Shown here: positions 1-64,000 of the stretch, one piece after another
How the letters are laid out: each line of letters starts with the position of its first letter
Numbering within the stretch: the first letter of the stretch is position 1
Assembly: GCF_054482525.1 (NCBI RefSeq)
Contig: NZ_CM137006.1
Length of the DNA stretch: 64,000 bases
Direction: 5' to 3' (one strand)
Notes under the pieces: generated by a model
The model's database searches: none
What the model saw: the letters and a program-made list of their open reading frames with translations, nothing else
Told to the model about the DNA's origin: nothing
Position numbers and translations under genes: made by a program

Positions 1-11
1 GTCTAAACTTT

Positions 12-37
12 ACGCCCTAATTAGGGCGTTTTATTTA
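12..37 (+). terminator. Perfect 18-bp palindrome ACGCCCTAA/TTAGGGCGT followed by TTTTATTT; intrinsic terminator for a plus-strand gene lying upstream of the window, possibly bidirectional
   Basis: Palindrome at 12-29 read directly, T-run at 30-37; the 205-aa minus-strand ORF stops at 44-46 immediately beside it. Confidence 0.6.
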
Positions 38-43
38 AAAAAG

Positions 44-661
44 TTAATTTGCTGTATTTTCTCTCATCTTTCTAAGTTCTGGCAATACTTTCTTATAGAA
101 TTTCGTAGTGGAATCAGCGCAGTAGTTTTGCAGATACTTATAGTTTTCTTCAAATTTAGGGAGATCTTTAGCTACCGTCAATTGCTTTGGTAAAGTTCCG
201 GTAGCATCATCGGTTATATCAAATGTTATTGAATTATGTTTTCGATCTTCATTAACTTTTTTTAAAGTGGCAACAATAGGGCTTTTATCCATAGAACCAT
301 CTATTAGTTGGCGAACTTGAAACTTCCTTGGGATTATAAAATTAATTACTGACGGAGGTTCACTATTTAATGTTATATTCCAAGTTATTGGCATAGCATC
401 ACATAAACCTTCAGATATTATTTCACCATCAATTGAACCATCAGAATTGGCGATAAATTGTATTATAACAAGTGGTTGATCTTTATTTAAGCCAAGATCT
501 CCACTATTTATTATATATTCAGCGTCTGTCGACCATTTGCCTGTTAGAAATTCTTTTTGATAAAGTGCTTCATTTATTTCACCTCTATATGGTAAATATA
601 GACCTATAGCACCAATTGCAACACCTAATACAGTGCATATTGTTGTTATTCGTCCACTCAT
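44..661 (-). CDS. Hypothetical protein, 205 aa, N-terminal hydrophobic anchor then a soluble D/E/K/N-rich domain; no family recognised
   Basis: Uninterrupted ORF with ATG at 659-661 and TAA at 44-46; hydrophobic stretch ITTICTVLGVAIGAIGLYL near the N-terminus; low GC (counted 23/60 and 19/60 G+C in two 60-nt stretches); sits where K-12 has ydiL but is too long to be the 118-aa YdiL. Confidence 0.55.
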   Translation of the reverse strand: MSGRITTICTVLGVAIGAIGLYLPYRGEINEALYQKEFLTGKWSTDAEYIINSGDLGLNKDQPLVIIQFIANSDGSIDGEIISEGLCDAMPITWNITLNSEPPSVINFIIPRKFQVRQLIDGSMDKSPIVATLKKVNEDRKHNSITFDITDDATGTLPKQLTVAKDLPKFEENYKYLQNYCADSTTKFYKKVLPELRKMRENTAN

Positions 662-978
662 ATCACACTCGTTATCTTATCCTTGTTGTAGTTAAGCATT
701 TTATTTTATTTTTTTATTGTGAAAATGGCTAGTTTTAGTTGGGTCTTGCGCTGAATCTAACGAGTGCTTACCCCGTGAAGTGATTTATGATTAAAGTTCG
801 TTTTGTTTTTGGTTAAAAAATGAACATGTGAGTGCTTTGGAAAATTTCTGTAACACTCACCTGATTTACGCTGGTAGCACACAAATGGTACACAAACGGC
901 ACACAGGTAATCGCATACCTTTAATGACCTAATTTCTTCAAGCCCCTGCATTGCTGCGTTTGTCGTGATTTTCGGCAT

Positions 979-1084
979 AAAAAAAAGCCCATCGTGGGAG
1001 ATGGGCAAAGACTACACACAGCAATTCGTTGTTTCACTCAGGGGATTTCCATGCTTATAAATCAATATGTTGATTTATAACCGT
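979..1084 (-). ncRNA. rprA: RprA small regulatory RNA (Hfq-dependent activator of rpoS translation)
   Basis: Reverse complement of 979-1084 reads ACGGTTATAAATCAACATATTGATTTATAAGCATGGAAATCCCCTGAGTGAAACAACGAATTGCTGTGTGTAGTCTTTGCCCATCTCCCACGATGGGCTTTTTTTT, matching rprA as I recall it, including the terminal hairpin and U-run; lies downstream of ydiK as in K-12. Confidence 0.85.
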
Positions 1085-1269
1085 GAGCTAATAGTAGGCA
1101 TACGGACTTTTTGCGTCGATCAGATTCGTCTCATTAGTTTAAAAACTGTAAAGAATTTGCGACAGGTACTACCAGCTGAATGGCGGTAAGCAGGAAAATA
1201 TGGGGAAGAGCAAGCAAATATCAATTAGCGGTGGTTAACAATCAGGCGGCAGAGCCGCCTGATGAGAAA

Positions 1270-2382
1270 TTACTTATTCGGTTTCTCTATTTCGCCAAGT
1301 TCTTCGAGAACTTCTTCCGGTTGGTCAGTCGGCGGTGGGACTTCTTCCACCCACGCGGCAAAAAGACGCCAGGAAACGGCTAACAGAACCGGACCAATAA
1401 ACAGGCCGATCATCCCGAAAGCAATCAAACCACCAATAACGCCAGAGAGGATCAGGATCAGCGGTAAATCGGCACCCATGCGAATTAACATTGGGCGGAT
1501 GACGTTATCCAGCGTGCCGACCACACCGCTCCACACTAACAGTACCGTTCCCCAGGTGGTATCACCGGTCCAGTAGAGCCAGATAATCGCCGGAATCAGT
1601 ACCGGCAATGGTCCAAGCTGGACAAGGCAGGAGAGGATCATTAACACCGTGAGCAAAGTTGCATAAGGTACGCCGGATACGGCGAGGCCGATACCGCCAA
1701 GCACTGCCTGTACTAACGCTGTCACCACAACACCCAGCGCCACCGCGCGGATAGCTTGTGCCGCTAGCAGCACGGCGGCATCTCCACGAACGCCTGCCAG
1801 ACGGGTTGCAAAATGGCGAATGCCTTGTGCCACCTGTTCACCGCGCCAGTACAGCAGGGCACTGAAGAGAAGCATCAGCGCACAATGCACCATAAAGCGC
1901 CCGATATGCGCCGCTTGCCCAACGAACCAGGTGGTGGTGGTGCCAATATAAGGACGGACTTTTGCCATGATCGCCGTCCCCCCCATATCCAGCAAGTTGT
2001 GCCAGCCTGCATACAGCTTCGCGCCAATCACCGGAATGGTATTAAGCCACGCCAGATCGGGTAACGTCATGTCACCGCTGGAAATGGCTTTAATTAGCGG
2101 GCCGCTGCCGTCGACGATACTGTTAACCAGCAAGGCAATAGGGATGATAAACACCATCACTAATAACAGCGTCATCACCAGAACGGCGAGAGAGCGGCGA
2201 CCAAACATGATCTTTTGCAAACGTAACAATACCGGCCAGGTGGCGATGACCACCGTACCAGCCCATGCAAAGCCGAGAATAAAGGGTTGTACAATCCACA
2301 GACATGCCACAATCATGATGGCTAAAAAGAGCACCGAAAGCAGAATTTGTGCGACATCCCTGGGCTGACGAACATTTACCAT
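1270..2382 (-). CDS. ydiK: AI-2E family (PerM-like) inner-membrane transporter, 370 aa
   Basis: 370-aa polytopic membrane ORF recognised as YdiK; position upstream of rprA and divergent from ydiJ as in K-12. Confidence 0.9.
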   Translation of the reverse strand: MVNVRQPRDVAQILLSVLFLAIMIVACLWIVQPFILGFAWAGTVVIATWPVLLRLQKIMFGRRSLAVLVMTLLLVMVFIIPIALLVNSIVDGSGPLIKAISSGDMTLPDLAWLNTIPVIGAKLYAGWHNLLDMGGTAIMAKVRPYIGTTTTWFVGQAAHIGRFMVHCALMLLFSALLYWRGEQVAQGIRHFATRLAGVRGDAAVLLAAQAIRAVALGVVVTALVQAVLGGIGLAVSGVPYATLLTVLMILSCLVQLGPLPVLIPAIIWLYWTGDTTWGTVLLVWSGVVGTLDNVIRPMLIRMGADLPLILILSGVIGGLIAFGMIGLFIGPVLLAVSWRLFAAWVEEVPPPTDQPEEVLEELGEIEKPNK

Positions 2383-2770
2383 AACTACTTTTCACCTTTT
2401 TTGTGCGTCAAATCGTCGACGCGACGTGAACACGCGAAACTCACTTGCATAATGATGAGCAATTTCAGCGGTTTTTAACAGGCCGATTCTGCCCTTAATT
2501 CTGATGGGCGTGTTAGAAAAAAATGTGGTACAACAACTCAGGCAACACGCAAACGATTTACTCGTCGTATTTCAAGTTGCATGTGCTGCGGCTACGTTCA
2601 TTCACCCCAGTCACTTACTATTGTAAGCTCCTGGAGTTCACTCGCTTGCCGCCTTCCTGCAACACGAAATCCATAGAGTAAACAAACATCACCTTTCAGT
2701 GCGCTATTGCAGCAGCCTGAAAGAATAGTGTATCGACCTACATCACAGACCGCAGGAAAGGGTCAATATA

Positions 2771-5700
2771 ATGATTCCACAGATTTCCCAGGCACCCGGC
2801 GTCGTTCAACTGGTGCTTAATTTTTTGCAAGAGCTGGAGCAACAGGGGTTTACCGGCGATACGGCGACAAGTTATGCCGATCGTCTGACAATGTCGACCG
2901 ACAACAGTATTTACCAACTTCTCCCCGATGCGGTGGTATTTCCGCGTTCAACCGCAGATGTGGCGCTGATCGCCCGTCTTGCCGCGCAGGAACGCTATTC
3001 ATCGCTGATCTTTACCCCCCGCGGCGGCGGCACCGGCACTAACGGTCAGGCGCTCAACCAGGGGATTATTGTTGATATGTCCCGCCATATGAACCGCATC
3101 ATCGAAATTAACCCTGAAGAGGGCTGGGTGCGCGTTGAGGCCGGGGTGATAAAAGACCAACTCAATCAGTACCTGAAACCGTTCGGCTACTTTTTTGCGC
3201 CGGAGCTTTCGACCAGCAACCGGGCAACGCTCGGCGGGATGATCAATACCGATGCGTCCGGTCAGGGATCGCTGGTCTATGGCAAAACGTCAGATCACGT
3301 ACTTGGCCTACGTGCGGTATTGTTGGGGGGCGATATTCTCGATACGCAACCTTTACCCGTCGAGCTGGCGGAAACGCTGGGTAAATCCAATACCACAATC
3401 GGGCGAATTTATAACACGGTTTATCAACGTTGCCGTCAGCAACGCCAGTTAATCATCGACAACTTCCCCAAACTTAACCGCTTTCTTACCGGTTACGATC
3501 TGCGTCATGTCTTTAACGATGAGATGACCGAGTTCGACCTGACGCGCATTCTGACGGGTTCAGAAGGGACGCTGGCCTTTATTACCGAAGCGCGGCTGGA
3601 TATTACGCCCTTGCCTAAAGTGCGCCGTCTGGTGAACGTCAAATATGACTCTTTTGACTCCGCGCTGCGTAACGCGCCGTTTATGGTTGAGGCGCGGGCG
3701 CTTTCGGTAGAGACGGTGGACTCAAAAGTGCTGAATTTGGCGCGGGAAGATATTGTCTGGCATTCCGTCAGCGAGTTGATTACCGATGTGCCTGACAAAG
3801 AAATGCTCGGGCTGAACATTGTGGAATTTGCTGGTGATGATGAGACGCTGATTGATGAGCGGGTAAATGCACTCTGTGCGCGGTTGGATGAACTGATTGC
3901 CAGCCAACAGGCAGGTGTGATTGGCTGGCAGGTGTGCCGCGAACTGGCGGGTGTTGAACGTATCTATGCGATGCGCAAAAAAGCTGTTGGTCTGCTTGGC
4001 AATGCCAAAGGTGCCGCTAAGCCAATTCCGTTTGCTGAGGATACCTGCGTACCGCCGGAACATCTGGCAGATTATATTGCTGAATTTCGCGCGCTGCTCG
4101 ACAGCCACGGCTTAAGCTACGGTATGTTCGGTCACGTCGACGCAGGTGTCTTGCACGTCCGTCCGGCACTGGATATGTGCGATCCGCAACAAGAGATTTT
4201 GATGAAGCAAATCTCTGATGATGTAGTGGCGCTTACCGCGAAATACGGTGGTTTGTTGTGGGGCGAACACGGCAAAGGTTTTCGCGCCGAATACAGCCCG
4301 GCGTTTTTTGGTGAGGAACTTTTTGCAGAACTGCGTAAAGTGAAAGCGGCATTTGACCCGCATAACCGACTCAACCCTGGGAAGATTTGCCCGCCAGAAG
4401 GTCTCGATGCGCCGATGATGAAAGTGGACGCGGTGAAGCGCGGTACATTCGATCGACAGATCCCCATTGCGGTACGCCAGCAGTGGCGTGGTGCAATGGA
4501 GTGTAACGGCAACGGTTTATGCTTCAACTTTGATGCCCGCAGTCCGATGTGCCCGTCGATGAAGATTACCCAGAACCGGATTCATTCACCGAAAGGGCGC
4601 GCAACGCTGGTGCGTGAATGGCTGCGTTTGTTGGCAGATCGCGGCGTTGACCCACTCAAACTGGAACAAGAGCTGCCTGAATCAGGCGTCAGTTTGCGGA
4701 CGTTAATTGCCCGCACGCGCAATAGCTGGCATGCGAATAAAGGCGAATATGACTTCTCCCACGAAGTCAAAGAGGCGATGTCTGGTTGCCTGGCCTGTAA
4801 AGCGTGTTCGACACAGTGCCCAATCAAAATTGACGTGCCTGAGTTTCGTTCTCGCTTTCTGCAACTCTATCACACCCGTTATTTGCGCCCGCTGCGCGAC
4901 CACCTCGTCGCCACGGTCGAGAGCTACGCACCGCTGATGGCACGCGCGCCGAAAACCTTTAACTTCTTCATTAACCAGCCGCTGGTGCGCAAACTCTCGG
5001 AAAAACATATCGGCATGGTTGATTTGCCGCTGCTGTCGGTCCCCTCGCTACAACAACAAATGGTGGGGCATCGCTCGGCAAACATGACGCTGGAACAGCT
5101 TGAAGCTCTCAGTGCAGAGCAGAAAGCGCGCACGGTGCTGGTGGTGCAGGACCCCTTTACCAGCTATTACGATGCGCAAGTGGTGGCGGATTTTGTCCGT
5201 CTGGTCGAAAAATTAGGTTTCCAGCCGGTGTTACTGCCATTTTCGCCAAATGGCAAAGCCCAGCATATCAAAGGCTTTCTTAATCGTTTTGCGAAGACGG
5301 CGAAAAAGACGGCGGATTTCCTCAACCGTGTGGCGAAGCTGGGGATGCCAATGGTGGGCGTCGATCCGGCGCTGGTACTTTGTTATCGCGATGAATATAA
5401 ACTGGCGCTGGGCGAGGAACGTGGCGAGTTTAACGTCTTACTGGCGAATGAATGGCTGGCAAGCGCACTTGACTCACAGCCAGTGGCTACAGTCAGCGGT
5501 GAATCATGGTATTTCTTTGGTCACTGTACCGAAGTTACCGCTTTGCCGGGCGCGCCAGCACAATGGGCCGCGATATTTGCCCGTTTTGGCGCGAAACTGG
5601 AAAATGTCAGCGTGGGTTGCTGCGGCATGGCAGGGACTTACGGACATGAAGCGAAAAACCATAAAAATTCGCTCGGGATCTATGAGTTATCCTGGCATCA

Positions 5701-5827
5701 GGCGATGCAGCGACTGCCGCGTAATCGCTGTCTGGCGACCGGATATTCCTGCCGTAGCCAGGTAAAACGGGTCGAAGGCACGGGGGTACGCCATCCTGTG
5801 CAGGCTTTACTGGAGATTATTAAATGA
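2771..5827 (+). CDS. ydiJ: FAD-linked oxidoreductase with C-terminal Fe-S cysteine clusters (D-2-hydroxyglutarate dehydrogenase-like), 1018 aa
   Basis: 1018-aa ORF with FAD-binding PCMH-type N-terminal region and CxxCxxC motifs; recognised as YdiJ. Confidence 0.9.
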   Translation: MIPQISQAPGVVQLVLNFLQELEQQGFTGDTATSYADRLTMSTDNSIYQLLPDAVVFPRSTADVALIARLAAQERYSSLIFTPRGGGTGTNGQALNQGIIVDMSRHMNRIIEINPEEGWVRVEAGVIKDQLNQYLKPFGYFFAPELSTSNRATLGGMINTDASGQGSLVYGKTSDHVLGLRAVLLGGDILDTQPLPVELAETLGKSNTTIGRIYNTVYQRCRQQRQLIIDNFPKLNRFLTGYDLRHVFNDEMTEFDLTRILTGSEGTLAFITEARLDITPLPKVRRLVNVKYDSFDSALRNAPFMVEARALSVETVDSKVLNLAREDIVWHSVSELITDVPDKEMLGLNIVEFAGDDETLIDERVNALCARLDELIASQQAGVIGWQVCRELAGVERIYAMRKKAVGLLGNAKGAAKPIPFAEDTCVPPEHLADYIAEFRALLDSHGLSYGMFGHVDAGVLHVRPALDMCDPQQEILMKQISDDVVALTAKYGGLLWGEHGKGFRAEYSPAFFGEELFAELRKVKAAFDPHNRLNPGKICPPEGLDAPMMKVDAVKRGTFDRQIPIAVRQQWRGAMECNGNGLCFNFDARSPMCPSMKITQNRIHSPKGRATLVREWLRLLADRGVDPLKLEQELPESGVSLRTLIARTRNSWHANKGEYDFSHEVKEAMSGCLACKACSTQCPIKIDVPEFRSRFLQLYHTRYLRPLRDHLVATVESYAPLMARAPKTFNFFINQPLVRKLSEKHIGMVDLPLLSVPSLQQQMVGHRSANMTLEQLEALSAEQKARTVLVVQDPFTSYYDAQVVADFVRLVEKLGFQPVLLPFSPNGKAQHIKGFLNRFAKTAKKTADFLNRVAKLGMPMVGVDPALVLCYRDEYKLALGEERGEFNVLLANEWLASALDSQPVATVSGESWYFFGHCTEVTALPGAPAQWAAIFARFGAKLENVSVGCCGMAGTYGHEAKNHKNSLGIYELSWHQAMQRLPRNRCLATGYSCRSQVKRVEGTGVRHPVQALLEIIK

Positions 5828-6234
5828 TATGGAAACGAAAAATCACCCTGGAAGCACTGAATGCTATGGGTGAAGGAAACATGGTGGGGTTGCTGGATAT
5901 TCGCTTTGAACATATTGGTGATGACACCCTTGAAGCGACAATGCCAGTAGACTCGCGGACAAAGCAGCCTTTCGGGTTGCTGCATGGAGGAGCATCCGTG
6001 GTACTGGCCGAAAGTATCGGTTCCGTTGCCGGTTATTTATGTACCGAAGGTGAGCAAAAAGTGGTTGGTCTGGAAATCAATGCTAACCACGTCCGCTCGG
6101 CACGAGAAGGGCGGGTGCGCGGCGTATGCAAACCGTTGCATCTCGGTTCGCGTCACCAGGTCTGGCAGATTGAAATCTTCGATGAGAAAGGGCGTTTGTG
6201 CTGTTCGTCACGATTGACGACCGCGATTTTGTGA
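5824..6234 (+). CDS. menI: 1,4-dihydroxy-2-naphthoyl-CoA thioesterase (hotdog fold), 136 aa
   Basis: 136-aa ORF recognised as MenI/YdiI; start overlaps the ydiJ stop by 4 nt (ATGA). Confidence 0.9.
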   Translation: MIWKRKITLEALNAMGEGNMVGLLDIRFEHIGDDTLEATMPVDSRTKQPFGLLHGGASVVLAESIGSVAGYLCTEGEQKVVGLEINANHVRSAREGRVRGVCKPLHLGSRHQVWQIEIFDEKGRLCCSSRLTTAIL

Positions 6235-6333
6235 CGTTGTCACCAGAAAAGTGTGACGCATATTGCTTTTGGTCATTATCTGCACAGTAAACGGTGGTAT
6301 ACTGTGCAGGTCTTGTCTAAAAGCGAGGATGCT

Positions 6334-6522
6334 ATGTCTACTCAACTTGATCCCACCCAGCTGGCCATTGAATTTTTACGCCGTGACCAGAGCAATCTTT
6401 CACCTGCCCAATATCTCAAACGTCTGAAACAACTAGAACTTGAATTTGCTGACCTGCTTACTCTCTCTTCTGCTGAATTAAAAGAAGAAATCTACTTTGC
6501 CTGGCGTCTGGGCGTGCATTGA
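6334..6522 (+). CDS. ydiH: Small uncharacterized protein YdiH, 62 aa
   Basis: Internal ATG at 6334 preceded by GAGG; yields MSTQLDPTQLAIEFL..., 62 aa, matching the K-12 YdiH length; the 89-aa ORF call is probably an over-extension. Confidence 0.75.
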   Translation: MSTQLDPTQLAIEFLRRDQSNLSPAQYLKRLKQLELEFADLLTLSSAELKEEIYFAWRLGVH

Positions 6523-6721
6523 TCCTGACTTAATGCCGCAATTTCGCCAAATCGACCTGGATTAACCTCCGTCCAGGTTCGATGACCTTCTTAATACTGC
6601 TTATCTACCCGCCTGATATTGTTCAAAAATAATACTAATCGCAGTTTGTGTTAAAACGGCGGGTTAGCTTTATGAGATTATTCTTATCGCCCCTTCAAGA
6701 GCTAAGCCACTGAGAGTGCCG

Positions 6722-6790
6722 GAGATAAGCGCCGGATGGGGTAGAAACCCTTAAGCCTGTGTCGCACAGACTTAAGGGTTTTCTTATTTC
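6722..6790 (+). ncRNA. rydB: Probable RydB small RNA; boundaries approximate
   Basis: K-12 places rydB between ydiH and sufA on the ydiH strand; long stem-loop 6746-6780 (AACCCTTAAG...CTTAAGGGTT) followed by TTTTCTTATTTC; the 5' end is not determinable by eye. Confidence 0.4.
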
Positions 6791-6885
6791 TGAACGCTGC
6801 ACTTTTTTACCTATCTCTTAAATAGTCATTTTCAATACAACTTTTTCTTTTTCATCACAGCCTTAATGCTCCTTAGATAATAATC

Positions 6886-6901
6886 ATTATCTAACAATGA
6901 G
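6886..6901. promoter_or_regulatory. AT-rich palindromic Fur-box-like element GATAATAATCATTATC in the distal suf control region
   Basis: Read directly; resembles the Fur consensus GATAATGATAATCATTATC; about 170 bp upstream of the sufA ATG, where IHF and OxyR sites are reported. Confidence 0.35.
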
Positions 6902-7011
6902 ATACCTAATTCTTAGCGTGCCTGTTAACCCACACATCAGGGTCTATGCTTATTAAAAGCAGGAAAAAAGCATGTTTTACGGTAAAGCCCCTGCGTTTGC
7001 TGGGTTGAACT

Positions 7012-7026
7012 GATAATCATTATCAC
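7012..7026. promoter_or_regulatory. Fur box overlapping the sufA core promoter (GATAATCATTATCAC)
   Basis: Fur-consensus-like sequence about 45 bp upstream of the sufA ATG; suf is known to be Fur-repressed with the site overlapping the promoter. Confidence 0.6.
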
Positions 7027-7070
7027 TAACATGCTGTTATACGCTGAAAGCGATGAAGTGAGGTAAATCG

Positions 7071-7439
7071 ATGGACATGCATTCAGGAACCTTTAATCCA
7101 CAGGATTTTGCCTGGCAGGGCTTAACGCTGACACCCGCAGCCGCTGTCCACATCCGCGAGCTGGTGGCAAAGCAGCCGGGTATGGTCGGCGTGCGCTTAG
7201 GCGTGAAGCAAACGGGCTGCGCGGGCTTTGGCTATGTGCTCGACAGTGTTAGCGAGCCGGACAAAGACGATCTGCTGTTTGAACACGACGGCGCGAAGCT
7301 GTTTGTCCCGCTGCAAGCGATGCCGTTTATTGATGGCACGGAAGTCGATTTCGTTCGTGAAGGACTTAATCAGATATTTAAATTTCACAACCCTAAAGCC
7401 CAGAATGAATGTGGCTGTGGCGAAAGCTTTGGGGTATAG
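7071..7439 (+). CDS. sufA: Fe-S cluster assembly A-type carrier SufA, 122 aa
   Basis: 122-aa ORF with C-terminal CGCGESF motif; GAGG RBS; first gene of the suf operon. Confidence 0.95.
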
Positions 7440-7447
7440 GCGGTACT

Positions 7448-8935
7448 ATGTCTCGTAATACTGAAGCAACTGACGATGTCAAAACCTGGACCGGCGGCCC
7501 GCTGAATTATAAAGAAGGATTCTTCACCCAGTTAGCCACCGATGAGCTGGCAAAGGGGATAAACGAAGAGGTGGTGCGCGCAATTTCGGCGAAGCGTAAT
7601 GAGCCGGAGTGGATGCTGGAGTTTCGTCTCAACGCCTATCGCGCATGGCTGGCGATGGAAGAGCCGCACTGGTTGAAAGCGCACTACGACAAGCTGAATT
7701 ATCAGGATTACAGCTACTACTCAGCACCATCGTGCGGTAATTGTGACGACAACTGCGCGTCTGAACCCGGCGCGGTGCAGCAAACTGGCGCGAACGCCTT
7801 TTTAAGTAAAGAGGTGGAGGCGGCGTTTGAGCAGTTGGGCGTTCCCGTGCGGGAAGGCAAAGAGGTGGCGGTGGATGCCATTTTCGACTCTGTTTCGGTT
7901 GCCACCACTTATCGCGAAAAACTGGCGGAGCAGGGAATTATTTTCTGTTCCTTTGGCGAGGCGATCCACGATCACCCGGAACTGGTGCGTAAATATCTCG
8001 GCACCGTGGTGCCGGGGAATGACAACTTCTTTGCCGCACTTAATGCGGCGGTAGCCTCTGACGGTACGTTTATTTATGTGCCTAAAGGCGTGCGCTGCCC
8101 GATGGAACTTTCCACCTATTTTCGTATTAACGCGGAAAAAACCGGGCAGTTTGAGCGCACCATTCTGGTGGCCGACGAAGACAGCTACGTTAGCTACATT
8201 GAAGGCTGTTCCGCTCCGGTGCGTGACAGCTATCAGTTACACGCGGCGGTGGTGGAAGTCATCATCCATAAAAACGCCGAGGTGAAATATTCCACGGTAC
8301 AAAACTGGTTCCCTGGCGATAACAACACCGGCGGTATTCTCAACTTCGTCACCAAGCGTGCTTTGTGCGAAGGCGAAAACAGCAAAATGTCATGGACGCA
8401 ATCAGAAACCGGGTCAGCGATTACGTGGAAATATCCCAGCTGTATTTTGCGCGGCGATAACTCCATTGGTGAGTTTTACTCAGTGGCGCTGACCAGCGGT
8501 CATCAGCAAGCGGATACCGGCACCAAGATGATCCACATCGGTAAAAACACCAAATCAACCATTATCTCGAAAGGGATCTCTGCCGGACATAGTCAGAACA
8601 GTTATCGCGGCTTAGTGAAAATCATGCCGACGGCAACCAATGCGCGCAATTTCACTCAGTGCGACTCAATGCTGATTGGCGCTAATTGTGGGGCGCATAC
8701 CTTCCCGTATGTCGAATGTCGCAATAACAGTGCACAACTGGAGCACGAGGCAACGACATCACGTATTGGTGAAGATCAACTGTTTTACTGCCTGCAACGC
8801 GGGATCAGCGAAGAAGACGCCATCTCGATGATTGTTAACGGTTTCTGCAAAGACGTGTTCTCAGAACTGCCGCTGGAATTTGCCGTTGAAGCACAAAAAC
8901 TCCTCGCCATCAGTCTTGAACACAGCGTCGGATAA
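7448..8935 (+). CDS. sufB: Fe-S cluster scaffold SufB, 495 aa
   Basis: Start placed at ATG 7448 ([10 protein letters not shown]...), giving the K-12 length of 495 aa; the ORF call begins 13 codons upstream, inside sufA. Confidence 0.95.
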
Positions 8936-8944
8936 GGAATAAAC

Positions 8945-9691
8945 ATGTTAAGTATTAAAGATTTACACGTCAGCGTGGAAGATAAAGCTATCCTGCGTCG
9001 ATTAAGCCTCGACGTTCGTCCCGGCGAAGTTCACGCCATTATGGGGCCAAACGGTTCGGGCAAAAGTACCTTATCGGCAACGCTTGCCGGGCGAGAAGAT
9101 TATGAGGTGACGGGCGGCACGGTTGAGTTCAAAGGCAAAGATTTGCTTGCGCTGTCGCCGGAAGATCGTGCAGGTGAAGGCATCTTTATGGCCTTCCAGT
9201 ATCCGGTGGAAATTCCCGGCGTCAGTAACCAGTTTTTCCTGCAAACGGCACTTAATGCGGTGCGCAGCTATCGCGGCCAGGAAACGCTCGACCGCTTTGA
9301 TTTTCAGGATTTGATGGAAGAGAAAATCGCTCTCCTGAAGATGCCGGAGGATTTATTAACCCGTTCGGTAAACGTTGGTTTTTCCGGCGGCGAGAAAAAG
9401 CGCAACGATATTTTGCAAATGGCGGTGCTGGAACCGGAGTTATGCATTCTTGATGAGTCGGACTCCGGGCTGGATATTGACGCATTAAAAGTGGTTGCCG
9501 ATGGCGTGAACTCGCTGCGTGACGGCAAGCGCTCATTCATCATTGTTACGCACTACCAACGCATTCTCGACTACATCAAGCCTGATTACGTCCATGTGCT
9601 GTATCAGGGACGAATTGTGAAATCCGGCGATTTCACGTTGGTCAAACAACTGGAGGAGCAGGGTTATGGCTGGCTTACCGAACAGCAGTAA
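8945..9691 (+). CDS. sufC: Fe-S cluster assembly ATPase SufC, 248 aa
   Basis: ABC-type ATPase with Walker A GPNGSGKST; recognised as SufC. Confidence 0.95.
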   Translation: MLSIKDLHVSVEDKAILRRLSLDVRPGEVHAIMGPNGSGKSTLSATLAGREDYEVTGGTVEFKGKDLLALSPEDRAGEGIFMAFQYPVEIPGVSNQFFLQTALNAVRSYRGQETLDRFDFQDLMEEKIALLKMPEDLLTRSVNVGFSGGEKKRNDILQMAVLEPELCILDESDSGLDIDALKVVADGVNSLRDGKRSFIIVTHYQRILDYIKPDYVHVLYQGRIVKSGDFTLVKQLEEQGYGWLTEQQ

Positions 9692-10937
9692 CGCGCTGCA
9701 ACAGTGGCATCACTTGTTTGAAGCTGAAGGGACAAAACGCTCACCGCAAGCACAGCAGCATTTACAACAATTGCTGCGTACCGGACTGCCGACACGTAAA
9801 CATGAAAACTGGAAATATACGCCGCTGGAAGGGCTGACCAATAGCCAGTTTGTCAGCATTGCGGGAGAGATATCCCCACAGCAGCGTGATGCCTTAGCGT
9901 TAACGTTAGACGCCGTGCGGCTGGTGTTTGTCGATGGACGTTACGTGTCAGCACTGAGCGATGCAACTGAAGGCAGCGGATATGAAGTGAGCATTAACGA
10001 CGACCGTCAGGGGTTACCCGACGCTATTCAGGCGGAAGTGTTTCTGCATTTGACGGAAAGCCTGGCACAAAGCGTGACGCATATCGCCGTGAAGCGCGGT
10101 CAACGACCGGCAAAGCCATTGCTGTTAATGCATATCACCCAGGGCGTGGCAGGTGAAGAGGTCAACACTGCCCATTACCGACATCATCTGGATCTGGCGG
10201 AAGGTGCCGAAGCAACGGTGATCGAACATTTTGTCAGCCTTAATGATGCTCGTCACTTCACCGGCGCACGGTTCACTATCAACGTCGCAGCGAACGCCCA
10301 CTTGCAGCATATCAAGCTGGCGTTTGAAAACCCGCTCAGTCACCACTTTGCCCATAACGATTTGTTGCTGGCTGACGATGCCACCGCATTTAGCCACAGT
10401 TTCCTGCTGGGTGGCGCAGTGTTACGACACAACACCAGTACGCAACTCAATGGCGAAAACAGCATGTTGCGGATCAATAGCCTGGCGATGCCGGTGAAAA
10501 ACGAGGTGTGTGATACCCGTACCTGGCTGGAACACAATAAAGGTTTTTGTAACAGCCGACAGTTGCACAAAACTATCGTCAGCGACAAAGGCCGCGCGGT
10601 ATTTAACGGTTTGATCAACGTCGCGCAGCACGCCATCAAAACGGATGGTCAGATGACCAACAATAATCTGCTGATGGGCAAACTGGCGGAAGTGGATACG
10701 AAACCGCAGCTGGAAATCTATGCAGATGATGTGAAATGCAGCCACGGCGCGACGGTGGGGCGTATTGATGATGAACAGATGTTCTATCTGCGCTCGCGCG
10801 GGATCAATCAGCAGGATGCCCAGCAGATGATCATTTACGCCTTTGCTGCCGAATTGACGGAAGCACTGCGTGATGAGGGGCTTAAACAGCAGGTGCTGGC
10901 CCGAATCGGTCAACGGCTGCTAGGAGGTGCAAGATGA
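9666..10937 (+). CDS. sufD: Fe-S cluster assembly protein SufD, 423 aa
   Basis: 423-aa ORF overlapping the sufC 3' end; recognised as SufD. Confidence 0.95.
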
Positions 10938-12154
10938 CTTTTTCCGTCGACAAAGTGCGGGCCGATTTTCCGGTGCTTTCTCGTGAGGTGAACGGTTTGC
11001 CGCTGGCTTATCTCGACAGCGCCGCCAGTGCGCAGAAACCAAGCCAGGTGATTGACGCCGAGGCTGAGTTTTATCGTCACGGCTACGCGGCGGTGCATCG
11101 CGGTATTCATACCTTAAGCGCCCAGGCGACCGAGAAAATGGAGAACGTGCGCAAGCGGGCATCGCTGTTTATTAATGCCCGTTCGGCGGAAGAGCTGGTG
11201 TTCGTCCGCGGCACGACGGAAGGGATCAATCTGGTCGCCAATAGTTGGGGCAACAGCAACGTGCGGGCGGGCGATAACATCATCATCAGTCAGATGGAGC
11301 ACCACGCTAACATTGTTCCCTGGCAGATGCTTTGCGCACGCGTTGGCGCAGAGCTGCGTGTGATCCCTCTCAACCCCGACGGTACGCTGCAACTGGAGAC
11401 GCTGCCTACGCTGTTTGATGAGAAAACTCGCCTGCTGGCAATTACCCATGTCTCCAACGTGCTTGGGACAGAAAATCCGCTGGTGGAGATGATCACGCTT
11501 GCGCATCAACATGGCGCAAAAGTACTGGTGGATGGCGCTCAGGCGGTGATGCATCATCCGGTGGATGTTCAGGCGCTGGATTGCGATTTTTACGTGTTCT
11601 CCGGGCATAAACTGTATGGCCCCACCGGGATTGGCATTCTTTATGTCAAAGAAGCCTTGCTACAGGAGATGCCGCCGTGGGAAGGGGGCGGTTCTATGAT
11701 CGCCACCGTCAGCCTGAGTGAAGGCACTACCTGGACCAAAGCACCGTGGCGGTTTGAAGCCGGCACACCCAATACCGGAGGCATCATTGGTCTTGGCGCG
11801 GCGCTGGAGTATGTGTCGGCGCTGGGGCTTAATAACATAGCCGAGTATGAACAGAATCTGATGCACTACGCGCTATCACAGCTGGAATCTGTACCGGATC
11901 TCACTCTCTATGGTCCCCAGAACAGACTTGGCGTTATTGCTTTTAATCTTGGTAAACACCACGCCTATGATGTTGGCAGTTTTCTCGATAATTACGGCAT
12001 TGCTGTGCGTACCGGACATCACTGCGCTATGCCATTAATGGCCTATTACAACGTTCCTGCCATGTGTCGGGCGTCGCTGGCTATGTATAACACCCATGAA
12101 GAAGTGGATCGTCTGGTGACCGGCCTGCAACGTATTCACCGTCTGCTGGGATAA
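10934..12154 (+). CDS. sufS: Cysteine desulfurase SufS (PLP-dependent), 406 aa
   Basis: 406-aa aminotransferase class V ORF; start overlaps the sufD stop by 4 nt. Confidence 0.95.
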
Positions 12155-12166
12155 CAGGGAGGCACT

Positions 12167-12583
12167 ATGGCTTTATTGCCGGATAAAGAAAAATTGCTGC
12201 GTAATTTTTTACGCTGCGCCAACTGGGAAGAGAAATATCTCTACATTATTGAGCTGGGCCAGCGTCTGCCAGAATTACGCGACGAAGACCGAAGCCCACA
12301 AAATAGCATTCAGGGCTGCCAGAGTCAGGTGTGGATTGTCATGCGCCAGAATGCCCAGGGAATTATTGAATTGCAGGGCGACAGCGATGCGGCGATTGTG
12401 AAAGGGCTTATTGCGGTCGTCTTTATTCTCTATGATAAAATGACGCCGCAGGATATTGTCAATTTCGATGTGCGTCCGTGGTTTGAAAAAATGGCGCTGA
12501 CCCAACATCTCACCCCATCTCGTTCACAAGGTCTGGAAGCGATGATTCGCGCAATTCGCGCCAAAGCCGCTGCACTTAGCTAA
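12167..12583 (+). CDS. sufE: Sulfur acceptor protein SufE, 138 aa
   Basis: 138-aa ORF immediately after sufS; recognised as SufE. Confidence 0.95.
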
Positions 12584-12731
12584 ACTAAAGGGACAGCTTT
12601 CATCCGGTTGGCTCACATTGCCGGATGGTCAATGTTTACACTGACCTGCACAGGAGTGTTTTGGTTTCAGGTGAACATAAGTACCATCCGACGTTTCAGC
12701 GTGAGTCTCCGGCAAATACAGGAGGTTTACA

Positions 12732-13736
12732 ATGAAACGCGCGTCTTTGCTTACACTCACGCTTATCGGCGCTTTCAGCGCCATCCAGGCTGCCTGGGCG
12801 GTTGATTATCCGCTACCTCCAACCGGAAGCCGACTGGTTGGGCAAAATCAAACGTATACGGTGCAAGAAGGGGATAAAAACCTTCAGGCCATCGCCCGAC
12901 GTTTTGATACTGCGGCAATGTTGATCCTTGAAGCCAATAACACTATCGCCCCGGTGCCAAAACCTGGTACGACGATAACTATTCCTTCGCAACTGTTATT
13001 ACCTGATGCGCCGCGTCAGGGGATTATCGTTAACCTGGCAGAGCTGCGCCTTTATTATTATCCGCCGGGAGAAAATATCGTGCAGGTCTATCCGATAGGT
13101 ATTGGTTTGCAGGGGCTGGAAACGCCAGTGATGGAAACGCGTGTGGGGCAGAAAATCCCTAACCCAACCTGGACGCCTACGGCGGGCATTCGTCAGCGTT
13201 CGCTGGAGCGTGGCATTAAATTACCGCCAGTCGTTCCTGCCGGGCCAAATAACCCACTAGGACGTTACGCACTGCGCCTCGCGCATGGTAATGGCGAATA
13301 CCTCATTCACGGCACCAGTGCGCCGGACAGCGTCGGTTTGCGCGTCAGTTCAGGGTGTATTCGCATGAATGCACCGGATATTAAAGCCTTATTCTCCAGC
13401 GTGCGGACGGGAACGCCGGTGAAAGTGATCAACGAACCTGTGAAATATTCCGTGGAGCCTAACGGGATGCGTTATGTTGAAGTACATCGACCACTATCGG
13501 CAGAAGAACAGCAGAACGTTCAGACAATGCCATACACACTGCCAGCAGGCTTTACGCAATTTAAAGACAATAAGGGTGTAGATCAGAAATTAGTCGATAA
13601 AGCGTTGTATCGTCGGGCAGGGTATCCGGTTGCGGTGAGCAGTGGAGCAACTCCCGCAGCCAGCAATGCGCCTTCAGTAGAGTCAGCGCAGAATGGTGAA
13701 CCAGAGCAAGGGAATATGTTACGCGCGACGCAGTAG
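12732..13736 (+). CDS. ldtE: L,D-transpeptidase LdtE (YnhG) with signal peptide and LysM/YkuD domains, 334 aa
   Basis: Signal peptide [23 protein letters not shown]; YkuD catalytic motif [20 protein letters not shown]. Confidence 0.9.
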
Positions 13737-13751
13737 CGGTAAATGGCAGGC

Positions 13752-13783
13752 AAAAAAAATGGCGCACAATGTGCGCCATTTTT
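13752..13783. terminator. Bidirectional intrinsic terminator between ldtE and lpp (A-run, ATGGCGCAC aat GTGCGCCAT, T-run)
   Basis: Perfect 9-bp stem flanked by A8 on one side and T5 on the other. Confidence 0.8.
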
Positions 13784-13799
13784 CACTTCACAGGTACTA

Positions 13800-14048
<249 letters not shown>

Positions 14049-14291
14049 CTAGATTGAGTTAATCTCCATGTAGCGTTACAAGTATTACACAAAGTTTTTT
14101 ATGTTGAGAATATTTTTTTGATGGGAAGGCACTTATTTTTGATCGTTCGCTCAAAGAAGCATCGAACGCTGGGTTTTAGATAAAAAAATTGAGAGAAAAC
14201 AGGATGCTTCCATCGGATTCATCTTAGATAAAGTGAGATTATATAGTGAAATCCGATTTGATTTTTTATTGCTTCTGGTTATCGATTAAAT

Positions 14292-14314
14292 AAAAAAAGC
14301 GCCCATCAGGGCGC
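14292..14314 (-). terminator. pykF intrinsic terminator (hairpin AGCGCCC-atca-GGGCGCT followed by U-run on the minus strand)
   Basis: Stem-loop 14298-14314 with A7 run on the plus strand at 14292-14298, about 35 nt downstream of the pykF stop. Confidence 0.75.
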
Positions 14315-14346
14315 TTCGATATACAAATTAATTCACAAAAGCAATA

Positions 14347-15759
14347 TTACAGGACGTGAACAGATGCGGTGTTAGTAGTGCCGCTCGGTACCAGTGCACC
14401 AGAAACCATAACTACAACGTCACCTTTGTGTGCCAGACCGCTCTGCAGAGCCAGTTCTTTACCCAGACGGTAGAAATCATCAGTAGAAGTGATCTCTTTA
14501 ACCAGCTGCGGCACAACGCCTTTGCTCAGTACCAACTGATGAGCCGTTTTTTCGTTGGTGGTCAGTGCCAGGATGGTGGCATCCGGGAAGTATTTACGTA
14601 CTGCGCGAGCAGATTTACCGCCCTGGGTAGCAACCACGATCAGCGGAGCATCCAGTTTTTCAGCAGTTTCAACGGCACCACGGCATACCGCTTCGGTAAT
14701 GCGCAGTTTACGGTTGTCATTGTTGAACTCGAGACGGCTGTTCATCACGCGGTCGGTACGTTCGCAGATGGTCGCCATGATAGAAACCGCTTCCAGCGGG
14801 TATTTACCTTTTGCGGATTCACCAGACAGCATCACTGCGTCAGTACCGTCGAGGATGGCGTTTGCAACGTCACCGGCTTCTGCGCGAGTCGGGCGTGGGT
14901 TTTTGATCATGGAATCCAACATCTGGGTCGCAGTGATAACGACTTTACGTGCACGGATACATTTTTCGATCATCATCTTCTGGGCGAAGATAACTTCTTC
15001 TACCGGGATTTCTACACCCAGGTCGCCACGCGCAACCATGATGCCGTCAGAGGCTTCGAGGATTTCGTCGAAGTTGTTGAGGCCTTCCTGGTTTTCGATT
15101 TTGGAGATGATGTGGATGTTTTCGCCGCCGTGCGCTTTCAGGTGCTCACGGATTTCGATAACGTCAGAACGCTTACGAATAAAGGAAGCAGCAACAAAGT
15201 CAACGCCTTGTTCGCAACCAAAGATCAGGTCCTGTTTGTCTTTTTCAGCCAGTGCTGGCAGGGCAATGGAAACGCCTGGCAGGTTCACACCTTTGTTTTC
15301 GCCCAGGTCGCCGTTGTTCAGCACTTTACAGATAACTTTGTTACCTTCAATGGCGGTAACTTCCATACCGATCAGACCATCGTCAACCAGTACGGTGTTG
15401 CCAACAGACAGGTCAGTAGTGAAACCTTCATACGTTACCGCAACCATTTCGCTGTTGCCGATAACAGATTTATCAGTGGTGAAAGTAAAGGTCTGACCCG
15501 CTTTCAGAGAAACGTCGTTACCGCCTTCCAGTTTCATGGTGCGGATTTCCGGACCTTTGGTATCAAGCAGGATAGCGGCGGTTTTACCAGTTTTGCTCAT
15601 CACGTTGCGCAGATTCTGAATGCGCTGACCGTGTTCTGCATAGTCACCATGAGAGAAGTTCAGACGCATAACGTTCATGCCAGCGTCCAGCATTTTAGCT
15701 AACATCTCTTCAGATTCGGTTTTCGGTCCGATGGTGCAAACAATTTTGGTCTTTTTCAT
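14347..15759 (-). CDS. pykF: Pyruvate kinase I (fructose-1,6-bisphosphate activated), 470 aa
   Basis: Start placed at the internal ATG giving [38 protein letters not shown]..., 470 aa; the ORF call over-extends by 72 codons. Confidence 0.95.
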
Positions 15760-16315
15760 GACAGTCTTAGTCTTTAAGTTGAGAAGGATGGGAGAAACTT
15801 GCTTTCTGGGCGCACTGCCGGAAAGCGAATCCGGTATTACGAAAGTGGTGGTGCCTCGCTCTAAGGATAGGTGACATCGAAAAAGCGTGCAGAGGAATGT
15901 GTGCTTGTGTCTCAGCCCAACGTGAGTGCCTGTTTTTGAGTCGTTGAGTTCTACAGTCCAAAGTGCTGAAACCATTCAAGAGTCAATTGGCGCGCATTAT
16001 ACGCTGAAATTAATCCAAAAGGAAAACAAAAACAGCGTTTCAAAAAATATACAACTTGTTAGACAATAAATTGTTATCAAAGATTTAACGTTCCAGGGAA
16101 AAGGTTACGCAAAAACTTCGCTGTTTGCGCAACGTCTGGTGCCGGGGTTGTCAGTGTGAGGATAAGTGAGAGTTCATCCGGTGTATAAATACATCATCGC
16201 TCAATTGCTACAGTGAAAATAATTTATCGCGTTATTTGTCTGATTTTGTTTGGTTTTTGTTTAATTGGTTAGATTGATATATGCTGATAGTTGGCATGAT
16301 AAATAGGTATAAAGA

Positions 16316-16525
16316 ATGGGAAACCGGACAAAAGAGGATGAACTGTACCGAGAAATGTGCAGAGTTGTCGGTAAAGTTGTGCTGGAAATGCGCGATCTGG
16401 GGCAGGAACCAAAGCATATTGTTATCGCAGGCGTATTACGTACAGCATTAGCCAATAAACGCATTCAGCGCAGTGAGCTGGAAAAGCAGGCGATGGAAAC
16501 CGTCATTAACGCACTGGTAAAATGA
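16316..16525 (+). CDS. fumD: Small fumarase-D-type protein FumD (YdhZ), 69 aa
   Basis: 69-aa ORF between pykF and ydhY, matching the K-12 YdhZ position and length. Confidence 0.75.
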   Translation: MGNRTKEDELYREMCRVVGKVVLEMRDLGQEPKHIVIAGVLRTALANKRIQRSELEKQAMETVINALVK

Positions 16526-16765
16526 CCATTCAGGATGAGGCGGTAAGCTTCATCCTGATATTCTTGCTTCAGTTGCGCTCCAGTTAATCACTCTAAATAA
16601 CAACTGCTGAAATTATACGAATTTCGGTATGTATTTTAATTTATAGCGATAATGTTATTTTTATTTTCTGCAATGAACGTCACAAATAATTGTCGCTTAA
16701 GTTAAATTTATTTCAAATGATAATAAATATCAGTTCACTTATAATTTCTTGCTTTGTGATTTTAA

Positions 16766-16779
16766 TTGATAACGATCAA
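16766..16779. promoter_or_regulatory. Perfect FNR consensus box TTGAT-aacg-ATCAA upstream of ydhY
   Basis: Exact match to TTGAT-N4-ATCAA about 200 bp upstream of the ydhY ATG; the ydhYVWXUT operon is reported as FNR-activated. Confidence 0.6.
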
Positions 16780-16980
16780 TGTTAAGGGCTCAGAATAATC
16801 ACATTATTTTTTCTCCTAACCATAAAGGATTAGTTTATCGGCGTTAAATCTTTTCTCATACACTATCGGGTTAGGGAAAATATCTGGTGTTGGGGACAGA
16901 GTCAGCAGCGTATTAGTTGAATGCTTAATATCAGGCTGCTGAATTGTCAGCACTGTGTTTGCGAAGAGGATGCGAAATAA

Positions 16981-19730
<2,750 letters not shown>

Positions 19731-19733
19731 GGA

Positions 19734-20381
19734 ATGGGTGAGATGAACCATCAGGATGAATTGCCGTTAGCGGAAGTCAGCGAAGTTGATGAGGCGAAGC
19801 GGCAATGGTTGCAGGGGATGCGTCACCCCGTTGATAAGGTAACCGAACCAGAACCTGCTGAAATCCTGGCAGAGTTCATTCGCCAGCATTCTGCGGCTGG
19901 GCAGCTGGTGGCGCGCGCCGTGTTTCTCTCGCCACCCTATTCGGTTGCAGAAGAGGAACTGTCAGTTTTGCTGGAAAACATTAAGCAGAACGGAGACTAC
20001 GCGGATATCGCGTGTATGACGGGAAGCCAGGATGATTACTATTACTCAACGCAGGCCATGAGTGAAAACTACGCGGCGATGTCTTTGCAAGTTGTGGAGC
20101 AGGACATTTGTCGCGCCATTGCACATGCCGTTCGTTTTGAGTGCCAGACGTATCCTCGTCCTTACAAAGTCGCCATGCTGATGCAAGCGCCATATTACTT
20201 CCAGGAAGCGCAGATTGAAGCCGCGATCGCCGCGATGGATGTTGCACCTGAATATGCCGATATACGGCAGGTGGAGTCATCGACGGCGGTGTTGTACTTG
20301 TTTAGCGAGCGATTTATGACCTATGGCAAGGCGTATGGCTTATGCGAATGGTTCGAGGTAGAGCAGTTTCAGAACCCCTGA
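19734..20381 (+). CDS. ydhW: Uncharacterized protein YdhW, 215 aa
   Basis: 215-aa ORF at the operon position of YdhW. Confidence 0.85.
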   Translation: MGEMNHQDELPLAEVSEVDEAKRQWLQGMRHPVDKVTEPEPAEILAEFIRQHSAAGQLVARAVFLSPPYSVAEEELSVLLENIKQNGDYADIACMTGSQDDYYYSTQAMSENYAAMSLQVVEQDICRAIAHAVRFECQTYPRPYKVAMLMQAPYYFQEAQIEAAIAAMDVAPEYADIRQVESSTAVLYLFSERFMTYGKAYGLCEWFEVEQFQNP

Positions 20382-20444
20382 AATTTCAGGGAGATGTCAT
20401 GGATAGGGTGGACAGTTGCAGCCACTGCATTAGGGGATAATCAG

Positions 20445-21113
20445 ATGTCCTTCACTCGACGCAAATTTGTTCTGGGGATGGGAACAGTAATCTTTTTTAC
20501 TGGTTCTGCGTCTTCTCTGTTAGCGAACACGAGGCAAGAAAAGAAAGTTCGGTATGCCATGATTCATGACGAGTCACGGTGCAATGGCTGTAATATTTGC
20601 GCCCGCGCATGCCGTAAAACCAATCACGTCCCCGCTCAGGGAAGCCGTTTATCGATAGCACACATTCCAGTCACCGATAACGACAACGAAACGCAGTATC
20701 ACTTTTTTCGCCAGTCATGTCAGCACTGCGAAGATGCTCCGTGCATCGACGTTTGTCCGACAGCGGCATCGTGGCGTGATGAGCAGGGGATCGTACGGGT
20801 AGAAAAATCGCAGTGCATCGGCTGCAGTTATTGCATTGGCGCTTGTCCTTACCAGGTTCGCTACCTTAACCCTGTCACTAAAGTGGCAGATAAATGTGAT
20901 TTCTGCGCTGAGTCCCGACTGGCAAAAGGCTTTCCGCCCATTTGCGTCAGCGCCTGCCCGGAACACGCCTTGATCTTTGGTCGCGAAGATAGCCCAGAAA
21001 TTCAGGCGTGGTTGCAGGAAAATAAATACTATCAATATCAGCTACCTGGTGCCGGGAAACCGCACCTGTATCGCCGGTTCGGTCAACATTTGATTAAAAA
21101 GGAAAATGTATGA
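20445..21113 (+). CDS. ydhX: Tat-exported 4Fe-4S ferredoxin-like protein YdhX, 222 aa
   Basis: Start placed at ATG 20445 (MSFTRRKFVLGMG, twin-arginine motif) with AGGGG RBS; four Cys clusters. Confidence 0.88.
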   Translation: MSFTRRKFVLGMGTVIFFTGSASSLLANTRQEKKVRYAMIHDESRCNGCNICARACRKTNHVPAQGSRLSIAHIPVTDNDNETQYHFFRQSCQHCEDAPCIDVCPTAASWRDEQGIVRVEKSQCIGCSYCIGACPYQVRYLNPVTKVADKCDFCAESRLAKGFPPICVSACPEHALIFGREDSPEIQAWLQENKYYQYQLPGAGKPHLYRRFGQHLIKKENV

Positions 21114-21895
21114 ACCCGTCGCAACATGCTGAACAGTTTCAGAGCCAGTTGGCGAACTATGTGCCACAGTTCACTCCCCAATTTTGGCCGGTGTGGTTGA
21201 TCATTGCCGGACTATTGCTGGTAGGGATGTGGTTGGTGCTGGGGCTGCATGCCTTGCTTCGTGCTCGTGGCGTGAAGAAATCAGCCACCGATCATGGTGA
21301 GAAGATTTATCTTTACAGCAAAGCGGTCAGATTATGGCACTGGTCGAATGCGTTACTCTTTGTATTGTTGCTGGCAAGTGGGCTGATAAATCACTTTGCG
21401 CTGGTGGGCGCAACTGCGGTTAAAAGTCTGGTTGCGGTGCATGAAGTTTGCGGATTTTTGTTACTGGCATGCTGGCTTGGCTTTGTTCTGATCAATGCCG
21501 TTGGGGGTAATGGTCACCACTATCGCATTCGTCGTCAGGGGTGGCTGGAGCGAGCGGCAAAACAAACGCGATTCTATTTGTTTGGCATTATGCAGGGGGA
21601 AGAACATCCTTTCCCGGCAACAACCCAGTCTAAATTTAATCCCTTACAGCAGGTTGCCTATCTTGGTGTCATGTATGGATTGCTGCCGTTGTTACTATTG
21701 ACGGGGCTGCTGTGTCTCTATCCGCAAGCCGTGGGAGATGTGTTTCCTGGCGTAAGATACTGGTTATTGCAGGCGCATTTTGCTCTGGCATTTATAAGCC
21801 TCTTTTTTATCTTCGGTCATCTTTATCTTTGCACCACGGGGCGTACGCCACACGAAACCTTTAAAAGCATGGTCGATGGCTATCACCGGCACTAA
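21110..21895 (+). CDS. ydhU: Cytochrome b-type membrane subunit YdhU (PhsC-like), 261 aa
   Basis: Polytopic membrane ORF overlapping the ydhX stop by 4 nt. Confidence 0.88.
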   Translation: MNPSQHAEQFQSQLANYVPQFTPQFWPVWLIIAGLLLVGMWLVLGLHALLRARGVKKSATDHGEKIYLYSKAVRLWHWSNALLFVLLLASGLINHFALVGATAVKSLVAVHEVCGFLLLACWLGFVLINAVGGNGHHYRIRRQGWLERAAKQTRFYLFGIMQGEEHPFPATTQSKFNPLQQVAYLGVMYGLLPLLLLTGLLCLYPQAVGDVFPGVRYWLLQAHFALAFISLFFIFGHLYLCTTGRTPHETFKSMVDGYHRH

Positions 21896-21898
21896 CGA

Positions 21899-22711
21899 AT
21901 GATCATTACACGAGCAGACCTGCGAGAATGGCGTATCGGAGCGGTGATGTATCGCTGGTTTCTGCGCCATTTCCCACGCGGCGGTAGTTATGCCGATATT
22001 CATCATGCACTGATTGAGGAAGGATATACGGACTGGGCGGAGAGTCTAGTTGAGTATGCGTGGAAAAAATGGCTGGCGGATGAAAACTTCGCGCATCAGG
22101 AAGTTTCTTCTATGCAAAAACTGGCCACAGATCCCGGAGAGAGACCATTTTGCAGTCAGTTTGCCCGCAGCGACGATCATGCTCGCATCGGCTGTTGTGA
22201 GGATAATGCCAGAATCGCAACTGCTGGGTATGCCGCGCAAATTGCCAGTATGGGTTATAGCGTGCGGATTGGAAGTGTCGGCTTTAACAGTCACATTGGC
22301 AGCTCCGGTGAACGCGCACGGGTTGCTGTAACCGGTAATTCTTCGCGGATAAGCAGCGCTGGAGATAGTAGTCGGATTGCGAATACCGGAATGCGAGTAC
22401 GCGTTTGTACATTGGGTGAACGGTGTCATGTCGCCAGTAATGGTGACCTGGTGCAAATCGCCAGCTTTGGCGCAAACGCCAGAATTGCCAACAGCGGCGA
22501 CAATGTACACATCATTGCCAGCGGTGAAGATTCAACAATAGTGAGCACGGGCGTGGTCGACTCAATTATTCTCGGGCCAGGGGGAAGCGCCGCACTGGCA
22601 TATCATGACGGCGAAAGAGTTCGCTTCGCCGTCGCCATTGAAGGTGAAAACAATATTCGAGCCGGAGTCCGCTATCGCCTTAATGAACAGCATCAGTTTG
22701 TTGAGTGCTGA
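21899..22711 (+). CDS. ydhT: Uncharacterized protein YdhT, 270 aa, with a central array of 9-residue repeats
   Basis: Last gene of the ydhYVWXUT operon; about 16 consecutive 9-aa units of pattern x-[RHQ]-[IV]-x-x-x-G-x-x read directly from the translation. Confidence 0.85.
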   Translation: MIITRADLREWRIGAVMYRWFLRHFPRGGSYADIHHALIEEGYTDWAESLVEYAWKKWLADENFAHQEVSSMQKLATDPGERPFCSQFARSDDHARIGCCEDNARIATAGYAAQIASMGYSVRIGSVGFNSHIGSSGERARVAVTGNSSRISSAGDSSRIANTGMRVRVCTLGERCHVASNGDLVQIASFGANARIANSGDNVHIIASGEDSTIVSTGVVDSIILGPGGSAALAYHDGERVRFAVAIEGENNIRAGVRYRLNEQHQFVEC

Positions 22712-22716
22712 TAGCT

Positions 22717-24327
22717 TTACATTTGATTAAACGAAAGACGCTGACGAGCACGGGATGCAGGCTTTACGACCGCCTGAGCCATCGCCTCACCAATTTCTGC
22801 ACATGCCGTAAGTCCCTGAACGAAAGGCTGGTCGTGCATTAACCAGGGCAACGCGCCGAACGCTACGCGCCCACGAATATCTTCGGGTTGCTGTAACGTA
22901 TAATCTTCGCCAACATCAGGGATTTCATCCCCTGTTTTCTGTAATTGTTCGCGTAGTCCAGGGAAAGGAATATCTTTCACTTTAAGCGGACGCTGCCCAC
23001 GGGCATCAATAAAAACGTCAAACGAGTAGCTGTTGTCTTCCGTTTTCAGGACGGTGCGCGACTCATTAATTTCCATTTCGTAGTCTTCACCGAGGGCGAG
23101 AATATGAATGATTCCCGCTTCACGTAAGGCCAGCAGCCGACGAATAGACTCTGAAGGGATTGCTGCATAATTATCTATGAAAACTCGGGCAAGGCCTTTA
23201 CTGAACCGTTTATGGTCGTGTTCATTCAGATGAGGAACAATTTCCTGTACGGCTTCATGCAGGCGCAGAATGACATAACGCCAGGGAACAGTATGTTTTT
23301 CTCGTTTATTGCGTTCGACTTCCTGGAGATTTTTTTCTGCCCAGTCAAATGGGTCGCGTTGTTTGCGCTCGGCAAACCAGGCTTGAGCAAAGGAATCAAC
23401 ATTCAGGCTCTCTAAGGCTATGCGTTGGCTCCAGTCTGGATCAGCAAACTTGATTTCCTCTACTATCAATCTAAATACCCGATCCAAAAGGCCCTCTTCG
23501 CCTTTTTGAATCTCAGCATTTAATGCCTGATCAGTGACGATGTGTAAGGGCTCGTAGGGAATAGGGCAATAGAAATCGGCTTCGGGTAAAATACCCGTGC
23601 GCGACATTAACGTAATATTTAGCTTTTCACTTGCGTTATCGCGGTGAAAAACGACGTGTTGTTTATCATCTTCAATGAACGAACCATGCTGAATAGCCAC
23701 TGCCATTGCCGCATCCAGTCCGCTCAAGGATGTTCCCATAATACCCACGTTACACGCATCGACCTTTGCTTCCATCAGGCCTGACCACGGGCTGGGAAAA
23801 TACGTTCTGGTTGCTTCTTCTTCATCAGGCCAGACGTGACCCGTCGCGATCACTGCTAAATCAAACGTCTCGCTGGGTAAATCCTGATTTGTAGCGAGCA
23901 TGACGCCAGCATTTATAATTTGCAGATCGGTAACCTGGCATGATTCATAAACAGCCACTGCAAATTTTTGCTGTCGTGCCTGGTCTACTAATCGTAAAAA
24001 TTGATCGCGGAAATATTCGCCCAGCAGAATTCGCGGTAAAAACTGACGATCGTGCAAGGTTTCTTTTTTAACGCCATAACGCTGGAGATGGCTGGCTTCT
24101 TGCTTTTGTAGCCATTCGAGATACGTACAATAAATCGGCGGTATTTCAATACTGGCAATATTTGCCAGCATCAGTTTTGAGTTTTCCTCATCACTGTATG
24201 GCATCCCGACACCGGCTTCATCAGCCTGCTCGAAGATAGAAATAGAAAGTGGAGTTTGTTGCTGTAGAAGCGAGAATAAGGTGTAGATCCCCGTAGGCCC
24301 GGCACCCACAATAGCAATTTTTTTCAT
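22717..24327 (-). CDS. ydhS: FAD/NAD(P)-binding protein YdhS, 536 aa
   Basis: N-terminal Rossmann motif IAIVGAGPTG; position convergent with ydhT. Confidence 0.88.
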   Translation of the reverse strand: MKKIAIVGAGPTGIYTLFSLLQQQTPLSISIFEQADEAGVGMPYSDEENSKLMLANIASIEIPPIYCTYLEWLQKQEASHLQRYGVKKETLHDRQFLPRILLGEYFRDQFLRLVDQARQQKFAVAVYESCQVTDLQIINAGVMLATNQDLPSETFDLAVIATGHVWPDEEEATRTYFPSPWSGLMEAKVDACNVGIMGTSLSGLDAAMAVAIQHGSFIEDDKQHVVFHRDNASEKLNITLMSRTGILPEADFYCPIPYEPLHIVTDQALNAEIQKGEEGLLDRVFRLIVEEIKFADPDWSQRIALESLNVDSFAQAWFAERKQRDPFDWAEKNLQEVERNKREKHTVPWRYVILRLHEAVQEIVPHLNEHDHKRFSKGLARVFIDNYAAIPSESIRRLLALREAGIIHILALGEDYEMEINESRTVLKTEDNSYSFDVFIDARGQRPLKVKDIPFPGLREQLQKTGDEIPDVGEDYTLQQPEDIRGRVAFGALPWLMHDQPFVQGLTACAEIGEAMAQAVVKPASRARQRLSFNQM

Positions 24328-24452
24328 TGTTACTTACCTGTACGCATTCTTTCGAATTTAGTGTTATCAGATAAGTTTGGTTGAGATTTTTAGAATTTGA
24401 GAAATTTCAGACAGGGATGAAAAGGGCGCTAACCGCCCTTGATTAAATTCTG

Positions 24453-24758
24453 TCAGGCGAGTTTTGCCTCATTGATTTGACTCAGTGGCTCATTGACATC
24501 GAAAACTTTGGCGACAACTTCCTCAACGCCGAGATTTTTCAGTCGGGCAGTATGTTTTTCCAGATAGGCAAGGGCGCTTTTTTCATCAGTGAAAAGGTAG
24601 ATCCCACCGGCTTCGTGGTTCTTTTCACTTTCTGTCCATACCTTCCACAGAAAACCAGGTTCCTGATTAATCGACTCAGCAAGTGGTTTAAGCTGCTCAG
24701 CCATTGCGTCGCCAAATGGGCCATTAAAAGCAAAATGAAGTTGTAACAAAGTTGCCAT
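24453..24758 (-). CDS. ydhR: Putative monooxygenase-like protein YdhR, 101 aa
   Basis: 101-aa ORF beside the tRNA-Val pair as in K-12. Confidence 0.85.
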
Positions 24759-24866
24759 AGCGATTCTCCTTCTGATAACGCATACGAAGACAGTGTAAAT
24801 CTTTTAACGTATTGGATACAGAGAAGAAACAGAGGGAAAAAAGGAGAAGACCAGATTAAGAAAATC

Positions 24867-24943
24867 TGGTGCGTCCGAGTGGACTCGAACCACCGACCCC
24901 CACCATGTCAAGGTGGTGCTCTAACCAACTGAGCTACGGACGC
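24867..24943 (-). tRNA. valW: tRNA-Val (anticodon GAC), 77 nt
   Basis: Reverse complement reads GCGTCCGTAGCTCAGTTGGTTAGAGCACCACCTTGACATGGTGGGGGTCGGTGGTTCGAGTCCACTCGGACGCACCA; copy adjacent to ydhR, so by K-12 order probably valW. Confidence 0.9.
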
Positions 24944-24947
24944 AGGA

Positions 24948-25024
24948 TGGTGCGTTCAATTGGACTCGAACCAACGACCCCCACCATGTCAAGGTGGTGC
25001 TCTAACCAACTGAGCTATGAACGC
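24948..25024 (-). tRNA. valV: tRNA-Val (anticodon GAC), 77 nt, second tandem copy
   Basis: Reverse complement reads GCGTTCATAGCTCAGTTGGTTAGAGCACCACCTTGACATGGTGGGGGTCGTTGGTTCGAGTCCAATTGAACGCACCA; 4-nt spacer from the first copy; differences are compensatory in the acceptor and T stems. Confidence 0.9.
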
Positions 25025-25332
25025 AACGTTGTAGGTGACAACGGGGACGAATATTAGCGGCAGAGTGGGAAGGTGGCAAGAGGCAAAACGTAATTTTCTG
25101 CGGTATTTCGACCGTTTGCAGAGCTTTTAAGCAAATTGGCTATATTTTGTTGATTTGCAAGGGCGATTTTTATTCAGGATCGCATTTACATCTGACACAA
25201 CCCAATAATCTGTGTATCAGAGTTTAAACAGAGTTGTTTGCCACCATCTCAAAATCTGTCGTGGATAAATCCTCCGTAGCCTTTACACTTAAGTAGCAAT
25301 AAAGGCACACAGATGCAGCAAAGGAATAAATC

Positions 25333-26589
25333 ATGGGATCTGATGCGAAAAACTTGATGAGCGACGGGAACGTGCAAATTGTTAAGACCGGCGAGGTCAT
25401 TGGCGCGACGCAACTTACTGAAGGTGAGTTAATTGTTGAAGCTGGCGCAAGAGCCGAAAATACCGTGGTCATGGGGGCCGGTTGGTTGAAAGTGGCAACT
25501 GGTGGGATCGCCAAATGCACACAGTACGGTAACAATGGCACGCTATCGGTCAGTGACGGTGCCATTGCCACAGATATTGTTCAGTCAGAGGGAGGCGCAA
25601 TTAGTCTCTCTACGCTCGCTACGGTTAATGGCCGCCATCCCGAAGGTGAATTCAGCGTTGATCAGGGTTATGCCTGCGGTTTGTTGCTGGAAAATGGCGG
25701 TAACCTGCGTGTACTGGAAGGACATCGCGCGGAAAAAATCATTCTCGATCAAGAGGGCGGCCTGTTGGTTAATGGGACAACCTCAGCGGTCGTGGTAGAT
25801 GAAGGTGGTGAATTGTTGGTGTATCCAGGTGGGGACGCCAGCAATTGTGAGATTAATCAGGGCGGCGTTTTTATGCTGGCGGGGAAAGCCAGTGATACAT
25901 TGCTTGCTGGTGGCACCATGAATAATCTCGGTGGTGAAGACTCTGACACTATTGTTGAGAATGGATCCACTTATCGTCTGGGGACGGATGGTCTTCAGCT
26001 CTACAGTTCCGGTAAGACGCAAAACCTGTCCGTTAATGTGGGTGGTCGGGCTGAAGTGCATGCCGGTACGCTGGAAAATGCGGTAATACAAGGTGGGACA
26101 GTCATCCTGTTGTCACCCACCAGCGCGGACGAAAATTTTGTCGTAGAGGAAGATCGCGCACCGGTTGAACTGACCGGTAGTGTTGCATTACTGGACGGCG
26201 CTTCAATGATTATTGGCTATGGCGCAGATCTGCAACAATCAACGATTACTGTACAGCAGGGCGGTGTATTGATTCTCGACGGCAGTACGGTAAAAGGTGA
26301 CAGTGTCACTTTCAGTGTTGGTAGCATCAATCTAAATGGCGGAAAACTGTGGCTAATCACTGGTGCGGCAACGCATGTGCAACTGAAAGTGAAACGCCTG
26401 CGCGGAGAGGGAGCGATTTGCCTGCAAACCAGTGCGAAAGAAATTTCACCTGACTTCATCAATGTGAAAGGGGAAGTTACTGGTGATATACACGTTGAGA
26501 TAACAGATGCCAGTCGGCAAACTCTGTGTAACGCACTGAAACTACAGCCAGACGAAGACGGGATTGGCGCAACGCTCCAGCCTGCGTAA
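25333..26589 (+). CDS. ydhQ: Autotransporter-passenger-like beta-helical protein YdhQ (no beta-barrel translocator domain), 418 aa
   Basis: Gly/Thr/Val-rich repetitive composition typical of adhesin passenger domains; recognised as YdhQ. Confidence 0.85.
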   Translation: MGSDAKNLMSDGNVQIVKTGEVIGATQLTEGELIVEAGARAENTVVMGAGWLKVATGGIAKCTQYGNNGTLSVSDGAIATDIVQSEGGAISLSTLATVNGRHPEGEFSVDQGYACGLLLENGGNLRVLEGHRAEKIILDQEGGLLVNGTTSAVVVDEGGELLVYPGGDASNCEINQGGVFMLAGKASDTLLAGGTMNNLGGEDSDTIVENGSTYRLGTDGLQLYSSGKTQNLSVNVGGRAEVHAGTLENAVIQGGTVILLSPTSADENFVVEEDRAPVELTGSVALLDGASMIIGYGADLQQSTITVQQGGVLILDGSTVKGDSVTFSVGSINLNGGKLWLITGAATHVQLKVKRLRGEGAICLQTSAKEISPDFINVKGEVTGDIHVEITDASRQTLCNALKLQPDEDGIGATLQPA

Positions 26590-26629
26590 AAACACAGGCG
26601 CGACCCGTGAAGGTTGCGCCTTGTCTTTA

Positions 26630-28024
<1,395 letters not shown>

Positions 28025-28217
28025 TTATATGAGAGACTAAAAAGCCGCCTGAATGGGCAGCAAAAAGAAGAAGCAGGGGAAATTCAGTCTATTGTAGCGA
28101 GGATTTATTAATTCTCCAGTGAAAAAATAGTCATTCTTACCCCTTCACTGGTAAGGGCGTTTTCCACCTGCTATTGTGCTGAACAGAATGTCTTAACTGA
28201 TTTCAGGAGTTGTAAGT

Positions 28218-28859
28218 ATGTTTACGGGGATTGTACAGGGCACCGCAAAACTGGTGTCAATTGACGAGAAACCAAATTTTCGCACGCATGTGGTGGAGTT
28301 ACCCGACCACATGCTGGACGGCCTGGAAACCGGTGCGTCCGTGGCGCATAACGGTTGCTGCCTGACCGTAACGGAAATTAACGGCAACCATGTCAGTTTT
28401 GACCTGATGAAAGAAACGTTACGCATTACCAATCTTGGCGATTTAAAAGTGGGGGATTGGGTAAACGTTGAGCGTGCGGCGAAATTCAGCGATGAAATTG
28501 GCGGACACTTAATGTCAGGTCATATTATGACCACCGCTGAAGTCGCGAAAATATTAACCTCGGAAAATAATCGCCAGATCTGGTTTAAAGTCCAGGATAG
28601 TCAGTTGATGAAATATATCTTGTACAAAGGATTTATTGGCATCGACGGTATTAGCCTGACCGTCGGCGAAGTCACGCCAACGCGTTTTTGCGTCCATTTA
28701 ATTCCGGAAACACTGGAACGCACGACTCTTGGGAAGAAAAAACTTGGCGCACGCGTCAACATTGAAATCGATCCACAAACTCAGGCAGTGGTAGATACGG
28801 TAGAACGAGTGCTGGCGGCACGAGAAAATGCCATGAATCAACCAGGTACAGAAGCCTGA
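28218..28859 (+). CDS. ribC: Riboflavin synthase, 213 aa
   Basis: [21 protein letters not shown]... recognised as riboflavin synthase (E. coli ribC/ribE). Confidence 0.93.
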
Positions 28860-28865
28860 TCTGAA

Positions 28866-28888
28866 ATCGCCCCCGGAGAGGGGGCGAT
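28866..28888. terminator. Terminator-like hairpin between convergent ribC and cfa (TCGCCCCC-ggaga-GGGGGCGA)
   Basis: 8-bp GC-rich stem read directly; flanking U-tracts are weak on both strands. Confidence 0.5.
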
Positions 28889-28898
28889 AGAATAGCCT

Positions 28899-30047
28899 TT
28901 AGCGAGCCACTCGAAGGCCGTTTTCAACACCGCGTGAGAACACGACCTGCCAGAGCTGAATATCACGGGCGCGGAAAGCACCTGCACAGGCATTCAGATA
29001 ATAGGTAAACATTCGTTTAAAGCGTTCACTGTAGTTATCCGCAATTTCTGGCCATGCGGCGAGGAATCGTTCATACCACGCCATCAACGTAGTATCGTAA
29101 TCAGCACCGAAGTTATGCCAGTCTTCCATCACAAAGTGGGGTTCGCTGGACTGAGCAATCTGGCGTACAGAGGGCAGGCAACCGTTCGGAAAAATATATT
29201 TATTAATCCAGGGATCAACATTCAGATCGGTTTTTTTCGAACCGATAGTATGGAGCAGGAATATGCCTTCCGGTTTCAAATTACGATCCACCACCGCAAA
29301 ATAGGTATCGTAATTTTTCGGTCCGACGTGCTCGAACATCCCCACAGAAACAATACGATCAAACTGGTCGTTCATGTCACGATAATCTTGCAGCAAAATG
29401 GTGACATCCAGGCCTTCACAGCGTTCCTGAGCCATTTTTTGCTGTTCGGCAGAAATGGTGACGCCAACCACGCTTACGTCATAATTAGATGCCATGTAGT
29501 GCGCCAGTCCGCCCCAGCCGCAGCCAATATCCAGTACGCGCATCCCTGGTTTTAACTGCAATTTTTCACAAATCATTTTGAGCTTCGCCTGCTGGGCAGA
29601 TTCCAGATTATCGGCATCTTTCCAGTAAGCGCAGGAATATTGCATGAAGGGATCAAGCATGCGGCTGAACAAGTCATTACCCAAATCGTAATGCTCTTTG
29701 CCGACTATCCAGGCACGTTTTTTACTCTGAAGATTGAAGAGACGAGCGCCGACAATACGCAGCGTGTCTTTGAAATGATGGGGGAGTTGGTTCTCGAGAC
29801 CTGCGCGTAAGACTTTGCTAAAAAACATATCCAGTCGGTCACATTCCCACCAGCCATCCATATAACTTTCGCCTAACCCCAAAGAGCCTTCCTGCAGAAC
29901 GCGTTTAAAAAAATCGGGGTTTTTCACACGAATATCCGCCGGGGCAGAACCGTTAATGGCTATACCGGCACGGCTAAGTAATTCGTTGGCGATACGGTAC
30001 CAGTTGTCATCCGGTACACTGACTTCTTCTATACACGATGAACTCAT
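28899..30047 (-). CDS. cfa: Cyclopropane-fatty-acyl-phospholipid synthase, 382 aa
   Basis: SAM-methyltransferase motif VLDIGCGWGG; recognised as Cfa. Confidence 0.93.
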   Translation of the reverse strand: MSSSCIEEVSVPDDNWYRIANELLSRAGIAINGSAPADIRVKNPDFFKRVLQEGSLGLGESYMDGWWECDRLDMFFSKVLRAGLENQLPHHFKDTLRIVGARLFNLQSKKRAWIVGKEHYDLGNDLFSRMLDPFMQYSCAYWKDADNLESAQQAKLKMICEKLQLKPGMRVLDIGCGWGGLAHYMASNYDVSVVGVTISAEQQKMAQERCEGLDVTILLQDYRDMNDQFDRIVSVGMFEHVGPKNYDTYFAVVDRNLKPEGIFLLHTIGSKKTDLNVDPWINKYIFPNGCLPSVRQIAQSSEPHFVMEDWHNFGADYDTTLMAWYERFLAAWPEIADNYSERFKRMFTYYLNACAGAFRARDIQLWQVVFSRGVENGLRVAR

Positions 30048-30337
30048 AGTTTCTCCATCACTGGTCGGTGATCAGAACCTTAAAACAGCGTAGACGCTTT
30101 TTGGGCTTTGTGAGAAATCTCGCAGAAAAAACCGCGAGTCTATAATCCGACGTAGAACAGAGGGAAAGGAGGAACCCTTGCCGAAATGACCATCCATAGT
30201 GAGTCGGGAACGATCCTGTCCCCGTAAAAACATAATATTTATCGTAGCTTTAACAACTCGAAATTAGTATAGGCCGCTAATTTCAATCATACAACAAAAT
30301 TTTGTTAGCAGCCTAAGTATAAGTATATCGATATAGA

Positions 30338-31549
30338 TCAGTGTGATTCGCTATGAGCGACTTCGGCATTGCCATGATTCTGACAGTCTACTTCTTCACA
30401 ACGTTGCATCATGTAACCCAGAGCGACCAGCACTACTGTTGATAACATCACGCTGGTGGTGGTGAGCAATGGCGTGCTGATACTGATAAGCCAGGAAACT
30501 ACCAGACTTGCGAGGAAGCACAGACCCAGTTGTAGAGTGTTCTGCAACGCTGCGGCGCGACCAGTTGCATGTGGGAAGGGACGCAGCGCCTGGGCGACAA
30601 CAATCGGGTAGATCGCGCCATTGGCAATCGCCATCACACAGAATGGGATCAGGATTTCGACTAGCGACACATGGCTAATGAAGCCCGCAGCCCAGGTCGC
30701 AATGACGCTGACAGCAAACAGTACCAGCAACCACGGTAATAACTGCTTGCCTTGCCATTTCTGCAGTGCGGCGCGACAGCCATAACCACCAATCAGAAAC
30801 GCGATAGTTTGCGGGACATAACTTAAACCAATAACTGCCGGGCTGTAGCCCATTTCACTAAGGATGAACGGTGAGCCGGTCAGCCATGCAAAAAAACTGG
30901 CTGAACAGGCCGCATATATCAGCACGTTGCCGCGATAGGTTTTAGAACGTAGCAGGTCGGTAAAGGTCAGACCATCCTGACTATTGTTACGGGCCTTCGT
31001 CGTGGGTTTGAGCCAGAAAATAGGCAGAATCAGCACCACGGTAATGGCAAACAGGGTGGCGAAAATCGCCTGCCAGGAAAAATGGACCAGCAGCCAGCTT
31101 CCTAACAGAGGAGCCAGTGCTGGAGATAGACCCACCAGCGGCATGATGGTCGCAAAAATACGGTTAACTTTCTGTGAAGGATAATAATCCGTCACTAACG
31201 CTTGCCAGATAACCGCCGCGGCGCAGACACCCACAGCCTGTACAAAACGCAATACCAACAGCGTAGCGGCGTTTTCTACCCACAGCATCCCCAGACTACC
31301 TAACGCAAAAATTGTCAGGCCGATTAATAATACCGGTTTACGACCATAACGGTCGGAGAGCGGCCCCCACAGAAGCTGGGCTGCGGCAAAACCGGCAAGG
31401 AACAGACTAAGGCTGGCACTGACAGCAGACGCAGGCGTTTGCAGGTCGGCCTGTATGGCGGCGAAAGCAGGCAGATACATATCGGTTGCCAGAAAACCGA
31501 GTACGCTCAAACCCGCCAGCCAGACTAAAAATCTTTTCCCAGGTTGCAT
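30338..31549 (-). CDS. punC: MFS transporter PunC (YdhC; purine nucleoside / drug exporter family), 403 aa
   Basis: 12-TM MFS ORF divergent from a LysR regulator, as in K-12 ydhC-ydhB. Confidence 0.88.
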
Positions 31550-31661
31550 GTATATTCTCTAAATCTCTCAATTAAACACCGCCGCAAAGTGTAGGGAGTG
31601 AAATTAGTGTTGTGAAACGGTAATATTTGATGACTGGTTTCAAAAATTTTGCAGGCAGACT

Positions 31662-32594
31662 ATGTGGTCAGAATATTCACTCGAAGTTGTTGATGCGGTA
31701 GCGCGTAATGGTAGTTTTAGCGCTGCGGCACAGGAGTTGCATCGCGTTCCTTCTGCGGTCAGCTATACCGTGCGTCAGCTGGAAGAGTGGCTGGCGGTGC
31801 CGCTGTTTGAACGACGTCACCGTGATGTGGAACTGACCGCTGCCGGGGCGTGGTTTCTCAAAGAAGGGCGCTCTGTTGTCAAAAAAATGCAGATCACCCG
31901 GCAGCAATGTCAGCAGATAGCGAACGGCTGGCGCGGTCAGTTAGCTATCGCAGTGGATAATATTGTCAGGCCAGAACGTACACGGCAGATGATCGTTGAT
32001 TTTTATCGCCATTTTGATGATGTCGAACTTCTTGTCTTTCAGGAAGTGTTCAACGGTGTCTGGGATGCGCTTTCCGACGGGCGCGTGGAACTGGCGATTG
32101 GCGCAACACGCGCGATTCCGGTAGGCGGTCGTTATGCCTTCCGCGATATGGGGATGCTAAGCTGGAGTTGCGTTGTTGCCAGTCACCACCCGCTGGCGTT
32201 GATGGATGGCCCGTTCAGCGATGATACGTTGCGCAACTGGCCGTCGTTGGTGCGCGAAGACACCTCGCGAACGCTACCTAAACGTATTACCTGGTTGCTG
32301 GATAACCAAAAAAGACTTGTCGTGCCTGACTGGGAATCATCGGCAACCTGTATCTCGGCAGGATTATGCATAGGGATGGTGCCAACACATTTCGCCAAAC
32401 CGTGGCTTAATGAGGGGAAGTGGGTGGCACTAGAACTGGAAAACCCCTTCCCGGATTCGGCATGTTGTCTGACATGGCAGCAAAATGATATGTCGCCTGC
32501 GTTAACCTGGTTGCTTGAGTATCTCGGCGATAGTGAGACGCTGAATAAGGAGTGGCTGCGGGAGCCGGAAGAGACTCCCGCAACGGGTGATTAA
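31662..32594 (+). CDS. punR: LysR-family transcriptional regulator PunR (YdhB), 310 aa
   Basis: N-terminal HTH plus LysR substrate-binding domain; divergent from punC. Confidence 0.88.
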
Positions 32595-33616
32595 CGACGA
32601 TAGTCGCGGAACGGGCCGTCAGCCACGGAGCGGCGTTCAATCAACCGCGGATGCACTTCAATGGATTGCGGTTCTTCGCGTTTATTGACGATACGATCCA
32701 ACAGCATGTTGAACGCCGTTTCGCCCAGCGAATCTTTTGGCTGATGGATCGTGGTCAGCGCCGGCGTAAAATAGCGGGCGTTGCGCACGTTATCATACCC
32801 GATCAGCGAAACATCCTGCGGGACGCGCAGACCCATTTCATCAGCAGCACAAAGTGCGCCCATTGCCATGATATCGCCACCACAGAAGACGGCAGTAGGG
32901 CGATGCGGTTGCGACAGTATTTGCTGCATGGCGCGATAACCGGATTCAGGTTCAAAATCACCCTGTACAATCCAGCTTTCCGGCACTTTGATCATCGCTT
33001 CTTCCATCGCCTTCATAAAACCGGCAAGGCGGCCTGCGCCGGTGTTACGTTCCAGCGGGCCAGGGATAACGCCGATTTCGCGGTGACCGCGTTCTATCAG
33101 ATAACGCCCGGCCATGTAGCCGCCTTCGAACGCGTTATCAATGACCGCATCGGTGAAGTCAGCTTTTGCTTCACCCCAGTCCATCACCACCATTGGGATA
33201 TGGCGATACTCTTCCAGCATCGCCAGCAACGGCTCTGGGTACTCAGAACACATCACCAGCAGACCATCGACGCGTTTTTGCGCCATCATCGACAGATAAG
33301 CCCGCTGTTTCTCAAGATTGTTCCACGCATTGCCCAGAATCAGGGTGTAACCTTTCTGGAAGCAATTTTTTTCAACCGCTTCAATGATCTCGGCAAAATA
33401 GGCCGCTTCGCTGCTGGTCGCCAGCAAACCGATAGACTTGGTGTGGTTAACCTTCAGACTACGCGCCACCGCGCTAGGGGAGTAGTGTAATTCTTTGATC
33501 GCTGCCCACACGGCGTTGCGCGTTTCTTCAGCGACGAAACGTGTTTTGTTGATCACGTGTGACACAGTTGTAGTGGAAACGTTTGCTCGTTTCGCTACAT
33601 CTTTTATTGTTGCCAT
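32591..33616 (-). CDS. purR: Purine repressor PurR (LacI family), 341 aa
   Basis: [36 protein letters not shown]... recognised as PurR. Confidence 0.95.
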
Positions 33617-33660
33617 TCCATTTCACTCCAGACCCTAACTTCAGCTCCTGCAAAATCGCA

Positions 33661-33676
33661 AGGTAAACGTTTGCCT
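33661..33676. promoter_or_regulatory. PUR-box-like palindrome AGGTAAACGTTTGCCT upstream of purR (autoregulatory operator candidate)
   Basis: Core AAACGTTT palindrome matching the PurR operator consensus, 45 bp upstream of the purR ATG. Confidence 0.55.
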
Positions 33677-33914
33677 TTACACACCTTACGCACAACAAAA
33701 GTGTTGCGGTACGCCGGAAAAACGACACGGAGCGTCAGGAAGGGGTCAATGGCCAGTACGCAAATAGTGTAAGCGTGGAATTTTGGCCGATCTTGACGAA
33801 AAGGGGAAGTGGTAAAAACACTTATCATTATAAATGACGGGAGATTTTTTCATCACAGTGTGTAAAAATGCGTAATATCACTTTTTGTGTGGTAATAAAA
33901 AAGGAGAAAACTTG

Positions 33915-34004
33915 ATGAGCACCGACCTTAAATTTTCACTGGTAACAACGATTATCGTCCTCGGTTTGATCGTGGCCGTGGGTTTGACTGCCGCGCTGCA
34001 CTGA
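33915..34004 (+). CDS. ynhF: Small membrane protein YnhF, 29 aa
   Basis: ATG 33915 preceded by AAGGAGAAAA; translation MSTDLKFSLVTTIIVLGLIVAVGLTAALH, a single TM helix. Confidence 0.7.
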   Translation: MSTDLKFSLVTTIIVLGLIVAVGLTAALH

Positions 34005-34169
34005 TTTCCTCTCGAGGGAGCGCGTTCTCCCTCGCATCTCCTTCCTGTTTGTTAGCAAAATGGCAAAAGTGTTTTCTCTTTTTGTTATTTTCATTTTTTT
34101 GTGATTGCTGTCATGCTTTCGCCACTTAAATGAATATCGCGTAATGACGCGAAGAGGTGGAGATAAGGC

Positions 34170-35339
34170 ATGAAAATTAACTATCCGTTGCTGGCGCTGG
34201 CGATTGGCGCGTTTGGTATCGGGACAACGGAGTTCTCGCCAATGGGCTTATTGCCCGTCATTGCGCGCGGTGTGGATGTCTCGATTCCCGCTGCCGGAAT
34301 GTTAATCAGTGCCTATGCAGTTGGCGTAATGGTTGGCGCGCCGCTGATGACGCTTCTACTTTCTCATCGTGCCCGCCGCAGTGCGTTGATTTTCCTGATG
34401 GCGATTTTCACGCTCGGCAACGTACTTTCCGCCATCGCGCCGGATTATATGACTCTCATGCTTTCACGCATTTTGACCAGCCTGAATCACGGAGCATTTT
34501 TTGGTTTGGGTTCAGTTGTGGCCGCAAGCGTGGTGCCAAAACATAAACAGGCCAGCGCAGTTGCCACTATGTTTATGGGGTTAACCCTGGCAAATATCGG
34601 TGGCGTGCCGGCGGCGACCTGGTTGGGTGAAACCATCGGCTGGCGGATGTCATTTCTGGCAACGGCGGGGCTGGGAGTGATTTCAATGGTAAGTCTGTTC
34701 TTCTCATTACCTAAAGGTGGCGCAGGGGCGCGACCTGAAGTGAAAAAAGAGCTGGCGGTATTAATGCGTCCGCAGGTGCTGTCTGCATTGCTGACGACGG
34801 TACTGGGAGCTGGTGCAATGTTTACCCTCTACACCTATATCTCTCCGGTACTGCAAAGTATTACCCACGCAACACCGGTGTTCGTTACGGCAATGCTGGT
34901 GCTGATTGGTGTCGGATTCTCTATCGGTAACTATCTCGGCGGCAAACTGGCAGATCGTTCAGTTAACGGCACGTTGAAAGGCTTTTTGTTGCTGCTGATG
35001 GTGATTATGCTGGCAATCCCGTTCCTGGCCCGCAATGAGTTCGGCGCAGCTATTAGCATGGTGGTGTGGGGCGCTGCAACCTTTGCGGTTGTACCGCCGT
35101 TACAGATGCGCGTGATGCGTGTCGCCAGTGAAGCGCCTGGTCTGTCTTCATCAGTCAATATTGGTGCCTTTAATCTTGGAAATGCGCTGGGAGCAGCTGC
35201 TGGTGGTGCGGTAATTTCCGCTGGGCTGGGATACAGCTTTGTGCCGGTGATGGGGGCGATTGTCGCGGGACTGGCATTATTGCTGGTGTTTATGTCAGCC
35301 AGAAAACAACCTGAGGCAGTTTGCGTTGCCAACAGCTAA
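34170..35339 (+). CDS. ydhP: MFS transporter YdhP, 389 aa
   Basis: 12-TM MFS ORF recognised as YdhP. Confidence 0.9.
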   Translation: MKINYPLLALAIGAFGIGTTEFSPMGLLPVIARGVDVSIPAAGMLISAYAVGVMVGAPLMTLLLSHRARRSALIFLMAIFTLGNVLSAIAPDYMTLMLSRILTSLNHGAFFGLGSVVAASVVPKHKQASAVATMFMGLTLANIGGVPAATWLGETIGWRMSFLATAGLGVISMVSLFFSLPKGGAGARPEVKKELAVLMRPQVLSALLTTVLGAGAMFTLYTYISPVLQSITHATPVFVTAMLVLIGVGFSIGNYLGGKLADRSVNGTLKGFLLLLMVIMLAIPFLARNEFGAAISMVVWGAATFAVVPPLQMRVMRVASEAPGLSSSVNIGAFNLGNALGAAAGGAVISAGLGYSFVPVMGAIVAGLALLLVFMSARKQPEAVCVANS

Positions 35340-35350
35340 TTAAACAAAAA

Positions 35351-35380
35351 CGCAGAAGGATAACCTTCTGCGTTACAGTT
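35351..35380 (+). terminator. ydhP intrinsic terminator hairpin (CGCAGAAGG-ataa-CCTTCTGCG followed by TTACAGTT)
   Basis: 9-bp perfect stem 10 nt after the ydhP stop. Confidence 0.6.
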
Positions 35381-35403
35381 GCTGGCAACGTGCGATTTAT
35401 CTT

Positions 35404-35465
35404 GCCGGATGCGGTGTTAACGCTTCATCCGAGTTGGCATGGTAAGCGAAGCGCATCAGGCAATG
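35404..35465. repeat. REP/BIME-like palindromic units between ydhP and sodB
   Basis: GCCGGATGCGGTGTTAACGCTTCATCCGAG and AAGCGAAGCGCATCAGGCAATG resemble the E. coli REP consensus (GCCGGATGCGGCG...CTTATCCGGCCTAC). Confidence 0.55.
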
Positions 35466-35484
35466 TTGCATTTGCCATCAGTTA

Positions 35485-36066
35485 TTATGCAGCGAGATTT
35501 TTTGCTACGAATTCCCAGTTCACCAGCGCCCAGAAGTGCTCCAGATAGCCAGGACGTGCATTGCGATAGTCGATGTAATAAGCGTGTTCCCAGACATCAA
35601 CGGTCAGCAGCGGAGTTGCATCGGTGGTCAGCGGAGTACCCGCGTTAGAGGTTGAAACGATAGCCAGTTTGCCATCGCTGTTTTTCACCAGCCAGGTCCA
35701 GCCAGAACCAAAGTTTTTGATTGCTGCATCAGTAAACTGTGCTTTGAAATCGGCAAAGCTGCCAAAAGATGCGGCGATAGCTTCAGCGACTTTTCCAGTC
35801 GGTTCGCCACCCGCGTTCGGTGCCAGGCAGTTCCAGTAGAAAGTATGGTTCCAGACCTGAGCTGCGTTGTTGAATACGCCACCTTCAGAGCTGCGAATAA
35901 TCTCTTCCAGTGATTTACCTTCAAACGCGGTACCTTTAATCAGGTTGTTCAGGTTAGTGACATAAGTCTGATGATGCTTGCCGTAGTGATACTCGATGGT
36001 TTCCGCAGAAATGTGCGGTGCCAGAGCATCTTTAGCATATGGTAGTGCAGGTAATTCGAATGACAT
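35485..36066 (-). CDS. sodB: Iron superoxide dismutase SodB, 193 aa
   Basis: [36 protein letters not shown]... recognised as Fe-SOD. Confidence 0.97.
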
Positions 36067-36193
36067 TGCTACTCTCCTTTATTATTAATTTGCATACGTA
36101 CAATAGCCTTATTGTGCGTATGGATAGGGTAGCAAATTAAAAGGTGAGACAAAAGATGAACTTACCCTGTTGCCGTAACAACAGGGTAAAGTT

Positions 36194-37021
36194 TTAGCGA
36201 AGTGTTTTTGGGGTCATTACCCGGCGAGCGCCAACATAGTGGCGCTGCCAGTAGTCTTCACTGAGAGAAGTGATTTGAATTTCCTGACCCGTGCGCGGTG
36301 ACTGAATAAATTTGCCGTTGCCGACATACACGCCGACATGATCGGCTGTACCGCGTCCCTGAGTACGGAAAAAGACCAGGTCGCCGTTTTTCAGTTCACT
36401 ACGTTCGATTGGCGCTGCATCGCGCAGGTGATACATTTCATTCGCCGTACGCGGAATACGAATTTTCACCAAATCTTTATAAGCGTAATAAACCAGGCCG
36501 CTGCAATCAAAACCGGTACGCGGTGAGCTGCCGCCCCAACGATATGGCTTACCAATTTGCTGCATCAGTTTATTCATTGCCACTTTCGTAGCTTTTTGCA
36601 CCTTCGCTTTGTGCGCGTCGGCAAGAGTTCCTGAAGCGGCATTTTTGACTTTCACACAATGCGATTTATAGCCCTTACGTTTGGTACACTTTTCGGTAAA
36701 GTTGGCTGAGGCCGTTTTATTGACGGCGTGTTTGCTGCGAGTTTTGGCGTTTTTAGAAGCGGTAATGGAAGATTTTTTAACGGAAGAAGCGGTTTTGCTT
36801 TTGGTCGTACTTTTACTGGCGGCTTTTTTCGCTGTTTTCTGGCTGGCTTTCTGGGTCTTTTTGGTGGTTGCCGTGCTTTTCTTTTTATCTGCTTTTTTGG
36901 TGATATGAGTGATAGCAGAACTCTCCCTGGCTTGCTTTGAAGCATGGGCCATAGGCGTTAAAGGCAGGGTGGTAAAAAGTAAAGCACAGAGCGTGATCGA
37001 AATACGGTTTATCCGCGCCAC
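36194..37021 (-). CDS. mepH: NlpC/P60 murein DD-endopeptidase MepH (YdhO) with signal peptide and K/T/S-rich linker, 275 aa
   Basis: C-terminal NlpC/P60 motif (DCSGLVYYAY ... HVGVYVGNG); start may lie a few codons inside the ORF call. Confidence 0.85.
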   Translation of the reverse strand: MARINRISITLCALLFTTLPLTPMAHASKQARESSAITHITKKADKKKSTATTKKTQKASQKTAKKAASKSTTKSKTASSVKKSSITASKNAKTRSKHAVNKTASANFTEKCTKRKGYKSHCVKVKNAASGTLADAHKAKVQKATKVAMNKLMQQIGKPYRWGGSSPRTGFDCSGLVYYAYKDLVKIRIPRTANEMYHLRDAAPIERSELKNGDLVFFRTQGRGTADHVGVYVGNGKFIQSPRTGQEIQITSLSEDYWQRHYVGARRVMTPKTLR

Positions 37022-37355
37022 TGAGCGTCCCTCTGTTAAGGCAGGTCTATCATGCCTGCGTCTGATTTACAAAACTTGATGATTCTAATGCATAGAAGAA
37101 GAGAAAGTTAATAGCTTTTATTGTTAAAAAATACGTTTCGTTGGCGAGCGCAAAAAAATGCAGCAGTGAAAGCTAAAAATGGTTATAAATACGCCAGTTT
37201 GCCGTGCGTCAGGGAAGAAACGAATATTTGAAATGCAACAAATAGAGCAAAGGGATAAAATAGCAAAAGCGTGATGAAAATGTTATTTTCCGATGCCGCA
37301 CTGACCCGCTACAATGTCAGATTACTGCCGTAAAGAAGTTTGAGGAAGCAAGACA

Positions 37356-37703
37356 ATGAGCACCACTATCGAAAAAATCCAACGCCAGATTGCTGAAAAC
37401 CCGATCCTGCTGTACATGAAAGGTTCACCGAAACTGCCGAGCTGCGGTTTCTCTGCCCAGGCAGTCCAGGCGCTTGCCGCATGTGGCGAACGTTTTGCCT
37501 ATGTTGATATTCTGCAGAATCCGGACATTCGTGCGGAACTGCCGAAATATGCTAACTGGCCGACCTTCCCGCAACTGTGGGTTGACGGCGAGCTGGTCGG
37601 CGGTTGTGATATCGTGATCGAAATGTATCAGCGTGGCGAACTGCAGCAGCTGATCAAAGAAACTGCCGCTAAATACAAGTCTGAAGAGCCGGACGCGGAA
37701 TAA
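37356..37703 (+). CDS. grxD: Monothiol glutaredoxin Grx4, 115 aa
   Basis: CGFS active-site motif (PSCGFSAQ); recognised as GrxD. Confidence 0.95.
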   Translation: MSTTIEKIQRQIAENPILLYMKGSPKLPSCGFSAQAVQALAACGERFAYVDILQNPDIRAELPKYANWPTFPQLWVDGELVGGCDIVIEMYQRGELQQLIKETAAKYKSEEPDAE

Positions 37704-37753
37704 TCCGTCCTGCAGTACTGACGGATGCGAACGGGCATCCGTCAGTTCTTTAT

Positions 37754-40700
37754 CTATCCCCAATCCAGCCCTTGTGGCGAACTTGAAAATCCCGCCTCAC
37801 GCAGCAGCGTAAACATCGGCGTTTGCCGGACCGGTAGATCATTCACTTCTGTTAGCGTAAAGCGCAGCCGTGGTTCGCGACGCAGTGCGGTGGTCAGCGC
37901 CTGGAAAATCTCTGGGGCGAGTAATTCATCTTTTTCCTGCCAGACCAGCATTTTTTTGCCGCCTTGCGCCAGATAGAGTAACAATTTGCCGCCAGAAACG
38001 ACCACCAGCGCACCCGCCCGACGCGTTGGAACCAGCGTTGCCGGATGTGCAGGCCAGGGCAGAAGATTTCCCCACACATTAGCCGGATCGTTGGCGGAGA
38101 GCGCCACTGGTGTATAGTGGCGCGTTTGCGTGGCTTGTGTCGCCAGATCGCGCAATCGGTCAATAGTCAGACGTTCAGCGAATTGCGCGCCACCCAGACC
38201 TTCTACAAAACGACCTCGCATAATTCGCCCGGAGTCTTCCATACTTCGACAAAGCGTTTGCATCGATGGAAACCCACCAGGGATATTTTCGGCTATCACC
38301 GCCTGACGACTGATGATGCCGTAGCGGTCGAGCATATTTTCCGCCAGCGCCAGCATCCTTTCGGTATCGTTTAGTGGCTCCACCTGCAATAACGACCAGC
38401 GTCCAGCAAGATTTGGTGTGTTGTAAGATACCCGCGGCGAGACGGGTTGTGCATAGACAGGACGCCCACGACGAGCCCGGTGACTGCGGCGAGTCGAGGT
38501 GCGTGCGTTGGAACTGCTGCGGGTGAGGGCGCGTAACGGTGCCCAAATGTCGCTGGTAATGAGGCCTTGCCAGACCAGCGCCCATAACGCCTCTTGCAGA
38601 GCCGAGGGATCAACCGATTCGCCGATTTTATCGCGTATCCGTTGGCTGATTTGTTGTGCAAACCAGGCTCCTCCGTCAGCCAGAACAGCGATTATCGCTT
38701 GCTGCAGCGCCGAACGATTCGCCTGATCTGCTTCGGCGGGAGTGAACGATTCTGCGGCATATTCCTGTAGATGCAGTGCCACCAGGCCGTCATCTTCACC
38801 CAGCTTTTTTTGCCCCGACCAGATAACCGCACCGGTTGCCAGTAATTCATCGAGCATTTCTGGCGAATAGTCGCGTACGCGGGCAGGCAGGATCTGGCTT
38901 TCCCAGAGTGAGGCGGGTAAACCGACTCCTGCAAGCTGTTCGATCACCCGCATGACGCCATCCACGCCCTCATAAACGCCTGGCGATGTTGAGGCAAAGA
39001 GTGCCGGGCTACCATCGGTGGCGGGTAATACGCCCTGACGTTCCAGCAGCAATCGCGCATAGGTCGTGGCCGCAACGGGACGTGTCGCTTCTCTGGCGGC
39101 TTGCAGCGAGCGCAAACGCAGACGACGAAATACTTCATCGCTCACCCAGATGTCTTGTTGCAGATTCATCACCAGCCCCTGTTCGCGCAGTTGCTGAAGT
39201 TGCTCTTCGACAATGGCAATACCGAGACTAAACTCATGAGCCAGTTGTTCAGACGTGACCAGAGCATGAGCCCGGAGATAGCGCAGAAAGAGGTCGCGAA
39301 GCGGGTAACTGACTCGGTGCAAATAAATCTCTGGCAGTGACTCTGGTAGTCGTACGCCGAGGGCATCGCGCAGCCTGGCGGCATCATCCATACAGGCAAG
39401 ACGCTCCTGCCCGCTAATCATCGTCGGGAAGATTCGTTTTACTGCAAGAAGATTTTCCAGATACGACGCAATCTCTCCACTGCTGCCTGTATGCCGTTGC
39501 GCCAGGTCTTCAACGGTCATTGGCCCCAGTTCGCGCAGCAGGTCGAACAATCCTTCTTCACCATTCGCTCTTCTGCCAGGAGCCAGTCGTTGCAACTCTT
39601 CTTCCACCTGGCGAATGACCTGCGGGTCGAGTAATTCCCCCGGATCGACCTGTCCGAGTAGATTGCGCAGTAACTCGCTGTCCAGCGACAGTACGGATGC
39701 CCGGCGCTCTGCCAGCGGGGCGTCGCTCTGGTACATAAATTCCGCGACATAGCCGAACAATAAACTGGCGGCGAAAGGCGAGGGCGTAGTGGTCGTTACA
39801 TCGGATATTTGAATTTCGCCACCGTTCAGGCGACGCATCAAACGTTCCAGCGCGGGAAGATCATAAACATCTTGCAGACATTCGCGTAGGGTTTCGAGAA
39901 TGACCGGAAAATCCGGATATCCCTGAGCGATTTCCAGCAACTGACTGGCGCGCAGCCGTTGTTGCCAGAGCGGGGTGCGATGGCCCGGCGTGCGGCCCGG
40001 CATTAATAATGCCCGCGCGGCGCATTCGCGAAAACGGGCGGCGAAAAGTGCCGAGCTGCCTACCGCCTCGCGGACAATTTGCAACAACTTTTCTGGTTCA
40101 AACAAAAAAATCGCGGCATCGGGCAATTTACCATCGGTGTCAGGAATGCGCGCAACAATGCCGTCATCACTAGCAACCATAGACGCGTCAGCGCCCCATA
40201 GTGCATGTATTCGCCCGGCAATCGCCAGCGCCCATGGTTCATGCACCCGTCTTCCATAGGGAGAGTGCAAAATAATACGCCAGTCACCAATATCATCACG
40301 GCACCGTTCGAGGACCAGATGACGACTACCCGGAACGATGCCCGTCGCGTTGCGCTGCTCGTCAATCAACCCCTGAATATTGGCGATCGTATTTTCTTCT
40401 GCCAACCACGGGGGAATAGTCCCGGAAAAGAACGCGCCATCCGCCAGTAAATGGAGAAAATCGCCGATCATCTCGCCTAATTCTGCCGGACGTCCGTTAC
40501 CTTCACCACGCCAGAAGGGAAGGCGGGCAGAACGACCTGGAGCAGGAGTCACAATCACCTGATCGCGGGTGATTTGCTGGATCCGCCATGAGGTAGCGCC
40601 GAGAGTGATAATGTCGTTCACCCGCGACTCATATACCATCTCCTCATCCAGTTCACCCACCCGCCGCGAACCGGCCTGTTCTTCACCTTCGGGTAATAAC

Positions 40701-42370
40701 ACGCTATACATGCCACGATCCGGAATGGTGCCGCCGCTGGTAACCGCCAACAATTGAGCGCCAGGTCGGGCGGTCAATATCCCGGTCTCCCGGTTCCAGA
40801 CCAGTTTGGGGCGAAAAGCAGAAAAATCGCCAGAGGGATAGCGCCCGGAAAGCATATCCAGCGTGGCGTCAAAAACACGTCTTGGCAGATCTTTCCACGG
40901 TGCGGCACGGCGTACGCGGGAGTACCATTCGTCTACCTGTAATGCATCCATCGCCGCGGCGGCAACGGTTTGCTGCGCAAGGACGTCGAGTGGATTATGC
41001 GGCGGTGTCAGGTTTTCCAGCCTGCCTGCGAACATACACTCTACAATGACTGCGGAATCGACTAAGTCACGCCTGGTTCGGGGGAAAAAAAGCCCTTTGG
41101 AGATACCACCTACCTGGTGTCCGGCACGTCCAATGCGTTGTAACCCACTGGCAACAGAAAGCGGCGTTGCCACCTGAATCACCAGATCCACCGCGCCCAT
41201 ATCAATCCCCAGTTCGAGACTGGAGGTTGCGACCACGCAGCGTAATTCACCCGATTTCAGCGCCTGTTCGGTGATTGCTCGTTGTTCTTTAGAGACGGAG
41301 CCGTGGTGTGAGCGGGCAATAAAAATGTCGCTACTTTGTACACGGTTAGAGGTTGCGCCGGAGGTCGACTCGAAATGGACCGCATCAACGGCGATAGACG
41401 GGGAACGCTGTAAGCGTGCGGCGTAAAGCTCATTCAATCGTGCCGTCAGTTTTTCCGCCAGCCCGCGTGAATTAGTAAAGACAATGGTCGAGCGATGGCG
41501 CAAAACTTCATCAAGGATACCCGTTTCAATATATGGCCAGATGGAGCCTTCTCGACCGGCATGGCTGTCTTCGCCGGTGCCGCTGGCGACCGATGAGACA
41601 TCATCCATATTGGCGACCGGTACGACAATCCGTATCTGCGGATGGCGCATTGCGGGCGGGTTGACTACCGTAACCGGGCGATCGCCACCAAGAAATGCTG
41701 CCACATCGCTGGCTGAGCGTACAGTGGCAGAAAGGCCAATTCGCTGTGCTGAGGTGTGGAGCAGCGCATCGAACCGCTCCAGACTTAACGCCAGATGCGC
41801 ACCACGTTTACTGCCCGCTACCGCGTGGACTTCATCAATAATTACCGTTTCGACGCCGCGTAGCGTTTCGCGCGCGCGGGAGGTCAGCATCAGATAGAGT
41901 GATTCGGGTGTGGTGATCAGAATATCCGGCGGATTACGGGTGAGTTTGCTGCGTTCCTGTGCAGGCGTATCGCCAGTACGGATCCCCACGCGAAGATTGA
42001 CTTCCGTTTCGCCGCGCCGCCGCCGTTCATCGGCAATACCCTGTAACGGGATCTGCAAGTTGCGCTGAACGTCGGTGCCCAGGGCTTTTATCGGTGAAAT
42101 ATAGAGGATGCGTGAGGTTTTACGCTTATGCGCCTCGCGGGTATCTTCGCCGCCTTCGCGGAAGAGCCGATCGAGGGCGTAGAGAAATGCTGCCAGCGTT
42201 TTCCCGGAGCCAGTCGGTGCAATCACCAGCGCATGTTCGCCTCGCGCCGCTACATGCCAGGTTTGCGACTGGACAGCGGTCGGCTGTTTAAAGGCGCGAA
42301 GAAACCAGTCGCGGGTCGCCGGTGAAAACACGTCCGGCAGGAGCGATGAAGGGTTTAGATTATCTGCCAT
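37754..42370 (-). CDS. lhr: Large ATP-dependent helicase Lhr (superfamily 2, DEAD/DEAH box), 1538 aa
   Basis: Walker A APTGSGKT and DEVH box near the N-terminus; 1538 aa; cotranscribed downstream of rnt. Confidence 0.93.
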   Translation of the reverse strand: MADNLNPSSLLPDVFSPATRDWFLRAFKQPTAVQSQTWHVAARGEHALVIAPTGSGKTLAAFLYALDRLFREGGEDTREAHKRKTSRILYISPIKALGTDVQRNLQIPLQGIADERRRRGETEVNLRVGIRTGDTPAQERSKLTRNPPDILITTPESLYLMLTSRARETLRGVETVIIDEVHAVAGSKRGAHLALSLERFDALLHTSAQRIGLSATVRSASDVAAFLGGDRPVTVVNPPAMRHPQIRIVVPVANMDDVSSVASGTGEDSHAGREGSIWPYIETGILDEVLRHRSTIVFTNSRGLAEKLTARLNELYAARLQRSPSIAVDAVHFESTSGATSNRVQSSDIFIARSHHGSVSKEQRAITEQALKSGELRCVVATSSLELGIDMGAVDLVIQVATPLSVASGLQRIGRAGHQVGGISKGLFFPRTRRDLVDSAVIVECMFAGRLENLTPPHNPLDVLAQQTVAAAAMDALQVDEWYSRVRRAAPWKDLPRRVFDATLDMLSGRYPSGDFSAFRPKLVWNRETGILTARPGAQLLAVTSGGTIPDRGMYSVLLPEGEEQAGSRRVGELDEEMVYESRVNDIITLGATSWRIQQITRDQVIVTPAPGRSARLPFWRGEGNGRPAELGEMIGDFLHLLADGAFFSGTIPPWLAEENTIANIQGLIDEQRNATGIVPGSRHLVLERCRDDIGDWRIILHSPYGRRVHEPWALAIAGRIHALWGADASMVASDDGIVARIPDTDGKLPDAAIFLFEPEKLLQIVREAVGSSALFAARFRECAARALLMPGRTPGHRTPLWQQRLRASQLLEIAQGYPDFPVILETLRECLQDVYDLPALERLMRRLNGGEIQISDVTTTTPSPFAASLLFGYVAEFMYQSDAPLAERRASVLSLDSELLRNLLGQVDPGELLDPQVIRQVEEELQRLAPGRRANGEEGLFDLLRELGPMTVEDLAQRHTGSSGEIASYLENLLAVKRIFPTMISGQERLACMDDAARLRDALGVRLPESLPEIYLHRVSYPLRDLFLRYLRAHALVTSEQLAHEFSLGIAIVEEQLQQLREQGLVMNLQQDIWVSDEVFRRLRLRSLQAAREATRPVAATTYARLLLERQGVLPATDGSPALFASTSPGVYEGVDGVMRVIEQLAGVGLPASLWESQILPARVRDYSPEMLDELLATGAVIWSGQKKLGEDDGLVALHLQEYAAESFTPAEADQANRSALQQAIIAVLADGGAWFAQQISQRIRDKIGESVDPSALQEALWALVWQGLITSDIWAPLRALTRSSSNARTSTRRSHRARRGRPVYAQPVSPRVSYNTPNLAGRWSLLQVEPLNDTERMLALAENMLDRYGIISRQAVIAENIPGGFPSMQTLCRSMEDSGRIMRGRFVEGLGGAQFAERLTIDRLRDLATQATQTRHYTPVALSANDPANVWGNLLPWPAHPATLVPTRRAGALVVVSGGKLLLYLAQGGKKMLVWQEKDELLAPEIFQALTTALRREPRLRFTLTEVNDLPVRQTPMFTLLREAGFSSSPQGLDWG

Positions 42371-42462
42371 TAACGCTATTCCCCGTGAATATCATGCATG
42401 ATGCGTGGAATAGCCTCACTATAGATGCCTGAATCATTGCATGTCATCAGGCATCGACTCGA

Positions 42463-43110
42463 TTACACCTCTTCGGCGGCAGGTAGCGGCCAGCCTCCCA
42501 GACGTTTCCAGCGGTTGACGATTTCACAAAACAGCACAGCAGTGCGTTCGGTGTCGTACAGCGCGGAGTGCGCCTGGGTGCTGTCGAAGTCCATGCCAGC
42601 GGTCTGGCAAGCCTTTGACAATACGGTTTGTCCGAGTGCCAGCCCGGCAAGTGCAGCAGTGTCAAAAGTGGCGAAAGGGTGGAACGGGTTACGTTTCAGT
42701 GAGGCGCGTTCTGCGGCGGCCATCATAAAGCTGTGATCGAAATTGGCGTTGTGCGCCACCATAATGGCGCGGTTACAGCCGCTCGCTTTAATGCCTTTAC
42801 GTACAACTTTAAAAATTTCGTGCAGCGCCTCGTATTCGCTGACCGCGCCGCGATCGGGATCGTTCGGGTCAATGCCGTTGAAGGCGAGGGCCTCTGGCTG
42901 CAAATTTGCGCCGACAAATGGTTCGACGTGGAAATGTAATGTGGTGTCCGGCATCAGCCAGCCTTGTTCATCCATTTTCAGGGTGATGGCGGCAATCTCA
43001 AGCAGCGCATCGGTTTTGGCGTTAAATCCGGCTGTTTCAACATCGATCACAACAGGATAAAAACCACGAAAACGGTCGCACAGACCGGTAAGTTGAGCGT
43101 TATCGGACAT
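42463..43110 (-). CDS. rnt: Ribonuclease T (DEDDh 3'-5' exoribonuclease), 215 aa
   Basis: [29 protein letters not shown]... recognised as RNase T. Confidence 0.95.
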
Positions 43111-43212
43111 CTGATTCTCTTAATACGGATAAATTGCAGCGCGCATTATGACAAATATTACTTGTCGATGCAGTAAAGATGCGGGCGCGAGGAGTTCACG
43201 CCCGGCAGGAGA

Positions 43213-43620
43213 TTAGTTGCCCAGACCGCGACCGGCGTCTTTCTCTTCGATTAACTCAATTTTGTAACCGTCCGGATCTTCCACAAACGCGATAACCGTA
43301 GTACCGCCTTTTACCGGACCCGCTTCACGGGTCACGTTACCCCCGTTTTGACGGATTTTTTCGCACGCTTCAGCGGCGTTATCAACGCTAAGCGCGATGT
43401 GACCATAAGCAGTGCCGAGTTCGTATTTATCCACGCCCCAGTTGTAGGTCAGTTCAATCACCGCTTCTTCGGTTTCCGGGCCGTAGCCAACAAACGCCAG
43501 TGAGTATTTGTATTCCGGGTTTTCGCTGGTACGCAGCAGTTTCATGCCCAGTACTTTGGTATAAAAATCGATGGAGCGTTGCAGATCGCCAACGCGCAGC
43601 ATGGTATGAAGAAGACGCAT
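43213..43620 (-). CDS. gloA: Glyoxalase I (lactoylglutathione lyase), 135 aa
   Basis: [30 protein letters not shown]... recognised as GloA. Confidence 0.95.
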
Positions 43621-43700
43621 CTTTATATCCTCAAAATGGCTAACAGATTCAAAATGTTGTTTTAGTATAGCGGCGGCTTTGCGCCGCTCGCAATGTTGGA

Positions 43701-44798
43701 TTATAGCGTCGGGTAATCAGTGTAGCCTTCCGCGCCGCCACCGTAAAAACTTTCGGCACGCTGTGGGTTAAGCTCAGCTTTGCGCTGCAAGCGGGCGACC
43801 AGATCCGGGTTCGCAATCCAGTCACGACCAAATGCCACCGCATCGATTAACCCTTTGCCGATCAGCGTTTCAGCTTTTTCTACTGTGTATGCACCTGCGC
43901 CGATAATCGGACCGTGGAAACGGGCGCGTACTTTTTCGCGGAACGCATCAGTATACGGTTCACCTCCCGCCCAATCCGGTTCTGACATATGCAGATAAGC
44001 AATGCCGCGTTTACCCAGTTGTTCAATCAGATACAGTGCATCGGCTTCTTCATTCGGGCCGTTATCTGTGTTCTGGAAAGTACCGATTGGTGAAATGCGA
44101 ATGCCAATGCGTTCGGCACCCCATTCTTCAATCCCGGCATCGACCACTTCCAGCACCAGTCGCGTGCGATTTTCCACACTGCCGCCGTACTGATCGGTAC
44201 GATGGTTTGAAGAAGGAGAAAGGAACTGATGCAGCAAATAACCGTGAGCAGAGTGGAGCTCTACCAGATCAAAACCGGCTTCACGCGCGTTAGCAATGGC
44301 CTGACGGAAATCATTGACGATACCCGGAATCTCTTCCAGTTCAAGCGCACGCGGCATGGATGTTTCAACACGGATCGCCTGACCATTTTCATCGCGCAGA
44401 GAAGTACGTGTTCCCGCGCTAAGTGCGGAAGGCGCTACCGGTGCCTGACCGCCAGGTTGCAGGCTGGCGTGAGAAATGCGTCCGGTGTGCCACAGCTGTA
44501 CGGCCATATGACCATTTTCAGCATGAACGCCAGCGGTAATTTTTTTCCATGCGGCAATTTGTTCCGGACTATGGATGCCAGGTGCACCAGCATACCCTTT
44601 TGCCTGGGCAGAAATTTGCGTGGCTTCGCTAATAATCAAACCGGCACTGGCACGTTGGCGATAGTATTCCGCCATCAACGGGGTAGGGATGTCACCCGGT
44701 TCAATACTGCGCAGACGCGTCAGCGGTGCCATAAAAATACGGTTTGCCGCCGTGATCGCGCCCACTTTCAGTGGGGAATACAGTTTTTCAGATGACAT
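43701..44798 (-). CDS. nemA: N-ethylmaleimide reductase (Old Yellow Enzyme family, FMN), 365 aa
   Basis: 365-aa OYE-family ORF downstream of nemR. Confidence 0.95.
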
Positions 44799-44834
44799 AA
44801 AGGCTCCCGGTCGTCTGGTGATAAAAAATGCCTG

Positions 44835-45434
44835 CTAAACGGCAGGCGTCGCAATAATGGTTTTTACATGTGCCAGCGCGTTTTCCAGTGGCTCGGAATT
44901 GCGCGAAATTTTGGCCTGCAGATTCGCACCCAGCCATAGTGCGTAAAGCACTTGTGCCTGTTGCAGCGGTTCGCCACAAAAGGTTAAACAATGGCTATCA
45001 CGGCCATTTTCCAGCGCCTGCGAGAGCAGAACGATCACGCCGCGAGCGCCTTTATCCATCGCGCTACGCATATCTTCTGACAGATCGCACACTTCGGCAG
45101 AGAGTTTTACTGTCAGGCAACCACTGATGGTTCCATGTTGGCAAAACTGGTTCAGTGTTTGCTGGTAATAAGCCAGTATGCGGTCGCGGTAGTTACCTTC
45201 GCCGGATTGCAGCAACTCAGTCAGTCGCTGGTGATATGTGGCGTAATGGCGCTCAAGCATGGCAACGCCAAACGCTTCTTTAGAGCGAAAGTAGTGATAG
45301 AAGGACCCTTTCGGCACTTCAGCGGTTTTTAGTAATTCGCTTAGCCCCATCCCGGTGAATCCACGTTGCAGGCAAAGTTGCTCGCCCGTCGCCAGGAGAT
45401 GTTCGCGAGTATCATGTTCGGTGTGTTTGTTCAT
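44835..45434 (-). CDS. nemR: TetR-family electrophile-sensing repressor NemR, 199 aa
   Basis: TetR N-terminal HTH; first gene of nemR-nemA-gloA. Confidence 0.93.
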   Translation of the reverse strand: MNKHTEHDTREHLLATGEQLCLQRGFTGMGLSELLKTAEVPKGSFYHYFRSKEAFGVAMLERHYATYHQRLTELLQSGEGNYRDRILAYYQQTLNQFCQHGTISGCLTVKLSAEVCDLSEDMRSAMDKGARGVIVLLSQALENGRDSHCLTFCGEPLQQAQVLYALWLGANLQAKISRNSEPLENALAHVKTIIATPAV

Positions 45435-45448
45435 GCGTTGGAGTGTAG

Positions 45449-45464
45449 TAGACCAGTCGGTCTA
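45449..45464. promoter_or_regulatory. NemR-box-like perfect palindrome TAGACCAGTCGGTCTA in the nemR / ydhL divergent region
   Basis: 16-bp perfect inverted repeat 15 bp upstream of the nemR ATG; resembles the reported NemR operator. Confidence 0.6.
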
Positions 45465-45536
45465 GTGCAAGCAAAGTTGCTACTTTGGGCATTAACAGCT
45501 TCAATAATGGTAATAATCTTATTTGAGGAGGGCGAA

Positions 45537-45776
45537 GTGGCGGAGCAATTAGAGTTCTTTCCCGTCCAGAGCCCGTGCCGGGGAATTTGCCAGTCTGACG
45601 AACGCGGGTTTTGTCGCGGCTGTTTTCGAAGCCGGGATGAGCGTTATAACTGGAATAAAATGAGCGATGGCGAAAAACAAGAGGTGCTGCGCCTTTGTCG
45701 GCAGCGATTAATGCGCAAATTACGCGCAAATAAGCCAGCGTCATCAGACGAACCGGAGCAACCATCACTCTTTTGA
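45537..45776 (+). CDS. ydhL: DUF1289-family small Cys-rich protein YdhL, 79 aa (GTG start)
   Basis: GTG at 45537 preceded by GAGGAGGG; product (M)AEQLEFFPVQSPCRGICQSDERGFCRGCFRSRDE...; the ORF call over-extends upstream into the nemR start. Confidence 0.75.
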   Translation: MAEQLEFFPVQSPCRGICQSDERGFCRGCFRSRDERYNWNKMSDGEKQEVLRLCRQRLMRKLRANKPASSDEPEQPSLF

Positions 45777-45824
45777 GCCTAATCTTGCGTATACTCCTCT
45801 CATATCTGATAAGAGGAAGCGATT

Positions 45825-46721
45825 ATGGTTCAGCGTATTACTATTGCGCCGCAAGGCCCGGAGTTTTCCCGTTTTGTGATGGGCTACTGGCGATTGATGG
45901 ACTGGAATATGTCCGCCCGCCAGCTGGTCAGTTTTATTGAAGAGCATCTGGATCTCGGCGTGACCACCGTGGACCATGCTGATATTTATGGTGGCTATCA
46001 GTGCGAAGCGGCGTTTGGCGAGGCGCTGAAACTGGCTCCTCACCTGCGTGAACGGATGGAAATCGTCAGTAAATGCGGTATCGCGACGACCGCGCGTGAA
46101 GAAAACGTCATTGGTCATTACATCACTGACCGCGATCACATCATTAAGAGCGCCGAACAGTCGCTAATTAATCTCGCGACCGATCATCTGGATCTGCTGT
46201 TAATCCACCGACCAGACCCGTTAATGGATGCCGATGAAGTGGCGGACGCGTTTAAACATCTGCATCAGAGCGGCAAAGTGCGCCATTTTGGCGTATCGAA
46301 CTTTACGCCTGCGCAATTTGCCCTGTTGCAATCACGTCTGCCGTTTACCCTTGCCACTAATCAGGTGGAAATATCCCCGGTGCATCAGCCGTTACTGCTG
46401 GATGGCACGCTCGACCAACTGCAACAACTGCGTGTTCGTCCGATGGCGTGGTCCTGCCTTGGTGGTGGTCGTCTGTTTAATGATGATTATTTCCAGCCGC
46501 TGCGTGATGAACTGGCTGTGGTGGCGGAGGAGTTAAACGCGGGCTCGATTGAACAGGTGGTTTACGCCTGGGTATTACGTTTACCGTCGCAGCCGCTGCC
46601 AATTATCGGCTCAGGTAAAATTGAGCGCGTACGGGCAGCTGTCGAAGCTGAAACACTGAAAATGACCCGTCAACAATGGTTTCGTATCCGTAAAGCGGCA
46701 TTGGGTTACGACGTACCGTAA
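45825..46721 (+). CDS. ydhF: Aldo-keto reductase YdhF, 298 aa
   Basis: 298-aa AKR-family ORF recognised as YdhF. Confidence 0.9.
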   Translation: MVQRITIAPQGPEFSRFVMGYWRLMDWNMSARQLVSFIEEHLDLGVTTVDHADIYGGYQCEAAFGEALKLAPHLRERMEIVSKCGIATTAREENVIGHYITDRDHIIKSAEQSLINLATDHLDLLLIHRPDPLMDADEVADAFKHLHQSGKVRHFGVSNFTPAQFALLQSRLPFTLATNQVEISPVHQPLLLDGTLDQLQQLRVRPMAWSCLGGGRLFNDDYFQPLRDELAVVAEELNAGSIEQVVYAWVLRLPSQPLPIIGSGKIERVRAAVEAETLKMTRQQWFRIRKAALGYDVP

Positions 46722-46801
46722 GCACTTTTAGGAATAGCCGCCGTTCAAAAATGTGTCACTGGTTTACACTTATTCAGGAATGCACAATGAACGGAGGTCC
46801 T

Positions 46802-47323
46802 ATGAAACGTTTTAGTCTGGCCATTCTGGCGCTGGTTGTTGCGACCGGCGCACAAGCTGCCAGTGAAAAAGTCGAGATGAACCTCGTCACGTCGCAAGGG
46901 GTTGGGCAGTCAATTGGTAGCGTCACCATTACTGAAACCGATAAAGGTCTGGAGTTTTCGCCCGACCTGAAAGCATTACCCCCCGGTGAACATGGCTTCC
47001 ATATTCATGCCAAAGGAAGCTGCCAGCCAGCCACCAAAGATGGCAAAGCCAGCGCCGCGGAATCCGCAGGCGGGCATCTTGATCCACAAAATACCGGTAA
47101 ACATGAAGGGCCAGAAGGTGCCGGGCATTTAGGCGATCTGCCTGCACTGGTCGTCAATAATGACGGCAAAGCTACCGATGCCGTCATCGCGCCTCGTCTG
47201 AAATCACTGGATGAAGTCAAAGACAAAGCACTGATGGTCCACGTTGGCGGCGATAATATGTCCGATCAACCTAAACCGCTGGGCGGTGGCGGTGAACGCT
47301 ATGCCTGTGGTGTAATTAAGTAA
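46802..47323 (+). CDS. sodC: Periplasmic Cu,Zn superoxide dismutase SodC, 173 aa
   Basis: Start placed at ATG 46802 (MKRFSLAILALVVATGAQA signal peptide) with GGAGG RBS; Cu/Zn ligand His clusters. Confidence 0.93.
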   Translation: MKRFSLAILALVVATGAQAASEKVEMNLVTSQGVGQSIGSVTITETDKGLEFSPDLKALPPGEHGFHIHAKGSCQPATKDGKASAAESAGGHLDPQNTGKHEGPEGAGHLGDLPALVVNNDGKATDAVIAPRLKSLDEVKDKALMVHVGGDNMSDQPKPLGGGGERYACGVIK

Positions 47324-49336
47324 TTAAGAGGCCAGCGTACCTTGCGGTGGTGCTTGCTCAAGTTGCGAAAGCGAGCAGTACAGCCGCCAGACAATTGCCG
47401 CCAGCTCACGGGCAGCAGGTTGATGATGACGGGCAAGGCTGTCACAAATCCGCTGTAATTCTTCAAGTGTGGCCGCCAGTGATTTTTGCTGAACGCCACG
47501 CTCACTCATCACTCCGCGCAACAGTGAAATACAGTTATCCCGTACTCGTGATAACGGATCGGAACGCGATTCCCAGTCGCGTAATTGCCAGACAACATGA
47601 GAACAGTTCAGCAGCACTACACCCCAGCGTAATAACCAACGGCGAGCCAGCGCATCCTGGCTGTTACTCAACTGACTGACGTGATGATAAGTGAGCGATT
47701 CAAATTCGCTTTCACTCAGTGTTGGATGGCGGCTTAGTTGATCGACAAAATCCCGGCGCAGCGCGCGAATATGACGACGGCTTTTACGAGCATCCGACCC
47801 TGGATGCAAAATGGCGAACGCTAACCACGCCAACGCGACGCCAACGATTTTTGCCAAATTATCGTTAAGAAAATCAGCAAAATCATACACCGGGGGATTA
47901 GTGACAGCGATAAACGAACCCATAAAAACAATCAGTTGCCCCCACAGTGCGGCAAATTTGGGCATCTGCAATTTAAGAAGCTGTATCGTCGCCAGCAGTG
48001 GAAAGAGAAACAGTAAAAATTGCCACAGATCGCTAATCTGGACCATCAGGCCAAATTTGACCACAAAGCTGAATAGCGAAAGTAACACCAGCGTACGCAT
48101 CAGTAGTGACAACGACTTAAACGGAGCTGCGACGGCGGAGTAGAGTACGCAGCTAATCGCTGCCAGCGTTAATGCATTGGCACCGGCATCCCATTGCGAA
48201 GCAATACTCCATGTGCCAATCATCATCAACGTACAAAATGTACGCAGTCCGCTCCACATAGCTTCGGCGTTATCGGTATGACGAGCCAGGCCGGATGTCC
48301 GTGGGAGTCTGGTATGATCATCCACACCGCTTTGCAGACGATGTAATTCCTGACTACTTTGCAGATAAATGCGGCAAAAATAACGTAGTCGCTGCCAGAA
48401 GGCGACGTGCCGGTAGTCGGCGACGTTGGTCGGGCGTAGCGGGGCGATAATACGTGCGACGGTGTAAACATCTGTTTGCGAACTGGCGAGCGCCGTCAGC
48501 AACTGCTCGAGAATTTCTCGTGTGGTACCTGGCGGTGAGGGCCAGTTGAGCAACATACGTCGCAGGCTGGAGATGACACTGGTCATACGTAATTGCTGGT
48601 GGAGTAGCGCATTAAGGCGCGCGTTTTGCTGGCGAAAACGATAGTGGCTCCAGAAAGCCTGGATACGCAGCAAATTCATGGTCAGTATCTGCCCAATCAC
48701 CCCTTCATGTGCTGCACGAATGGCATCGGTTGTTTCAGGCTGCCAGAGTAAACTGGCATGTTCCAGCAATCGGGCGTGCATGTTTTTCAATGCGGTTAAA
48801 AGGGCTGTAGCATCGGAACTGCTCGGCAGGATCATCATCATCATGCCGCCGCACAAAATACCGACTATCACCTCGCAAACGCGCGCCTGAGCGATATCCC
48901 ACAGCTGGCTGGCCTCAGTAATATTAACCATCGGAAAGGCGATGATGGCAGCCGTGTAGCCCGCCAGTTGAAATGCATACGCGACGTTATTCGTGAAGTG
49001 CGCACAGGCCCAGGTACAAAAGCCAAGCCACGCCGCCATGCTCAAAAGAAAAAACCACGGCTCATTAAGTGTATGTCCGGCAAGAAGCAGTGCCGCAATG
49101 GCTCCGAGCAAACTGCCAGCGATGCGTCCGAGGCTTTTGCTGATGACACCGCCAACGGTGGGAAAGCTAACCACGGCAGCCGAGGTCATCGCCCAATAGG
49201 GCTCATCAAGGTTCAAATAATAGGCAACCGTCAGTGCCAGACACATGGCAATGGTATTGCGTAACGCATAACGCCATTGCGCCAGCGTGGCCCTGAACCA
49301 GGGCAAATTGCGCAAGGACCATGACGATGCGTTCAT
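47324..49336 (-). CDS. ydhK: FUSC-family inner-membrane efflux protein YdhK (AaeB paralog), 670 aa
   Basis: 670-aa membrane ORF; its start overlaps the ydhJ stop by 1 nt. Confidence 0.88.
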
Positions 49337-50193
49337 TATTGACCTACGGCAATGCTACAGGTGGTGCCCGACACCAGCGTGACATCGCCTGGGACTTTAT
49401 CCAGCGCAAAGCGGACCGGAACACGTTGGGCGAGGCGAACCCAGGGGACGTTAGGTTTCACATCCGGAATAAGGCTTGAGTCACTTTCAACGCTCTGATC
49501 ATAAATCGCCCGACCGATGCTGGAAACGTGACCCTGTAACGTTTTGTTATCACTATAGAGGGTTATTTGTGCTGGTGCACCTTCGCGGATATGGCGCAAC
49601 TTGGTTTCTTCAAAATAACCAATGACGTAAAACGAGTGGCTGTCGACAAGGGCAAACAGCGGTTTCCCGGTGTCGGCGTAATCGCCGATGCGGGTAGTAA
49701 GATTAGTCACCCATCCGCTCACCGGGGCGCGAATTTCCGTTTGCTCCAGTTGCCATTGTGCCTGTTTCAGCGTCGCCTGTGCGGCATCAACACCGGCCTG
49801 CATCGTTTTAACATTGAGGTTAGCGGTATCGAGTTCTTCGGCAGAAATAAAATTTTGTGAGAGATGACGACGACGATTCGCTTCGTTATTGGCTTTTGCG
49901 AGGTCAGATTGCGCTTTCGCCAGCTGAGCCTGTGCGTTCAGCTCGGCGATCTGAAAGGGCGTTTTATCGATCGTGAGCAGAAGATCCCCCGCGTTAACCA
50001 GCTGGTTGTCTTTTATATTCAGCTCAACAATACGTCCCGACACCTGTGGGGTGATAGAAACCTGTTCTGCGCGTATTTTCCCGTCGCGTGTCCACGGAGA
50101 TTGCATGTAATAATTCCACAGCCACCATCCGGCAAGAACCGCAACTACCGCTACAATGATTGTTGAGAAATACTTAATTGTTTTAATTGACAT
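49336..50193 (-). CDS. ydhJ: HlyD-family membrane fusion protein YdhJ (AaeA paralog), 285 aa
   Basis: Start placed at the internal ATG ([26 protein letters not shown]...); coiled-coil MFP-like; the ORF call over-extends by 14 codons. Confidence 0.88.
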
Positions 50194-50195
50194 AG

Positions 50196-50432
50196 TTACC
50201 ACGCAATCAGTATTGCCAGGGCAAGGCAAACGCAAATCGCAAACAGCGATAAATCCATTAACAAGGGATGCCAGATGTCACCGGCGTAGATCCAGCCACG
50301 AAGCAGGCGGTGTACGACAAGCCAGATGACGAATCCAAACGCGAAGGCTTTGAAAAACGGAGGAAAGTAGACGGACGCACCGAACACCAGATCTTGTAAG
50401 GGCAATCCTGTTGCATTGAGCATAAACTTCAC
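50196..50432 (-). CDS. ydhI: DUF1656 small membrane protein YdhI (AaeX paralog), 78 aa
   Basis: 78-aa two-TM ORF directly upstream of ydhJ. Confidence 0.85.
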
Positions 50433-50626
50433 AAAGTAGATTCCTTTACGACCGAATATATTGCGTTAGATTAATAAATATTCTTTAAGTGCGAAAAATT
50501 TACGCGCAATTTCTGAAAAATATGTCTGACGGTAACCAAATGCAGCAATACATTTGTTTTAGCAATACAATTGCTGCACACTATTCTAAAAGCCGCATAA
50601 TATCTTAGCAAGCTAATTATAAGGAG

Positions 50627-51067
50627 ATGAAATTGGAATCGCCACTAGGTTCTGATCTGGCACGGTTGGTGCGCATATGGCGTGCTCTGATAGACCATCG
50701 CCTGAAACCGCTGGAGTTAACACAAACCCATTGGGTTACGTTACACAATATCCATCAGTTACCTCCAGACCAGTCGCAAATTCAACTGGCAAAAGCGATT
50801 GGCATCGAGCAGCCATCACTGGTCCGTACTCTGGACCAACTGGAAGAAAAAGGGTTAATTTCGCGTCAAACTTGTGCCAGCGATCGTCGGGCTAAACGTA
50901 TTAAACTGACGGAAAAGGCAGAGCCGCTGATCAGCGAAATGGAAGCTGTTATTAACAAAACCCGCGCGGAAATTTTACATGGCATCTCCGCAGAGGAACT
51001 GGAACAACTGATTAAGCTCATCGCAAAACTTGAGCATAATATCATTGAGTTACAGGCCAAAGGGTGA
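50627..51067 (+). CDS. slyA: MarR-family transcriptional regulator SlyA
   Basis: Winged-helix MarR ORF; the K-12 annotation (144 aa) probably starts at TTG 50633 (M-E-S-P-L-G) rather than ATG 50627. Confidence 0.92.
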
Positions 51068-51077
51068 AATGAAGGGG

Positions 51078-51103
51078 CGTGTGGTCAGTAACCTGACCAC
51101 ACG
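51078..51103. terminator. Hairpin between convergent slyA and slyB (CGTGTGGTCAG-taac-CTGACCACACG)
   Basis: 11-bp perfect stem; weak flanking U-tracts. Confidence 0.55.
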
Positions 51104-51112
51104 CAAACTTAT

Positions 51113-51580
51113 TTAGCGCGGGGAAACGGTCACCTGACTGCCATTGCTGGCCAGTACGACACGTTGGCCCGGAGAGAAACGAGTGTTGCCTTGTTTCTGT
51201 ACCACCATGATGGTATTACCATCGTCTTTACGAATTTCCAGCTCGACACCCTGCGTTTTGTTCATTGCACTCTGTACGCCCTGACCGGCTACGCCACCTG
51301 CAACAGCGCCTGCAGCAGTAGCCAGAGAACGCCCGGTTCCGCCACCAACAGTATTCCCCAGGAAACCACCAAGAACAGCACCGCCAATTGCGCCGATAAC
51401 GTTGGAATCATCACCGCCCTGAATCTGTACCGGACGTACGTTAACGATGGTGCCATAGCTGACATTCTGTACTTGTTTCGCTTCAGAAGCGGTATAAACA
51501 TCCCCTGACAGGGTGTCGTTATTAACACAACCGACAAGAGACAGACCTACCATTGAAACAACCAATACGCGTTTAATCAT
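51113..51580 (-). CDS. slyB: Outer-membrane lipoprotein SlyB, 155 aa
   Basis: Lipobox LVGC; Gly-rich central region. Confidence 0.93.
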   Translation of the reverse strand: MIKRVLVVSMVGLSLVGCVNNDTLSGDVYTASEAKQVQNVSYGTIVNVRPVQIQGGDDSNVIGAIGGAVLGGFLGNTVGGGTGRSLATAAGAVAGGVAGQGVQSAMNKTQGVELEIRKDDGNTIMVVQKQGNTRFSPGQRVVLASNGSQVTVSPR

Positions 51581-51853
51581 TGAAAAATCTCCTGTTCACC
51601 ATGAAACGCCACGCAAGCATCCCTCATGGTCAAAGTATATGGCATATGTGAATCCATGGTTACATGTTATACCAAATATGAGCAAATCATAATGAAAGTA
51701 GGATCAACCAATTATAAACAAAACATTCATGATGATTATTGATTTGAAGATAATGTTTTACTACCAACGGTAAAAATCGGTCATTCCGCATGGTATTCAC
51801 GAAAAGTTTATGTTTGAGTGGTGCGCAAACGTCAGATTGAAAAAGGATGAACT

Positions 51854-52963
51854 ATGAAATCGGGCCGCTTTATTGGCGTTATGTCAGGCACCAGCCTTGA
51901 TGGTGTTGATGTTGTGTTGGCGACAATTGATGAACACCGGGTCGCACAGCTGGCAAGTTTGAGCTGGCCGATCCCGGTGTCTCTGAAACAGGCTGTACTG
52001 GATATTTGCCAGGGCCAGCAGCTTACACTTTCTCAGTTTGGACAGCTTGATACTCAACTCGGGCGACTTTTTGCTGATGCGGTCAATGCCTTGCTTAAGG
52101 AACAAAACCTGCAGGCGAGAGATATCGTTGCGATCGGCTGTCACGGTCAAACCGTCTGGCATGAACCGACGGGCGTGGCACCACACACTTTACAGATTGG
52201 CGATAACAATCAAATTGTGGCACGCACCGGAATTACGGTTGTCGGTGATTTTCGCCGTCGCGATATTGCCTTGGGAGGACAAGGCGCACCGCTGGTACCT
52301 GCGTTCCATCATGCGCTGCTGGCTCACCCAACCGAGCGACGAATGGTGCTCAATATTGGCGGCATCGCCAATCTGTCACTGCTCATTCCTAGGCAGCCGG
52401 TTGGGGGCTACGATACCGGCCCTGGTAACATGCTGATGGATGCCTGGATCTGGCGTCAGGCAGGTAAACCTTACGATAAAGATGCCGAGTGGGCACGGGC
52501 GGGTAAAGTCATTCTCCCACTGCTGCAAAATATGCTCAGCGACCCGTATTTCTCGCAACCTGCGCCGAAAAGCACCGGACGCGAATACTTTAACTACGGT
52601 TGGCTGGAGCGCCATTTGCGCCATTTTCCGGGTGTTGATCCCCGAGATGTACAGGCGACACTGGCAGAACTCACCGCCGTGACCATTTCTGAACAAGTTT
52701 TGTTGAGCGGTGGCTGCGAACGATTGATGGTATGTGGTGGAGGAAGTCGTAATCCGCTACTCATGGCGCGTCTGGCGGCATTACTGCCAGGCACAGAAGT
52801 CACCACCACCGATGCCGTTGGCATTAGTGGCGATGACATGGAAGCATTGGCTTTCGCCTGGCTTGCCTGGCGGACGCTGGCGGGATTACCAGGAAATCTG
52901 CCTTCCGTCACTGGCGCAAGCCAGGAGACGGTACTGGGGGCTATTTTCCCCGCTAACCCGTGA
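51854..52963 (+). CDS. anmK: Anhydro-N-acetylmuramic acid kinase, 369 aa
   Basis: [28 protein letters not shown]... recognised as AnmK. Confidence 0.93.
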
Positions 52964-53060
52964 TATCAGAGTTAACTGAATTTTTCTTACCGCGTCTGCC
53001 GTTACACTTGGAACGTTAGGGAGGGCGTATTGCCCTCCAGACCAGGAAAGTCTTCGGGAT

Positions 53061-53390
53061 ATGTCTATGAAAAAACTGTTACTGATCTGTTTGCCGGTCC
53101 TTCTCACCGGCTGTAGCGCGTTCAATCAACTGGTTGAGCGCATGCAAACCGATACGCTGGAATACCAGTGTGATGAAAAACCGTTGACGGTCAAACTGAA
53201 TAATCCGCGCCAGGAAGTCAGTTTTGTTTACGATAATCAACTACTGCATCTCAAACAGGGCATTTCTGCGTCTGGTGCACGTTACACCGACGGGATCTAT
53301 GTTTTCTGGTCGAAAGGCGAGGAAGCGACTGTCTATAAACGCGACCGCATCGTCTTGAATAACTGTCAGTTACAAAATCCACAGCGTTGA
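53061..53390 (+). CDS. mliC: Membrane-bound lysozyme inhibitor of C-type lysozyme MliC, 109 aa
   Basis: Lipoprotein signal LLTGCSA; 109 aa. Confidence 0.9.
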
Positions 53391-53448
53391 GATTTTTCCA
53401 GGGGCGGCGCACAATAGCGTCACCCACTGACAATCCGTAAAGAAAACC

Positions 53449-54105
53449 ATGTCTGATAACGACGAATTGCAGCAAATCGCGCATCTGCGCCGTGAATACA
53501 CCAAAGGCGGTTTACGCCGTCGCGATCTTCCCGCCGATCCATTAACCCTTTTTGAACGCTGGCTCTCTCAGGCTTGTGAAGCTAAGCTGGCGGACCCTAC
53601 CGCGATGGTGGTCGCTACCGTGGATGAACATGGTCAGCCTTATCAACGCATCGTTTTACTCAAACATTACGACGAAAAAGGCATGGTGTTTTACACCAAC
53701 CTCGGCAGCCGTAAAGCACATCAAATCGAAAATAATCCGCGCGTTAGCCTGCTGTTCCCGTGGCATACCCTTGAGCGCCAGGTGATGGTGATCGGTAAAG
53801 CGGAACGACTTTCGACTCTCGAAGTGATGAAATATTTTCATAGTCGCCCACGTGATAGCCAGATTGGTGCATGGGTTTCGAAGCAGTCCAGTCGCATTTC
53901 TGCCCGCGGTATCCTTGAAAGTAAATTCCTGGAGCTGAAGCAGAAGTTTCAACAGGGCGAAGTGCCATTGCCGAGTTTTTGGGGCGGTTTTCGCGTCAGC
54001 CTTGAACAGATTGAGTTCTGGCAGGGCGGTGAGCATCGCCTGCATGACCGCTTTTTGTACCAGCGTGAAAATGATGCGTGGAAGATTGATCGTCTTGCCC
54101 CCTGA
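53449..54105 (+). CDS. pdxH: Pyridoxine/pyridoxamine 5'-phosphate oxidase, 218 aa
   Basis: 218-aa ORF recognised as PdxH. Confidence 0.95.
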
Positions 54106-54233
54106 AAAGATGCAAAAATCTTGCTTTAATCGCTGGTACTCCTGATTCTGGCACTTTATTCTATGTCTCTTTCGCATCTGGCGAAAAGTCGTGTACCGGC
54201 AAAGGTGCAGTCGTTATATACATGGAGATTTTG

Positions 54234-55508
54234 ATGGCAAGCAGTAACTTGATTAAACAATTGCAAGAGCGGGGGCTGGTAGCCCAGGTGACGGACGAGG
54301 AAGCGTTAGCAGAGCGACTGGCGCAAGGCCCGATCGCGCTCTATTGCGGCTTCGATCCTACCGCTGACAGCTTGCATTTGGGGCATCTTGTTCCATTGTT
54401 ATGCCTGAAACGCTTCCAGCAGGCGGGCCACAAGCCGGTTGCGCTGGTAGGCGGCGCGACGGGTCTGATTGGCGACCCGAGCTTCAAAGCTGCTGAGCGT
54501 AAGCTGAACACCGAAGAAACTGTTCAGGAGTGGGTGGACAAAATCCGCAAGCAGGTTGCCCCGTTCCTCGATTTCGACTGTGGAGAAAACTCTGCTATCG
54601 CGGCGAACAACTATGACTGGTTCGGCAATATGAATGTGCTGACCTTCCTGCGCGATATTGGCAAACACTTCTCCGTTAACCAGATGATCAACAAAGAAGC
54701 GGTTAAGCAGCGTCTCAACCGTGAAGATCAGGGGATTTCGTTCACTGAGTTTTCCTACAACCTGTTGCAGGGTTATGACTTCGCCTGTCTGAACAAACAG
54801 TACGGTGTGGTGCTGCAAATTGGTGGTTCTGACCAGTGGGGTAACATCACTTCTGGTATCGACCTGACCCGTCGTCTGCATCAGAATCAGGTGTTTGGCC
54901 TGACCGTTCCGCTGATCACCAAAGCAGACGGCACCAAATTTGGTAAAACTGAAGGCGGCGCAGTCTGGTTGGATCCGAAGAAAACCAGCCCGTACAAATT
55001 CTACCAGTTCTGGATCAACACTGCGGATGCCGACGTTTACCGCTTCCTGAAGTTCTTCACCTTTATGAGCATTGAAGAGATCAACGCCCTGGAAGAAGAA
55101 GATAAAAACAGCGGTAAAGCACCGCGCGCCCAGTATGTACTGGCGGAGCAGGTGACTCGTCTGGTTCACGGTGAAGAAGGTTTACAGGCGGCAAAACGTA
55201 TTACCGAATGCCTGTTCAGCGGTTCCTTGAGTGCGCTGAGTGAAGCGGACTTCGAACAGCTGGCGCAGGACGGCGTACCGATGGTTGAGATGGAAAAGGG
55301 CGCAGACCTGATGCAGGCGCTGGTCGATTCTGAACTGCAACCTTCCCGTGGTCAGGCGCGTAAAACCATCGCCTCCAATGCCATCACCATTAACGGTGAA
55401 AAACAGTCCGATCCTGAATACTTCTTTAAAGAAGAAGATCGTCTGTTTGGTCGTTTTACCTTACTGCGTCGCGGCAAAAAGAATTACTGTCTGATTTGCT
55501 GGAAATAA
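54234..55508 (+). CDS. tyrS: Tyrosyl-tRNA synthetase, 424 aa
   Basis: Start at ATG 54234 ([15 protein letters not shown]...); HIGH motif as HLGH and KMSKS-like KFGKT. Confidence 0.96.
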
Positions 55509-55523
55509 TGCATTAAGTGGAAA

Positions 55524-55556
55524 GGGGGAGTGAGAAATCACTCCCCCTGGTTTTTA
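55524..55556 (+). terminator. tyrS intrinsic terminator (GGGGGAGTGA-gaaa-TCACTCCCCC then TGGTTTTTA)
   Basis: 10-bp perfect GC-rich stem 16 nt after the tyrS stop, followed by a T-run. Confidence 0.8.
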
Positions 55557-55566
55557 TACAGGGAAC

Positions 55567-56430
55567 ATGATGAAAAATATTCTCGCTATCCAGTCTCACG
55601 TTGTTTATGGTCATGCGGGTAACAGTGCGGCAGAGTTTCCGATGCGCCGCCTGGGCGCGAACGTCTGGCCGCTGAACACCGTTCAATTTTCTAATCACAC
55701 CCAATACGGCAAATGGACTGGCTGCGTGATGCCGCCCAGCCATTTAACCGAAATTGTGCAAGGCATTGCCGCCATTGATAAATTACACACCTGTGATGCC
55801 GTATTAAGTGGCTATCTGGGTTCGGCGGAGCAGGGGGAACATATTCTCGGTATCGTTCGTCAGGTGAAAGCAGCAAATCCGCAGGCGAAATATTTTTGCG
55901 ATCCGGTAATGGGTCATCCGGAAAAAGGCTGTATCGTTGCACCGGGTGTCGCAGAGTTTCATGTGCGTCACGGTTTGCCTGCCAGCGATATCATTGCGCC
56001 GAATCTGGTTGAGCTGGAAATACTCTGTGAGCATCCGGTAAATAACGTCGAAGAAGCGGTTCTGGCAGCGCGCGAACTCATTGCGCAAGGGCCACAAATT
56101 GTGTTGGTTAAACACCTGGCGCGAGCTGGCTACAGCCGTGACCGTTTTGAAATGCTGCTGGTTACCGCCGATGAAGCCTGGCATATCAGCCGTCCGCTGG
56201 TGGATTTTGGTATGCGCCAGCCGGTAGGTGTTGGTGATGTGACGAGCGGTTTACTGCTGGTGAAACTGCTTCAGGGGGCAACGCTGCAGGAGGCCCTGGA
56301 ACATGTGACCGCTGCAGTATACGAAATCATGGTGACCACCAAAGCAATGCAGGAATATGAGCTGCAAGTGGTTGCTGCTCAGGATCGTATTGCCAATCCA
56401 GAACATTATTTCAGCGCAACAAAGCTCTGA
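55567..56430 (+). CDS. pdxY: Pyridoxal kinase 2 (PdxY), 287 aa
   Basis: 287-aa ribokinase-fold ORF downstream of tyrS. Confidence 0.93.
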
Positions 56431-56473
56431 AATATCTCATTTCGGCCCACAACGACCTGTGGGCCGATGGCTA

Positions 56474-57079
56474 TTACTTTAAGCCTTCCGCTGACAGCGC
56501 GTCTTGTACTTCCGGACGTTCAGCCATACGTTGCATAAATGCCGCAATGTGCTCTAACCCTTCCAGATTCAGTTTCACCGCGTATGCCCAGCGCATAACC
56601 GTAAACAGATAGGCATCAGCAATTGTGAATCGTTGCCCGCAGATCCAGTGCTCATCCTTCAGTGCCTCGTTCACATATTGCAGCTTCTTCTCCAGCTGCG
56701 CGCGAACTGTCGGTTTGTACTCTTCCGGTGTATCAGGGCGAAACAGAGGTGTGAAACCTTTATGCAGCTCGGTGGCGATGTAATTCAGCCATTCGATGGT
56801 TTTATAGCGGGAAATACTGTTTACCGGTGCCAGCAACTGGCGGTCGGGGACGCTGTCGGCAAGATACTGCATAATTGCTACGCCTTCCGTCAGCAAAGTA
56901 CCATCGTCCAGCAGCAATGCAGGCACCTGTCCCTTAGGGTTAACGGCAAAGTAATCGTCACCGTTTTCGAGACGTTTTTTCATTAAATCCACACTGACGA
57001 GCGTAAAATCCTTTCCGCTCTCACGCAGGGTGATATGGGAAGCGAGAGAGCAGGCACCCGGTTTGTAGAACAATTTCAT
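56474..57079 (-). CDS. gstA: Glutathione S-transferase GstA, 201 aa
   Basis: [32 protein letters not shown]... recognised as GstA. Confidence 0.95.
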
Positions 57080-57129
57080 CGGTAACTCCTTTTGTCTGTG
57101 GTTTAAAGTATGGTAGTGCGTTGCTGAAC

Positions 57130-57161
57130 AAAAAAAAAGCCGCTAACGAAAAGTTAGCGGC
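57130..57161 (-). terminator. dtpA intrinsic terminator (GCCGCTAAC-gaaaag-TTAGCGGC, U9 on the minus strand)
   Basis: Stem-loop 57139-57161 with an A9 run on the plus strand at 57130-57138, downstream of the dtpA stop. Confidence 0.8.
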
Positions 57162-57184
57162 TTGTAAAAGAGTTTCCCTGAATT

Positions 57185-58687
57185 TTACGCTACAGCAGCT
57201 TTCGCCGCTTTGTCTGCAGCGTCATCCTGCGTCATGCGGTGCAGTTTCGGCGCGGTCAGCAGCATCAGTACTGCAATAACGGCAGTAGCGACACCAATCT
57301 GCAAGAATACGCGACCATAGACTTCCAGTGACATCAGCGGATCGGTAACGTTATCCGGCACAGCCATCATACCCGCAACATAACCACCAATCAGGTTTGC
57401 ACCGGCAGTGGTCAGGAACCAGCTACCCATAATGAAGCCCATCAGACGCTGCGGAACGAGTTGTGCGACCATTGCCAGACCCAGACCAGAGATCATCAGT
57501 TCCCCGATACTCTGCAGGCCATAGCTCGCGACCAGCCAGCTTACAGACACGATACCAGCGTCAGACGCGAATTTCGCACCCAGCGGCAGAATCAGGAACG
57601 CACCAGAACACATCACCATGCCGATTGCAAACTTGGTTGGCATCGGCAGGGTATCGCCCATCTTGTTATAGATAGCGGCCAGAATCGGACTACCGATGAT
57701 GATCCAGAACGGGTTCAGTGCCTGATACTGCTCAGGTTCTACGGCCAGGCCCAGAATGGTGTGTTCAACGTTACGAATCGCAAAGAAGTTCAGTGACGTT
57801 GGCATCTGGCTGTACAGCACGAAGAAGATAATGGCTTCGAGCATCAGGATGAAGGCAACGATCATTTTACGACGCGCAGCACCTTTCATCGCGAAGGCTT
57901 CTTTACCGAAGATAACCACAATACCGAAGGCAACAACGCCCAGCGCCATACGCGCAACTTCCTGATTGTGCAGCAGCCAGGTGGCGATAGCGATCAGTGC
58001 CACAACACCAATAATGGTCAGCAGCAGGTTACGGTAGTTGATAGGCTCGAAGTCTGGTTTTGAACCGTACTGTTTAACCCAGCGTTGGCAGAAGGCGAAG
58101 TTAACGATAGTGATCAGCAGGCCTACAACGCTCAACGCAAACGCAACACTCCAGCCGTATTTCGCGGCCAGCCACGGGGTGGCGATCATAGAGAAGAAAG
58201 AGCCGATGTTGACGGACATGTAGTACATGGTGAATGCACCGTCCAGACGCGGGTCGTTTTTCTCATAGCATGTAGAAAGCAGAGAAGACGGGTTAGCTTT
58301 AAACAGGCCGTTACCGACCGCAATAGCTGCCATACCCATATAAACGATACCGGCGTCGTGACCAGACCAGGCAACCAGAGCATAACCAATCGCCAGCACA
58401 ATAGCGCCAAGCATAATTACGCGTTTAGTACCCAGTACCTTGTCACCTAACCAGCCGCCGATAGCGACCAGACCATAAACCAGGGCACTAAAGGAAGAGA
58501 AAAGGGTGATTGAATCCGCTTCAGACATACCCAGTTGTTTAACCAGGTAAACAGCCATAATTCCTTGTAGGCCGTAATAACCAAAACGTTCCCATAACTC
58601 AATCGAGAAGATGAGATAGAACGCCTTCGGTTGTTTGAAAGCGTTCAAACTGACGCTTTCAGTTGGTTTTTGGTTTGCAGTGGACAC
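57185..58687 (-). CDS. dtpA: Proton-dependent di/tripeptide permease DtpA (TppB/YdgR; POT family), 500 aa
   Basis: 500-aa POT-family membrane ORF recognised as DtpA. Confidence 0.93.
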
Positions 58688-59270
58688 TTTTACCTCTTTT
58701 TTTACATCCCATATTAACGGGGGTGCTTTCTCGCGTTATGCCTAAAAAACATACGCGCAATTGTTATAGTGGGAGGGGAAACGGCAGGTAATGTTCACTA
58801 TCTTGCACTTTCAGACAAGTCCTTTGTAATAATCTGTTACATATAACTGAGGCGGGGAATTCAACCATTCCGGGAAATGTTATCCAGCGTTAAATTTTTC
58901 AAAAAACGTAACGGCAGATTTTTTCACTACCCTGAGAGGGGGATGATGGCTTAACGGCGATATGTTCTGCTATTTAGCGTTTTTCCTAGTGAGATAGTCC
59001 AGTTTCTGAAAAATAGCCAGTGTAATGTTTTGTAGGTCAATATTTGTTGCGTGTGTAAATTTAAATGATTTTAACCTAATTCTTGCAATGTTTTTACATT
59101 GCCACAGCATCGTGATCTTGATCACGAATGAATAGAAAATTTCGCTATTAAAAAAACAATTAACCTGCATTTTTGGTTATCCGCAAACGGATTACCTGAT
59201 GATAACGCTAAGCAATGGCATCATTGACGTTAAAAAGATGTTTTAAAAGAGGATAAAGAAAGGTTATGAA

Positions 59271-59298
59271 TGGGGTAATCGGTGTTACCCCTTTTCTT
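59271..59298 (+). terminator. Hairpin GGGGTAA-tcggtg-TTACCCC followed by TTTTCTTC, reading as a plus-strand intrinsic terminator abutting the nth stop
   Basis: Read directly; the U-tract is convincing only on the plus strand, although no plus-strand ORF of 60 aa or more lies upstream of it. Confidence 0.45.
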
Positions 59299-59933
59299 CA
59301 GATGTCAACTTTCTCTTTGTATTCACAAAGATCTTCAATAATACAAGAGCCACAGCGGGGCTTGCGGGCAATACAGGTATAACGCCCGTGTAGGATCAAC
59401 CAATGGTGGCAGTCGACTTTAAACTCTGCCGGAACCACTTTCAGTAGCTTTTCTTCTACCTGTTCGACGTTTTTCCCCGGCGCAAATTGAGTACGATTAC
59501 AAACGCGGAAAATGTGCGTGTCGACAGCAATAGTCGGCCAGCCGAATGCAGTGTTTAATACGACGTTGGCTGTTTTACGACCTACACCAGGCAGGGCTTC
59601 AAGCGCAGCACGATCTTCCGGAACCTCGCCATTATGCTGTTCCAGTAAGATACGGCAGGTTTTGATGATATTTTCTGCTTTGCTGTTATAAAGCCCAATG
59701 GTTTTGATATAGGTTTTCACCCCTTCGACGCCCAGTTCAAGCATCGCTGCAGGTGTATTAGCCACCGGGTAGAGTTTCGCCGTCGCCTTATTAACACTGA
59801 CATCGGTCGCCTGAGCGGAAAGCAGTACGGCAATCAGCAATTCAAAAGGCGAACTGAAATTAAGCTCGGTGGTGGGATGAGGATTGTTCTCACGCAGGCG
59901 AGTGAGGATCTCCAGGCGTTTTGCTTTGTTCAT
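59298..59933 (-). CDS. nth: Endonuclease III (DNA glycosylase / AP lyase, 4Fe-4S), 211 aa
   Basis: HhH motif and C-terminal Cx6Cx2Cx5C cluster; last gene of the rsx-nth operon. Confidence 0.95.
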   Translation of the reverse strand: MNKAKRLEILTRLRENNPHPTTELNFSSPFELLIAVLLSAQATDVSVNKATAKLYPVANTPAAMLELGVEGVKTYIKTIGLYNSKAENIIKTCRILLEQHNGEVPEDRAALEALPGVGRKTANVVLNTAFGWPTIAVDTHIFRVCNRTQFAPGKNVEQVEEKLLKVVPAEFKVDCHHWLILHGRYTCIARKPRCGSCIIEDLCEYKEKVDI

Positions 59934-60628
59934 CAGACATTCCCTGTTTCACCGTTTGGCAATGCACGTTCGGCAGCTGCTTCAGTACGGCGCTTTTTCA
60001 TTCTTTCATCAATCAGGTATTTCCCTGCCAGCATCAGTCCCAGGCCAATAAATGCACCTGGTGGCAGCATCGCCAGCAGGAAAGGGGAGTCGGTGTGGAA
60101 AATTTCCACGCGTAATACTTTTGCCCAGCTACCTAACAACGCATCTGCACCGTCAAACAACGTGCCATTGCCGATAATTTCGCGTAGTGAACCCAGCACG
60201 AACATGGCGCAGGTTGCGCCCATACCAATTGAAAAGCCGTCCAGTGCCGAAAGCGCCGGACCTTTTTTGGCGGCGAAGGCTTCAGCGCGGCCCACAACGA
60301 TACAGTTAGTGACAATCAGCGGAATAAAAATCCCTAATGATTGATACAGGCCAAAGGCGTAGGCGTTGATCAGCATCTGTACAGCGCTGACCACCGAGGC
60401 GATGATCATCACGTAAATGGGAATGCGGATCTCGGCTGGCGTCCAGTGACGCAGCGTCGAAATGGTCAGGTTGGTCAGCGTCAGTACCAGCGTAGTCGCA
60501 AGTCCTAAACCCAGGGCGTTGGTGGCAGTGGACGTGACCGCCAGCAGCGGACAAAGGCCGAGCAACTGGACCAGCGCAGAGTTGTTTTTCCACAACCCCT
60601 GAACAATAACGTCTTTAATTTCGCTCAC
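59933..60628 (-). CDS. rsxE: Rnf/Rsx electron transport complex subunit E, 231 aa
   Basis: Polytopic membrane ORF; order rsxC-D-G-E-nth. Confidence 0.93.
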
Positions 60629-60631
60629 GCT

Positions 60632-61252
60632 TTATTCTCCACAGGCAGGAAGTTGAGAAAGTTGTGCCGGTAACGTCTGAGCGTACAATCCGGCGCGTTT
60701 TACCGCATTTACCACCGCGCGCGGAGTAATCGTCGCGCCGGTGAACTGGTCGAAATCACCACCATCTTTCTTCACCGCCCAGTGCGCATCATCCGCACCA
60801 CTGATTTTTTTACCCGCAAAATGGGTAATCCAGTCAGAAAGGCGCAGTTCGATTTTATCGCCAAGCCCTGGCGTTTCGTGGTGCTCTGTCACGCGCGTGC
60901 CAAGTACCGTGCCGTTAAAATCGGCTCCCACCAGCAGCTGAATCGCACCAGAATAGCCATCTGGCGCGGTTGCTTCCAGAACGGCGGCTACAGGTTTGTC
61001 ATCCTGTTTGGCGATGTAAACCCGATGCTCACCTTTACCTAACTCTGGCGCAGTGACCAGATAGCAACTCTGTGCCAGCGCATTGTTATAGCGTTCGGCT
61101 GGCAGCACCTGATCAAATAACGCCTTTTGTTGCAGACTGGCCTGTTCAGCAATTGTCGTTTTGGTCATCTGGTTGATGGCCGCAGTTAACCCTGTAGAAC
61201 CCGCTGCAAATAGTGCCAGTGTAATGCCGTGTTTTCGGATAGTTTTCAGCAT
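60632..61252 (-). CDS. rsxG: Rnf/Rsx electron transport complex subunit G (FMN-binding), 206 aa
   Basis: 206-aa ORF with N-terminal anchor; operon position. Confidence 0.93.
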
Positions 61253-61255
61253 GGT

Positions 61256-62314
61256 TTACCCTTTGCGATGGCCGTAGACGCGCGGACGCGTGTAGTAATC
61301 GATCAGAGGAACCGTGATGTTCGCCAGCAGGACGGCAAAAGCCACGCCGTCAGGATAGCCGCCGAAACTGCGGATCAACCAGACTAATAAACCCGCCAGC
61401 GCGCCGAAAATAAGACGACCACGATTGGTCGTAGAAGCAGTAACCGGGTCAGTCAAAATAAAGAATGCGCCGAGCATAGTCGCACCAGACAGCAGATGAA
61501 TTTGCGGTGATGCCAGTGTTTCTGGTGAGAACAACCAGCCCAACGTTGCGCATAACGCCAGCGTTACTAAGAAGCTGAGGGGAATATGCCAGTGAATCGC
61601 TTTCTGCCACAGCAACCATACGCCGCCAGCCAGCCAGGCGAGATTTACCCATTGCCAACCAGCGCCCGCCAGCATACCGCTGTAGATCGGATATTGCATA
61701 ATCTGTTCAACCGAATGACCTGCGCGGACAGAGGTTTTGAATGTATCCAGCGGTGTCGCCTGACTAATGCCATCAATACCTAAGCGTAGCGTGTTCATAT
61801 CACCACCACTGGCGGTATGACCGCTGAAAATAACCTGTATGGCGTCGATAAAACCAGGGATGTTGACCGCAATTTCATGTGGCGGTAACCAGCTGGTCAT
61901 CTGCACCGGGAAGGAGATCAGTAAGACCACATAACCAATCATTGCCGGATTAAACGGGTTTTGCCCCAGACCGCCATACAACTGTTTAGCGATGATCACC
62001 GCAAACACCGTACCCAGCACGACCATCCACCATGGCGCGAGGGGGGGAATACTTACCGCCAGCAATAAGCCTGTCAGCAATGCTGAGTTATCTTTCAACG
62101 TTGCGGCTACCGACTGCTTGCGTAGTTTGAGTACGAGAGCTTCGGCTAACAGAGCACTGACCGACGCCAACAGGATCTGAACGAGAGTACCCCAACCAAA
62201 AAACCACAGTTGCGCTGCGATTCCTGGCACGGCTGCGAGCAACACCAACAGCATAATGCGCGATGTCTGGCGCTGGTTATGGGTATAAGGGGAGCTAGCT
62301 ATTCTGAATACCAT
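61256..62314 (-). CDS. rsxD: Rnf/Rsx electron transport complex subunit D, 352 aa
   Basis: 352-aa polytopic membrane ORF; operon position. Confidence 0.93.

Positions 62315-64000
<1,686 letters not shown>

Follow-up and report, generated by a model that had tools for sequence, protein, structure and literature searches.

What occupies the left edge of the 64,000-nucleotide stretch of DNA analysed here (contig NZ_CM137006.1 of assembly GCF_054482525.1; hereafter, the window), where the gene order shared with Escherichia coli K-12 breaks off beyond the small RNA gene rprA, and what could a solitary gene for a 205-aa protein located there do for the cell? The original prediction, made from the sequence alone, regarded the segment as AT-rich, horizontally acquired cargo, most of which would lie upstream of position 1. 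Both the composition and the distribution of the segment agree with this view. The G+C fraction, measured over 200-bp intervals, is 0.30–0.36 across positions 1–900 versus about 0.50–0.60 in ydiK/ydiJ. Positions 1–1000 are present in three of the 5,426 complete E. coli genomes, and the ydiL–rprA–ydiK junction of the K-12 type, as reconstructed, runs uninterrupted in 5,406. In the genomes that carry the segment, ydiL, which encodes 118 aa as the prediction had stated, is intact and lies together with ydiM and ydiN 11.6 kb off, beyond the inserted DNA, which, given the presence of the segment in only three genomes, rules out that the 205-aa open reading frame (ORF) is a core gene or a long allele of ydiL.

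Window positions 1–977 are the right end of an integrative island of 11.6 kb (11,641 bp) residing in rprA, so that the window holds but a small part of the element. Site-specific recombination brought the island into the 3′ end of rprA, with duplication of a 71-bp core and regeneration of an intact rprA gene: one copy of the core is located within the rprA gene at attR (Table 1), where the promoter and the 5′ part of the gene are on the chromosomal, ydiK side, and the second copy is found 11,641 bp away, adjoining the integrase gene (attL). The island-bearing genome has rprA twice. The prediction had set the boundary of the foreign DNA at position 979; the actual edge is not a single point but the identical repeat at 978–1048, and, because the crossover fell within this repeat, it is the stretch 1–977 that is unambiguously foreign. 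The same 71-bp repeat also borders the islands of FREC5, S10 and Phytobacter. Repeats resembling GyACACA cluster at both ends of the island, including the region beside attL, and are putative arm-type sites for integrase binding.

Table 1. Features at the left edge of the window (positions are those of the window unless L001 is indicated)
Feature	Position	Strand	Details
Single-gene cargo cassette, 856 bp in full	1–839 (L001 19984–20839)		starts 16 nt before the window; delimited by BLAST against the FREC5 island
Perfect 18-bp palindrome, predicted intrinsic-terminator hairpin	12–29	both	7-bp stems, 4-nt loop, followed by a T-run on the + strand
205-aa ORF	44–661	-	ATG start
Two overlapping candidate sigma-70 promoters of the 205-aa ORF	698–731	-	TAGCCA-17-TAAAAT and TTTTCA-16-TAAAAT; consensus scan only
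Conserved right arm of the island (attR arm)	840–977		96% identical to FREC5, 91% to S10
Three direct GyACACA repeats	877–885, 889–897, 900–908		within the attR arm
rprA small RNA gene, intact at attR	977–1084	-	Rfam RF00034, 118.8 bits (threshold 70), full length 1–108
att core, 71 bp, equal to the 3′ 71 nt of rprA including the terminator	978–1048		direct repeat, 100% identity

This mode of integration is shared with the elements that target the 3′ ends of tRNA, tmRNA and small RNA genes, such as P4 at a leucine tRNA gene and CP4-57 at ssrA: insertion duplicates the terminator-containing 3′ end of a small structured RNA gene, the integrase gene is found beside one of the junctions, and the target gene stays intact because the element supplies an identical replacement of its 3′ end. 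The island differs from these elements in the length of its core, 71 bp, and in its great rarity (5 of the 5,426 E. coli genomes). The literature that we searched contained no prior description of rprA as an integration target. The island is present at 100% identity in three genomes, which represent one clone, and its diverged relatives are those of FREC5 (88% identity over 91%) and S10; its integrase family is likewise confined to 5 of the 5,426 genomes. A remnant of such an island in Phytobacter carries the same cassette at the same place, and Phytobacter also harbours the single locus recovered when the tape-measure-like protein of the island was sought across 100,044 species, each represented by one genome.

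Comparison of the islands defines the cargo. Positions 1–839 are part of a monocistronic cassette that occupies the terminal variable slot of the island, flanked by the tape-measure-like gene and attR. The boundaries of this slot are fixed and its contents are swapped between islands: in FREC5 the slot is empty, with a 75-bp spacer where the cassette stands here, whereas S10 has, between the same breakpoints, a 1.5-kb cassette with a gene for a PIN nuclease (PIN_12, E 1.2e-35). With a G+C content of 32.4%, the cassette contrasts with the remainder of the island (37.7%) and with the neighbouring 20 kb of core genome (50.1%), and the GC3 of its only ORF is 18%. Both the ORF and the perfect palindrome are found exactly where the prediction had placed them, and the convergent plus-strand gene that it anticipated just outside the window is the tape-measure-like gene (L001 17994–19982, + strand), which ends 18 nt before position 1. 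Folding yields a hairpin of −12.3 kcal/mol (z −3.0) on the plus strand and −14.6 kcal/mol (z −4.2) on the minus strand, and the palindrome is predicted to be a terminator common to the tape-measure-like gene and the 205-aa ORF. The candidate promoters upstream of the ORF are weak evidence, such sites being no more numerous in the region than expected from shuffled sequence. What had appeared as an orphan ORF at a break of synteny is a defined cargo cassette with exact boundaries, carried by a rare element at a stress-response small RNA gene.

In the backbone of the island, the gene for a tyrosine integrase is accompanied by a replication module with a split P4-alpha-like primase and helicase and by genes for a Ner-like repressor, a HEPN protein and a lone tape-measure-like protein; the Rfam search added a C4-type antisense RNA. 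Labels assigned from PHROG and NCBIfam include integrase, DNA primase, helicase-primase ATPase or DUF3987 protein, and Ner/SfsB-like repressor. The tape-measure-like gene, which matches PHROG tape-measure families (E 2.5e-21) and scores 82.2 bits against TIGR01541, below the curated cut-off of 104.75, is the sole gene of a structural type in the island. Judged from these genes, the backbone is satellite-like and resembles that of a phage satellite or phage-inducible chromosomal island (PICI). As in PICIs and P4-like satellites, the integrase gene lies at one end, an exchangeable accessory slot is found at the opposite end, and a P4-alpha-type primase/helicase module and an RNA immunity element of the C4/CI clan accompany the absence of capsid genes. 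Unlike in these satellites, sequence-profile searches recognised none of the genes that divert helper capsid assembly or packaging (sid/psu/delta, rppA/ppi or the small-terminase gene terS), the small ORFs of the island having no PHROG match; the conserved backbone comprises the lone tape-measure-like gene and the HEPN protein; and the att site is an sRNA gene, rprA. PICI-type satellites are reported to have immune systems located at the 5′ or the 3′ end (PMC11364771). The same work, which describes the Tai systems, supports the concept of such hotspots and shows no link to the 205-aa protein.

The present clone has suffered a 1,875-bp deletion that removed the catalytic half of the integrase together with a GIY-YIG gene and the greater part of the primase gene. 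The integrase is intact, with 401 aa, in FREC5 and S10, and only its N-terminal 193–209 aa are left here. Because this 1.9-kb deletion truncates the integrase, the island copy of this strain is probably immobile, a decayed member of its group.

The 205-aa protein itself is not the product of a spurious ORF, a possibility ruled out by conservation down to 22% identity, by invariant residues and by a dN/dS of about 0.2 (0.2 in the comparison with the Phytobacter copy). Nor is it strictly an orphan, because it belongs to a small family found on other mobile elements, which forms 33 unannotated clusters among 1.84 billion protein representatives. The prediction had been unable to assign the protein to any family, and the searches gave the same outcome: no family of Pfam (E ≤ 0.001), NCBIfam, PHROGs or PADLOC-DB v2 was matched, the Pfam lipocalin and avidin profiles included, and databases queried with the protein or with a divergent profile yielded nothing but ‘hypothetical protein’. 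No prior description was found in the literature searched with the protein accession and with lipocalin and superinfection exclusion as terms, including the paper on the PCN033 genome.

Predicted features of the protein are a signal anchor at residues 5–23, a helix extending to residue 39, an eight-stranded up-and-down beta-barrel at 41–165 and a C-terminal helix at 170–203. The N-terminal hydrophobic anchor, already noted in the prediction, is supported by the charges at its flanks: across the family, 57 K/R and about 8 D/E precede it versus 42 K/R and about 42 D/E on its C-terminal side. There is good support from these family-wide sequence statistics for a bitopic inner-membrane protein, predicted to have its N-terminus inside and its C-terminus outside. 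A lipoprotein is ruled out, given that C9 lies outside any lipobox and is not conserved beyond the close family. Each soluble domain of the family contains exactly two cysteines, C87 and C181, which are invariant among members down to 22% identity; over the same range, the G41-x-W43 motif is near-invariant, with G41 and W43 each kept in at least 90% of members. The structure model has a pLDDT of 82.4, only about 55 for the N-terminal 30 residues, and lends good support to a periplasmic eight-stranded barrel of the lipocalin/avidin type, which would be stapled to the C-terminal helix by a predicted C87–C181 disulfide. Foldseek searches with the model retrieved uncharacterised relatives, followed by lipocalins at E 5e-3 or weaker, and no viral structure in BFVD was found to resemble it.

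Mobile elements, namely plasmids, prophages and islands with integrases, hold 10 of the 13 loci at which the family was examined. Mobile-element markers are absent from two of the 13, one being an Acidovorax chromosome and the other a site downstream of rpoD-mug. The carrier plasmids number 37, of which 26 are conjugative, for example IncX1, and non-mobilizable plasmids are also among them; the remaining carriers comprise non-conjugative islands, a tailed prophage and a filamentous prophage. Among the 50,697 GenBank records of the phage collection, no phage-encoded homologue was detected. When the 376 ORFs that surround the gene at 11 loci were compared all against all, no partner conserved across contexts emerged, and it is well supported by these gene neighbourhoods that the protein would work without a dedicated partner gene. 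The sole recurring neighbour is a 169/171-aa ORF, which is limited to plasmids. A required link to the tape-measure-like gene is also rejected: that gene is present and the 205-aa gene absent in FREC5 and S10, and every other context shows the reverse. Genes related to defence are close by in some cases. The family gene lies directly downstream of GajA/GajB (907 and 761 bits; Gabija) in one island, two genes from PD-Lambda-5_A (765 bits) in another, and, on IncX1 plasmids, two genes upstream of a gene for an OLD/AriA-like ATPase. However, such proximity is seen in only three contexts and may be no more than a consequence of accessory regions being shared.

How can these properties be reconciled? 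The explanation that, as a whole, accounts for them best, and which we regard as on balance somewhat probable, combines an integrative island, an exchangeable slot, an anchored barrel and protection of the envelope. As for the function itself, we tentatively propose that the 205-aa protein provides envelope-level protection of the carrier cell, most likely phage exclusion. An incoming phage would be excluded at or after adsorption, possibly through periplasmic binding of a phage or envelope component by the barrel domain, and the protection gained would be a benefit of the kind that such slots provide on satellites, prophages and plasmids. A close functional parallel is offered by membrane-anchored superinfection-exclusion proteins, which reportedly include HK97 gp15 and among which is Sie2009 of a lactococcal temperate phage. 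Like these, the 205-aa protein is encoded by a small single gene with its own candidate promoter and terminator in a low-GC ‘moron’ position, and the product is predicted to be anchored in the inner membrane, to face the periplasm and to have no partner. It differs from them in showing no similarity to the PHROG exclusion families and in being absent from the phage genome collection. To our knowledge, a barrel fold is not known for membrane-anchored superinfection-exclusion proteins. The further-reaching claim is more doubtful: the protein might represent a new family of single-gene, periplasm-facing factors of genome-entry exclusion, built as membrane-anchored lipocalin-like barrels and traded among the slots of satellites, prophages and conjugative plasmids, with the carrier in this case being an undescribed satellite family defined by the rprA att site and by a backbone in which a C4-type RNA switch and a HEPN protein accompany a lone tape-measure homologue.

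The fold could also be taken at face value, so that the protein would be a periplasmic, lipocalin-like protein that binds a lipid or another hydrophobic ligand, conferring, as with Blc, a benefit in envelope maintenance or niche fitness and having no role against phages. We consider this unlikely, even though the modelled eight-stranded calycin barrel with its packed C-terminal helix, the first-strand G-x-W, which is the SCR1 signature of lipocalins, and the conserved cysteine pair are all typical of lipocalins, and distant members reside in the chromosomal contexts that are devoid of mobile-element markers. Unlike Blc and the avidins, the 205-aa protein has an N-terminal transmembrane (TM) anchor instead of a lipobox or a cleaved signal peptide, and lacks a Pfam match. 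Mobile elements might also shield their hosts from competitors, and several immunity proteins, for example Cmi, which confers immunity to colicin M, are small periplasmic proteins anchored in the inner membrane and containing a disulfide. A partnerless single gene, located on the IncX1 carriers a few kb from a microcin C-type cluster, could accordingly encode an orphan immunity protein against a periplasm-acting toxin, be it a colicin M-type bacteriocin or a T6SS or CDI effector; yet none of the 13 contexts includes an adjoining toxin gene, the family is very small and no cognate toxin family is in view, which makes this reading quite improbable. Entry-exclusion proteins of plasmids are small envelope proteins too, and the prevalence of conjugative elements among the carrier plasmids would fit a factor that blocks redundant conjugative transfer into the carrier cell, but the family also inhabits the non-conjugative islands, both types of prophage and the non-mobilizable plasmids, and its plasmid copies are found near partition and resolvase genes with no transfer gene among the genes listed around them, so that we give this function very little credence. 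Finally, an abortive-infection effector akin to Cap15 of CBASS, a ligand-sensing cytoplasmic barrel behind two TM helices that would respond to a nucleotide signal with disruption of the membrane by its TM segment, is disfavoured as highly improbable: there is one TM segment rather than two, the charge bias points to a barrel outside the cytoplasm, where the invariant cysteine pair would fit a predicted disulfide, no CD-NTase or other signal synthase is encoded in the 13 neighbourhoods, and the Cap15 model of PADLOC is not matched.

Exclusion of phages from the periplasmic side, if true, would contribute both a new fold and a new family to a class of defences that has few members. Hotspots in satellites and prophages of such a kind have been a repeated source of new anti-phage genes, and, therefore, a stand-alone gene with a confident fold model is a cheap experimental candidate. 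Should the protein instead be a lipid binder or protect against a toxin, it would be ordinary accessory cargo. The island, for its part, is a small and tractable system in which to study the use of a tail-length protein by a putative satellite, and its integration leaves two RprA-like genes in the genome.

The left edge of the window belongs to an island of about 11.6 kb that is integrated site-specifically into the 3′ end of the small-RNA gene rprA, which is regenerated upon insertion. In PCN033, whose annotated region L001 holds the same island (window position equals L001 position minus 20,000), rprA is present twice, with ~11.6 kb of foreign genes in between, beyond which ydiL, ydiM and ydiN follow in the K-12 order. 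Integration is deduced from a perfect 71-bp direct repeat common to both rprA copies, representing the rprA 3′ end, terminator included, with a spacing of 11,641 bp, and from the reconstructed empty junction, which is contiguous in 5,406 of the 5,426 complete Escherichia coli genomes. The rprA copy at attR, the in-window end, is full length, with its promoter on the chromosomal side. No more than three of these genomes contain the first 1,000 nt of the window, all at 100% identity (PCN033, SCU-102 and 19KM1776; sources pig, human and dog). Their flanking core likewise shows 100% identity throughout 20 kb (the next genome reaches 99.1%), and they therefore represent one clone and one acquisition. 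The original prediction of horizontally acquired cargo at the edge of synteny, lying mostly upstream of the window, is borne out by this island, and every sequence feature described is present, among them the AT-richness of the left edge: G+C is 0.30–0.36 over window positions 1–900 versus 0.50–0.60 in ydiK and ydiJ. By unit, G+C amounts to 32.4% in the cassette carrying the 205-aa gene (18% at its third codon positions), 37.7% in the remaining island and 50.1% in the adjacent 20 kb of core. No description of rprA as an attachment site, of the island or of the protein was found in open-access text.

At attL, the integrase end, island DNA beside the 71-bp core resembles a portion of the 5′ half of rprA; the resulting partial copy still exceeds the Rfam threshold and is annotated by RefSeq as a second rprA, and the island-bearing strain may produce a second RprA-like RNA. 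Approximately 12 further complete E. coli genomes lack both the contiguous ydiL-rprA-ydiK junction and the island's integrase family, and may have undergone different insertions or rearrangements, at rprA or in its vicinity.

Within E. coli, relatives of the island are confined to two other genomes, FREC5 (88% identity over 91% of the island) and the more diverged S10, both inserted at rprA. When 100,044 species were scanned, with one genome per species, the only addition was an 8-kb remnant flanked by rprA copies in Phytobacter massiliensis. Intact islands encode a 401-aa tyrosine integrase adjoining attL, a GIY-YIG nuclease, a Zn-ribbon/Toprim primase, a helicase-type ATPase (DUF3987 in S10), a HEPN protein, several small ORFs and a tape-measure-like protein of 662–737 aa. 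Every rprA island also has a C4-type antisense RNA (Rfam RF01695; 61–66 bits versus a threshold of 45), with a Ner/SfsB-like repressor gene immediately downstream of it, an arrangement suggestive of RNA-based immunity like that of P1 immI or P4 CI. Judged by sequence, the content is satellite/PICI-like: the replication, immunity and integrase modules of the sister islands resemble those of PICI, P4-type satellites or related integrative elements, but no packaging or capsid-redirecting genes were recognised in the rprA islands. Nor do the four islands carry tail genes besides the lone tape-measure-like gene, which is intact in all of them (amino acid identities of 88%, 40% and 37%). The HEPN-annotated protein has no match in Pfam or PADLOC; all three E. 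coli island lineages retain it, and the Phytobacter remnant lacks it. Relative to FREC5, the island in the window has suffered a 1,875-bp deletion, by which the integrase gene, reduced to its N-terminal half, is joined to the N-terminal third of the primase gene, which is convergent with it; because the integrase gene is thereby broken, this copy is very probably fixed in place.

Coordinates of features in and around the rprA island and on related plasmids
Feature	Position	Strand	Details
205-aa ORF	window 44–661	−	ATG start
Perfect 18-bp palindrome	window 12–29		−12.3 (+) and −14.6 (−) kcal/mol; z −3.0 and −4.2
Candidate promoters	window 698–731		weak, not above chance expectation
83-aa ORF	window 757–1008	−	overlaps rprA and right arm; probably spurious
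rprA at attR	window 977–1084	−	118.8 bits, threshold 70
Cassette, 856 bp	L001 19984–20839 (window −16 to 839)
Tape-measure-like gene	L001 17994–19982	+	ends 18 nt before window position 1
HEPN-annotated protein, 383 aa	L001 13850–15001	+	RSKIVH (Rx4H) motif
C4-type RNA, PCN033	L001 13137–13225	+	outside window
C4-type RNA, FREC5	L008 8896–8984		outside window
C4-type RNA, further rprA island	L009 12025–12112		outside window
C4-type RNA, further rprA island	L020 5658–5746		outside window
61-nt repeat	L001 13706–13766, 17912–17972		89% identical
61-nt repeat, third copy (FREC5)	L008 4291–4354
Iteron-like repeats	L001 12751–12911
Partial rprA at attL	L001 9336–9456	−	81 bits, threshold 70
Split ydiF	L001 2476–4228		outside window
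203-aa homologue, 169-aa ORF, 633-aa OLD/AriA-like ATPase	L002 10001–13220; L021 6001–9220		IncX1 plasmids

The slot of the 205-aa gene, at the element end opposite the integrase, is exchangeable and has fixed boundaries, because the same breakpoints enclose the gene's cassette, a 75-bp spacer in FREC5 or, in S10, 1.5 kb with a gene for a 381-aa PIN_12-domain protein. According to Penades and colleagues (PMC11364771), immune systems are located at the 5′ or 3′ ends of PICIs. From window position 840 on, the islands all have a conserved right arm in common; its three GyACACA repeats are plausibly integrase arm sites, given that similar repeats also adjoin attL. The cassette is monocistronic, and the palindrome, predicted to fold on both strands, is common to the 205-aa gene and the tape-measure-like gene, the latter being the convergent plus-strand gene anticipated just outside the window. 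Together with the 3′ end of that gene and the right arm, the Phytobacter cassette is 90% identical to that in the window, whereas the remainder of the tape-measure-like product is only 37% identical, from which it follows that recombination between island lineages has moved the cassette end.

The gene is stand-alone and borne by mobile elements well beyond rprA. Ten of the 13 examined loci with family members lie in such elements, two display no mobile-element markers and one contig is too short for context. The ten mobile contexts comprise the E. coli and Phytobacter islands at rprA together with IncX1, IncFII and Klebsiella plasmids. In addition, Mixta has the gene in a P4-like remnant, Salmonella in an int-AlpA-DUF927 island (once more as terminal cargo at the end opposite the integrase), Budviciaceae in an integrase island and Buttiauxella in a tailed prophage, at the integrase end; a filamentous prophage carries it at the accessory end. 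At one further locus, a short metagenomic contig, an integrase is two genes away. Recognised defence genes are close by in three contexts, namely GajA/GajB immediately upstream, PD-Lambda-5_A two genes away and, on IncX1, an OLD/AriA-like ATPase two genes downstream; no partner gene is common to the neighbourhoods. The gene is present on 37 of 72,556 plasmids and absent from all phages among 50,697 GenBank phage records. It is accessory cargo in a mobile-element hotspot, and its orphan family can reasonably be put forward as a candidate new defence or exclusion gene. The island anatomy is clean and the gene easy to test, with nothing so far that would surprise a specialist.

The 205-aa protein has no family match in Pfam, NCBIfam, PHROG or PADLOC. 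A word-indexed search yielded 30 relatives (identity at least 62%), all from Enterobacterales and labelled hypothetical; among 1.84 billion representative proteins, profile searching recovered only 33 clusters, and a second search, using a divergent profile, brought in no named member. In an alignment reaching down to 22% identity, C87 and C181 never vary and G41-x-W43 hardly does, and the soluble domain contains exactly two cysteines in all members. On the N-terminal side of the hydrophobic segment, the flank contains 57 K/R versus ~8 D/E, and the C-terminal one 42 K/R versus ~42 D/E. Based on this charge bias and the cysteine pair, the protein is predicted to be an N-in/C-out signal anchor with a disulfide stapling the periplasmic barrel to the C-terminal helix; in our judgement, an inner-membrane anchor probably carries a disulfide-bonded calycin barrel that faces the periplasm. 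We tentatively suggest that the 205-aa protein might provide protection at the cell envelope; the most likely route would be that it binds, in the periplasm, a component of the phage or of the envelope, so that genome entry is blocked. Membrane-anchored exclusion proteins of temperate phages, such as HK97 gp15, are thought to act in this way. The G-x-W motif at the first strand is a lipocalin signature, and a Blc-like lipid or ligand binder is an unlikely though credible alternative; an orphan immunity protein against a periplasmic toxin appears slightly less probable still. A Cap15-like abortive-infection effector is hard to reconcile with the predicted topology, the single transmembrane segment and the lack of a CD-NTase, and conjugative entry exclusion with the presence of the gene on non-conjugative elements; both are very improbable.

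Several minor features deserve mention. On the IncX1 plasmids, the 169-aa neighbour of the 203-aa homologue recurs on the IncFII plasmid, with a more distant 171-aa paralogue nearby, and a plasmid-specific module is possible. Within the island, the 61-nt repeat just upstream of the HEPN and tape-measure-like genes holds the hairpin TCAC-CA-GCCCC-GTA-GGGGC-GTGA (folding z-scores of only −1.8 and −2.8) and may be a shared regulatory site. The control region from which the replication operon and the C4/repressor genes diverge contains iteron-like ATTCACCTGAAT repeats, which may serve as replication origin or operator sites. Elsewhere in PCN033, ydiF is split by IS1 into two pseudogene fragments.

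Follow-up and report, generated by a model that had tools for sequence, protein, structure and literature searches.

A Fur-box-like palindrome upstream of the Escherichia coli suf promoter is probably part of the IHF site ORE-II

Layout of the suf control region

The window of this study, by which we mean the whole 64 kb stretch of DNA that was analysed, is E. coli chromosome and carries the plus-strand gene order ydiJ-menI-ydiH-rydB-sufABCDSE, as read from its open reading frames and the K-12 annotation. Positions 6500-7200 showed 100 % identity to strains such as PCN033 and matched 5421 of 5426 complete E. coli genomes; in the RefSeq annotation of the identical DNA, the genes beneath these matches are sufA and ydiH. 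The first gene of sufABCDSE, sufA, occupies 7071-7439 on the plus strand (open reading frame list and RefSeq annotation), with its ATG at 7071. The small RNA rydB was located at 6689-6749 on the plus strand (Rfam RF00118, 81.6 bits, E = 2.6e-19), and aligning its K-12 annotation (b4430) to the window gave about 6677-6744. A hairpin with a T-rich tail at 6744-6790 (plus strand) ends the ydiH/rydB transcription unit and forms the upstream boundary of the suf control region. RNA folding revealed a long stem, AAACCCUUAAG...CUUAAGGGUUU, followed by UCUUAUUU; a simple terminator scan made no call at this hairpin because the T run is interrupted.

The sufA promoter has its -35 hexamer, TTGAAC, at 7005-7010 and its -10 hexamer, TAACAT, at 7027-7032. 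Positions relative to +1 were derived from the Fur-blind PsufA variant used in the field, in which -26ATA-24 is changed to TAT (the Fur* mutation). Since the proximal Fur box contains a single ATA, at 7013-7015, +1 falls at 7039, 32 nt 5' of the sufA ATG. Three anchors agree on this scale, namely Fur* at -26 to -24, the IscR motif at -55 to -30 and the conserved blocks described below. The DNA is nearly identical to that of K-12, with 2 SNPs in about 400 bp, and the rydB-sufA intergenic region differs from K-12 at two positions only, T/C at 6884 and A/C at 6964. Two Fur-box-like palindromes lie in this region: a proximal one within the promoter, and a distal one, GATAATAATCATTATC, at 6876-6891 (-163 to -148 from +1). 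The distal palindrome is the subject of this study.

Reviews divide the suf control region into ORE-I, which is bound by OxyR, ORE-II, which is bound by IHF, and ORE-III, which is bound by IscR and Fur; they place OxyR far upstream and describe IHF at ORE-II as required for OxyR to reach the promoter. In tables derived from RegulonDB, likewise, sufABCDSE is activated by IHF and repressed by Fur. The control region has the textbook E. coli layout, and its promoter architecture (OxyR, IHF, IscR and Fur) has been mapped since 2003-2008, so that the biology is already known. The OxyR site ORE-I, at 6800-6842, was read from the sequence as ...CTAT-N7-ATAG-N7-CAAT, with CTAT/ATAG quarter sites 7 apart, and its block was highly conserved in 39-80 Enterobacteriaceae. 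A Fur-like match of 9.6 bits, TTAAATAGTCATTTTCAAT, lies inside the OxyR site at 6818-6836 (centre 6827); it has no listed ChIP-exo peak and is probably a by-product of the ATAG repeats.

The IscR type-2 activator site of ORE-III lies at 6984-7009 on the plus strand, where it overlaps the -35 TTGAAC. It has 0 mismatches to AWARCCCYTSNGTTTGMNGKKKTKWA, the type-2 motif that reportedly goes back to Giel et al. in 2006, and nowhere else in the window does this motif match with 3 or fewer mismatches. An IscR site at the distal palindrome was considered and rejected, as the type-2 motif matched 6984-7009 alone and the distal element is without CC/GG half-site elements; the suggestion in the preliminary description that the distal element could be an IscR-region site was thus not upheld. 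Lee, Yeo and Roe are said to have found in 2004 that IHF at ORE-II bends the DNA so that far-upstream OxyR activates sufA. The intervals reportedly given in that work, -236 to -197, -156 to -127 and -56 to -35, are ones that we take to correspond to window positions 6803-6842 (ORE-I), 6883-6912 (ORE-II, the IHF footprint) and 6983-7004 (ORE-III). These intervals coincide with the CTAT/ATAG block, with an IHF-type block at 6881-6910 and with the sole IscR motif at 6984-7009.

The proximal Fur operator and Fur occupancy in vivo

The proximal Fur operator, the 7-1-7 sequence TGATAATCATTATCA, occupies 7011-7025 (-28 to -14 from +1), between the -35 and -10 hexamers. A sequence search of the window found the string GATAATCATTATCAC at 7012-7026, just where the preliminary description had placed it, and the accompanying claim of a Fur operator overlapping the promoter was confirmed by consensus, promoter overlap, conservation and ChIP-exo. 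The site, TGATAAT-C-ATTATCA, is a perfect 7-1-7 inverted repeat with 0 mismatches.

Similarity to Fur sites was quantified with a 19-bp symmetric matrix built from 22 K-12 Fur sites, the centres of which were taken from Table 4 of Chen et al. (2007) and the sequences from NC_000913.3; all centres fell on 7-1-7 motifs. The matrix reproduces published scores closely, with 20.4 vs 21.3 bits for sufA and 19.5 vs 19.9 bits for ydhY. At 20.4 bits the proximal box was the best match in the 64 kb window, and Chen et al. (2007) place the sufA Fur site (21.3 bits) at -53 from the ATG. Second in the window was TGATAATAAATATCA at 16718-16732 (19.5 bits), which is the Fur cluster upstream of ydhY predicted by Chen et al. 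(2007) at 19.9 bits; the ChIP-exo lists of KO11FL and 042 contain peaks assigned to the ydhY operon.

Conservation was assessed in a comparison set of 80 sufA loci from Enterobacteriaceae species. The proximal box was kept in 79 of these, with scores of 17.6-26.1 bits at -42 to -56 from the ATG. The exception, locus L057, had no site in the expected interval, its best site (26.6 bits) lying further upstream. Taken together, the box at 7011-7025 is the single functional, already known Fur operator of this promoter. Fe2+-Fur bound there would block both RNA polymerase and the overlapping IscR activator site, because the operator sits between the -35 and -10 hexamers.

Occupancy in vivo was taken from Gao et al. 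(2023; PMC10164565), who performed Fur ChIP-exo in nine strains. The peaks of their Dataset 2 were placed on the window via the sufA start of each strain, and six strains could be mapped in this way. Among strains with C at position 6884, the centre of the distal element, MG1655 and W each had a Fur peak at 6996-7008, Crooks had one at 7002-7014, and KO11FL had two, at 6995-7007 and 7031-7043. The two strains with T at 6884 also had paired peaks, at 6996-7008 and 7029-7041 in 042 and at 6994-7006 and 7028-7040 in CFT073. The two peaks of each pair lie symmetrically around 7018, the midpoint of the proximal box, as the exonuclease borders of a single bound complex would. At the distal element the lists contain no Fur ChIP-exo peak for any of the six mapped strains, including the T-allele strains CFT073 and 042; since these are peak lists rather than raw coverage, weak occupancy could escape them. 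The next listed Fur peak lies at ydiE, about 25 kb off, in every list.

The fur comparison in Dataset 3 of the same study (Gao et al., 2023; PMC10164565) contained a separate signal in the neighbouring genes, with ydiI (menI) and ydiJ (window positions 2771-6234) changing in the direction opposite to suf. In MG1655 the log2 changes were about -1.3 and -1.5; those in W were about -1.1, and those in W3110 were weaker. The signal has no connection with the distal box and may reflect an indirect influence, of the RyhB type, on an operon for an Fe-S enzyme.

The distal palindrome and the conserved IHF-type block

The preliminary description had reported the distal string correctly, but at 6886-6901, which is 10 positions away from its actual place at 6876-6891. 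It was right to place the element between the rydB terminator hairpin (about 6744-6790) and the sufA promoter, whereas its spacing of about 125 bp from the proximal box has to be revised to 136 bp start to start, or 133 bp centre to centre. Nor is the distal element the more symmetric of the two, as had been thought: in the 7-1-7 register (TAATAAT-C-ATTATCT) it has 2 mismatches, compared to 0 in the proximal box. Its perfect 6-bp arms are separated by a 4-bp spacer (GATAAT-AATC-ATTATC), as opposed to the 1-bp spacing of the Fur 7-1-7 motif. Within the window, the exact 16-mer and its near matches were confined to this place, with 3 matches vs 0.43 expected.

With T at 6884, as in the window, the distal element scored 13.6 bits in the Fur matrix and ranked third in the 64 kb, after the proximal box and the ydhY site. 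This exceeds the 10-bit cut-off of Chen et al. (2007). When the training sites were themselves scored by leave-one-out they had a mean of 21.2 bits (sd 4.1, minimum 9.3), so that the distal element falls below 21 of the 22 sites, tonB (9.3 bits) being the only one lower. Dinucleotide shuffles of the 211-bp control region (6790-7000) reached at least 13.6 bits in 0.6 % of cases and at least 10.8 bits in 2.5 %, and the background held 25 matches of at least 10.7 bits in 139 kb. The resemblance to a Fur box is real and modestly exceeds that expected from composition, yet it falls short of the usual level of a Fur operator.

Compared to known Fur boxes, the element matches 13 of 15 positions of the 7-1-7 motif (TGATAATNATTATCA) and 14 of 19 of the classical 19-bp box (GATAATGATAATCATTATC), and it is closely similar to the operators of ryhB and fhuA (TAATAATCATTCTC), TAATAATCATT being common to all. 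In contrast to Fur operators, it is off-promoter, is not kept across genera, is polymorphic at a consensus position and is without a listed ChIP-exo peak. At -163 to -148 it lies away from the -35 and -10 of the repressed promoter, and the promoter-like match that does occur there is weak and non-significant.

The right side of the palindrome runs into a conserved IHF-type block, ORE-II, at 6881-6910 on the plus strand, which takes in the right 11 bp of the palindrome and whose core, TAACAATGAGATA, is at 6892-6904 (-147 to -135). IHF sites were judged by consensus and orthology and not by a matrix. In 39 of the 80 species the perfect IHF consensus, WATCAANNNNTTR, was found on the plus strand with a constant offset of exactly -120 relative to the proximal box centre. 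A perfect consensus is expected by chance only about 4 times per 64 kb; this low rate, together with the fixed offset in 39 species, indicates a conserved site. The E. coli core agrees with the consensus at 11 of 13 positions (2 mismatches) and aligns to the perfect cores of the 39 species, so that it qualifies as a putative IHF core by orthology and not on the E. coli sequence by itself. Directly 5' of the core, on the same strand, is an A/T-rich tract, TTAGATAATAATCATTATC, at 6873-6891 (79 % A+T), and an equivalent tract, AAAT.CATTATT, is kept in other genera. IHF sites usually have such a tract right next to the core on its 5' side.

The two halves of the palindrome differ in their conservation. 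Across the 80 loci, the left GATAA and the spacer at 6846-6875 were almost devoid of information outside Escherichia. Among six Escherichia species, the variable columns numbered 3 of 9 in the left half of the palindrome, 1 of 7 in its right half and 1 of 13 in the core of the IHF site; the left-half variants were GATAAG in E. albertii and GGTAAT in E. whittamii. The Fur score at the distal offset reached 10 bits or more in Escherichia alone and was mostly 0-10 bits elsewhere among the 80 loci. One locus of the set (L050, Enterobacteriaceae bacterium UBA5654) had a 17.2-bit Fur-like sequence, AATATTATTTATTATCAAT, at -129 from its proximal box, directly over a perfect IHF core, an overlap that shows how readily the DNA of an IHF site scores as Fur-like.

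We therefore consider it likely, with good confidence, that the distal palindrome forms the A/T-rich arm on the 5' side of ORE-II, the known IHF site, and is not a second Fur operator; its resemblance to a Fur box appears incidental. The IHF site ORE-II of the K-12 sufA promoter lies at the same locus, the distal palindrome abutting the orthologous core and overlapping the conserved block. The right half, CATTATC, would be constrained as part of the IHF block, and the left half, GATAAT, would be a freely variable flank, specific to Escherichia, by which a Fur-like inverted repeat is completed by coincidence. IHF is proposed to bend the DNA at ORE-II (core 6892-6904), and oxidised OxyR at about 6800-6842, about 60-100 bp further upstream, would thereby come into contact with promoter-bound polymerase. 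The DNA looping, and the occupancy of precisely this block by IHF, we infer or take from the literature. Among the options raised in the preliminary description, it is that of an IHF-region site merely resembling a Fur box that holds, given the conserved IHF block and the lack of a listed Fur peak. The description had named absence of Fur occupancy combined with correspondence to the IHF site as grounds for giving up a distal Fur site, and this is essentially what was found.

Allele variation and alternative readings

The central base of the distal element, 6884, is polymorphic within E. coli: T was present in 2139 and C in 3268 of 5426 complete genomes, and less than 0.3 % of the genomes matched neither the T nor the C 41-mer. 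G is rare and was seen in the GTDB E. coli representative (L002, SCPM-O-B-8794), which also has many differences from the window in rydB and the spacer. The Fur score follows the allele, at 13.6 bits for T, 10.8 for C and 7.3 for G. The window strain carries T, as do CFT073, 042 and Sakai, and K-12 carries C, as seen in MG1655 and likewise in W, KO11FL and Crooks; the strains checked suggest that the allele follows phylogroup. T is probably ancestral, because it is also found in E. albertii and E. whittamii. Such allele frequencies at a consensus position speak against selection for Fur binding. The polymorphism separates K-12-like strains from many pathogenic E. coli in the IHF region of suf. 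The ORE-II footprints were done on K-12, with C at 6884, in contrast to the T of the window strain, a difference to be considered whenever K-12 footprints are applied to other strains.

Evidence against the IHF-arm reading comes from the Fur score itself, which lies above the 10-bit cut-off and is reached in only 0.6 % of shuffles, and from the similarity to the ryhB and fhuA operators; Fur could well bind the element in vitro. This evidence would fit an auxiliary, low-affinity Fur site, at which Fur, when iron is replete, would dampen activation by OxyR and IHF through competition with IHF or cooperation with the proximal operator, the alleles tuning this by lineage. Both the T (13.6 bits) and the C (10.8 bits) allele pass the cut-off of Chen et al. 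(2007), shuffles of the local sequence give a probability of 0.006, the overlap with the IHF block makes competition sterically plausible, and Fur-likeness peaks in Escherichia, where the IHF core is degenerate. There is also a precedent in fhuF, where a single promoter has high- and low-affinity Fur-protected regions (Chen et al., 2007); as at suf, the weaker cluster, fhuF2, lies upstream of the strong one in the same intergenic region. However, fhuF2 was protected in DNase I footprinting, whereas the suf distal element is without a listed in vivo ChIP-exo peak in the six strains, those with the T allele included, even though peaks 34 bp apart were resolved. Its position at -163 to -148 is off the promoter, compared to the 83 % of predicted Fur clusters that overlap one (Chen et al., 2007). 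A common polymorphism at a consensus position and the substitutions in GATAAT among Escherichia species also speak against it, as does the use in the field of a 3-bp change in the proximal box as a Fur-blind promoter. An occupied auxiliary Fur site, another option of the preliminary description, is accordingly not borne out by the ChIP-exo lists, and we regard it as improbable. In A/T-rich regulatory DNA, scoring 13-14 bits on the matrix does not suffice for calling a Fur site.

Quite improbable, too, is the reading that the whole palindrome is a chance product of an A/T-rich spacer and has no bound protein. The unconserved left half and the polymorphic centre would be expected of such a product, and A/T-rich DNA does throw up Fur-like strings, as the background count of 25 in 139 kb illustrates. 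Yet conservation is strong in the right half and in the 20 bp next to it, the IHF consensus recurs at a fixed offset in 39 species, and the dependence of suf induction on IHF is documented.

The combination of a degenerate IHF core (2 mismatches) with Fur-likeness above that of other genera could reflect a functional shift in Escherichia. The element could be a composite IHF/Fur element in this genus, drifted or selected, at which Fur under iron excess competes with IHF and gates the OxyR-dependent induction of suf, tuned by the T, C or G allele. In such a scheme the tested B2/D/E-type strains would have the T version and K-12, W, KO11FL and Crooks the C version, G being rare. We consider this composite very unlikely.

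A still less likely alternative, and one that we hold to be highly improbable, is that GATAAT at 6876-6881 is the -10 of a weak upstream suf promoter repressed through the Fur-like sequence. The promoter scan did find ATCACA-N16-GATAAT at 6854-6881 (9 of 12 positions), and most Fur clusters overlap promoter-like sequences (Chen et al., 2007). Against this, 2 promoter-like sites vs 1.0 expected in shuffles is non-significant, the -35 would fall in the least conserved part of the control region (6846-6875), no Fur peak is listed, and a second start site goes unmentioned in the literature consulted. Control of rydB by the distal element, also entertained in the preliminary description, has next to no probability and was abandoned, as proximity speaks for it (about 130 bp from the rydB 3' end) but the element lies 3' of rydB on the same strand, past its terminator hairpin, an operator of the rydB promoter would have to be upstream of about 6677, and several Citrobacter and Salmonella species without rydB-like sequence here keep the IHF block.

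Our comparison also revealed a very conserved block, CAGGGTCTATGCTTATTAAAAG, at 6938-6959 (-101 to -80), which had high information in all 80 loci. It is among the most conserved of the control region and lies outside ORE-I, ORE-II and ORE-III. The suf literature consulted assigns no factor to this block; NsrR, which RegulonDB lists for suf, might bind to it.

Follow-up and report, generated by a model that had tools for sequence, protein, structure and literature searches.

The closest described system is the valV-valW operon of Escherichia coli K-12. Primer extension placed the transcription starts of this operon 18 and 19 nt before the 5′ end of mature valV, and the spacer between the two genes is UCCU (PMC2190699). 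RNase P splits the dicistronic transcript at the two mature 5′ ends without a need for RNase E, and operon termination is Rho-dependent (PMC2190699; PMC4176162), with no recognisable terminator (PMC2190699). tRNA-Val2A and tRNA-Val2B are recognised as separate species (PMC6895100; PMC4535986). This textbook tRNA operon is the model substrate for the RNase P-dependent separation of polycistronic tRNAs. In Salmonella, the flank of the same tRNA locus carries other genes. SPI-2 is located next to tRNA-valV, in the interval from ydhE to pykF (PMC3158058; PMC5799925), and S. bongori has SPI-22 next to tRNA-valV (PMC3158058).

Here, a locus with two tandem tRNAVal(GAC) genes is described from a 64-kb stretch of DNA that was analysed as a whole (the window). 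The locus is almost certainly the valV-valW operon of E. coli, without a recent mobile element and with a 3′ flank formed by an old Escherichia-specific block. No evidence against the identification as valV-valW was found.

The valV-valW operon in the window

The window contains exactly two tRNA genes according to ARAGORN, both for tRNAVal(GAC) and both on the minus strand. Both score well above the gathering score of 29 of the Rfam tRNA model (RF00005). The operon and its signals are laid out as follows, in the direction of transcription.

25051..25079, minus strand: sigma-70 promoter, −35 TTGCCA (25079-25074), 17-nt spacer, −10 TAATAT (25056-25051) (consensus scan)
25025..25043, minus strand: predicted 5′ leader of the primary transcript, about 18-19 nt (coordinates transferred from PMC2190699 through the identical sequence)
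24948..25024, minus strand: valV, tRNAVal(GAC), first gene of the operon (ARAGORN; Rfam tRNA, 70.1 bits; equals K-12 b1665)
24944..24947, minus strand: intergenic spacer of 4 nt, UCCU, from the CCA end of valV to the 5′ end of valW (sequence)
24867..24943, minus strand: valW, tRNAVal(GAC), second gene of the operon (ARAGORN; Rfam tRNA, 69.6 bits; equals K-12 b1666)
24850..24870, minus strand: putative 3′ trailer hairpin ACCAGAUU-UUCUU-AAUCUGGU, followed by CUUCUCCUUUUUUCCC, which includes the CCA end of valW (terminator-like scan match)

The 2 kb around the tRNA genes are 100% identical to E. coli PCN033, and a similar 2-kb sequence is present in 5425 of the 5426 complete E. coli genomes. The gene order in the matching PCN033 record is ydhQ, two tRNAVal genes, ydhR, and ydhS. 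Both tRNAs, the UCCU spacer, the leader, and the promoter hexamers are 100% identical to those of valV (b1665) and valW (b1666) in K-12 MG1655, where the operon has the same neighbours, ydhQ upstream and ydhR downstream. Eight substitutions or indels distinguish the window from K-12 in the 573-nt ydhQ-ydhR intergenic region, none of which fall in the tRNAs, the spacer, the leader, or the promoter hexamers. The identity to b1665 and b1666, the spacer, and the synteny (ydhQ, valV-valW, ydhR) all place the locus with the E. coli operon. The valV-valW pair is a real, ordinary, and already characterised operon, and beyond correct annotation the locus matters little.

The original prediction described two 77-nt tRNAVal(GAC) genes 4 nt apart, with stem substitutions that remain paired. 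ARAGORN, Rfam, and the spacer sequence (AGGA on the plus strand, UCCU in the RNA) bear this out, and the quoted acceptor halves (GCGTCCG/CGGACGC versus GCGTTCA/TGAACGC) are correct. The minus-strand orientation, which was left unsaid, is the sole correction; in this minus-strand operon, valV is the upstream gene and has the higher coordinates. The acceptor halves are GCGUUCA/UGAACGC in valV and GCGUCCG/CGGACGC in valW, the T stems are GUUGG/CCAAU and GGUGG/CCACU, respectively, and both genes encode CCA. Aligned with each other, the 77-nt valW and valV genes differ at six linear positions (5, 7, 51, 65, 67, and 69). All six are compensatory, as they make up three pairs that are each altered on both sides. 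The acceptor pair 5:69 is C-G in valW and T-A in valV, the acceptor pair 7:67 is G-C and A-T, and the T-stem pair 51:65 is G-C and T-A.

Each gene has standard pairing at 21 of 21 stem pairs and forms a cloverleaf with a 7-bp acceptor stem, a 4-bp D stem, a 5-bp anticodon stem, and a 5-bp T stem. Because the changes are limited to three stem pairs altered on both sides, both genes keep a perfect cloverleaf, the anticodon, and the discriminator base. ValRS identity elements are A35 and C36 in the anticodon and the discriminator base A73. ARAGORN places the anticodon GAC of both valV and valW at position 35, and the discriminator A of both genes is at linear position 74, before CCA. Judged by this anticodon and discriminator base, both genes are predicted to encode tRNAVal isoacceptor 2.

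On the tRNA strand, TTGCCA-17-TAATAT is the only sigma-70-like site in the consensus scan, with hexamer matches of 5/6 and 4/6. The hexamers and their position agree with the promoter mapped by primer extension (PMC2190699). The published steps of transcription and processing would apply to the window strain, to which they are transferred through the identical sequence. From the single sigma-70 promoter on the minus strand, both genes would be transcribed into one dicistronic precursor, which would have a leader of about 19 nt in front and the 4-nt spacer between the tRNAs. RNase P cleavage at each mature 5′ end would then remove the leader and separate the two tRNAs. Exonucleases would trim the 3′ trailer, with the encoded CCA ends retained. 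The expected products are two variants of valine isoacceptor 2, tRNA-Val2A and tRNA-Val2B, reading GUC and GUU.

The hairpin at 24850-24870 has a fold energy of −12.3 kcal/mol (z = −3.5). It looks like a weak terminator, a putative function, and it could affect 3′ trimming or cause weak termination. A weak hairpin with a U-rich tail after valW contrasts with the published absence of a recognisable terminator (PMC2190699).

An antisense RNA was also considered. On the plus strand, positions 24742-24905 match the Rfam model HPnc0260 over its full length with 112 bits (gathering score, 59), which could mean that a real antisense RNA covers valW and the ydhR leader. However, read as its reverse complement, the 3′ end of the model corresponds to the T arm and acceptor of a tRNA. 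In six of seven other loci scanned, the model likewise hits the strand opposite the last Val gene, with 60-104 bits and with unrelated flanks; the matches are in E. albertii, Proteus, Klebsiella, Enterobacter, Citrobacter, and Salmonella, and there is no match in Serratia. Moreover, the consensus scan gave no plus-strand promoter for such an RNA. An antisense RNA at this position is very improbable, and HPnc0260 was rejected as an RNA gene. The match is most likely a model artefact that arises from the antisense-tRNA segment.

Elsewhere in the window, known enterobacterial small RNAs were identified with Rfam at the gathering score. These are RprA at 977-1084 on the minus strand (118.8 bits), rydB at 6689-6749 on the plus strand (81.6 bits), and STnc550 at 33617-34007 on the plus strand (396 bits), the last adjoining purR. 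Adjoining rprA, the minus-strand gene at 44-661 encodes a 205-aa protein annotated as a hypothetical protein (WP_000016731.1). This gene is within the part of the window with the lowest G+C (0.43 over 1-2000).

Covariation and spread of tandem tRNAVal(GAC) genes

Tandem tRNAVal genes were sought by a pattern scan of species-representative genomes, which gave at least 120 loci, and all tallies refer to this sample. The pattern fixed the tRNA core and allowed any base (N) at some stem positions, so that the D and anticodon stems were unable to vary. The confinement of acceptor-stem variation to pairs 4-7 is partly due to this pattern-based selection of loci. The pattern left positions 50-52 of the upstream gene free, as well as the whole downstream gene beyond position 44.

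Among the matches listed, the loci (at least 120) hold 275 tRNAVal(GAC) genes with 16 distinct sequences, in arrays of 2-5 copies. Cloverleaf pairing is present in 99.7% of the stem cells of these listed genes, and seven pairs have double changes. For the same 16 distinct sequences, the covariation score is 0.231, compared to 0.074 in shuffles, and the score was reached by none of 500 shuffles. When the pairing partners were slid as a control, pairing fell to 27-51%. This covariation supports the tRNA stems, in a sample with a fixed core.

The exact pair of a valV-type gene followed by a valW-type gene, in the same order, is present in at least 45 species loci among the matches listed. The genera with this pair include Escherichia, Citrobacter, Enterobacter, Phytobacter, and Mangrovibacter. 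Tandem or closely spaced tRNA duplicates are typical of integrative elements, and one of the two copies could accordingly be a decaying by-product of integration, either a copy borne by an island or phage or a duplicated target. In Cedecea, a third full valV-type copy is indeed found 2-3 kb downstream, with cargo genes between. However, both copies in the window are full length, with perfect cloverleaves and scores of about 70 bits, and the same ordered pair is conserved across these species. In addition, both tRNA species exist in cells (PMC6895100; PMC4535986), and the 4-nt spacer leaves no room for an element. An origin of either copy as a remnant of integration is therefore extremely improbable. 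The occurrence of the exact pair in several genera instead indicates that valV and valW are old paralogues, which therefore diverged before these Enterobacteriaceae genera split. Pseudogene status for one copy was likewise rejected, on the basis of the intact stems, the conservation in at least 45 species, and the recognition of both tRNA species (PMC6895100; PMC4535986).

The tandem tRNAVal(GAC) arrays of other Enterobacterales share the mdtK-pykF position, the anticodon, and the core with the window, and their variation is compensatory and located in the acceptor and T stems. Copy number, spacing, and similarity of the copies differ between groups. Arrays in Serratia, Rahnella, Proteus, Xenorhabdus, and Photorhabdus have identical copies and spacers of 19-30 nt, whereas most loci in Enterobacteriaceae and Erwiniaceae have differing copies and spacers of 2-18 nt. 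Klebsiella, Kluyvera, and Pseudocitrobacter have three Val copies. Some loci from Rahnella, Serratia, and Proteus (L009, L017, L045, L095, and others) carry 3-5 identical genes with equal spacers (28/28, 20/20, 21/21, and four of 29 nt). Equal spacers together with identical copies indicate recent amplification of the unit or concerted evolution.

In Intestinirhabdus alba (L049), the middle of three genes (2280-2356, oriented) has a valW-type 5′ acceptor half and a valV-type T stem and 3′ half. This combination leaves a C-A mismatch at 5:69, which is the sole broken stem pair among the 275 listed genes, and a G-U pair at 7:67. The gene looks like a chimera produced by unequal crossover.

In the two Cedecea loci, the third valV-type copy is complete and lies 3.0 kb after the valV-valW pair in Cedecea neteri (L041, 3986-7247) and 2.0 kb after it in Cedecea davisae (L040). 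The third copy is followed by pykF, and the cargo is bracketed by full tRNA copies. In C. neteri, the interval between the tRNA copies holds ORFs of 132, 314, and 307 aa, none of which has the size or appearance of an integrase. By eye, we take these ORFs to resemble RidA-, esterase-, and LysR-type proteins.

Signs of integration at the tRNA locus

In the matching PCN033 record, the annotation lists no integrase, transposase, or phage gene anywhere in the 64 kb. The first genes downstream of the array are ydhR and ydhS, and no tyrosine integrase adjoins the tRNA genes. A search for partial copies of the 3′ end of either tRNA (17-25 nt, up to 3 mismatches) found none elsewhere in the 64 kb. Among direct repeats between positions 14000 and 29000, the only sizeable one is the tRNA pair itself, and the others are short two-copy matches, often due to chance. 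The earlier statements that neither flank holds an integrase gene or a duplicated 3′ tRNA segment are therefore upheld for the window.

The stability of the junction between valW and ydhR was assessed with a 318-nt probe that comprises both tRNAs and 160 nt downstream, and the junction was scored as intact when at least 80% of the probe was covered in one piece. It is unbroken in 5424 of the 5426 complete E. coli genomes; one genome has a broken junction and one has no match. The only complete genome with a match and a broken junction is that of E. coli WCHEC050613 (L003), in which an IS3-family element (4745-5958) lies about 40 nt downstream of valW. This element is not a tRNA-targeting island. 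The G+C content over the ydh block is 0.46-0.51, close to that of the rest of the window. The locus thus lacks two features by which an island would be recognised, namely atypical base composition and variable presence among strains. The locus carries no recent mobile element.

In 1.0 Mb of related loci, no partial tRNA copy resembling an att site was found, and the five extra matches there are flanking full tRNA genes. None of the ten loci tested has an integrase directly downstream of the Val array. Searches of 150 representative downstream proteins of other species against Pfam and PHROGs returned no integrase among the top 25 families listed. In these loci, which were compared with short flanks of at most 7 kb, the region downstream of the array tentatively seems to vary without site-specific integration.

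The mdtK-array-pykF slot

The genes that surround the operon in the window are bounded by two conserved anchors.

26630..28003, minus strand: mdtK (ydhE), conserved upstream anchor (PCN033 annotation; tblastn across loci)
25333..26589, plus strand: ydhQ, AIDA-repeat protein, between mdtK and valV (PCN033 annotation)
15760..24866, no strand assigned: 9.1-kb block between valW and pykF (PCN033 annotation; tblastn in at least 120 species loci)
14347..15759, minus strand: pykF, conserved downstream anchor (PCN033 annotation; cross-species tblastn)

The 9.1-kb block comprises ydhR, ydhS, ydhT, phsC/ydhU, ydhX, ydhW, ydhV, ydhY, fumD, and ynhH, and many other Enterobacterales lack it at this site. 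The neighbouring proteins of the window were compared by tblastn with the loci of the pattern scan (at least 120), of which 98 have at least 1.5 kb of downstream sequence and could be assessed on that side. Upstream, mdtK is within 250 bp of the array in 61 of the 80 loci where it was found, among the matches listed. In the Escherichia loci, where ydhQ intervenes, this distance is about 1.6 kb. Downstream, pykF is within 1 kb of the array (0.35-0.86 kb) in 32 of the 98 assessable species loci among the matches listed. These loci span several families and include Serratia, Rahnella, Proteus, Xenorhabdus, Photorhabdus, Morganella, Pantoea, Erwinia, Sodalis, Cedecea, and Mangrovibacter. Among the same listed matches, pykF follows at 1.4-6.3 kb in 7 of the 98 loci, and other genes come first in the remaining 59. 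The first gene is a ydhS homologue in 12 Enterobacteriaceae loci, ydhR in 3 Escherichia loci, and another gene in 44. Among the matches listed, the three Escherichia loci are the only ones with ydhR as the first downstream gene and also the only ones with ydhQ upstream.

The content of the slot depends on the genus, and the downstream ORFs of the listed matches fall into 167 protein clusters among 326 ORFs. In the one Salmonella locus examined, from Salmonella enterica subsp. diarizonae, type III secretion genes of the SsaU/SsaT type begin 180 bp after the array. The first two of these match the YscU/SpaS family (PF01312, 1.7e-102) and export family 1 (PF01311, 5.3e-49), in keeping with the published location of SPI-2 (PMC3158058; PMC5799925).

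A pristine tRNA site, which was never targeted and beside which nothing ever inserted, would agree with the lack of an integrase and of an att-like repeat in the window, with a flank G+C close to that of the rest of the window, and with the invariant valW-ydhR junction within E. coli. However, such a site does not fit the short array-pykF distance in the 32 listed species from several families, compared to 9.1 kb here, or the genus-dependent genes that intervene. It also disagrees with the type III secretion genes in the Salmonella slot and with the location of SPI-2 and SPI-22 at tRNA-valV (PMC3158058). A never-used site is therefore unlikely. The proximity of pykF to the array in many genera, its distance of 9.1 kb here, and the SPI-2-type genes in Salmonella point to an old variable slot. 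The slot between mdtK and pykF is an old variable region that appears to be integrase-free, as already stated in the SPI-2 literature.

We infer that the order mdtK-array-pykF is ancestral. With this order as the starting point, the ydh block would be an old insertion in the Escherichia lineage, where parsimony sets the direction (insertion here versus loss elsewhere). The original prediction had regarded the tRNA locus as unoccupied by an island. This holds for recent mobile elements, given the missing integrase and 3′ repeat and the intact junction, but not for the history of the flank, which consists of 9.1 kb of lineage-specific DNA in a slot that is the site of SPI-2 in Salmonella. For genome scans, this means that a tRNA gene without a neighbouring integrase or att repeats is not necessarily a site that has never been used.

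A broader proposal, which we regard as possible but doubtful, is that the interval between the Val(GAC) array and pykF is a recurrent, integrase-independent insertion hotspot in Enterobacteriaceae, and that the order and sequences of valV and valW are kept by selection. The slot may have been refilled many times with unrelated cargo, including SPI-2, SPI-22, the E. coli ydh block, transporters, and regulators. Selection could act because the diverged stems and the 4-nt spacer block recombinational collapse of the array, or because they set the order of RNase P cleavage. If true, both ideas would extend known themes and would not represent new kinds of systems.

Compared with known systems, the locus resembles integrase-mediated tRNA islands, which have a P4-type integrase and a 3′-end repeat, in that lineage-specific DNA lies 3′ of a tRNA gene. 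Unlike these islands, the window locus has no integrase, no 3′-end repeat, and no presence/absence variation among E. coli. SPI-2 of S. enterica and SPI-22 of S. bongori share the chromosomal slot with the window locus, on the 3′ side of the Val array and with ydhE/mdtK and pykF as its borders. As in the window, no integrase was found adjoining the tRNA in the Salmonella locus examined. The contents of the slot differ between the two, with oxidoreductase genes and genes of unknown function from ydhR to fumD in E. coli and a secretion system in SPI-2 of Salmonella. The ydh block of E. coli is fixed within the species, and its composition is unremarkable.

Follow-up and report, generated by a model that had tools for sequence, protein, structure and literature searches.

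The gene at 25333-26589 on the plus strand of the window (the whole stretch of 64,000 nucleotides that was analysed) raises the question of what a protein built like the passenger of an autotransporter can do when its secretion parts are lacking. The initial annotation recognized a passenger-like beta-helix protein and suggested a remnant or a partner-dependent surface protein. The open reading frame (ORF) is intact from ATG to TAA, and the ORF list confirms the proposed length of 418 aa. The gene is ydhQ, already known from E. coli. The NCBIfam equivalog NF007409 (PRK09945) matches positions 1-418 of 418 with 933.8 bits against a cut-off of 830, which assigns the product to the YdhQ ortholog group. 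The product is identical to K-12 b1664, annotated as 'putative adhesin-related protein YdhQ', at 409 of 418 residues (97.8%), and E. coli PCN033 shows 100% identity over 24860-26640 of the window, ydhQ included.

Among the genes of E. coli K-12, ydhQ belongs to those still uncharacterised. Databases and papers already describe the gene, its unusual architecture, the missing leader, and the regulon membership. What is added here is that the insertion dates to Escherichia, where exactly its borders lie, and, from the selection evidence, that the gene is a working one and not debris. The reading regarded as probable is that ydhQ is a fragment of an AIDA-I/Ag43-type passenger, inserted in Escherichia and maintained by selection, whose product is cytoplasmic, controlled by sigma-32, and active in binding through its beta-helix.

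Gene neighbourhood, domain architecture and relatives

The features of the locus are as follows.

24867-24943, minus strand: valW, tRNA-Val(GAC) (ARAGORN, Rfam, K-12 annotation)
24948-25024, minus strand: valV, tRNA-Val(GAC), divergent from ydhQ (ARAGORN, Rfam tRNA, K-12 annotation)
25051-25079, minus strand: promoter-like site of valVW, TTGCCA-17-TAATAT (consensus scan; consensus match only)
about 25124-26630, no strand: Escherichia-specific segment with ydhQ, ~1.5 kb (homology borders; ydhQ missing elsewhere)
25333-26589, plus strand: ydhQ coding sequence, 418 aa and TAA (ORF list; NCBIfam NF007409; ydhQ annotation)
26596-26621, no strand: G+C-rich hairpin in the convergent gap between ydhQ and mdtK, terminator-like on both strands (terminator scan)
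26630-28003, minus strand: mdtK, MATE efflux pump, convergent with ydhQ and bounding the insertion (ORF list, annotation)

The proximity to a tRNA-Val pair is correct; valV and valW, detected with ARAGORN, are minus-strand genes, divergent from ydhQ and 308 bp upstream of it. On the other side, only 40 nt separate the ydhQ stop from the mdtK stop (26630), with the hairpin inside, and therefore there is no room for a barrel downstream.

Three parts can be distinguished in the protein.

25357-26112, plus strand: AIDA-repeat beta-helix region, residues ~9-260 (Pfam AIDA, NCBIfam, PDB, AF2, Foldseek)
26122-26154, plus strand: low-confidence loop, residues 264-274 (pLDDT <50, AF2)
26317-26541, plus strand: truncated Pertactin/autochaperone-type region, residues 329-403 (Pfam PF03212)

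Pfam AIDA (PF16168) matches in three stretches with 98.4 bits, indicating AIDA-type repeats of ~19 residues. The heptosyltransferase-target repeat TIGR04415 matches with 41.4 bits, above the cut-off of 30, and the NCBIfam models for Ag43/Cah and AIDA-I give partial, sub-threshold matches. The best matches in a PDB sequence search were passengers of Ag43, an AidA-I family adhesin, and TibA. Residues 81-120 are the least variable among five Escherichia orthologs. PF03212 (Pertactin) is matched only at profile positions 1-78 of 121, whereas relatives match 2-120; the autochaperone (Pertactin/AC_1) domain is incomplete, with its first two-thirds present. The composition (G 15%, L 10.5%, V 9%, A 8%, T 8%, N 5%) is rich in Gly, Val, and Thr as initially described, but Asn, which had been included in that description, is only moderate.

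The structure was predicted with AlphaFold2 (AF2), using as input an alignment (A1) of YdhQ orthologs and distant relatives. The model is all-beta with a mean pLDDT of 91.3 and a pTM of 0.87. Short strands run throughout the AIDA-repeat region with pLDDT >90, and the loop of residues 264-274 is the sole disordered part. Foldseek against PDB revealed similarity to the Ag43 passengers 7koh, 7ko9, 4kh3, and 7kob and to TibA 4q1q (E-values 5e-11 to 2e-8, probability 1.0), and remoter similarity to pertactin, Hap, IgA1 protease, and tailspikes. The TM-scores are modest (0.35-0.45), as expected because the helices are bent and of unequal length. The fold class is clearly that of the self-associating autotransporters, a right-handed beta-helix, and in this respect structure prediction and Foldseek agree with the passenger-like fold that had been supposed.

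Neither the barrel PF03797 nor ESPR was found in YdhQ by the Pfam search. The N-terminus (MGSDAKNLMSDGNVQIVKTGEV...) has no hydrophobic core; the maximum Kyte-Doolittle mean of 15-residue windows in the first 60 residues is 1.29. It cannot extend further, because an in-frame TAA (25327-25329) is located one codon 5' of the ATG. Translation in all frames from valV to the ATG and past the ydhQ stop showed no remnants of a signal peptide or barrel, but only stop-rich frames and the terminator hairpin. According to a report from 2026, SignalP 6.0 finds no signal peptide in YdhQ (PMC13101318). The lack of both an obvious signal peptide and a C-terminal beta-barrel, recognized at first sight, is thereby upheld. 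A translocator was searched for in the 64-kb window with tblastn using five barrel regions; the best E-value was 0.17, and no barrel-like sequence was found. No TPS domain or signal peptide was detected with Pfam, and no TpsB gene is adjacent, the neighbours being tRNA genes and mdtK. The PADLOC defence search gave no match, and the PHROGs phage search gave only an unannotated AIDA-like family. YdhQ is thus a passenger piece, cut within the autochaperone region at one end and leaderless at the other.

An exhaustive homology search of 1.84 billion representative proteins yielded 431 YdhQ relatives at E ≤ 0.001. The best 150 of these 431, ydhQ fragments aside, are mostly long autotransporter-like proteins of ~600-6000 aa. 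The top non-ortholog among them, P0030, is 1534 aa in length, is 38% identical to YdhQ, and contains ESPR, 11 AIDA repeats, and AC_1/Pertactin. Full autotransporters aligned to residues ~170-400 of YdhQ run 390-450 residues further, comprising the rest of Pertactin and PF03797. Cys makes up 1.2% of YdhQ. In the corresponding regions of 99 long relatives the median is 0.4%, and just 4 of the 99 reach the YdhQ value; this may fit a release from the constraint on secreted passengers, and is a weak, if independent, hint. Two apparent parallels were discarded as uninformative. P0054 (422 aa, with the same Pfam pattern) was found on a Logan contig of 1.5 kb, and its tail looks frameshifted; P0075, whose N-terminus is 53% identical, is from a long-read metagenome contig full of errors, in which the ydh genes are fragmented.

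The type Va autotransporters Ag43 (flu), AIDA-I, and TibA share with YdhQ the AIDA-type strand-loop-strand repeats, the right-handed beta-helix, and the start of the Pertactin/autochaperone region. Unlike them, YdhQ lacks the signal peptide and ESPR, the linker helix, and PF03797, its autochaperone is incomplete, and it is only 418 aa long. They are exposed on the surface, whereas YdhQ is reported to be cytosolic and heat-shock regulated. The nearest non-ortholog sequence relatives are the YpjA/EhaD-type autotransporters of E. coli, with 30-38% identity over the repeats and the same types of repeat and autochaperone. However, these are of ~1500 aa with ESPR, 11 AIDA repeats, and full AC_1/Pertactin, as seen in P0030, while YdhQ corresponds only to an internal or C-proximal piece. 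TpsA proteins of two-partner secretion (type Vb), whose translocator is separately encoded, are likewise beta-helical with no barrel of their own, but they possess a signal peptide as well as a TPS domain and are encoded beside a TpsB gene, none of which applies to YdhQ.

YdhQ misses three of the four type Va sequence features (signal peptide, complete autochaperone, and barrel), the beta-helical passenger being present, and it fails every feature of a two-partner-secretion substrate. It should be classified as passenger-derived only, and not as an autotransporter. The label 'adhesin' or 'autotransporter' routinely given to YdhQ is misleading, since all type V secretion parts are lacking and yet the gene is selected. 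Work on YdhQ should accordingly turn from adhesion to cytoplasmic roles connected with heat shock.

Insertion between mdtK and valVW and selection on ydhQ

The surroundings of mdtK were compared among 80 loci across Enterobacteriaceae (75 non-Escherichia and 5 Escherichia), with MdtK as the anchor. ydhQ is absent from all 75 non-Escherichia loci. Four of the 5 Escherichia loci (E. whittamii, E. albertii, and two further lineages) are long enough to reach the spot, and all four contain ydhQ copies of 418 aa with 81-87% identity. In most other genera sampled, the tRNA-Val genes are ~155 bp from the mdtK stop; this spacing was seen in Salmonella arizonae, Enterobacter, Lelliottia, Leclercia, several Citrobacter, and many others. 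In other genera the spacer carries ORFs unrelated to ydhQ, which marks the site as permissive in general.

Cross-genus homology covers 24867-25123, corresponding to the tRNA genes and ~100 bp on their promoter side, and restarts at the mdtK stop at 26631. The promoter-like site of valVW falls in this conserved block. The border on the tRNA side is at 25123 in comparison with Citrobacter and Intestinirhabdus (L049), and at 25099 in comparison with Salmonella and Enterobacter. The segment of ~1.5 kb between the borders contains ydhQ alone, with its leader and terminator, and its G+C content (0.48-0.53) is like that of the surroundings. No flanking direct repeats were found around the segment, and the ORF list includes no integrase in it. 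Because it is also on the 5'/promoter side of the tRNA-Val genes, it does not qualify as a classical tRNA-targeted island. The idea of a tRNA locus as the insertion point is thus half right: there is a lineage-specific insertion beside the tRNA-Val pair, but not an island of the tRNA-targeted kind. A locus invariant and syntenic in all Enterobacteriaceae, which the initial annotation named as speaking against its view, is not what is seen; the locus is invariant only within Escherichia. The segment was fixed in an ancestor of the Escherichia species sampled. E. fergusonii is outside this sample, and none of the orthologs listed bears its name.

Within E. coli, ydhQ is present in 5419 of 5426 complete genomes, and the one disrupted copy inspected has an ISEcp1 insertion. 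YdhQ is 418 aa in the five species E. coli, E. albertii, E. marmotae, E. ruysiae, and E. whittamii, and protein clusters from E. ruysiae, E. marmotae, E. albertii, and other Escherichia are uniformly of this length. All four Escherichia copies used for comparison are 1257 nt, from ATG to TAA. The substitution rates of ydhQ, ydhS, and mdtK are as follows.

ydhQ, E. coli versus four other Escherichia lineages: dN/dS 0.097-0.106, dS 0.67-1.07
ydhS, E. coli versus the same four lineages: dN/dS 0.07-0.09
mdtK, E. coli versus the same four lineages: dN/dS 0.01-0.02
ydhQ, versus a 71%-identical lineage with the same upstream context (P0018/L084): dN/dS 0.07
ydhQ, within E. coli: dN/dS 0.10-0.21

The substitution pattern clearly indicates purifying selection on a working gene, not debris. 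The word 'remnant' therefore describes the origin of ydhQ, but not a decaying state, given the dN/dS of 0.10, the constant 418 aa in five species, and the presence in 5419 of 5426 genomes. Disrupted autotransporter pseudogenes of K-12, such as ydbA and yaiT, have lost secretion parts as ydhQ has. Unlike them, ydhQ has a clean ORF, a ribosome-binding site and terminator of its own, and purifying selection, and is fixed in the Escherichia sampled.

Expression and location of YdhQ

Three features precede the start codon.

25223-25249, plus strand: candidate sigma-32-type promoter, TTTAAA-13 nt-CACCATCT (consensus match 10/13)
25255-25320, plus strand: conserved 5' leader/promoter-proximal block of ydhQ (alignment A2, six lineages)
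25321-25332, plus strand: Shine-Dalgarno AAGGA (25321-25325) and in-frame TAA (25327-25329) before the start codon (sequence, translation)

The region upstream of ydhQ was aligned among six Escherichia lineages (alignment A2). Positions 25255-25320 are conserved, while 25170-25255 are variable. The Shine-Dalgarno sequence is 7 nt 5' of the ATG, and its block with the TAA is conserved in the six Escherichia-lineage sequences. Comparison of the leader with Rfam matched no known RNA. The 5' UTR of ydhQ was computationally predicted in a published study to be a target of CsrA, and a FlhDC SELEX peak was reported within the spacer. The candidate promoter is the best match to CTTGAA-N12-16-CCCCATNT, at 10 of 13 positions, a score equalled by 49 of 500 shuffles (10%) and not significant alone. 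The midpoint of a published sigma-32 ChIP signal maps at about 25224 of the window and coincides with the candidate promoter, if the offset between versions of the MG1655 sequence is taken as 1977 bp.

The published results on YdhQ concern the K-12 protein, which is 97.8% identical. A critical re-examination reported a sigma-32 ChIP signal of 1.4 upstream of ydhQ, found earlier by ChIP-chip and other methods (PMC2996942), and ydhQ is included in a list of the RpoH regulon (PMC2710865). Upon scFv misfolding, ydhQ was induced alongside dnaJ, grpE, lon, ycjX, ycjF, and yhdN (PMC2868799). The protein is detected by proteomics (PMC6561319). In PMC13101318, a YdhQ fusion without an added signal peptide showed cytosolic fluorescence and the reporter folded, while surface display was reported when an exogenous signal peptide was attached; YdhQ is termed a 'leaderless autotransporter' there. 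The passages of that report containing 'barrel' or 'leaderless' do not comment on the missing barrel. The claim of surface display needs controls.

Possible roles of YdhQ

These observations are best explained as follows. ydhQ encodes a free-standing fragment of a type Va passenger, consisting of the AIDA-repeat beta-helix and the first two-thirds of the autochaperone, while the signal peptide, the autochaperone end, the linker, and the outer-membrane barrel are absent. The ~1.5 kb segment was fixed at a site flanked by the mdtK terminator and the valVW promoter, and the 418-aa gene was then kept by purifying selection; this much follows from the analysis itself. Since the Sec/type V route is closed to it, YdhQ would be made and folded in the cytoplasm, the location reported in published experiments. 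Its expression would be under the heat-shock sigma-32 according to published experiments, and possibly under CsrA according to the computational prediction. Its activity would most likely be non-enzymatic binding via the extended surface of the beta-helix, with RNA or translation components as conceivable targets. YdhQ most likely acts inside the cell and not on the surface, because the export signal and pore have been lost and yet the gene is kept by selection. We infer that the selected function is intracellular, through binding by the beta-helix surface.

Possible binding partners are suggested by two high-throughput data sets, both prone to false positives. YdhQ was co-purified with EF-Tu (PMC2672614), and UV-crosslink RNA-interactome capture (OOPS) recovered it among 17 unannotated proteins (bioRxiv 10.1101/2023.07.03.547468). 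That the passenger was exapted as a cytoplasmic beta-helix of the heat-shock regulon binding RNA or translation components (EF-Tu) is put forward tentatively, with more doubt than confidence. If true, this would be the first type V secretion passenger found to have taken on a stress function in the cytoplasm by domestication, and one that is fixed in all Escherichia species sampled.

It is unlikely that YdhQ is a surface or extracellular adhesin, released by lysis or in vesicles or exported by an unlinked translocator, that sticks to surfaces or to Ag43-type passengers of neighbouring cells. Such an adhesin would account for the requirement of ydhQ for early adhesion, which is stated second-hand in PMC9110714 citing Roux 2005, and would suit a passenger fold of the self-associating autotransporter class. 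YdhQ is also included in a COG3468 list compiled from vesicle proteomes; positively selected sites were reported in ydhQ, as for the surface proteins YfaL, YcgV, and OmpC; and display was reported once a signal peptide was supplied (PMC13101318). However, the overall dN/dS of ydhQ is 0.10, YdhQ is richer in Cys than its secreted relatives, its N-terminus has no signal peptide and cannot be extended, and no barrel, TPS domain, or nearby translocator gene was found by the searches described above. The cytosolic location reported in PMC13101318 unless a signal peptide is added, the sigma-32 regulon, and the association with RNA and EF-Tu point to the cytoplasm. The partner-dependent surface protein of the initial annotation is disfavoured on the same grounds: there is no inner-membrane route, and no barrel in the 64-kb window. 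A text match to 'ydhQ' in PMC7408604 turned out to be the peptide string YDHQGK and not the gene.

A functionless leftover of a broken autotransporter, with decay pending, is very improbable. Compared with every full-length relative, YdhQ is shortened at both ends, IS disruption, though rare, is tolerated, and no growth cost of deletion is reported; ydhQ deletion strains serve as neutral controls and the locus as a neutral integration site. Against this, dS reaches 0.7-1.1 (up to ~2.9, saturated) with a dN/dS of 0.07-0.11, no stops or frameshifts are seen, and every species sampled has the same start, stop, and length. The leader and the Shine-Dalgarno sequence are conserved, and expression is regulated with a detectable protein. 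As far as the substitution pattern can tell, this reading is largely refuted. Caution is advisable when constructs are integrated at ydhQ as a 'neutral' site, or when the protein is employed as an 'autotransporter anchor' in surface display.

Least credible of all is that the segment, located exactly between the tRNA promoter and a convergent gene end and carrying a bidirectional hairpin, is kept for a role as DNA or RNA (for instance insulating the strong valVW promoter from mdtK, or terminating mdtK) with the ORF incidental, since a spacer of ~155 bp suffices in most other genera sampled and the conservation of ydhQ is codon-structured. Selection acts on the YdhQ protein, because non-synonymous sites are constrained while synonymous sites are near saturation.

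Genes in the mdtK/tRNA-Val spacer

The stretch between the mdtK stop and the tRNA-Val genes, in which ydhQ sits in Escherichia, is filled in other genera with differing and unrelated ORFs (after mdtK, from position 7372 within the locus). Such ORFs were found in the comparison loci L014, L022, L023, L040, L041, L044, L046, L048, L056, and L057, and further in L061, L066, L068, L069-L071, and L074. The number of tRNA-Val(GAC) copies at this spot is also variable among loci, from 1 to 3. In appearance, the spot is a hotspot at which genes are gained generally. Judged by eye, and from the N-terminal sequences only, the ORFs in other genera resemble small secreted proteins rich in His and Lys, regulators of the LysR or TetR type accompanied by oxidoreductases, and, in one case, a porin-like ORF.

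Two features were recognized at individual loci:
E. coli AR_0013 (L082), 4473-7390: ydhQ split by an ISEcp1 transposase insertion
Kosakonia oryzendophytica (L072), 7864-13350, minus strand: AIDA-type autotransporter-like ORF of 1828 aa (AIDA x6 and AC_1)

Complete genomes that lack an intact ydhQ, as E. coli AR_0013 does, are very few. E. albertii NBRC 107761 has ydhR, the tRNAs, ydhQ, and mdtK, but the fetched flank downstream of ydhR gave no match to YdhS, and the ydhS region of this species may be different.

Relatives of YdhQ in Kosakonia and phages

The Kosakonia ORF directly adjoins the same tRNA-Val pair, yet on the opposite (3') flank from ydhQ. It shows 27% identity to YdhQ and is not orthologous.

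One phage protein family matches YdhQ:
25333-25815 (YdhQ residues 5-161): phrog_21473, unknown function, 947-position profile, e-value 5.5e-36

Therefore, phage or prophage genomes also carry AIDA-like repeat proteins.

FlhDC SELEX peak and antisense RNA match around the tRNA-Val pair

The published FlhDC genomic-SELEX peak at K-12 position 1744232 maps to window position ~25251, inside the ydhQ/valV spacer and near the sigma-32 ChIP midpoint. At the tRNA pair, Rfam revealed a strong match (112 bits against the gathering score of 59, e-value 1.5e-15):
24742-24905, plus strand: RF02194, HPnc0260 bacterial antisense RNA

This match runs antisense to the start of ydhR and overlaps the 3' end of valW.

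Follow-up and report, generated by a model that had tools for sequence, protein, structure and literature searches.

The mature form of MepH (YdhO), a peptidoglycan DD-endopeptidase of Escherichia coli, carries an N-terminal tail that is best explained, overall, as a predicted disordered polycation, conserved in composition and variable in length, and the three open reading frames (ORFs) that overlap this tail as by-products of the same biased coding sequence. We assign a probability of roughly 0.85 to this explanation. Selection holds the basic, net positive composition of the tail and three small islands near its N-terminus in place, and lets its sequence and length otherwise drift.

Identity and genomic context of mepH

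The window, i.e., the whole 64-kb stretch of DNA analyzed here, originates from E. coli. A 1,261-nt stretch around mepH is 100% identical to strain PCN033 in a comparison with RefSeq, and is matched in 5,425 of the 5,426 complete RefSeq E. coli genomes. It is annotated there as mepH and grxD, with the product name "peptidoglycan DD-endopeptidase MepH" under the matched gene, which bears out the identity proposed in an earlier note on this DNA. The gene is approximately 98% identical to the mepH of K-12, annotated as such, and the gene order in the window is sodB (35485-36066), mepH, grxD (37356-37703), and then lhr. Both its position between grxD and sodB and its near-identity to the K-12 protein place the gene in the orthologous group of MepH (YdhO). 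Of the seven genera checked through an ortholog, six keep the synteny with grxD and sodB, the exception being Kosakonia, where grxD lies upstream of mepH and a gene for an MFS transporter takes the place of sodB downstream. The coordinates of the gene, of its putative expression signals, and of all features discussed below are collected in Table 1.

The best NCBIfam match of the protein is the MepS equivalog PRK10838, with a score of 85.9 bits versus a cut-off of 186. Such a sub-cut-off score indicates that the gene encodes the paralogue MepH (YdhO) and not MepS, and an identity as the MepS (Spr) equivalog or lipoprotein was rejected based on this score and on the lack of a lipobox or of a cysteine at position +1. 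E. coli has three peptidoglycan DD-endopeptidases that are redundantly essential, and MepH is one of them, mepH being redundant with mepS and mepM (PMC11211486).

Table 1. Coordinates of the features of the mepH locus (positions refer to the window).
Feature	Position	Strand	Remark
mepH (ydhO) CDS	36194..37021	-	275 aa, GTG start; ORF list and translation
Sigma-70-like promoter match upstream of mepH	37082..37111	-	consensus match only
Signal peptide, aa 1-27	36941..37021	-	MARINR, hydrophobic core, AHA/SK; read from sequence
Polycationic N-terminal tail of mature MepH, aa 28-111 (84 aa)	36689..36940	-	net charge +21; predicted disordered
Low-complexity core, aa 42-98 (57 residues)	36728..36898	-	exact match to translation
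Cys112-X9-Cys122 beta-hairpin after the tail	36656..36688	-	strands 108-113 and 121-126 in AlphaFold2 model
NlpC/P60 catalytic domain, aa 157-267	36221..36553	-	Pfam PF00877
Terminator-like hairpin and T-run directly past the mepH stop codon	36161..36190	-	hairpin plus T-run
12 nt CCAGAAAGCCAG (QKAS), kept here, deleted in K-12-type alleles	36843..36854	-	DNA alignment, junction analysis
9-nt direct repeats ACCGCTTCT (36785-36793 and 36755-36763)	36755..36793	-	flank 30-nt in-frame deletion
A6 run, Lys82-Lys83	36773..36778	-	A7 in frameshifted mepH lineage P0038
97-aa ORF in the +1 frame of mepH, same strand, ATG start	36652..36945	-	non-coding by-product
75-aa antisense ORF, TTG start	36681..36908	+	non-coding by-product
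70-aa antisense ORF, GTG start	36728..36940	+	non-coding by-product

Architecture of MepH outside the tail

The signal peptide of MepH, as read from the sequence, contains no [LVI][ASTVI][GAS]C motif and is hence without a lipobox. It is probably a Sec signal peptide of the signal peptidase I type, with a likely cleavage between AHA and SK, and would release a soluble periplasmic product. MepH has been described as a soluble periplasmic enzyme, MepS as an outer-membrane lipoprotein, and MepM as residing in the inner membrane (PMC7516022). Among MepH orthologs, the pairwise identity of the signal peptide amounts to 62%.

The catalytic domain is recognized by the Pfam model PF00877 (NLPC_P60, peptidase family C40) with 125.8 bits versus a cut-off of 23 (E=8.5e-37), and 39 PDB chains with an NlpC/P60 fold match MepH, all of them over residues ∼145-270 only. 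The catalytic residues C173 and H228 are invariant in the set of 54 orthologs as well as in that of 79 (see below). The residue Q240, located 12 residues past H228, is likewise invariant, and is the putative third member of the triad, since this spacing equals that of the third residue in MepS, in which the catalytic triad consists of C94-H145-H157 (PMC7516022). Between the tail and the catalytic domain, the AlphaFold2 model shows a beta-hairpin followed by a helix (residues 133-156). All 79 species have the two cysteines of the hairpin, C112 and C122, which probably form a disulfide. The basic low-complexity stretch lies, as had been described, between a signal-peptide-like segment and the NlpC/P60 domain.

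A polycationic tail of cryptic low complexity, predicted to be disordered

The 57-residue peptide quoted in the earlier note is found letter by letter in the minus-strand translation as residues 42-98 of MepH. Lysine, serine, threonine, and alanine together make up 86% of it, at an entropy of 2.63 bits and a net charge of +19, a bias that greatly exceeds chance. Among the 18,884 segments of this length in the window's stop-to-stop ORFs with 150 aa or more, it ranks first for both low entropy and net positive charge; the compositional bias pointed out before is therefore the most extreme in the long ORFs of the 64 kb. This simplicity does not stem from repeats. Tandem Repeats Finder, run on the mepH region with a minimum score of 30, reported no array, and a search of the same region for internal repeats returned two short matches only, at chance level. 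A tandem-repeat (VNTR) coding region was also considered and rejected, as no array was reported and the indels correspond to deletions between direct repeats of 5-9 nt. The tail is of cryptic low complexity and not a repeat array.

The region had initially been called a linker. The description as a low-complexity basic stretch stands, and the term linker does not, since the region would be a free N-terminal tail of the mature protein once the signal peptide is removed, and not a connection between two folded domains. Several features point to intrinsic disorder of residues 28-111. The tail combines low hydropathy with high charge, and falls on the disordered side of the charge-hydropathy plot (mean hydropathy 0.362 versus a boundary of 0.503 at a net charge of 0.25 per residue), with hydrophobic residues accounting for ∼8% of the tail. 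It also lacks predicted secondary structure, is poorly conserved, and frequently carries indels. In the AlphaFold2 model, which was computed from an alignment of 54 orthologs, pLDDT is below 50 for residues 24-105. With a mean pLDDT of 59.8 the model as a whole is of modest quality, and low values indicate disorder only indirectly; still, pLDDT differs clearly along the chain. The disorder prediction that had been suggested as a check thus came out on the same side by both approaches. No structure or paper covering residues 28-111 was found in searches of the PDB and the literature.

One may ask whether a folded peptidoglycan-binding domain, or a tandem-repeat module, has been missed here because of the biased composition. 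Many cell-wall hydrolases carry N-terminal wall-binding modules, and the NCBIfam models for Listeria p60 and for RipC align weakly across the tail (residues 39-268 of MepH in the case of p60). Yet both matches are far below the cut-offs, Pfam and PDB searches gave no match over the tail, no repeats were reported by Tandem Repeats Finder, and the model assigns the tail no secondary structure at its low pLDDT. In addition, the 21-24 length classes and the pairwise identity of 0.31 among orthologs described below speak against a fold. We consider this reading highly improbable; the invariant and structured linker that would have contradicted the earlier note is not what we observe. A related case is p60 (Iap), an NlpC/P60 wall hydrolase of Listeria that has a Thr-rich low-complexity segment of strain-variable length N-terminal to its catalytic domain, and similar spacers are found in Gram-positive NlpC/P60 hydrolases. 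The segment of p60 is a true Thr-Asn repeat located between folded LysM/SH3 modules, whereas the tail of MepH has neither a tandem repeat nor a flanking N-terminal domain.

Composition is conserved while sequence and length drift

Among 54 orthologs, the mean pairwise identity of the tail is 0.31 with 24 length classes, versus an identity of 0.87 and an essentially fixed length for the catalytic domain. A scan with one genome per species covered 80 Enterobacteriaceae loci, of which 79 have an intact mepH. In these 79 species the tail measures between 65 and 102 aa and occurs in 21 different lengths, and the catalytic domain always comprises 119 aa, so that the alignment of orthologs bears out the variability that had been expected of the basic spacer. 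What is maintained is the composition: in the 54 orthologs, the fraction of K+R in the tail is 0.23-0.31, that of D+E is 0.01-0.09, and the net charge ranges from +14 to +29; overall, K+R account for 21-31% of the tail and D+E for no more than 10%. A basic, hydrophobic-poor tail is still there in distant relatives at 37-46% identity. Conservation of individual positions is confined to an island consisting of AS.QAR, H39, K42, and KKK46-48, and to TEKC near the hairpin. The island sits just past the cleavage site and reads AS.QAR..H..K...KKK.

The dN/dS ratio is 0.21-0.28 in the tail versus 0.02-0.03 in the catalytic domain, i.e., approximately 10 times higher and yet well below 1. The tail is hence under relaxed but not neutral evolution, as expected if its bulk properties are the target of selection. 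In the comparison with E. albertii, dS is 0.23 in the tail and 0.77 in the catalytic part. A low dS in the tail could be read as a constraint imposed by an overlapping gene, an idea that we rejected, as both regional identities and frame-specific pN/pS values (see below) are against it. The tail diverges at a rate similar to that of the flanking genes and intergenic DNA (identities of 0.89-0.93 vs. 0.93-0.96), and the unusually high divergence belongs to the catalytic part, in two of the three comparisons within Escherichia, the third showing the reverse pattern.

Length variation of the tail within E. coli

Variation in length between strains, which had been proposed for this spacer, is widespread within E. 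coli. Using a 200-nt query across the site, for which an ungapped match was counted as long and the band of 90-95% identity as short (the sampled rows of this band were all 188-nt matches, except for a partial match in strain ST2747), we found the long 275-aa allele of the window in 1,878 of 5,424 complete genomes (34.6%), and the short, K-12-type allele with a 12-nt (4-aa) deletion in 3,546 (65.4%). DNA alignment shows that K-12, APEC O1, and strain 1283 lack CCAGAAAGCCAG, and their proteins therefore have 271 instead of 275 aa. The deletion took place between two copies of a 7-nt direct repeat, CCAGAAA, located at 36848-36854 and 36836-36842. Since the long form is also that of E. albertii and Citrobacter, the long allele is ancestral and the K-12 form a derived deletion. 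Single examples suggest that phylogroup B2 contains both alleles, with the long one in ST131 and Nissle and the short one in APEC O1.

Rarer alleles were retrieved from the protein database, with tails of 48-71 aa, two of which also miss the Cys hairpin. A 261-aa allele (P0010) results from a 30-nt in-frame deletion, flanked by the direct repeats ACCGCTTCT, in a contig where the neighboring genes are intact. The same holds, in a check at the DNA level, for an in-frame deletion of 183 nt, which occurred at direct repeats with 5 nt of microhomology. Natural alleles thus exist that are short by 10 to 61 residues of the region, and either much of the tail length may be dispensable, or those deletion alleles may be defective. 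Moreover, a few strains have a lost or truncated mepH; among them are two complete genomes with a gene truncated by larger deletions, which fits the known redundancy of the gene with mepS and mepM. Collectively, the length changes go back to deletions in A-rich DNA between short direct repeats (5-9 nt), and A6 runs are the source of frameshifts.

The tail contains six runs of A5-A6, and in one allele A6 has become A7; this allele accounts for a cluster of 101 sequences (P0038) and is seen repeatedly in Illumina assemblies, many in number, whose neighboring genes are intact. One could therefore imagine mepH to be phase-variable through such runs, as a contingency gene, or its tail to be tolerant to frameshifts by means of compensated double frameshifts, as the basic open +1 frame also encodes a sequence rich in K, R, and P, and frameshifted-then-restored tails are present in databases (P0013, P0027). 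However, runs of six A are short for efficient slippage, the A7 allele was found in none of the 5,424 complete E. coli genomes, and its sequences, which stem from a small number of related run series, may represent one clone. P0013 and P0027, which read most of the tail in the +1 frame before they return to that of mepH, belong to assemblies with fragmented lhr, grxD, and ydhP genes, which points to homopolymer sequencing errors. Such errors being the most likely cause, we rejected the two proteins as evidence from nature that a tail read in the +1 frame would serve as well, and regard phase variation or frameshift tolerance of mepH as very improbable.

The overlapping ORFs are by-products of the biased composition

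The same DNA contains three overlapping ORFs, all of which the earlier note took to be antisense and probably artefactual. Their coordinates were exact and two of them are indeed antisense (36681-36908 and 36728-36940), but ORF 36652-36945 lies on the sense strand, in the +1 frame of mepH. Are any of them real overlapping genes? The frames are stop-free for 97, 75, and 70 codons, they stay open in E. albertii and in some Citrobacter, and in the 101 sequences of P0038 gene callers let a protein begin with the +1 frame. However, the lengths are those expected from amino-acid and codon composition, as the probability of simulating an ORF at least as long as the observed one was 0.12-1.0 for the three frames in three null models. 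Synonymous resampling of the same or of a shuffled protein gave P = 0.12-0.59 over the three frames, the simulated values being 0.55 for ORF 36681-36908 and 0.12-0.25 for ORF 36728-36940, and permutation of the tail's own codons always returned the same open stretch of 101 codons in the +1 frame. The reason lies in the composition of the tail: a stop in the +1 frame needs a T at the second codon position, i.e., a hydrophobic residue in MepH, and the tail is almost devoid of these, which leaves the frame stop-free. Similarly, codons for Lys, Thr, and Ala seldom create antisense stops, which results in open antisense frames.

Signals for expression are likewise lacking. The duplex with the anti-Shine-Dalgarno sequence amounts to -1.5 kcal/mol for ORF 36652-36945 and +0.3 kcal/mol for ORF 36681-36908, neither of which has a Shine-Dalgarno motif, and ORF 36728-36940 has only a GAGG ∼16 nt upstream (-5.6 kcal/mol), too far from its start. 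As a reference, mepH, with a GAGGG Shine-Dalgarno at its start, reaches -6.3 kcal/mol, grxD -6.2, and sodB -9.1. A scan of the plus strand for a promoter-like site that could serve the antisense ORFs found none.

Conservation points in the same direction. Across the tail, ORF 36652-36945 is stop-free in 16 of 80 species only, ORF 36681-36908 in 27, and ORF 36728-36940 in 26. The pN/pS ratios, pooled over three other Escherichia species, are 0.21 for the mepH frame, 2.96 for the +1 frame, and 2.94 for ORF 36728-36940. The third ORF (36681-36908) shows a ratio of 0.38, above that of mepH, which mirrors the selection acting on mepH because the wobble positions of both frames coincide. As to the proteins of P0038, gene callers use the +1 ORF only in the A7 frameshift alleles, where a restart at the ATG at 36945 yields a signal-less chimera, i.e., a mis-started call. 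All three ORFs therefore fail the tests for an overlapping gene, namely length, translation and promoter signals, conservation, and purifying selection, in line with the suspicion that they were artefacts. They are by-products of the biased composition and the mepH frame alone is under selection; that one or more of them is a real gene is exceedingly improbable. Both the contribution of codon composition and the low pN/pS of a wobble-mirror frame make them a standard artefact of biased coding sequence.

Possible roles of the tail in the cell envelope

Since the three redundant endopeptidases differ in how they are positioned, with a lipid anchor in MepS, a membrane location in MepM, and a soluble MepH, a tether appears to be the most plausible role for the tail. 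After removal of the signal peptide the tail would be anchored to nothing, and a flexible polycation of ∼84 residues with a net charge of +21 could hold the otherwise soluble MepH on the polyanionic envelope, where the carboxylates of peptidoglycan and anionic lipids would be its partners. We therefore propose, tentatively and at somewhat short of even odds, that the tail is an electrostatic tether of MepH to the sacculus or to anionic lipids. The tail would then do for MepH what a lipid anchor does for MepS, and a membrane anchor together with a LysM domain for MepM. Extracytoplasmic disordered regions have been described on other cell-wall proteins, namely PBP1 and RsgI of B. subtilis (PMC9732909) and ChiZ of M. 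tuberculosis (PMC7355643); these are biased disordered segments, attached to cell-wall enzymes or regulators, that are proposed to probe the peptidoglycan mesh or to bind acidic membranes, and that differ from the tail of MepH in belonging to other families and organisms and in being tethered to membrane proteins.

A close system for comparison is MepS (Spr), which is, like MepH, an NlpC/P60 DD-endopeptidase with a disordered segment between signal sequence and catalytic domain, and is also a paralogue under the control of NlpI-Prc (PMC11211486, PMC8996183). Prc/NlpI degrades MepH, whose levels are 3.5- to 5-fold higher when nlpI or prc is mutated (PMC8996183). MepS needs its disordered N-terminus of 36 residues to bind NlpI, and this docking element folds upon binding (PMC11211486). 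By analogy, the tail of MepH might mainly be a regulatory degron or adaptor-docking segment, which would bind the lipoprotein NlpI or provide an unfolded entry point for Prc and thereby set the half-life of the enzyme, and the short conserved island past the cleavage site could be a linear motif. However, the contacts between MepS and NlpI depend on hydrophobic residues, L24 and F31 (PMC11211486), which are scarce in the tail of MepH, and Prc, the "tail-specific protease," recognizes C-termini, whereas this tail is N-terminal. The two segments are also dissimilar in their making: that of MepS comprises ∼36 residues, is lipid-anchored via Cys1, and binds NlpI through its hydrophobic residues, whereas that of MepH has ∼84 residues, is unanchored, polycationic, and almost devoid of hydrophobic ones. 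A degron as the main role of the tail thus seems rather unlikely to us. It is compatible with a composition-conserved, length-variable polycation, as the two are not mutually exclusive, and a tail that tethers MepH may also act as a recognition or initiation segment for proteolysis by NlpI-Prc.

Significance

The low-complexity tail is an ordinary feature of a known gene and has been catalogued before. As mepH has been characterized and any database entry shows the bias of its N-terminal region, the tail carries little weight as a discovery. What is gained is a clear negative for three tempting overlapping ORFs, one of which is re-assigned to the sense strand, and a quantification of the length polymorphism (34.6% vs. 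65.4% of complete E. coli genomes), together with its mutational mechanism. None of the papers found in our literature searches made a statement on the tail of MepH or addressed the role of this composition-conserved region, although MepH is one of three jointly essential endopeptidases for wall expansion under NlpI-Prc control.

A further-reaching reading, which we consider distinctly unlikely, is that the tail is the module which gives MepH its specific behavior, be it as an envelope tether or in recognition by NlpI-Prc, and that both the common 4-residue deletion (65% of E. coli) and the rarer, larger ones are functional alleles tuning its activity or turnover. Should the tail turn out to direct targeting or degradation, the deletion alleles found in nature could serve as reagents as they stand, and under the further-reaching reading they would form a natural series of alleles in which to study the control of a cell-wall hydrolase by a disordered region in the periplasm.

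Conserved elements of mature MepH

The disordered polycationic tail of MepH is directly followed by a Cys-X9-Cys motif, both cysteines of which are kept without variation in all species with an intact mepH (79/79). The structure model predicts a β-hairpin for this segment, and the Cys-X9-Cys element is probably stapled by a disulfide. Two rare E. coli alleles of the protein database (P0040 and P0053) have lost the motif along with most of the tail. In the catalytic domain, the invariant Gln240 is found at the spacing of the third catalytic residue of the paralogous endopeptidase MepS, His157, and judging from this spacing MepH appears to have a Cys-His-Gln triad, versus Cys-His-His.

Features of the mepH locus and of the remainder of the window
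Feature	Position	Strand	Remark
RprA	977-1084		Rfam, gathering score
rydB	6689-6749		Rfam, gathering score
Two tRNAs	24742-25024		Rfam, gathering score
STnc550	33617-34007		Rfam, gathering score
Gln240 of MepH	36302-36304		invariant residue
Cys-X9-Cys motif	36656-36688	-	MepH aa 112-122, adjoins tail end
mepH-grxD intergenic DNA	37022-37355		334 nt
Repeated [20 protein letters not shown](Q)ANAE unit	62417-62587	-	within long ORF 62318-64000

Other features of the window

The repeated unit ranks second in low entropy among the coding stretches of the window and lies in an ORF that continues past the window end; we take it to resemble the repeat region of RsxC. Among the RNA features, an HPnc0260 antisense-RNA match (Rfam, gathering score) overlaps the two tRNAs.

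Variation at the mepH locus

Two complete genomes, those of strains TUM2805 (L004) and ST2747 (L021), have a deletion of the 5' part of mepH, which reaches the grxD start in TUM2805, and the gene is annotated as a partial pseudogene in both. In Citrobacter amalonaticus AUH_CA_2023_1 (L083, a single-contig assembly of 4.9 Mb), mepH is broken after 57 codons, within the tail; the cause may be a genuine frameshift or else a sequencing error in a homopolymer. The strain with the 210-aa MepH allele (L024, GCA_012683985.1) is devoid of the 4.6-kb lhr gene that occupies the grxD-rnt gap in the window, and rnt lies ∼370 nt from grxD. Our search of E. coli genomes also retrieved one genome in which the mepH-grxD stretch occurs once more, on a plasmid record. 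In the mepH-grxD intergenic DNA, a 50-aa hypothetical protein (WP_001299740.1, + strand) is annotated by some RefSeq genomes and not by others, and strains differ in length by 1 nt in this flanking DNA, outside the mepH coding sequence (matches of 1,248 versus 1,249 nt).

Divergence is uneven along mepH itself, as seen when 36194-36553 is compared with its flanks in three loci of other genomes (L025, L026, and L027). Against E. albertii and E. whittamii, the catalytic-domain part shows ∼87.5-87.8% nucleotide identity (0.64-0.66 at third positions), a greater divergence than in the flanks, where the intergenic sequence, grxD, and sodB are 93-96% identical. The signal-peptide part reaches 97.5-98.8%. 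This pattern is inverted in a third Escherichia lineage. The uneven divergence may reflect a recombination mosaic.

Follow-up and report, generated by a model that had tools for sequence, protein, structure and literature searches.

Two conserved hairpins in the spacer between rnt and lhr of Escherichia coli

In Escherichia coli, the gene for RNase T, rnt, is followed on the same strand by the gene for the Lhr helicase, and the short gap between them carries an inverted repeat. This raises the question of whether the two genes are expressed together and, if so, what the repeat contributes. We studied the locus in a 64,000-nucleotide stretch of contig NZ_CM137006.1 (RefSeq assembly GCF_054482525.1), hereafter the window. 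An initial annotation gave a 92-bp rnt–lhr gap and a 1538-residue Lhr; the list of open reading frames bears out both, and the gene identities agree with Pfam domains and with the RefSeq rnt and lhr annotation of the same DNA. RNase T, a DEDDh exonuclease, matches Pfam RNase_T over residues 20–194 (E = 3.8e-29) and equals K-12 RNase T at 215 of 216 translated positions, stop included, while Lhr is 98.25% identical to its K-12 counterpart. The K-12 locus (b1652-b1653) has the same gene order between the same flanks, nemRA-gloA and grxD-mepH-sodB, and its 92-bp spacer (K-12 1728995–1729086) differs by one loop substitution; with no substantive difference between the loci, the window represents another strain of the same species. 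rnt-lhr is a long-known E. coli gene pair whose proteins and gene order are already characterised. Reuven and colleagues reportedly described lhr and the 92-nt spacing in 1995, and databases enter the pair as a single transcription unit. No occurrence of the term "rnt-lhr" was found in the literature searched for it. Features of the locus are collected in Table 1.

Table 1. Features of the rnt–lhr locus, in window coordinates.
Feature	Position	Strand	Basis
gloA intrinsic terminator, upstream of rnt promoter	43182..43204	(-)	terminator scan, Term-seq
rnt promoter, extended -10 TGTCATAAT at 43153..43145, start at 43138	43138..43153	(-)	published TSS table on window sequence
rnt, RNase T, 215 aa	42463..43110	(-)	ORF list, Pfam RNase_T, K-12 match, RefSeq annotation
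rnt-lhr intercistronic spacer, 92 nt	42371..42462	(-)	ORF coordinates
Hairpin H1 (repeat of the initial annotation)	42424..42455	(-)	repeat search, folding, conservation
Candidate sigma-70-like match ATGACA-18-TATAGT	42418..42447	(-)	best in 8-kb scan, 10/12
Hairpin H2	42375..42414	(-)	repeat search, folding (-15.4 kcal/mol), unpaired probabilities
lhr, 1538 aa	37754..42370	(-)	ORF list, Pfam, RefSeq annotation
lhr helicase core, residues 1-880: DEAD, Helicase_C, WH_Lhr, DEAD_assoc	39731..42370	(-)	Pfam; PDB 5V9X, 7LHL
lhr C-terminal domain, residues 881-1538 plus stop: WH2, WH3, WH4_Lhr, Asp-1536	37754..39730	(-)	Pfam; 7LHL
grxD intrinsic terminator, 12-bp hairpin between lhr and convergent grxD	37717..37746	(+)	terminator scan, Term-seq

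By its domain content, the Lhr of the window belongs to the Lhr family in both core and C-terminal domain (CTD); helicase and uracil-DNA glycosylase (UDG) activity are known from the K-12 protein (PMC10953399, PMC8053096). The core matches DEAD (E = 1.8e-31), Helicase_C (1.2e-13), WH_Lhr (1.4e-47) and DEAD_assoc (5.5e-62), and Lhr aligns with PDB entries 5V9X (E = 9e-294) and 7LHL (E = 0). In the CTD, the WH2, WH3 and WH4_Lhr models match at 1e-18 to 1e-28, residues 882–1478 align with the Mycobacterium smegmatis Lhr structure 7LHL at E = 7e-115, and Asp-1536 is present. 7LHL is a cryo-EM structure in which the CTD is solved; the domain is described as comprising five winged-helix modules and a β-barrel related to AlkZ (PMC8053096). 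The Lhr-CTD of E. coli is a reported UDG that requires Asp-1536 (PMC10953399). Because the sequence matches the solved 7LHL, the structure of the CTD is already answered, and the initial remark that the role of this extension is poorly defined is outdated, given that structure, the Pfam models and the reported activity. Architecture is common to the E. coli protein and the mycobacterial Lhr of 5V9X and 7LHL over nearly the full length, but the genetic context differs. Mycobacterial lhr sits in a damage-inducible lhr-nei2 operon, whereas its partner in E. coli is rnt, not nei2, and the E. coli spacer shows no detectable damage-response operator.

The present arrangement may be explained by the state of the locus in relatives. 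Among 80 related loci with RNase T that we compared, 70 have a convergent grxD no farther than 3 kb from the rnt stop codon and 66 have it no farther than 272 bp away, and most rnt–grxD spacers hold a stem-loop between A- and T-runs, typically AAAAAAGCGACC..GGTCGCTTTTTT. In this set lhr follows rnt only in Escherichia; the order rnt-lhr-grxD is common to E. fergusonii, Citrobacter amalonaticus and C. farmeri. The G+C content of lhr is 56.8%, against 50.6% for the window. In other Enterobacterales, a state that we take as ancestral, rnt and the convergent grxD end at one canonical bidirectional intrinsic terminator; in Escherichia and in C. amalonaticus and C. farmeri this terminator is missing and a 4.7-kb segment with lhr occupies its place. 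H1 resembles the putative ancestral terminator in hairpin size and in lying immediately behind the rnt stop codon, but A- and T-tracts flank the terminator on either side and H1 has neither, and H1 is followed by lhr. Where the ancestral terminator served both rnt and grxD, E. coli grxD now uses a separate hairpin beyond lhr. The T-rich tail of this hairpin (37747–37756) overlaps the lhr stop codon, there is no U-tract in the lhr direction, and a strong Term-seq 3′ end at K-12 1733707(-), window position 37750, belongs to it. At the other end of the locus, the Term-seq 3′ end of gloA at K-12 1728279(+) corresponds to window position 43178. A remnant of the TfoX_N gene, which precedes lhr in distant homologues, was also sought, and no spacer frame showed similarity to it.

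Published maps bear on whether transcription crosses the spacer. The rnt start lies 28 nt upstream of the ATG (Kim et al. 2012, PMC3415461 supplement), and the same table, 3,746 start sites under one laboratory's conditions, passes from rnt to grxD with no entry for lhr (PMC3415461). Published Term-seq lists for three growth conditions contain no entry that names rnt, a weak negative because each list holds only about 1,000 dominant 3′ ends. Our terminator scan found no terminator-like site in 42371–42462. Since the start-site (about 3,700) and 3′-end (about 1,000) lists are thresholded, weak signals could be missed. Co-transcription of rnt and lhr is favoured by the lost terminator, the scan, the start-site table and the 3′-end list. 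The reading we prefer, to which we give roughly an even chance, is that rnt-lhr is a read-through operon created by insertion, in which H1 acts as a decay shield and H2, a second hairpin described below, as a translation brake.

H1 itself is well defined. The inverted repeat, initially placed at about 42425–42460, is real and ends 5 nt earlier than noted: a perfect 9-bp repeat, GATGCCTGA/TCAGGCATC, with five G:C pairs and a 14-nt loop, its 5′ arm at 42455..42447 and its 3′ arm at 42432..42424. It starts 7 nt past the rnt stop codon, and its folding energy as RNA is -14.6 kcal/mol (z = -2.8 relative to shuffled sequences). In simulation, a 92-nt sequence of equal composition has a chance of about 0.017 of holding a repeat like this. 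Repeats of this class number 27 across the whole window, where about 4 are expected; the class therefore consists mostly of real features, yet common ones. H1 is a real and conserved but ordinary kind of intercistronic RNA element.

The repeat had been proposed as a processing or attenuation hairpin. A stem of 9 bp is by textbook too short for RNase III, and processing of that type is unlikely for this reason. Transcriptional attenuation at H1 is not indicated, because the hairpin lacks a U-tract and a mapped 3′ end. A related possibility is weak or factor-dependent attenuation, by which H1 would keep a fraction of the rnt transcripts from reaching lhr. The hairpin stands at the exact place of the ancestral rnt terminator, a few nucleotides past the stop codon, a hairpin is retained there in all lhr-bearing lineages, and UUUU closes the E. 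fergusonii version. Intrinsic termination in E. coli requires a U-tract, however, and the tail of H1, UAUAGUGAGG, has none; with the terminator scan empty in the gap and rnt unnamed in Term-seq under the three growth conditions, we consider attenuation of this kind improbable.

Because the outer stem of H1 resembles that of REP elements, a REP covariance model was built from nine K-12 REPs. H1 scored 8.0 bits, from the outer six pairs only, compared with 54–63 bits for the training copies and 28–41 bits for independent ones, and is therefore rejected as a REP. Like the REP/BIME units of loci such as malE-malF, H1 is a stem-loop close after a stop codon within an operon, and the outer stem GCC(U/G)GA..UC(A/C)GGC is common to both. 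REP/BIME units also have a G+C-rich inner stem and a CTTATC..GGCCTAC tail, and H1 is without both. The two H1 arms are the sole sites of GATGCCTGA within the 64 kb of the window, which is not the multiple-copy pattern typical of REPs. The K-12 RefSeq annotation is uninformative on REP status, as the known malE-malF REPs are absent from its features. The classical role of REPs is to protect the upstream segment from 3′ exonucleases, and it is this role that we propose for H1.

Comparison among lineages indicates what has been retained in the spacer. Of 5426 complete E. coli genomes, 5425 have the spacer in a nearly invariant form, and in all but one the match covers 80% or more of its length. 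The H1 stem persists in E. coli, E. albertii, the cryptic clades, a lineage of 77% identity and two Citrobacter species. Across E. coli, E. albertii and the cryptic clades, 2 of 38 stem sites vary compared with 9 of 32 loop sites (Fisher p = 0.018), and in the 77%-identity lineage the counts are 5 of 38 and 18 of 32 (p = 0.0002), so that loop divergence is four to five times stem divergence. Paired cells amount to 95.5%, against about 40% with the partners slid, a shuffle control that is not a probability, and four pairs have changes on both sides. H1 changes among lineages from G:C to A:U, from U:A to G:C and from A:U to U.G, and such compensatory changes preserve its stem in three lineages. 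In H2, A:U becomes G:C in E. fergusonii and G.U in the 77%-identity lineage; the G.U wobbles fit sense-strand RNA only. At the H1 position, the 9-bp hairpin of E. fergusonii is a different one, and the post-rnt hairpin has z = -2.8 to -3.8 in every lineage. The covariation is thin, since only four to five independent lineages have the spacer. These alignments show that selection maintains both spacer hairpins, and H1 acts like an RNA structure under selection on the sense strand.

The same comparisons bear on the idea that H1 has no function and is a leftover, whether of a decayed REP-like unit or, as a scar, of the insertion, conserved only because divergence times are short. Its outer six pairs (UGCCUGA..UCAGGCA) do resemble the REP outer stem, the C. 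amalonaticus copy reaches 15 bits on the REP model, and the published maps place no RNA end at H1. A relic of this sort is nevertheless doubtful. The excess of loop over stem divergence and the compensatory changes run against it, as does E. fergusonii, where the sequence has been replaced and the hairpin is still there; the low REP score of the E. coli copy and the uniqueness of its arm within the window also count against a REP origin. Instead, H1 is most likely a segmental stability element in a read-through operon.

The spacer could alternatively act at the DNA level, with H1 as an operator-like palindrome around an internal promoter from which lhr is transcribed and regulated apart from rnt. 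The sigma-70-like match that tops the 8-kb scan has its -35 inside the H1 loop and its -10 just after the 3′ arm, and a transcript from about 7 nt downstream, near window position 42411 (K-12 about 1729046), would start at the foot of H2. The equivalent Citrobacter spacer likely carries an independent, LexA-controlled lhr promoter: that of C. farmeri has an exact LexA-box match (candidate site TACTGTATATTTGACCAGTA) and that of C. amalonaticus a one-base variant. However, the start-site table assigns a start to rnt and none to lhr, the 18-nt spacing is suboptimal, and the -35 is not conserved in the 77%-identity lineage (ATAACC), where the stem arms are. The G.U wobbles of C. farmeri H1 and of H2 in the 77%-identity lineage would be A.C mismatches if a symmetric DNA site were read on the other strand. 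E. coli also lacks a LexA box; a box of the CTGT-N8-ACAG type (TACTGTATAT-N5-CAGTA) was unmatched at up to three mismatches across the whole window. A DNA site of this kind is unlikely, but some independent lhr transcription may occur, since no other match in the region is as promoter-like as the one within the spacer.

H2 was absent from the initial annotation. It is an inverted repeat of 11 nt with one mismatch (42375–42385/42404–42414), whose 5′ arm GCTATTCCACG (42414..42404) and 3′ arm CGGGGAATAGC (42385..42375) enclose an 18-nt loop, and it ends 5 nt upstream of the lhr ATG. The weak lhr Shine-Dalgarno sequence GGGG (42384..42381), 10 nt ahead of the AUG, lies within the hairpin and is paired with an upstream CUAUUCC tract. 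The mean unpaired probability of the Shine-Dalgarno zone is 0.21 in the K-12 spacer, one loop base off the window, and 0.20–0.21 across spacers of the E. coli type (K-12, E. albertii and a cryptic clade). It falls to 0.03–0.04 in two other lineages, and in a strain with a 15-bp deletion of the left arm of H2 the zone is unpaired at 0.52. The predicted fold thus holds the Shine-Dalgarno sequence in a stable, conserved stem beside the start codon, as expected of an element that sequesters a ribosome-binding site, and the most likely reading is that H2 limits Lhr translation. Conservation of the 3′ arm could also reflect the ribosome-binding site alone.

Leaders that sequester the ribosome-binding site, including the RNA thermometers ROSE and FourU, likewise have a paired Shine-Dalgarno region. 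H2 differs from ROSE- and FourU-type thermometers in that it matches no Rfam family, and it may be a constitutive brake only; a scan of 36500–46000 returned no Rfam match at E ≤ 1 except a chance hammerhead elsewhere (E = 0.42). With lhr in the rnt transcript and the LexA-type promoter, still found in the Citrobacter spacers, lost, control of Lhr could have moved to the RNA level, with H2, possibly together with H1, as a regulated switch. Such a switch, which we rate as a long shot, would not be a constitutive brake: temperature, an sRNA or a factor that depends on stress would open it, and Lhr would then be made only under replication or oxidative stress.

In the read-through operon that we prefer, RNA polymerase from the extended -10 promoter of rnt would continue into lhr, as the published maps support. 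H1, which is not a terminator, would shield the rnt segment from 3′-to-5′ decay, so that the stability and expression of rnt mRNA are uncoupled from the long, poorly translated lhr segment. H2, by pairing the Shine-Dalgarno sequence with CUAUUCC, would keep Lhr translation low. Against this model, an effective decay barrier might be expected to leave a 3′ end at about 42424, and the Term-seq list has none there; the published list of Rho-termination regions likewise has no entry on the lhr sense strand.

The import for general biology is small, as both proteins, like the genes and the order in which they lie, had been characterised before. Three modest points may still be of use in work on Lhr or RNase T. 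The often-cited linkage of lhr to rnt is a lineage-specific insertion accident at a terminator hotspot, and not a widely conserved functional pairing. E. coli probably relies for Lhr expression on transcripts that read through from the rnt promoter and on a ribosome-binding site that is occluded, which would explain low Lhr levels and implies that mutations close to rnt can have polar effects on lhr. Nearly all of lhr is missing from about one-fifth of complete E. coli genomes, which bears on its dispensability.

The window is Escherichia coli chromosome, and a 261-bp probe spanning the gap between rnt and lhr matched 5425 of 5426 complete E. coli genomes. This is a known locus, made up of ordinary kinds of element. 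The gene pair and its 92-bp gap, as read in the initial annotation, are borne out by the open reading frames, by the RefSeq annotation of rnt and lhr, and by Pfam domains (RNase_T in the first protein; DEAD, Helicase_C, WH_Lhr, DEAD_assoc and WH2/WH3/WH4_Lhr in Lhr). Compared with K-12, RNase T agrees at 215 of 216 translated positions, and the identity of Lhr is 98.25%. The G+C content of lhr is 56.8%, compared to 50.6% for the window.

Features of the rnt-lhr region, in window coordinates
Feature	Position	Strand	Detail
nemR-nemA-gloA		-	before rnt in gene order
gloA terminator	43182-43204		terminator scan
gloA terminator end	43178		Term-seq
rnt extended -10	43153..43145		
rnt start site	43138		published
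rnt	42463-43110	-	215 aa
rnt-lhr gap	42371-42462	-	92 bp
Hairpin H1	42424-42432/42447-42455	-	9 bp, 14-nt loop
Sigma-70-like match	42447..42418		ATGACA-18-TATAGT
Hairpin H2	42375-42385/42404-42414	-	11 nt, one mismatch
lhr	37754-42370	-	1538 aa
Antisense Rho region	~37971		K-12 1733486
grxD terminator end	37750		Term-seq, very strong
grxD terminator	37717-37746		terminator scan
grxD	37356-37703	+	convergent with lhr
Weak REP-model matches	35406-35464		two, 16 and 15 bits

Read as mRNA, the spacer is UAA-UCGAGUC-(GAUGCCUGA-14 nt-UCAGGCAUC)-UAUAGUGAG-(GCUAUUCCaCG-18 nt-CGgGGAAUAGC)-GUUA-AUG, where the first bracket is hairpin H1 and the second hairpin H2. H1 is the inverted repeat first reported at 42425-42460; it is perfect and slightly shorter than that. 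Its RNA folding energy is -14.6 kcal/mol (z = -2.8), and a repeat like it would arise by chance in 92 nt of the gap's composition with a probability of ~0.017. Across the whole window, 27 repeats of this class occur where ~4 would be expected; most are thus real features, yet common. H2 is not mentioned in the initial annotation. Folding the entire spacer to minimum energy predicts both hairpins, as does a consensus fold across seven Escherichia-type spacers.

H2 lies over the lhr Shine-Dalgarno (SD) zone, which the predicted ensemble shows as occluded. Its predicted unpaired probability is 0.20–0.21 in E. coli-type spacers (K-12, E. albertii, a cryptic clade), 0.03–0.04 in E. fergusonii and a 77%-identity lineage carrying rnt-lhr-grxD, and 0.52 in one strain where a 15-bp deletion removes the left arm of H2. 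That strain, E. coli CFSAN004176, lacks the equivalent of window 42403-42417, and with it the 5′ arm; its lhr is annotated as a broken, two-piece pseudogene.

Sequence variation is concentrated in the loops. Across E. coli, E. albertii and cryptic clades, 2/38 stem sites are variable compared to 9/32 loop sites (Fisher p = 0.018); between the 77% lineage and the window, the counts are 5/38 and 18/32 (p = 0.0002). On the H1/H2 structure 95.5% of cells pair, against ~40% with the partners slid, and four pairs carry changes on both sides. Within H1, the outermost G:C is A:U in the 77% lineage, while C. farmeri has U:A to G:C, A:U to U.G and an additional internal G.U. Within H2, A:U became G:C in E. 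fergusonii and G.U in the 77% lineage, and C:G became U.G in one E. coli strain. The wobble pairs fit the sense strand only, indicating an RNA rather than a DNA palindrome. The H1 sequence is lost in E. fergusonii, where a different 9-bp hairpin occupies the same position, and the post-rnt hairpin has z of -2.8 to -3.8 in each lineage. This comparison, a small sample of four or five independent lineages, provides good but not overwhelming evidence for two conserved sense-strand hairpins.

The proposal that the repeat is a processing or attenuation hairpin is partly supported: H1 is a real, conserved RNA feature, but a role in either attenuation or processing is hypothetical. H1 is not an intrinsic terminator: it has no U-tract, and a terminator scan that recovers those of gloA and grxD was empty in the gap. 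Nor is it a REP. With nine K-12 REPs as the training set of a covariance model, it scored 8.0 bits, for the outer six pairs only, compared to 54–63 bits for training copies, 28–41 bits for independent copies and 15 bits for the C. amalonaticus hairpin. The H1 arm sequence is unique within the window, and the hairpins matched no Rfam family. Elsewhere in the window, the counterpart of the weak REP-model matches in K-12, between sodB and ydhP, has clear REP copies of 28–39 bits (locus L088, 10981-11060); the REPs of the window strain appear degraded there.

Published maps favour one rnt-lhr transcript. A table of 3,746 start sites places the rnt start 28 nt upstream of the ATG, preceded by TGTCATAAT; the next entry is grxD and none is given for lhr (Kim et al. 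2012). Term-seq lists for three conditions, with ~1,000 dominant 3′ ends each, include the gloA and grxD ends and no entry naming rnt, and the only region here in the Rho list is antisense, in the 3′ part of lhr (Adams et al. 2021). Neither source points to a strong stop or start within the spacer; each list is cut off at a threshold, and weak events may be missing from it. The minority alternative is an internal promoter for lhr in the spacer, where the top sigma-70-like match of the 8-kb region is found. No start has been mapped to this match, and the conservation of the hairpin stems does not extend to its -35. A read-through operon is most likely. At the far end, the terminator scan found no U-tract terminator in lhr's own direction, and the tail of the grxD intrinsic terminator overlaps the lhr stop codon (37717-37756).

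In the arrangement we propose, rnt and lhr would be co-transcribed from the rnt promoter, and H1 may stabilise the rnt segment of the message and uncouple it from the lhr segment, as intercistronic stem-loops such as REPs classically do. Stem-loops this near a stop codon reportedly lower expression of the upstream gene, as Liang, Rudd and Deutscher are said to have found in 2015, the idea being that the terminating ribosome must melt the 5′ arm, since H1 begins 7 nt past the stop codon. H2 would keep Lhr translation low in combination with a weak SD, GGGG, that lies 10 nt upstream of the AUG.

The surroundings of rnt were compared in an RNase T search with one genome per species, keeping the best 80 loci. 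Nearly all retain gloA-rnt, and a convergent grxD is found no more than 3 kb from the rnt stop in 70/80 and no more than 272 bp from it in 66/80. Most rnt/grxD spacers hold a stem-loop between A- and T-runs, typically AAAAAAGCGACC-loop-GGTCGCTTTTTT. Among these loci lhr follows rnt only in Escherichia; the rnt-lhr-grxD order also occurs in E. fergusonii, C. amalonaticus and C. farmeri (Lhr identity 73–75% in all three), cryptic Escherichia clades and the 77% lineage. In these data the adjacency is limited to Escherichia and one Citrobacter group. Phytobacter palmae lhr (73%) has an unrelated context, and the ~60%-identity Lhr of Pectobacterium, Pseudomonas and Xanthomonas directly follows yjbR-like and TfoX_N-domain genes, not rnt. 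Gene-order comparison thus shows lhr to be an insertion that replaced the rnt/grxD terminator; its G+C content is also above that of the window. Other genera carry other cargo at this junction (omptin; EamA and amino-acid permease; a type VI secretion cluster; chaperone-usher fimbriae; an autotransporter; loci L017, L028, L029, L031-L034 and L062, downstream of rnt), which marks it as a recurrent integration site in Enterobacterales.

The Pectobacterium, Pseudomonas and Xanthomonas loci (L095, L096, L097) share a divergent AraC-type regulator, then a YjbR-family gene, a 116-aa TfoX_N-domain gene ending 3–9 nt upstream of lhr, and lhr itself; this neighbourhood looks like a mobile cassette. E. 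fergusonii Lhr is 73% identical to that of E. coli, no closer than the Citrobacter proteins despite the same position, which hints at allelic replacement of lhr by recombination through conserved flanks.

Citrobacter rnt-lhr spacers are 145–146 nt, that of C. farmeri being 54 nt longer than E. coli's. The C. farmeri locus (L086, 2905-2924) contains TACTGTATATTTGACCAGTA, an exact copy of the LexA-box consensus TACTGTATAT-N5-CAGTA and the sole match among 97 loci, and C. amalonaticus has the box at the equivalent site with one difference; none was found in E. coli, where the whole window was scanned allowing up to 3 mismatches. This predicted box suggests SOS control of lhr in Citrobacter.

The initial description of the C-terminal extension of Lhr as poorly defined is out of date: the extension has a solved homologue, Pfam models and a published activity. 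Residues 882–1478 match M. smegmatis Lhr (7LHL, E = 7e-115), and the domain has dedicated models, WH2/3/4_Lhr. It has been described as five winged-helix modules and a beta-barrel forming a tetramer, with an AlkZ-like subdomain (PMC8053096). The E. coli domain is a reported uracil-DNA glycosylase requiring Asp-1536 (PMC10953399), a residue present in the Lhr of the window.

Of the 5425 complete E. coli genomes that matched, 4381 had at least 80% of the lhr segment covered; coverage was 8% in each of the three low-coverage genomes listed. In the one genome inspected, Ecol_AZ162, the lhr interior (window 37882-42259) is missing and lhr is cut down to a ~230-bp remnant, with window ~42260 joined to ~37881 via a 10-nt microhomology, and the 92-bp spacer and both hairpins are retained.
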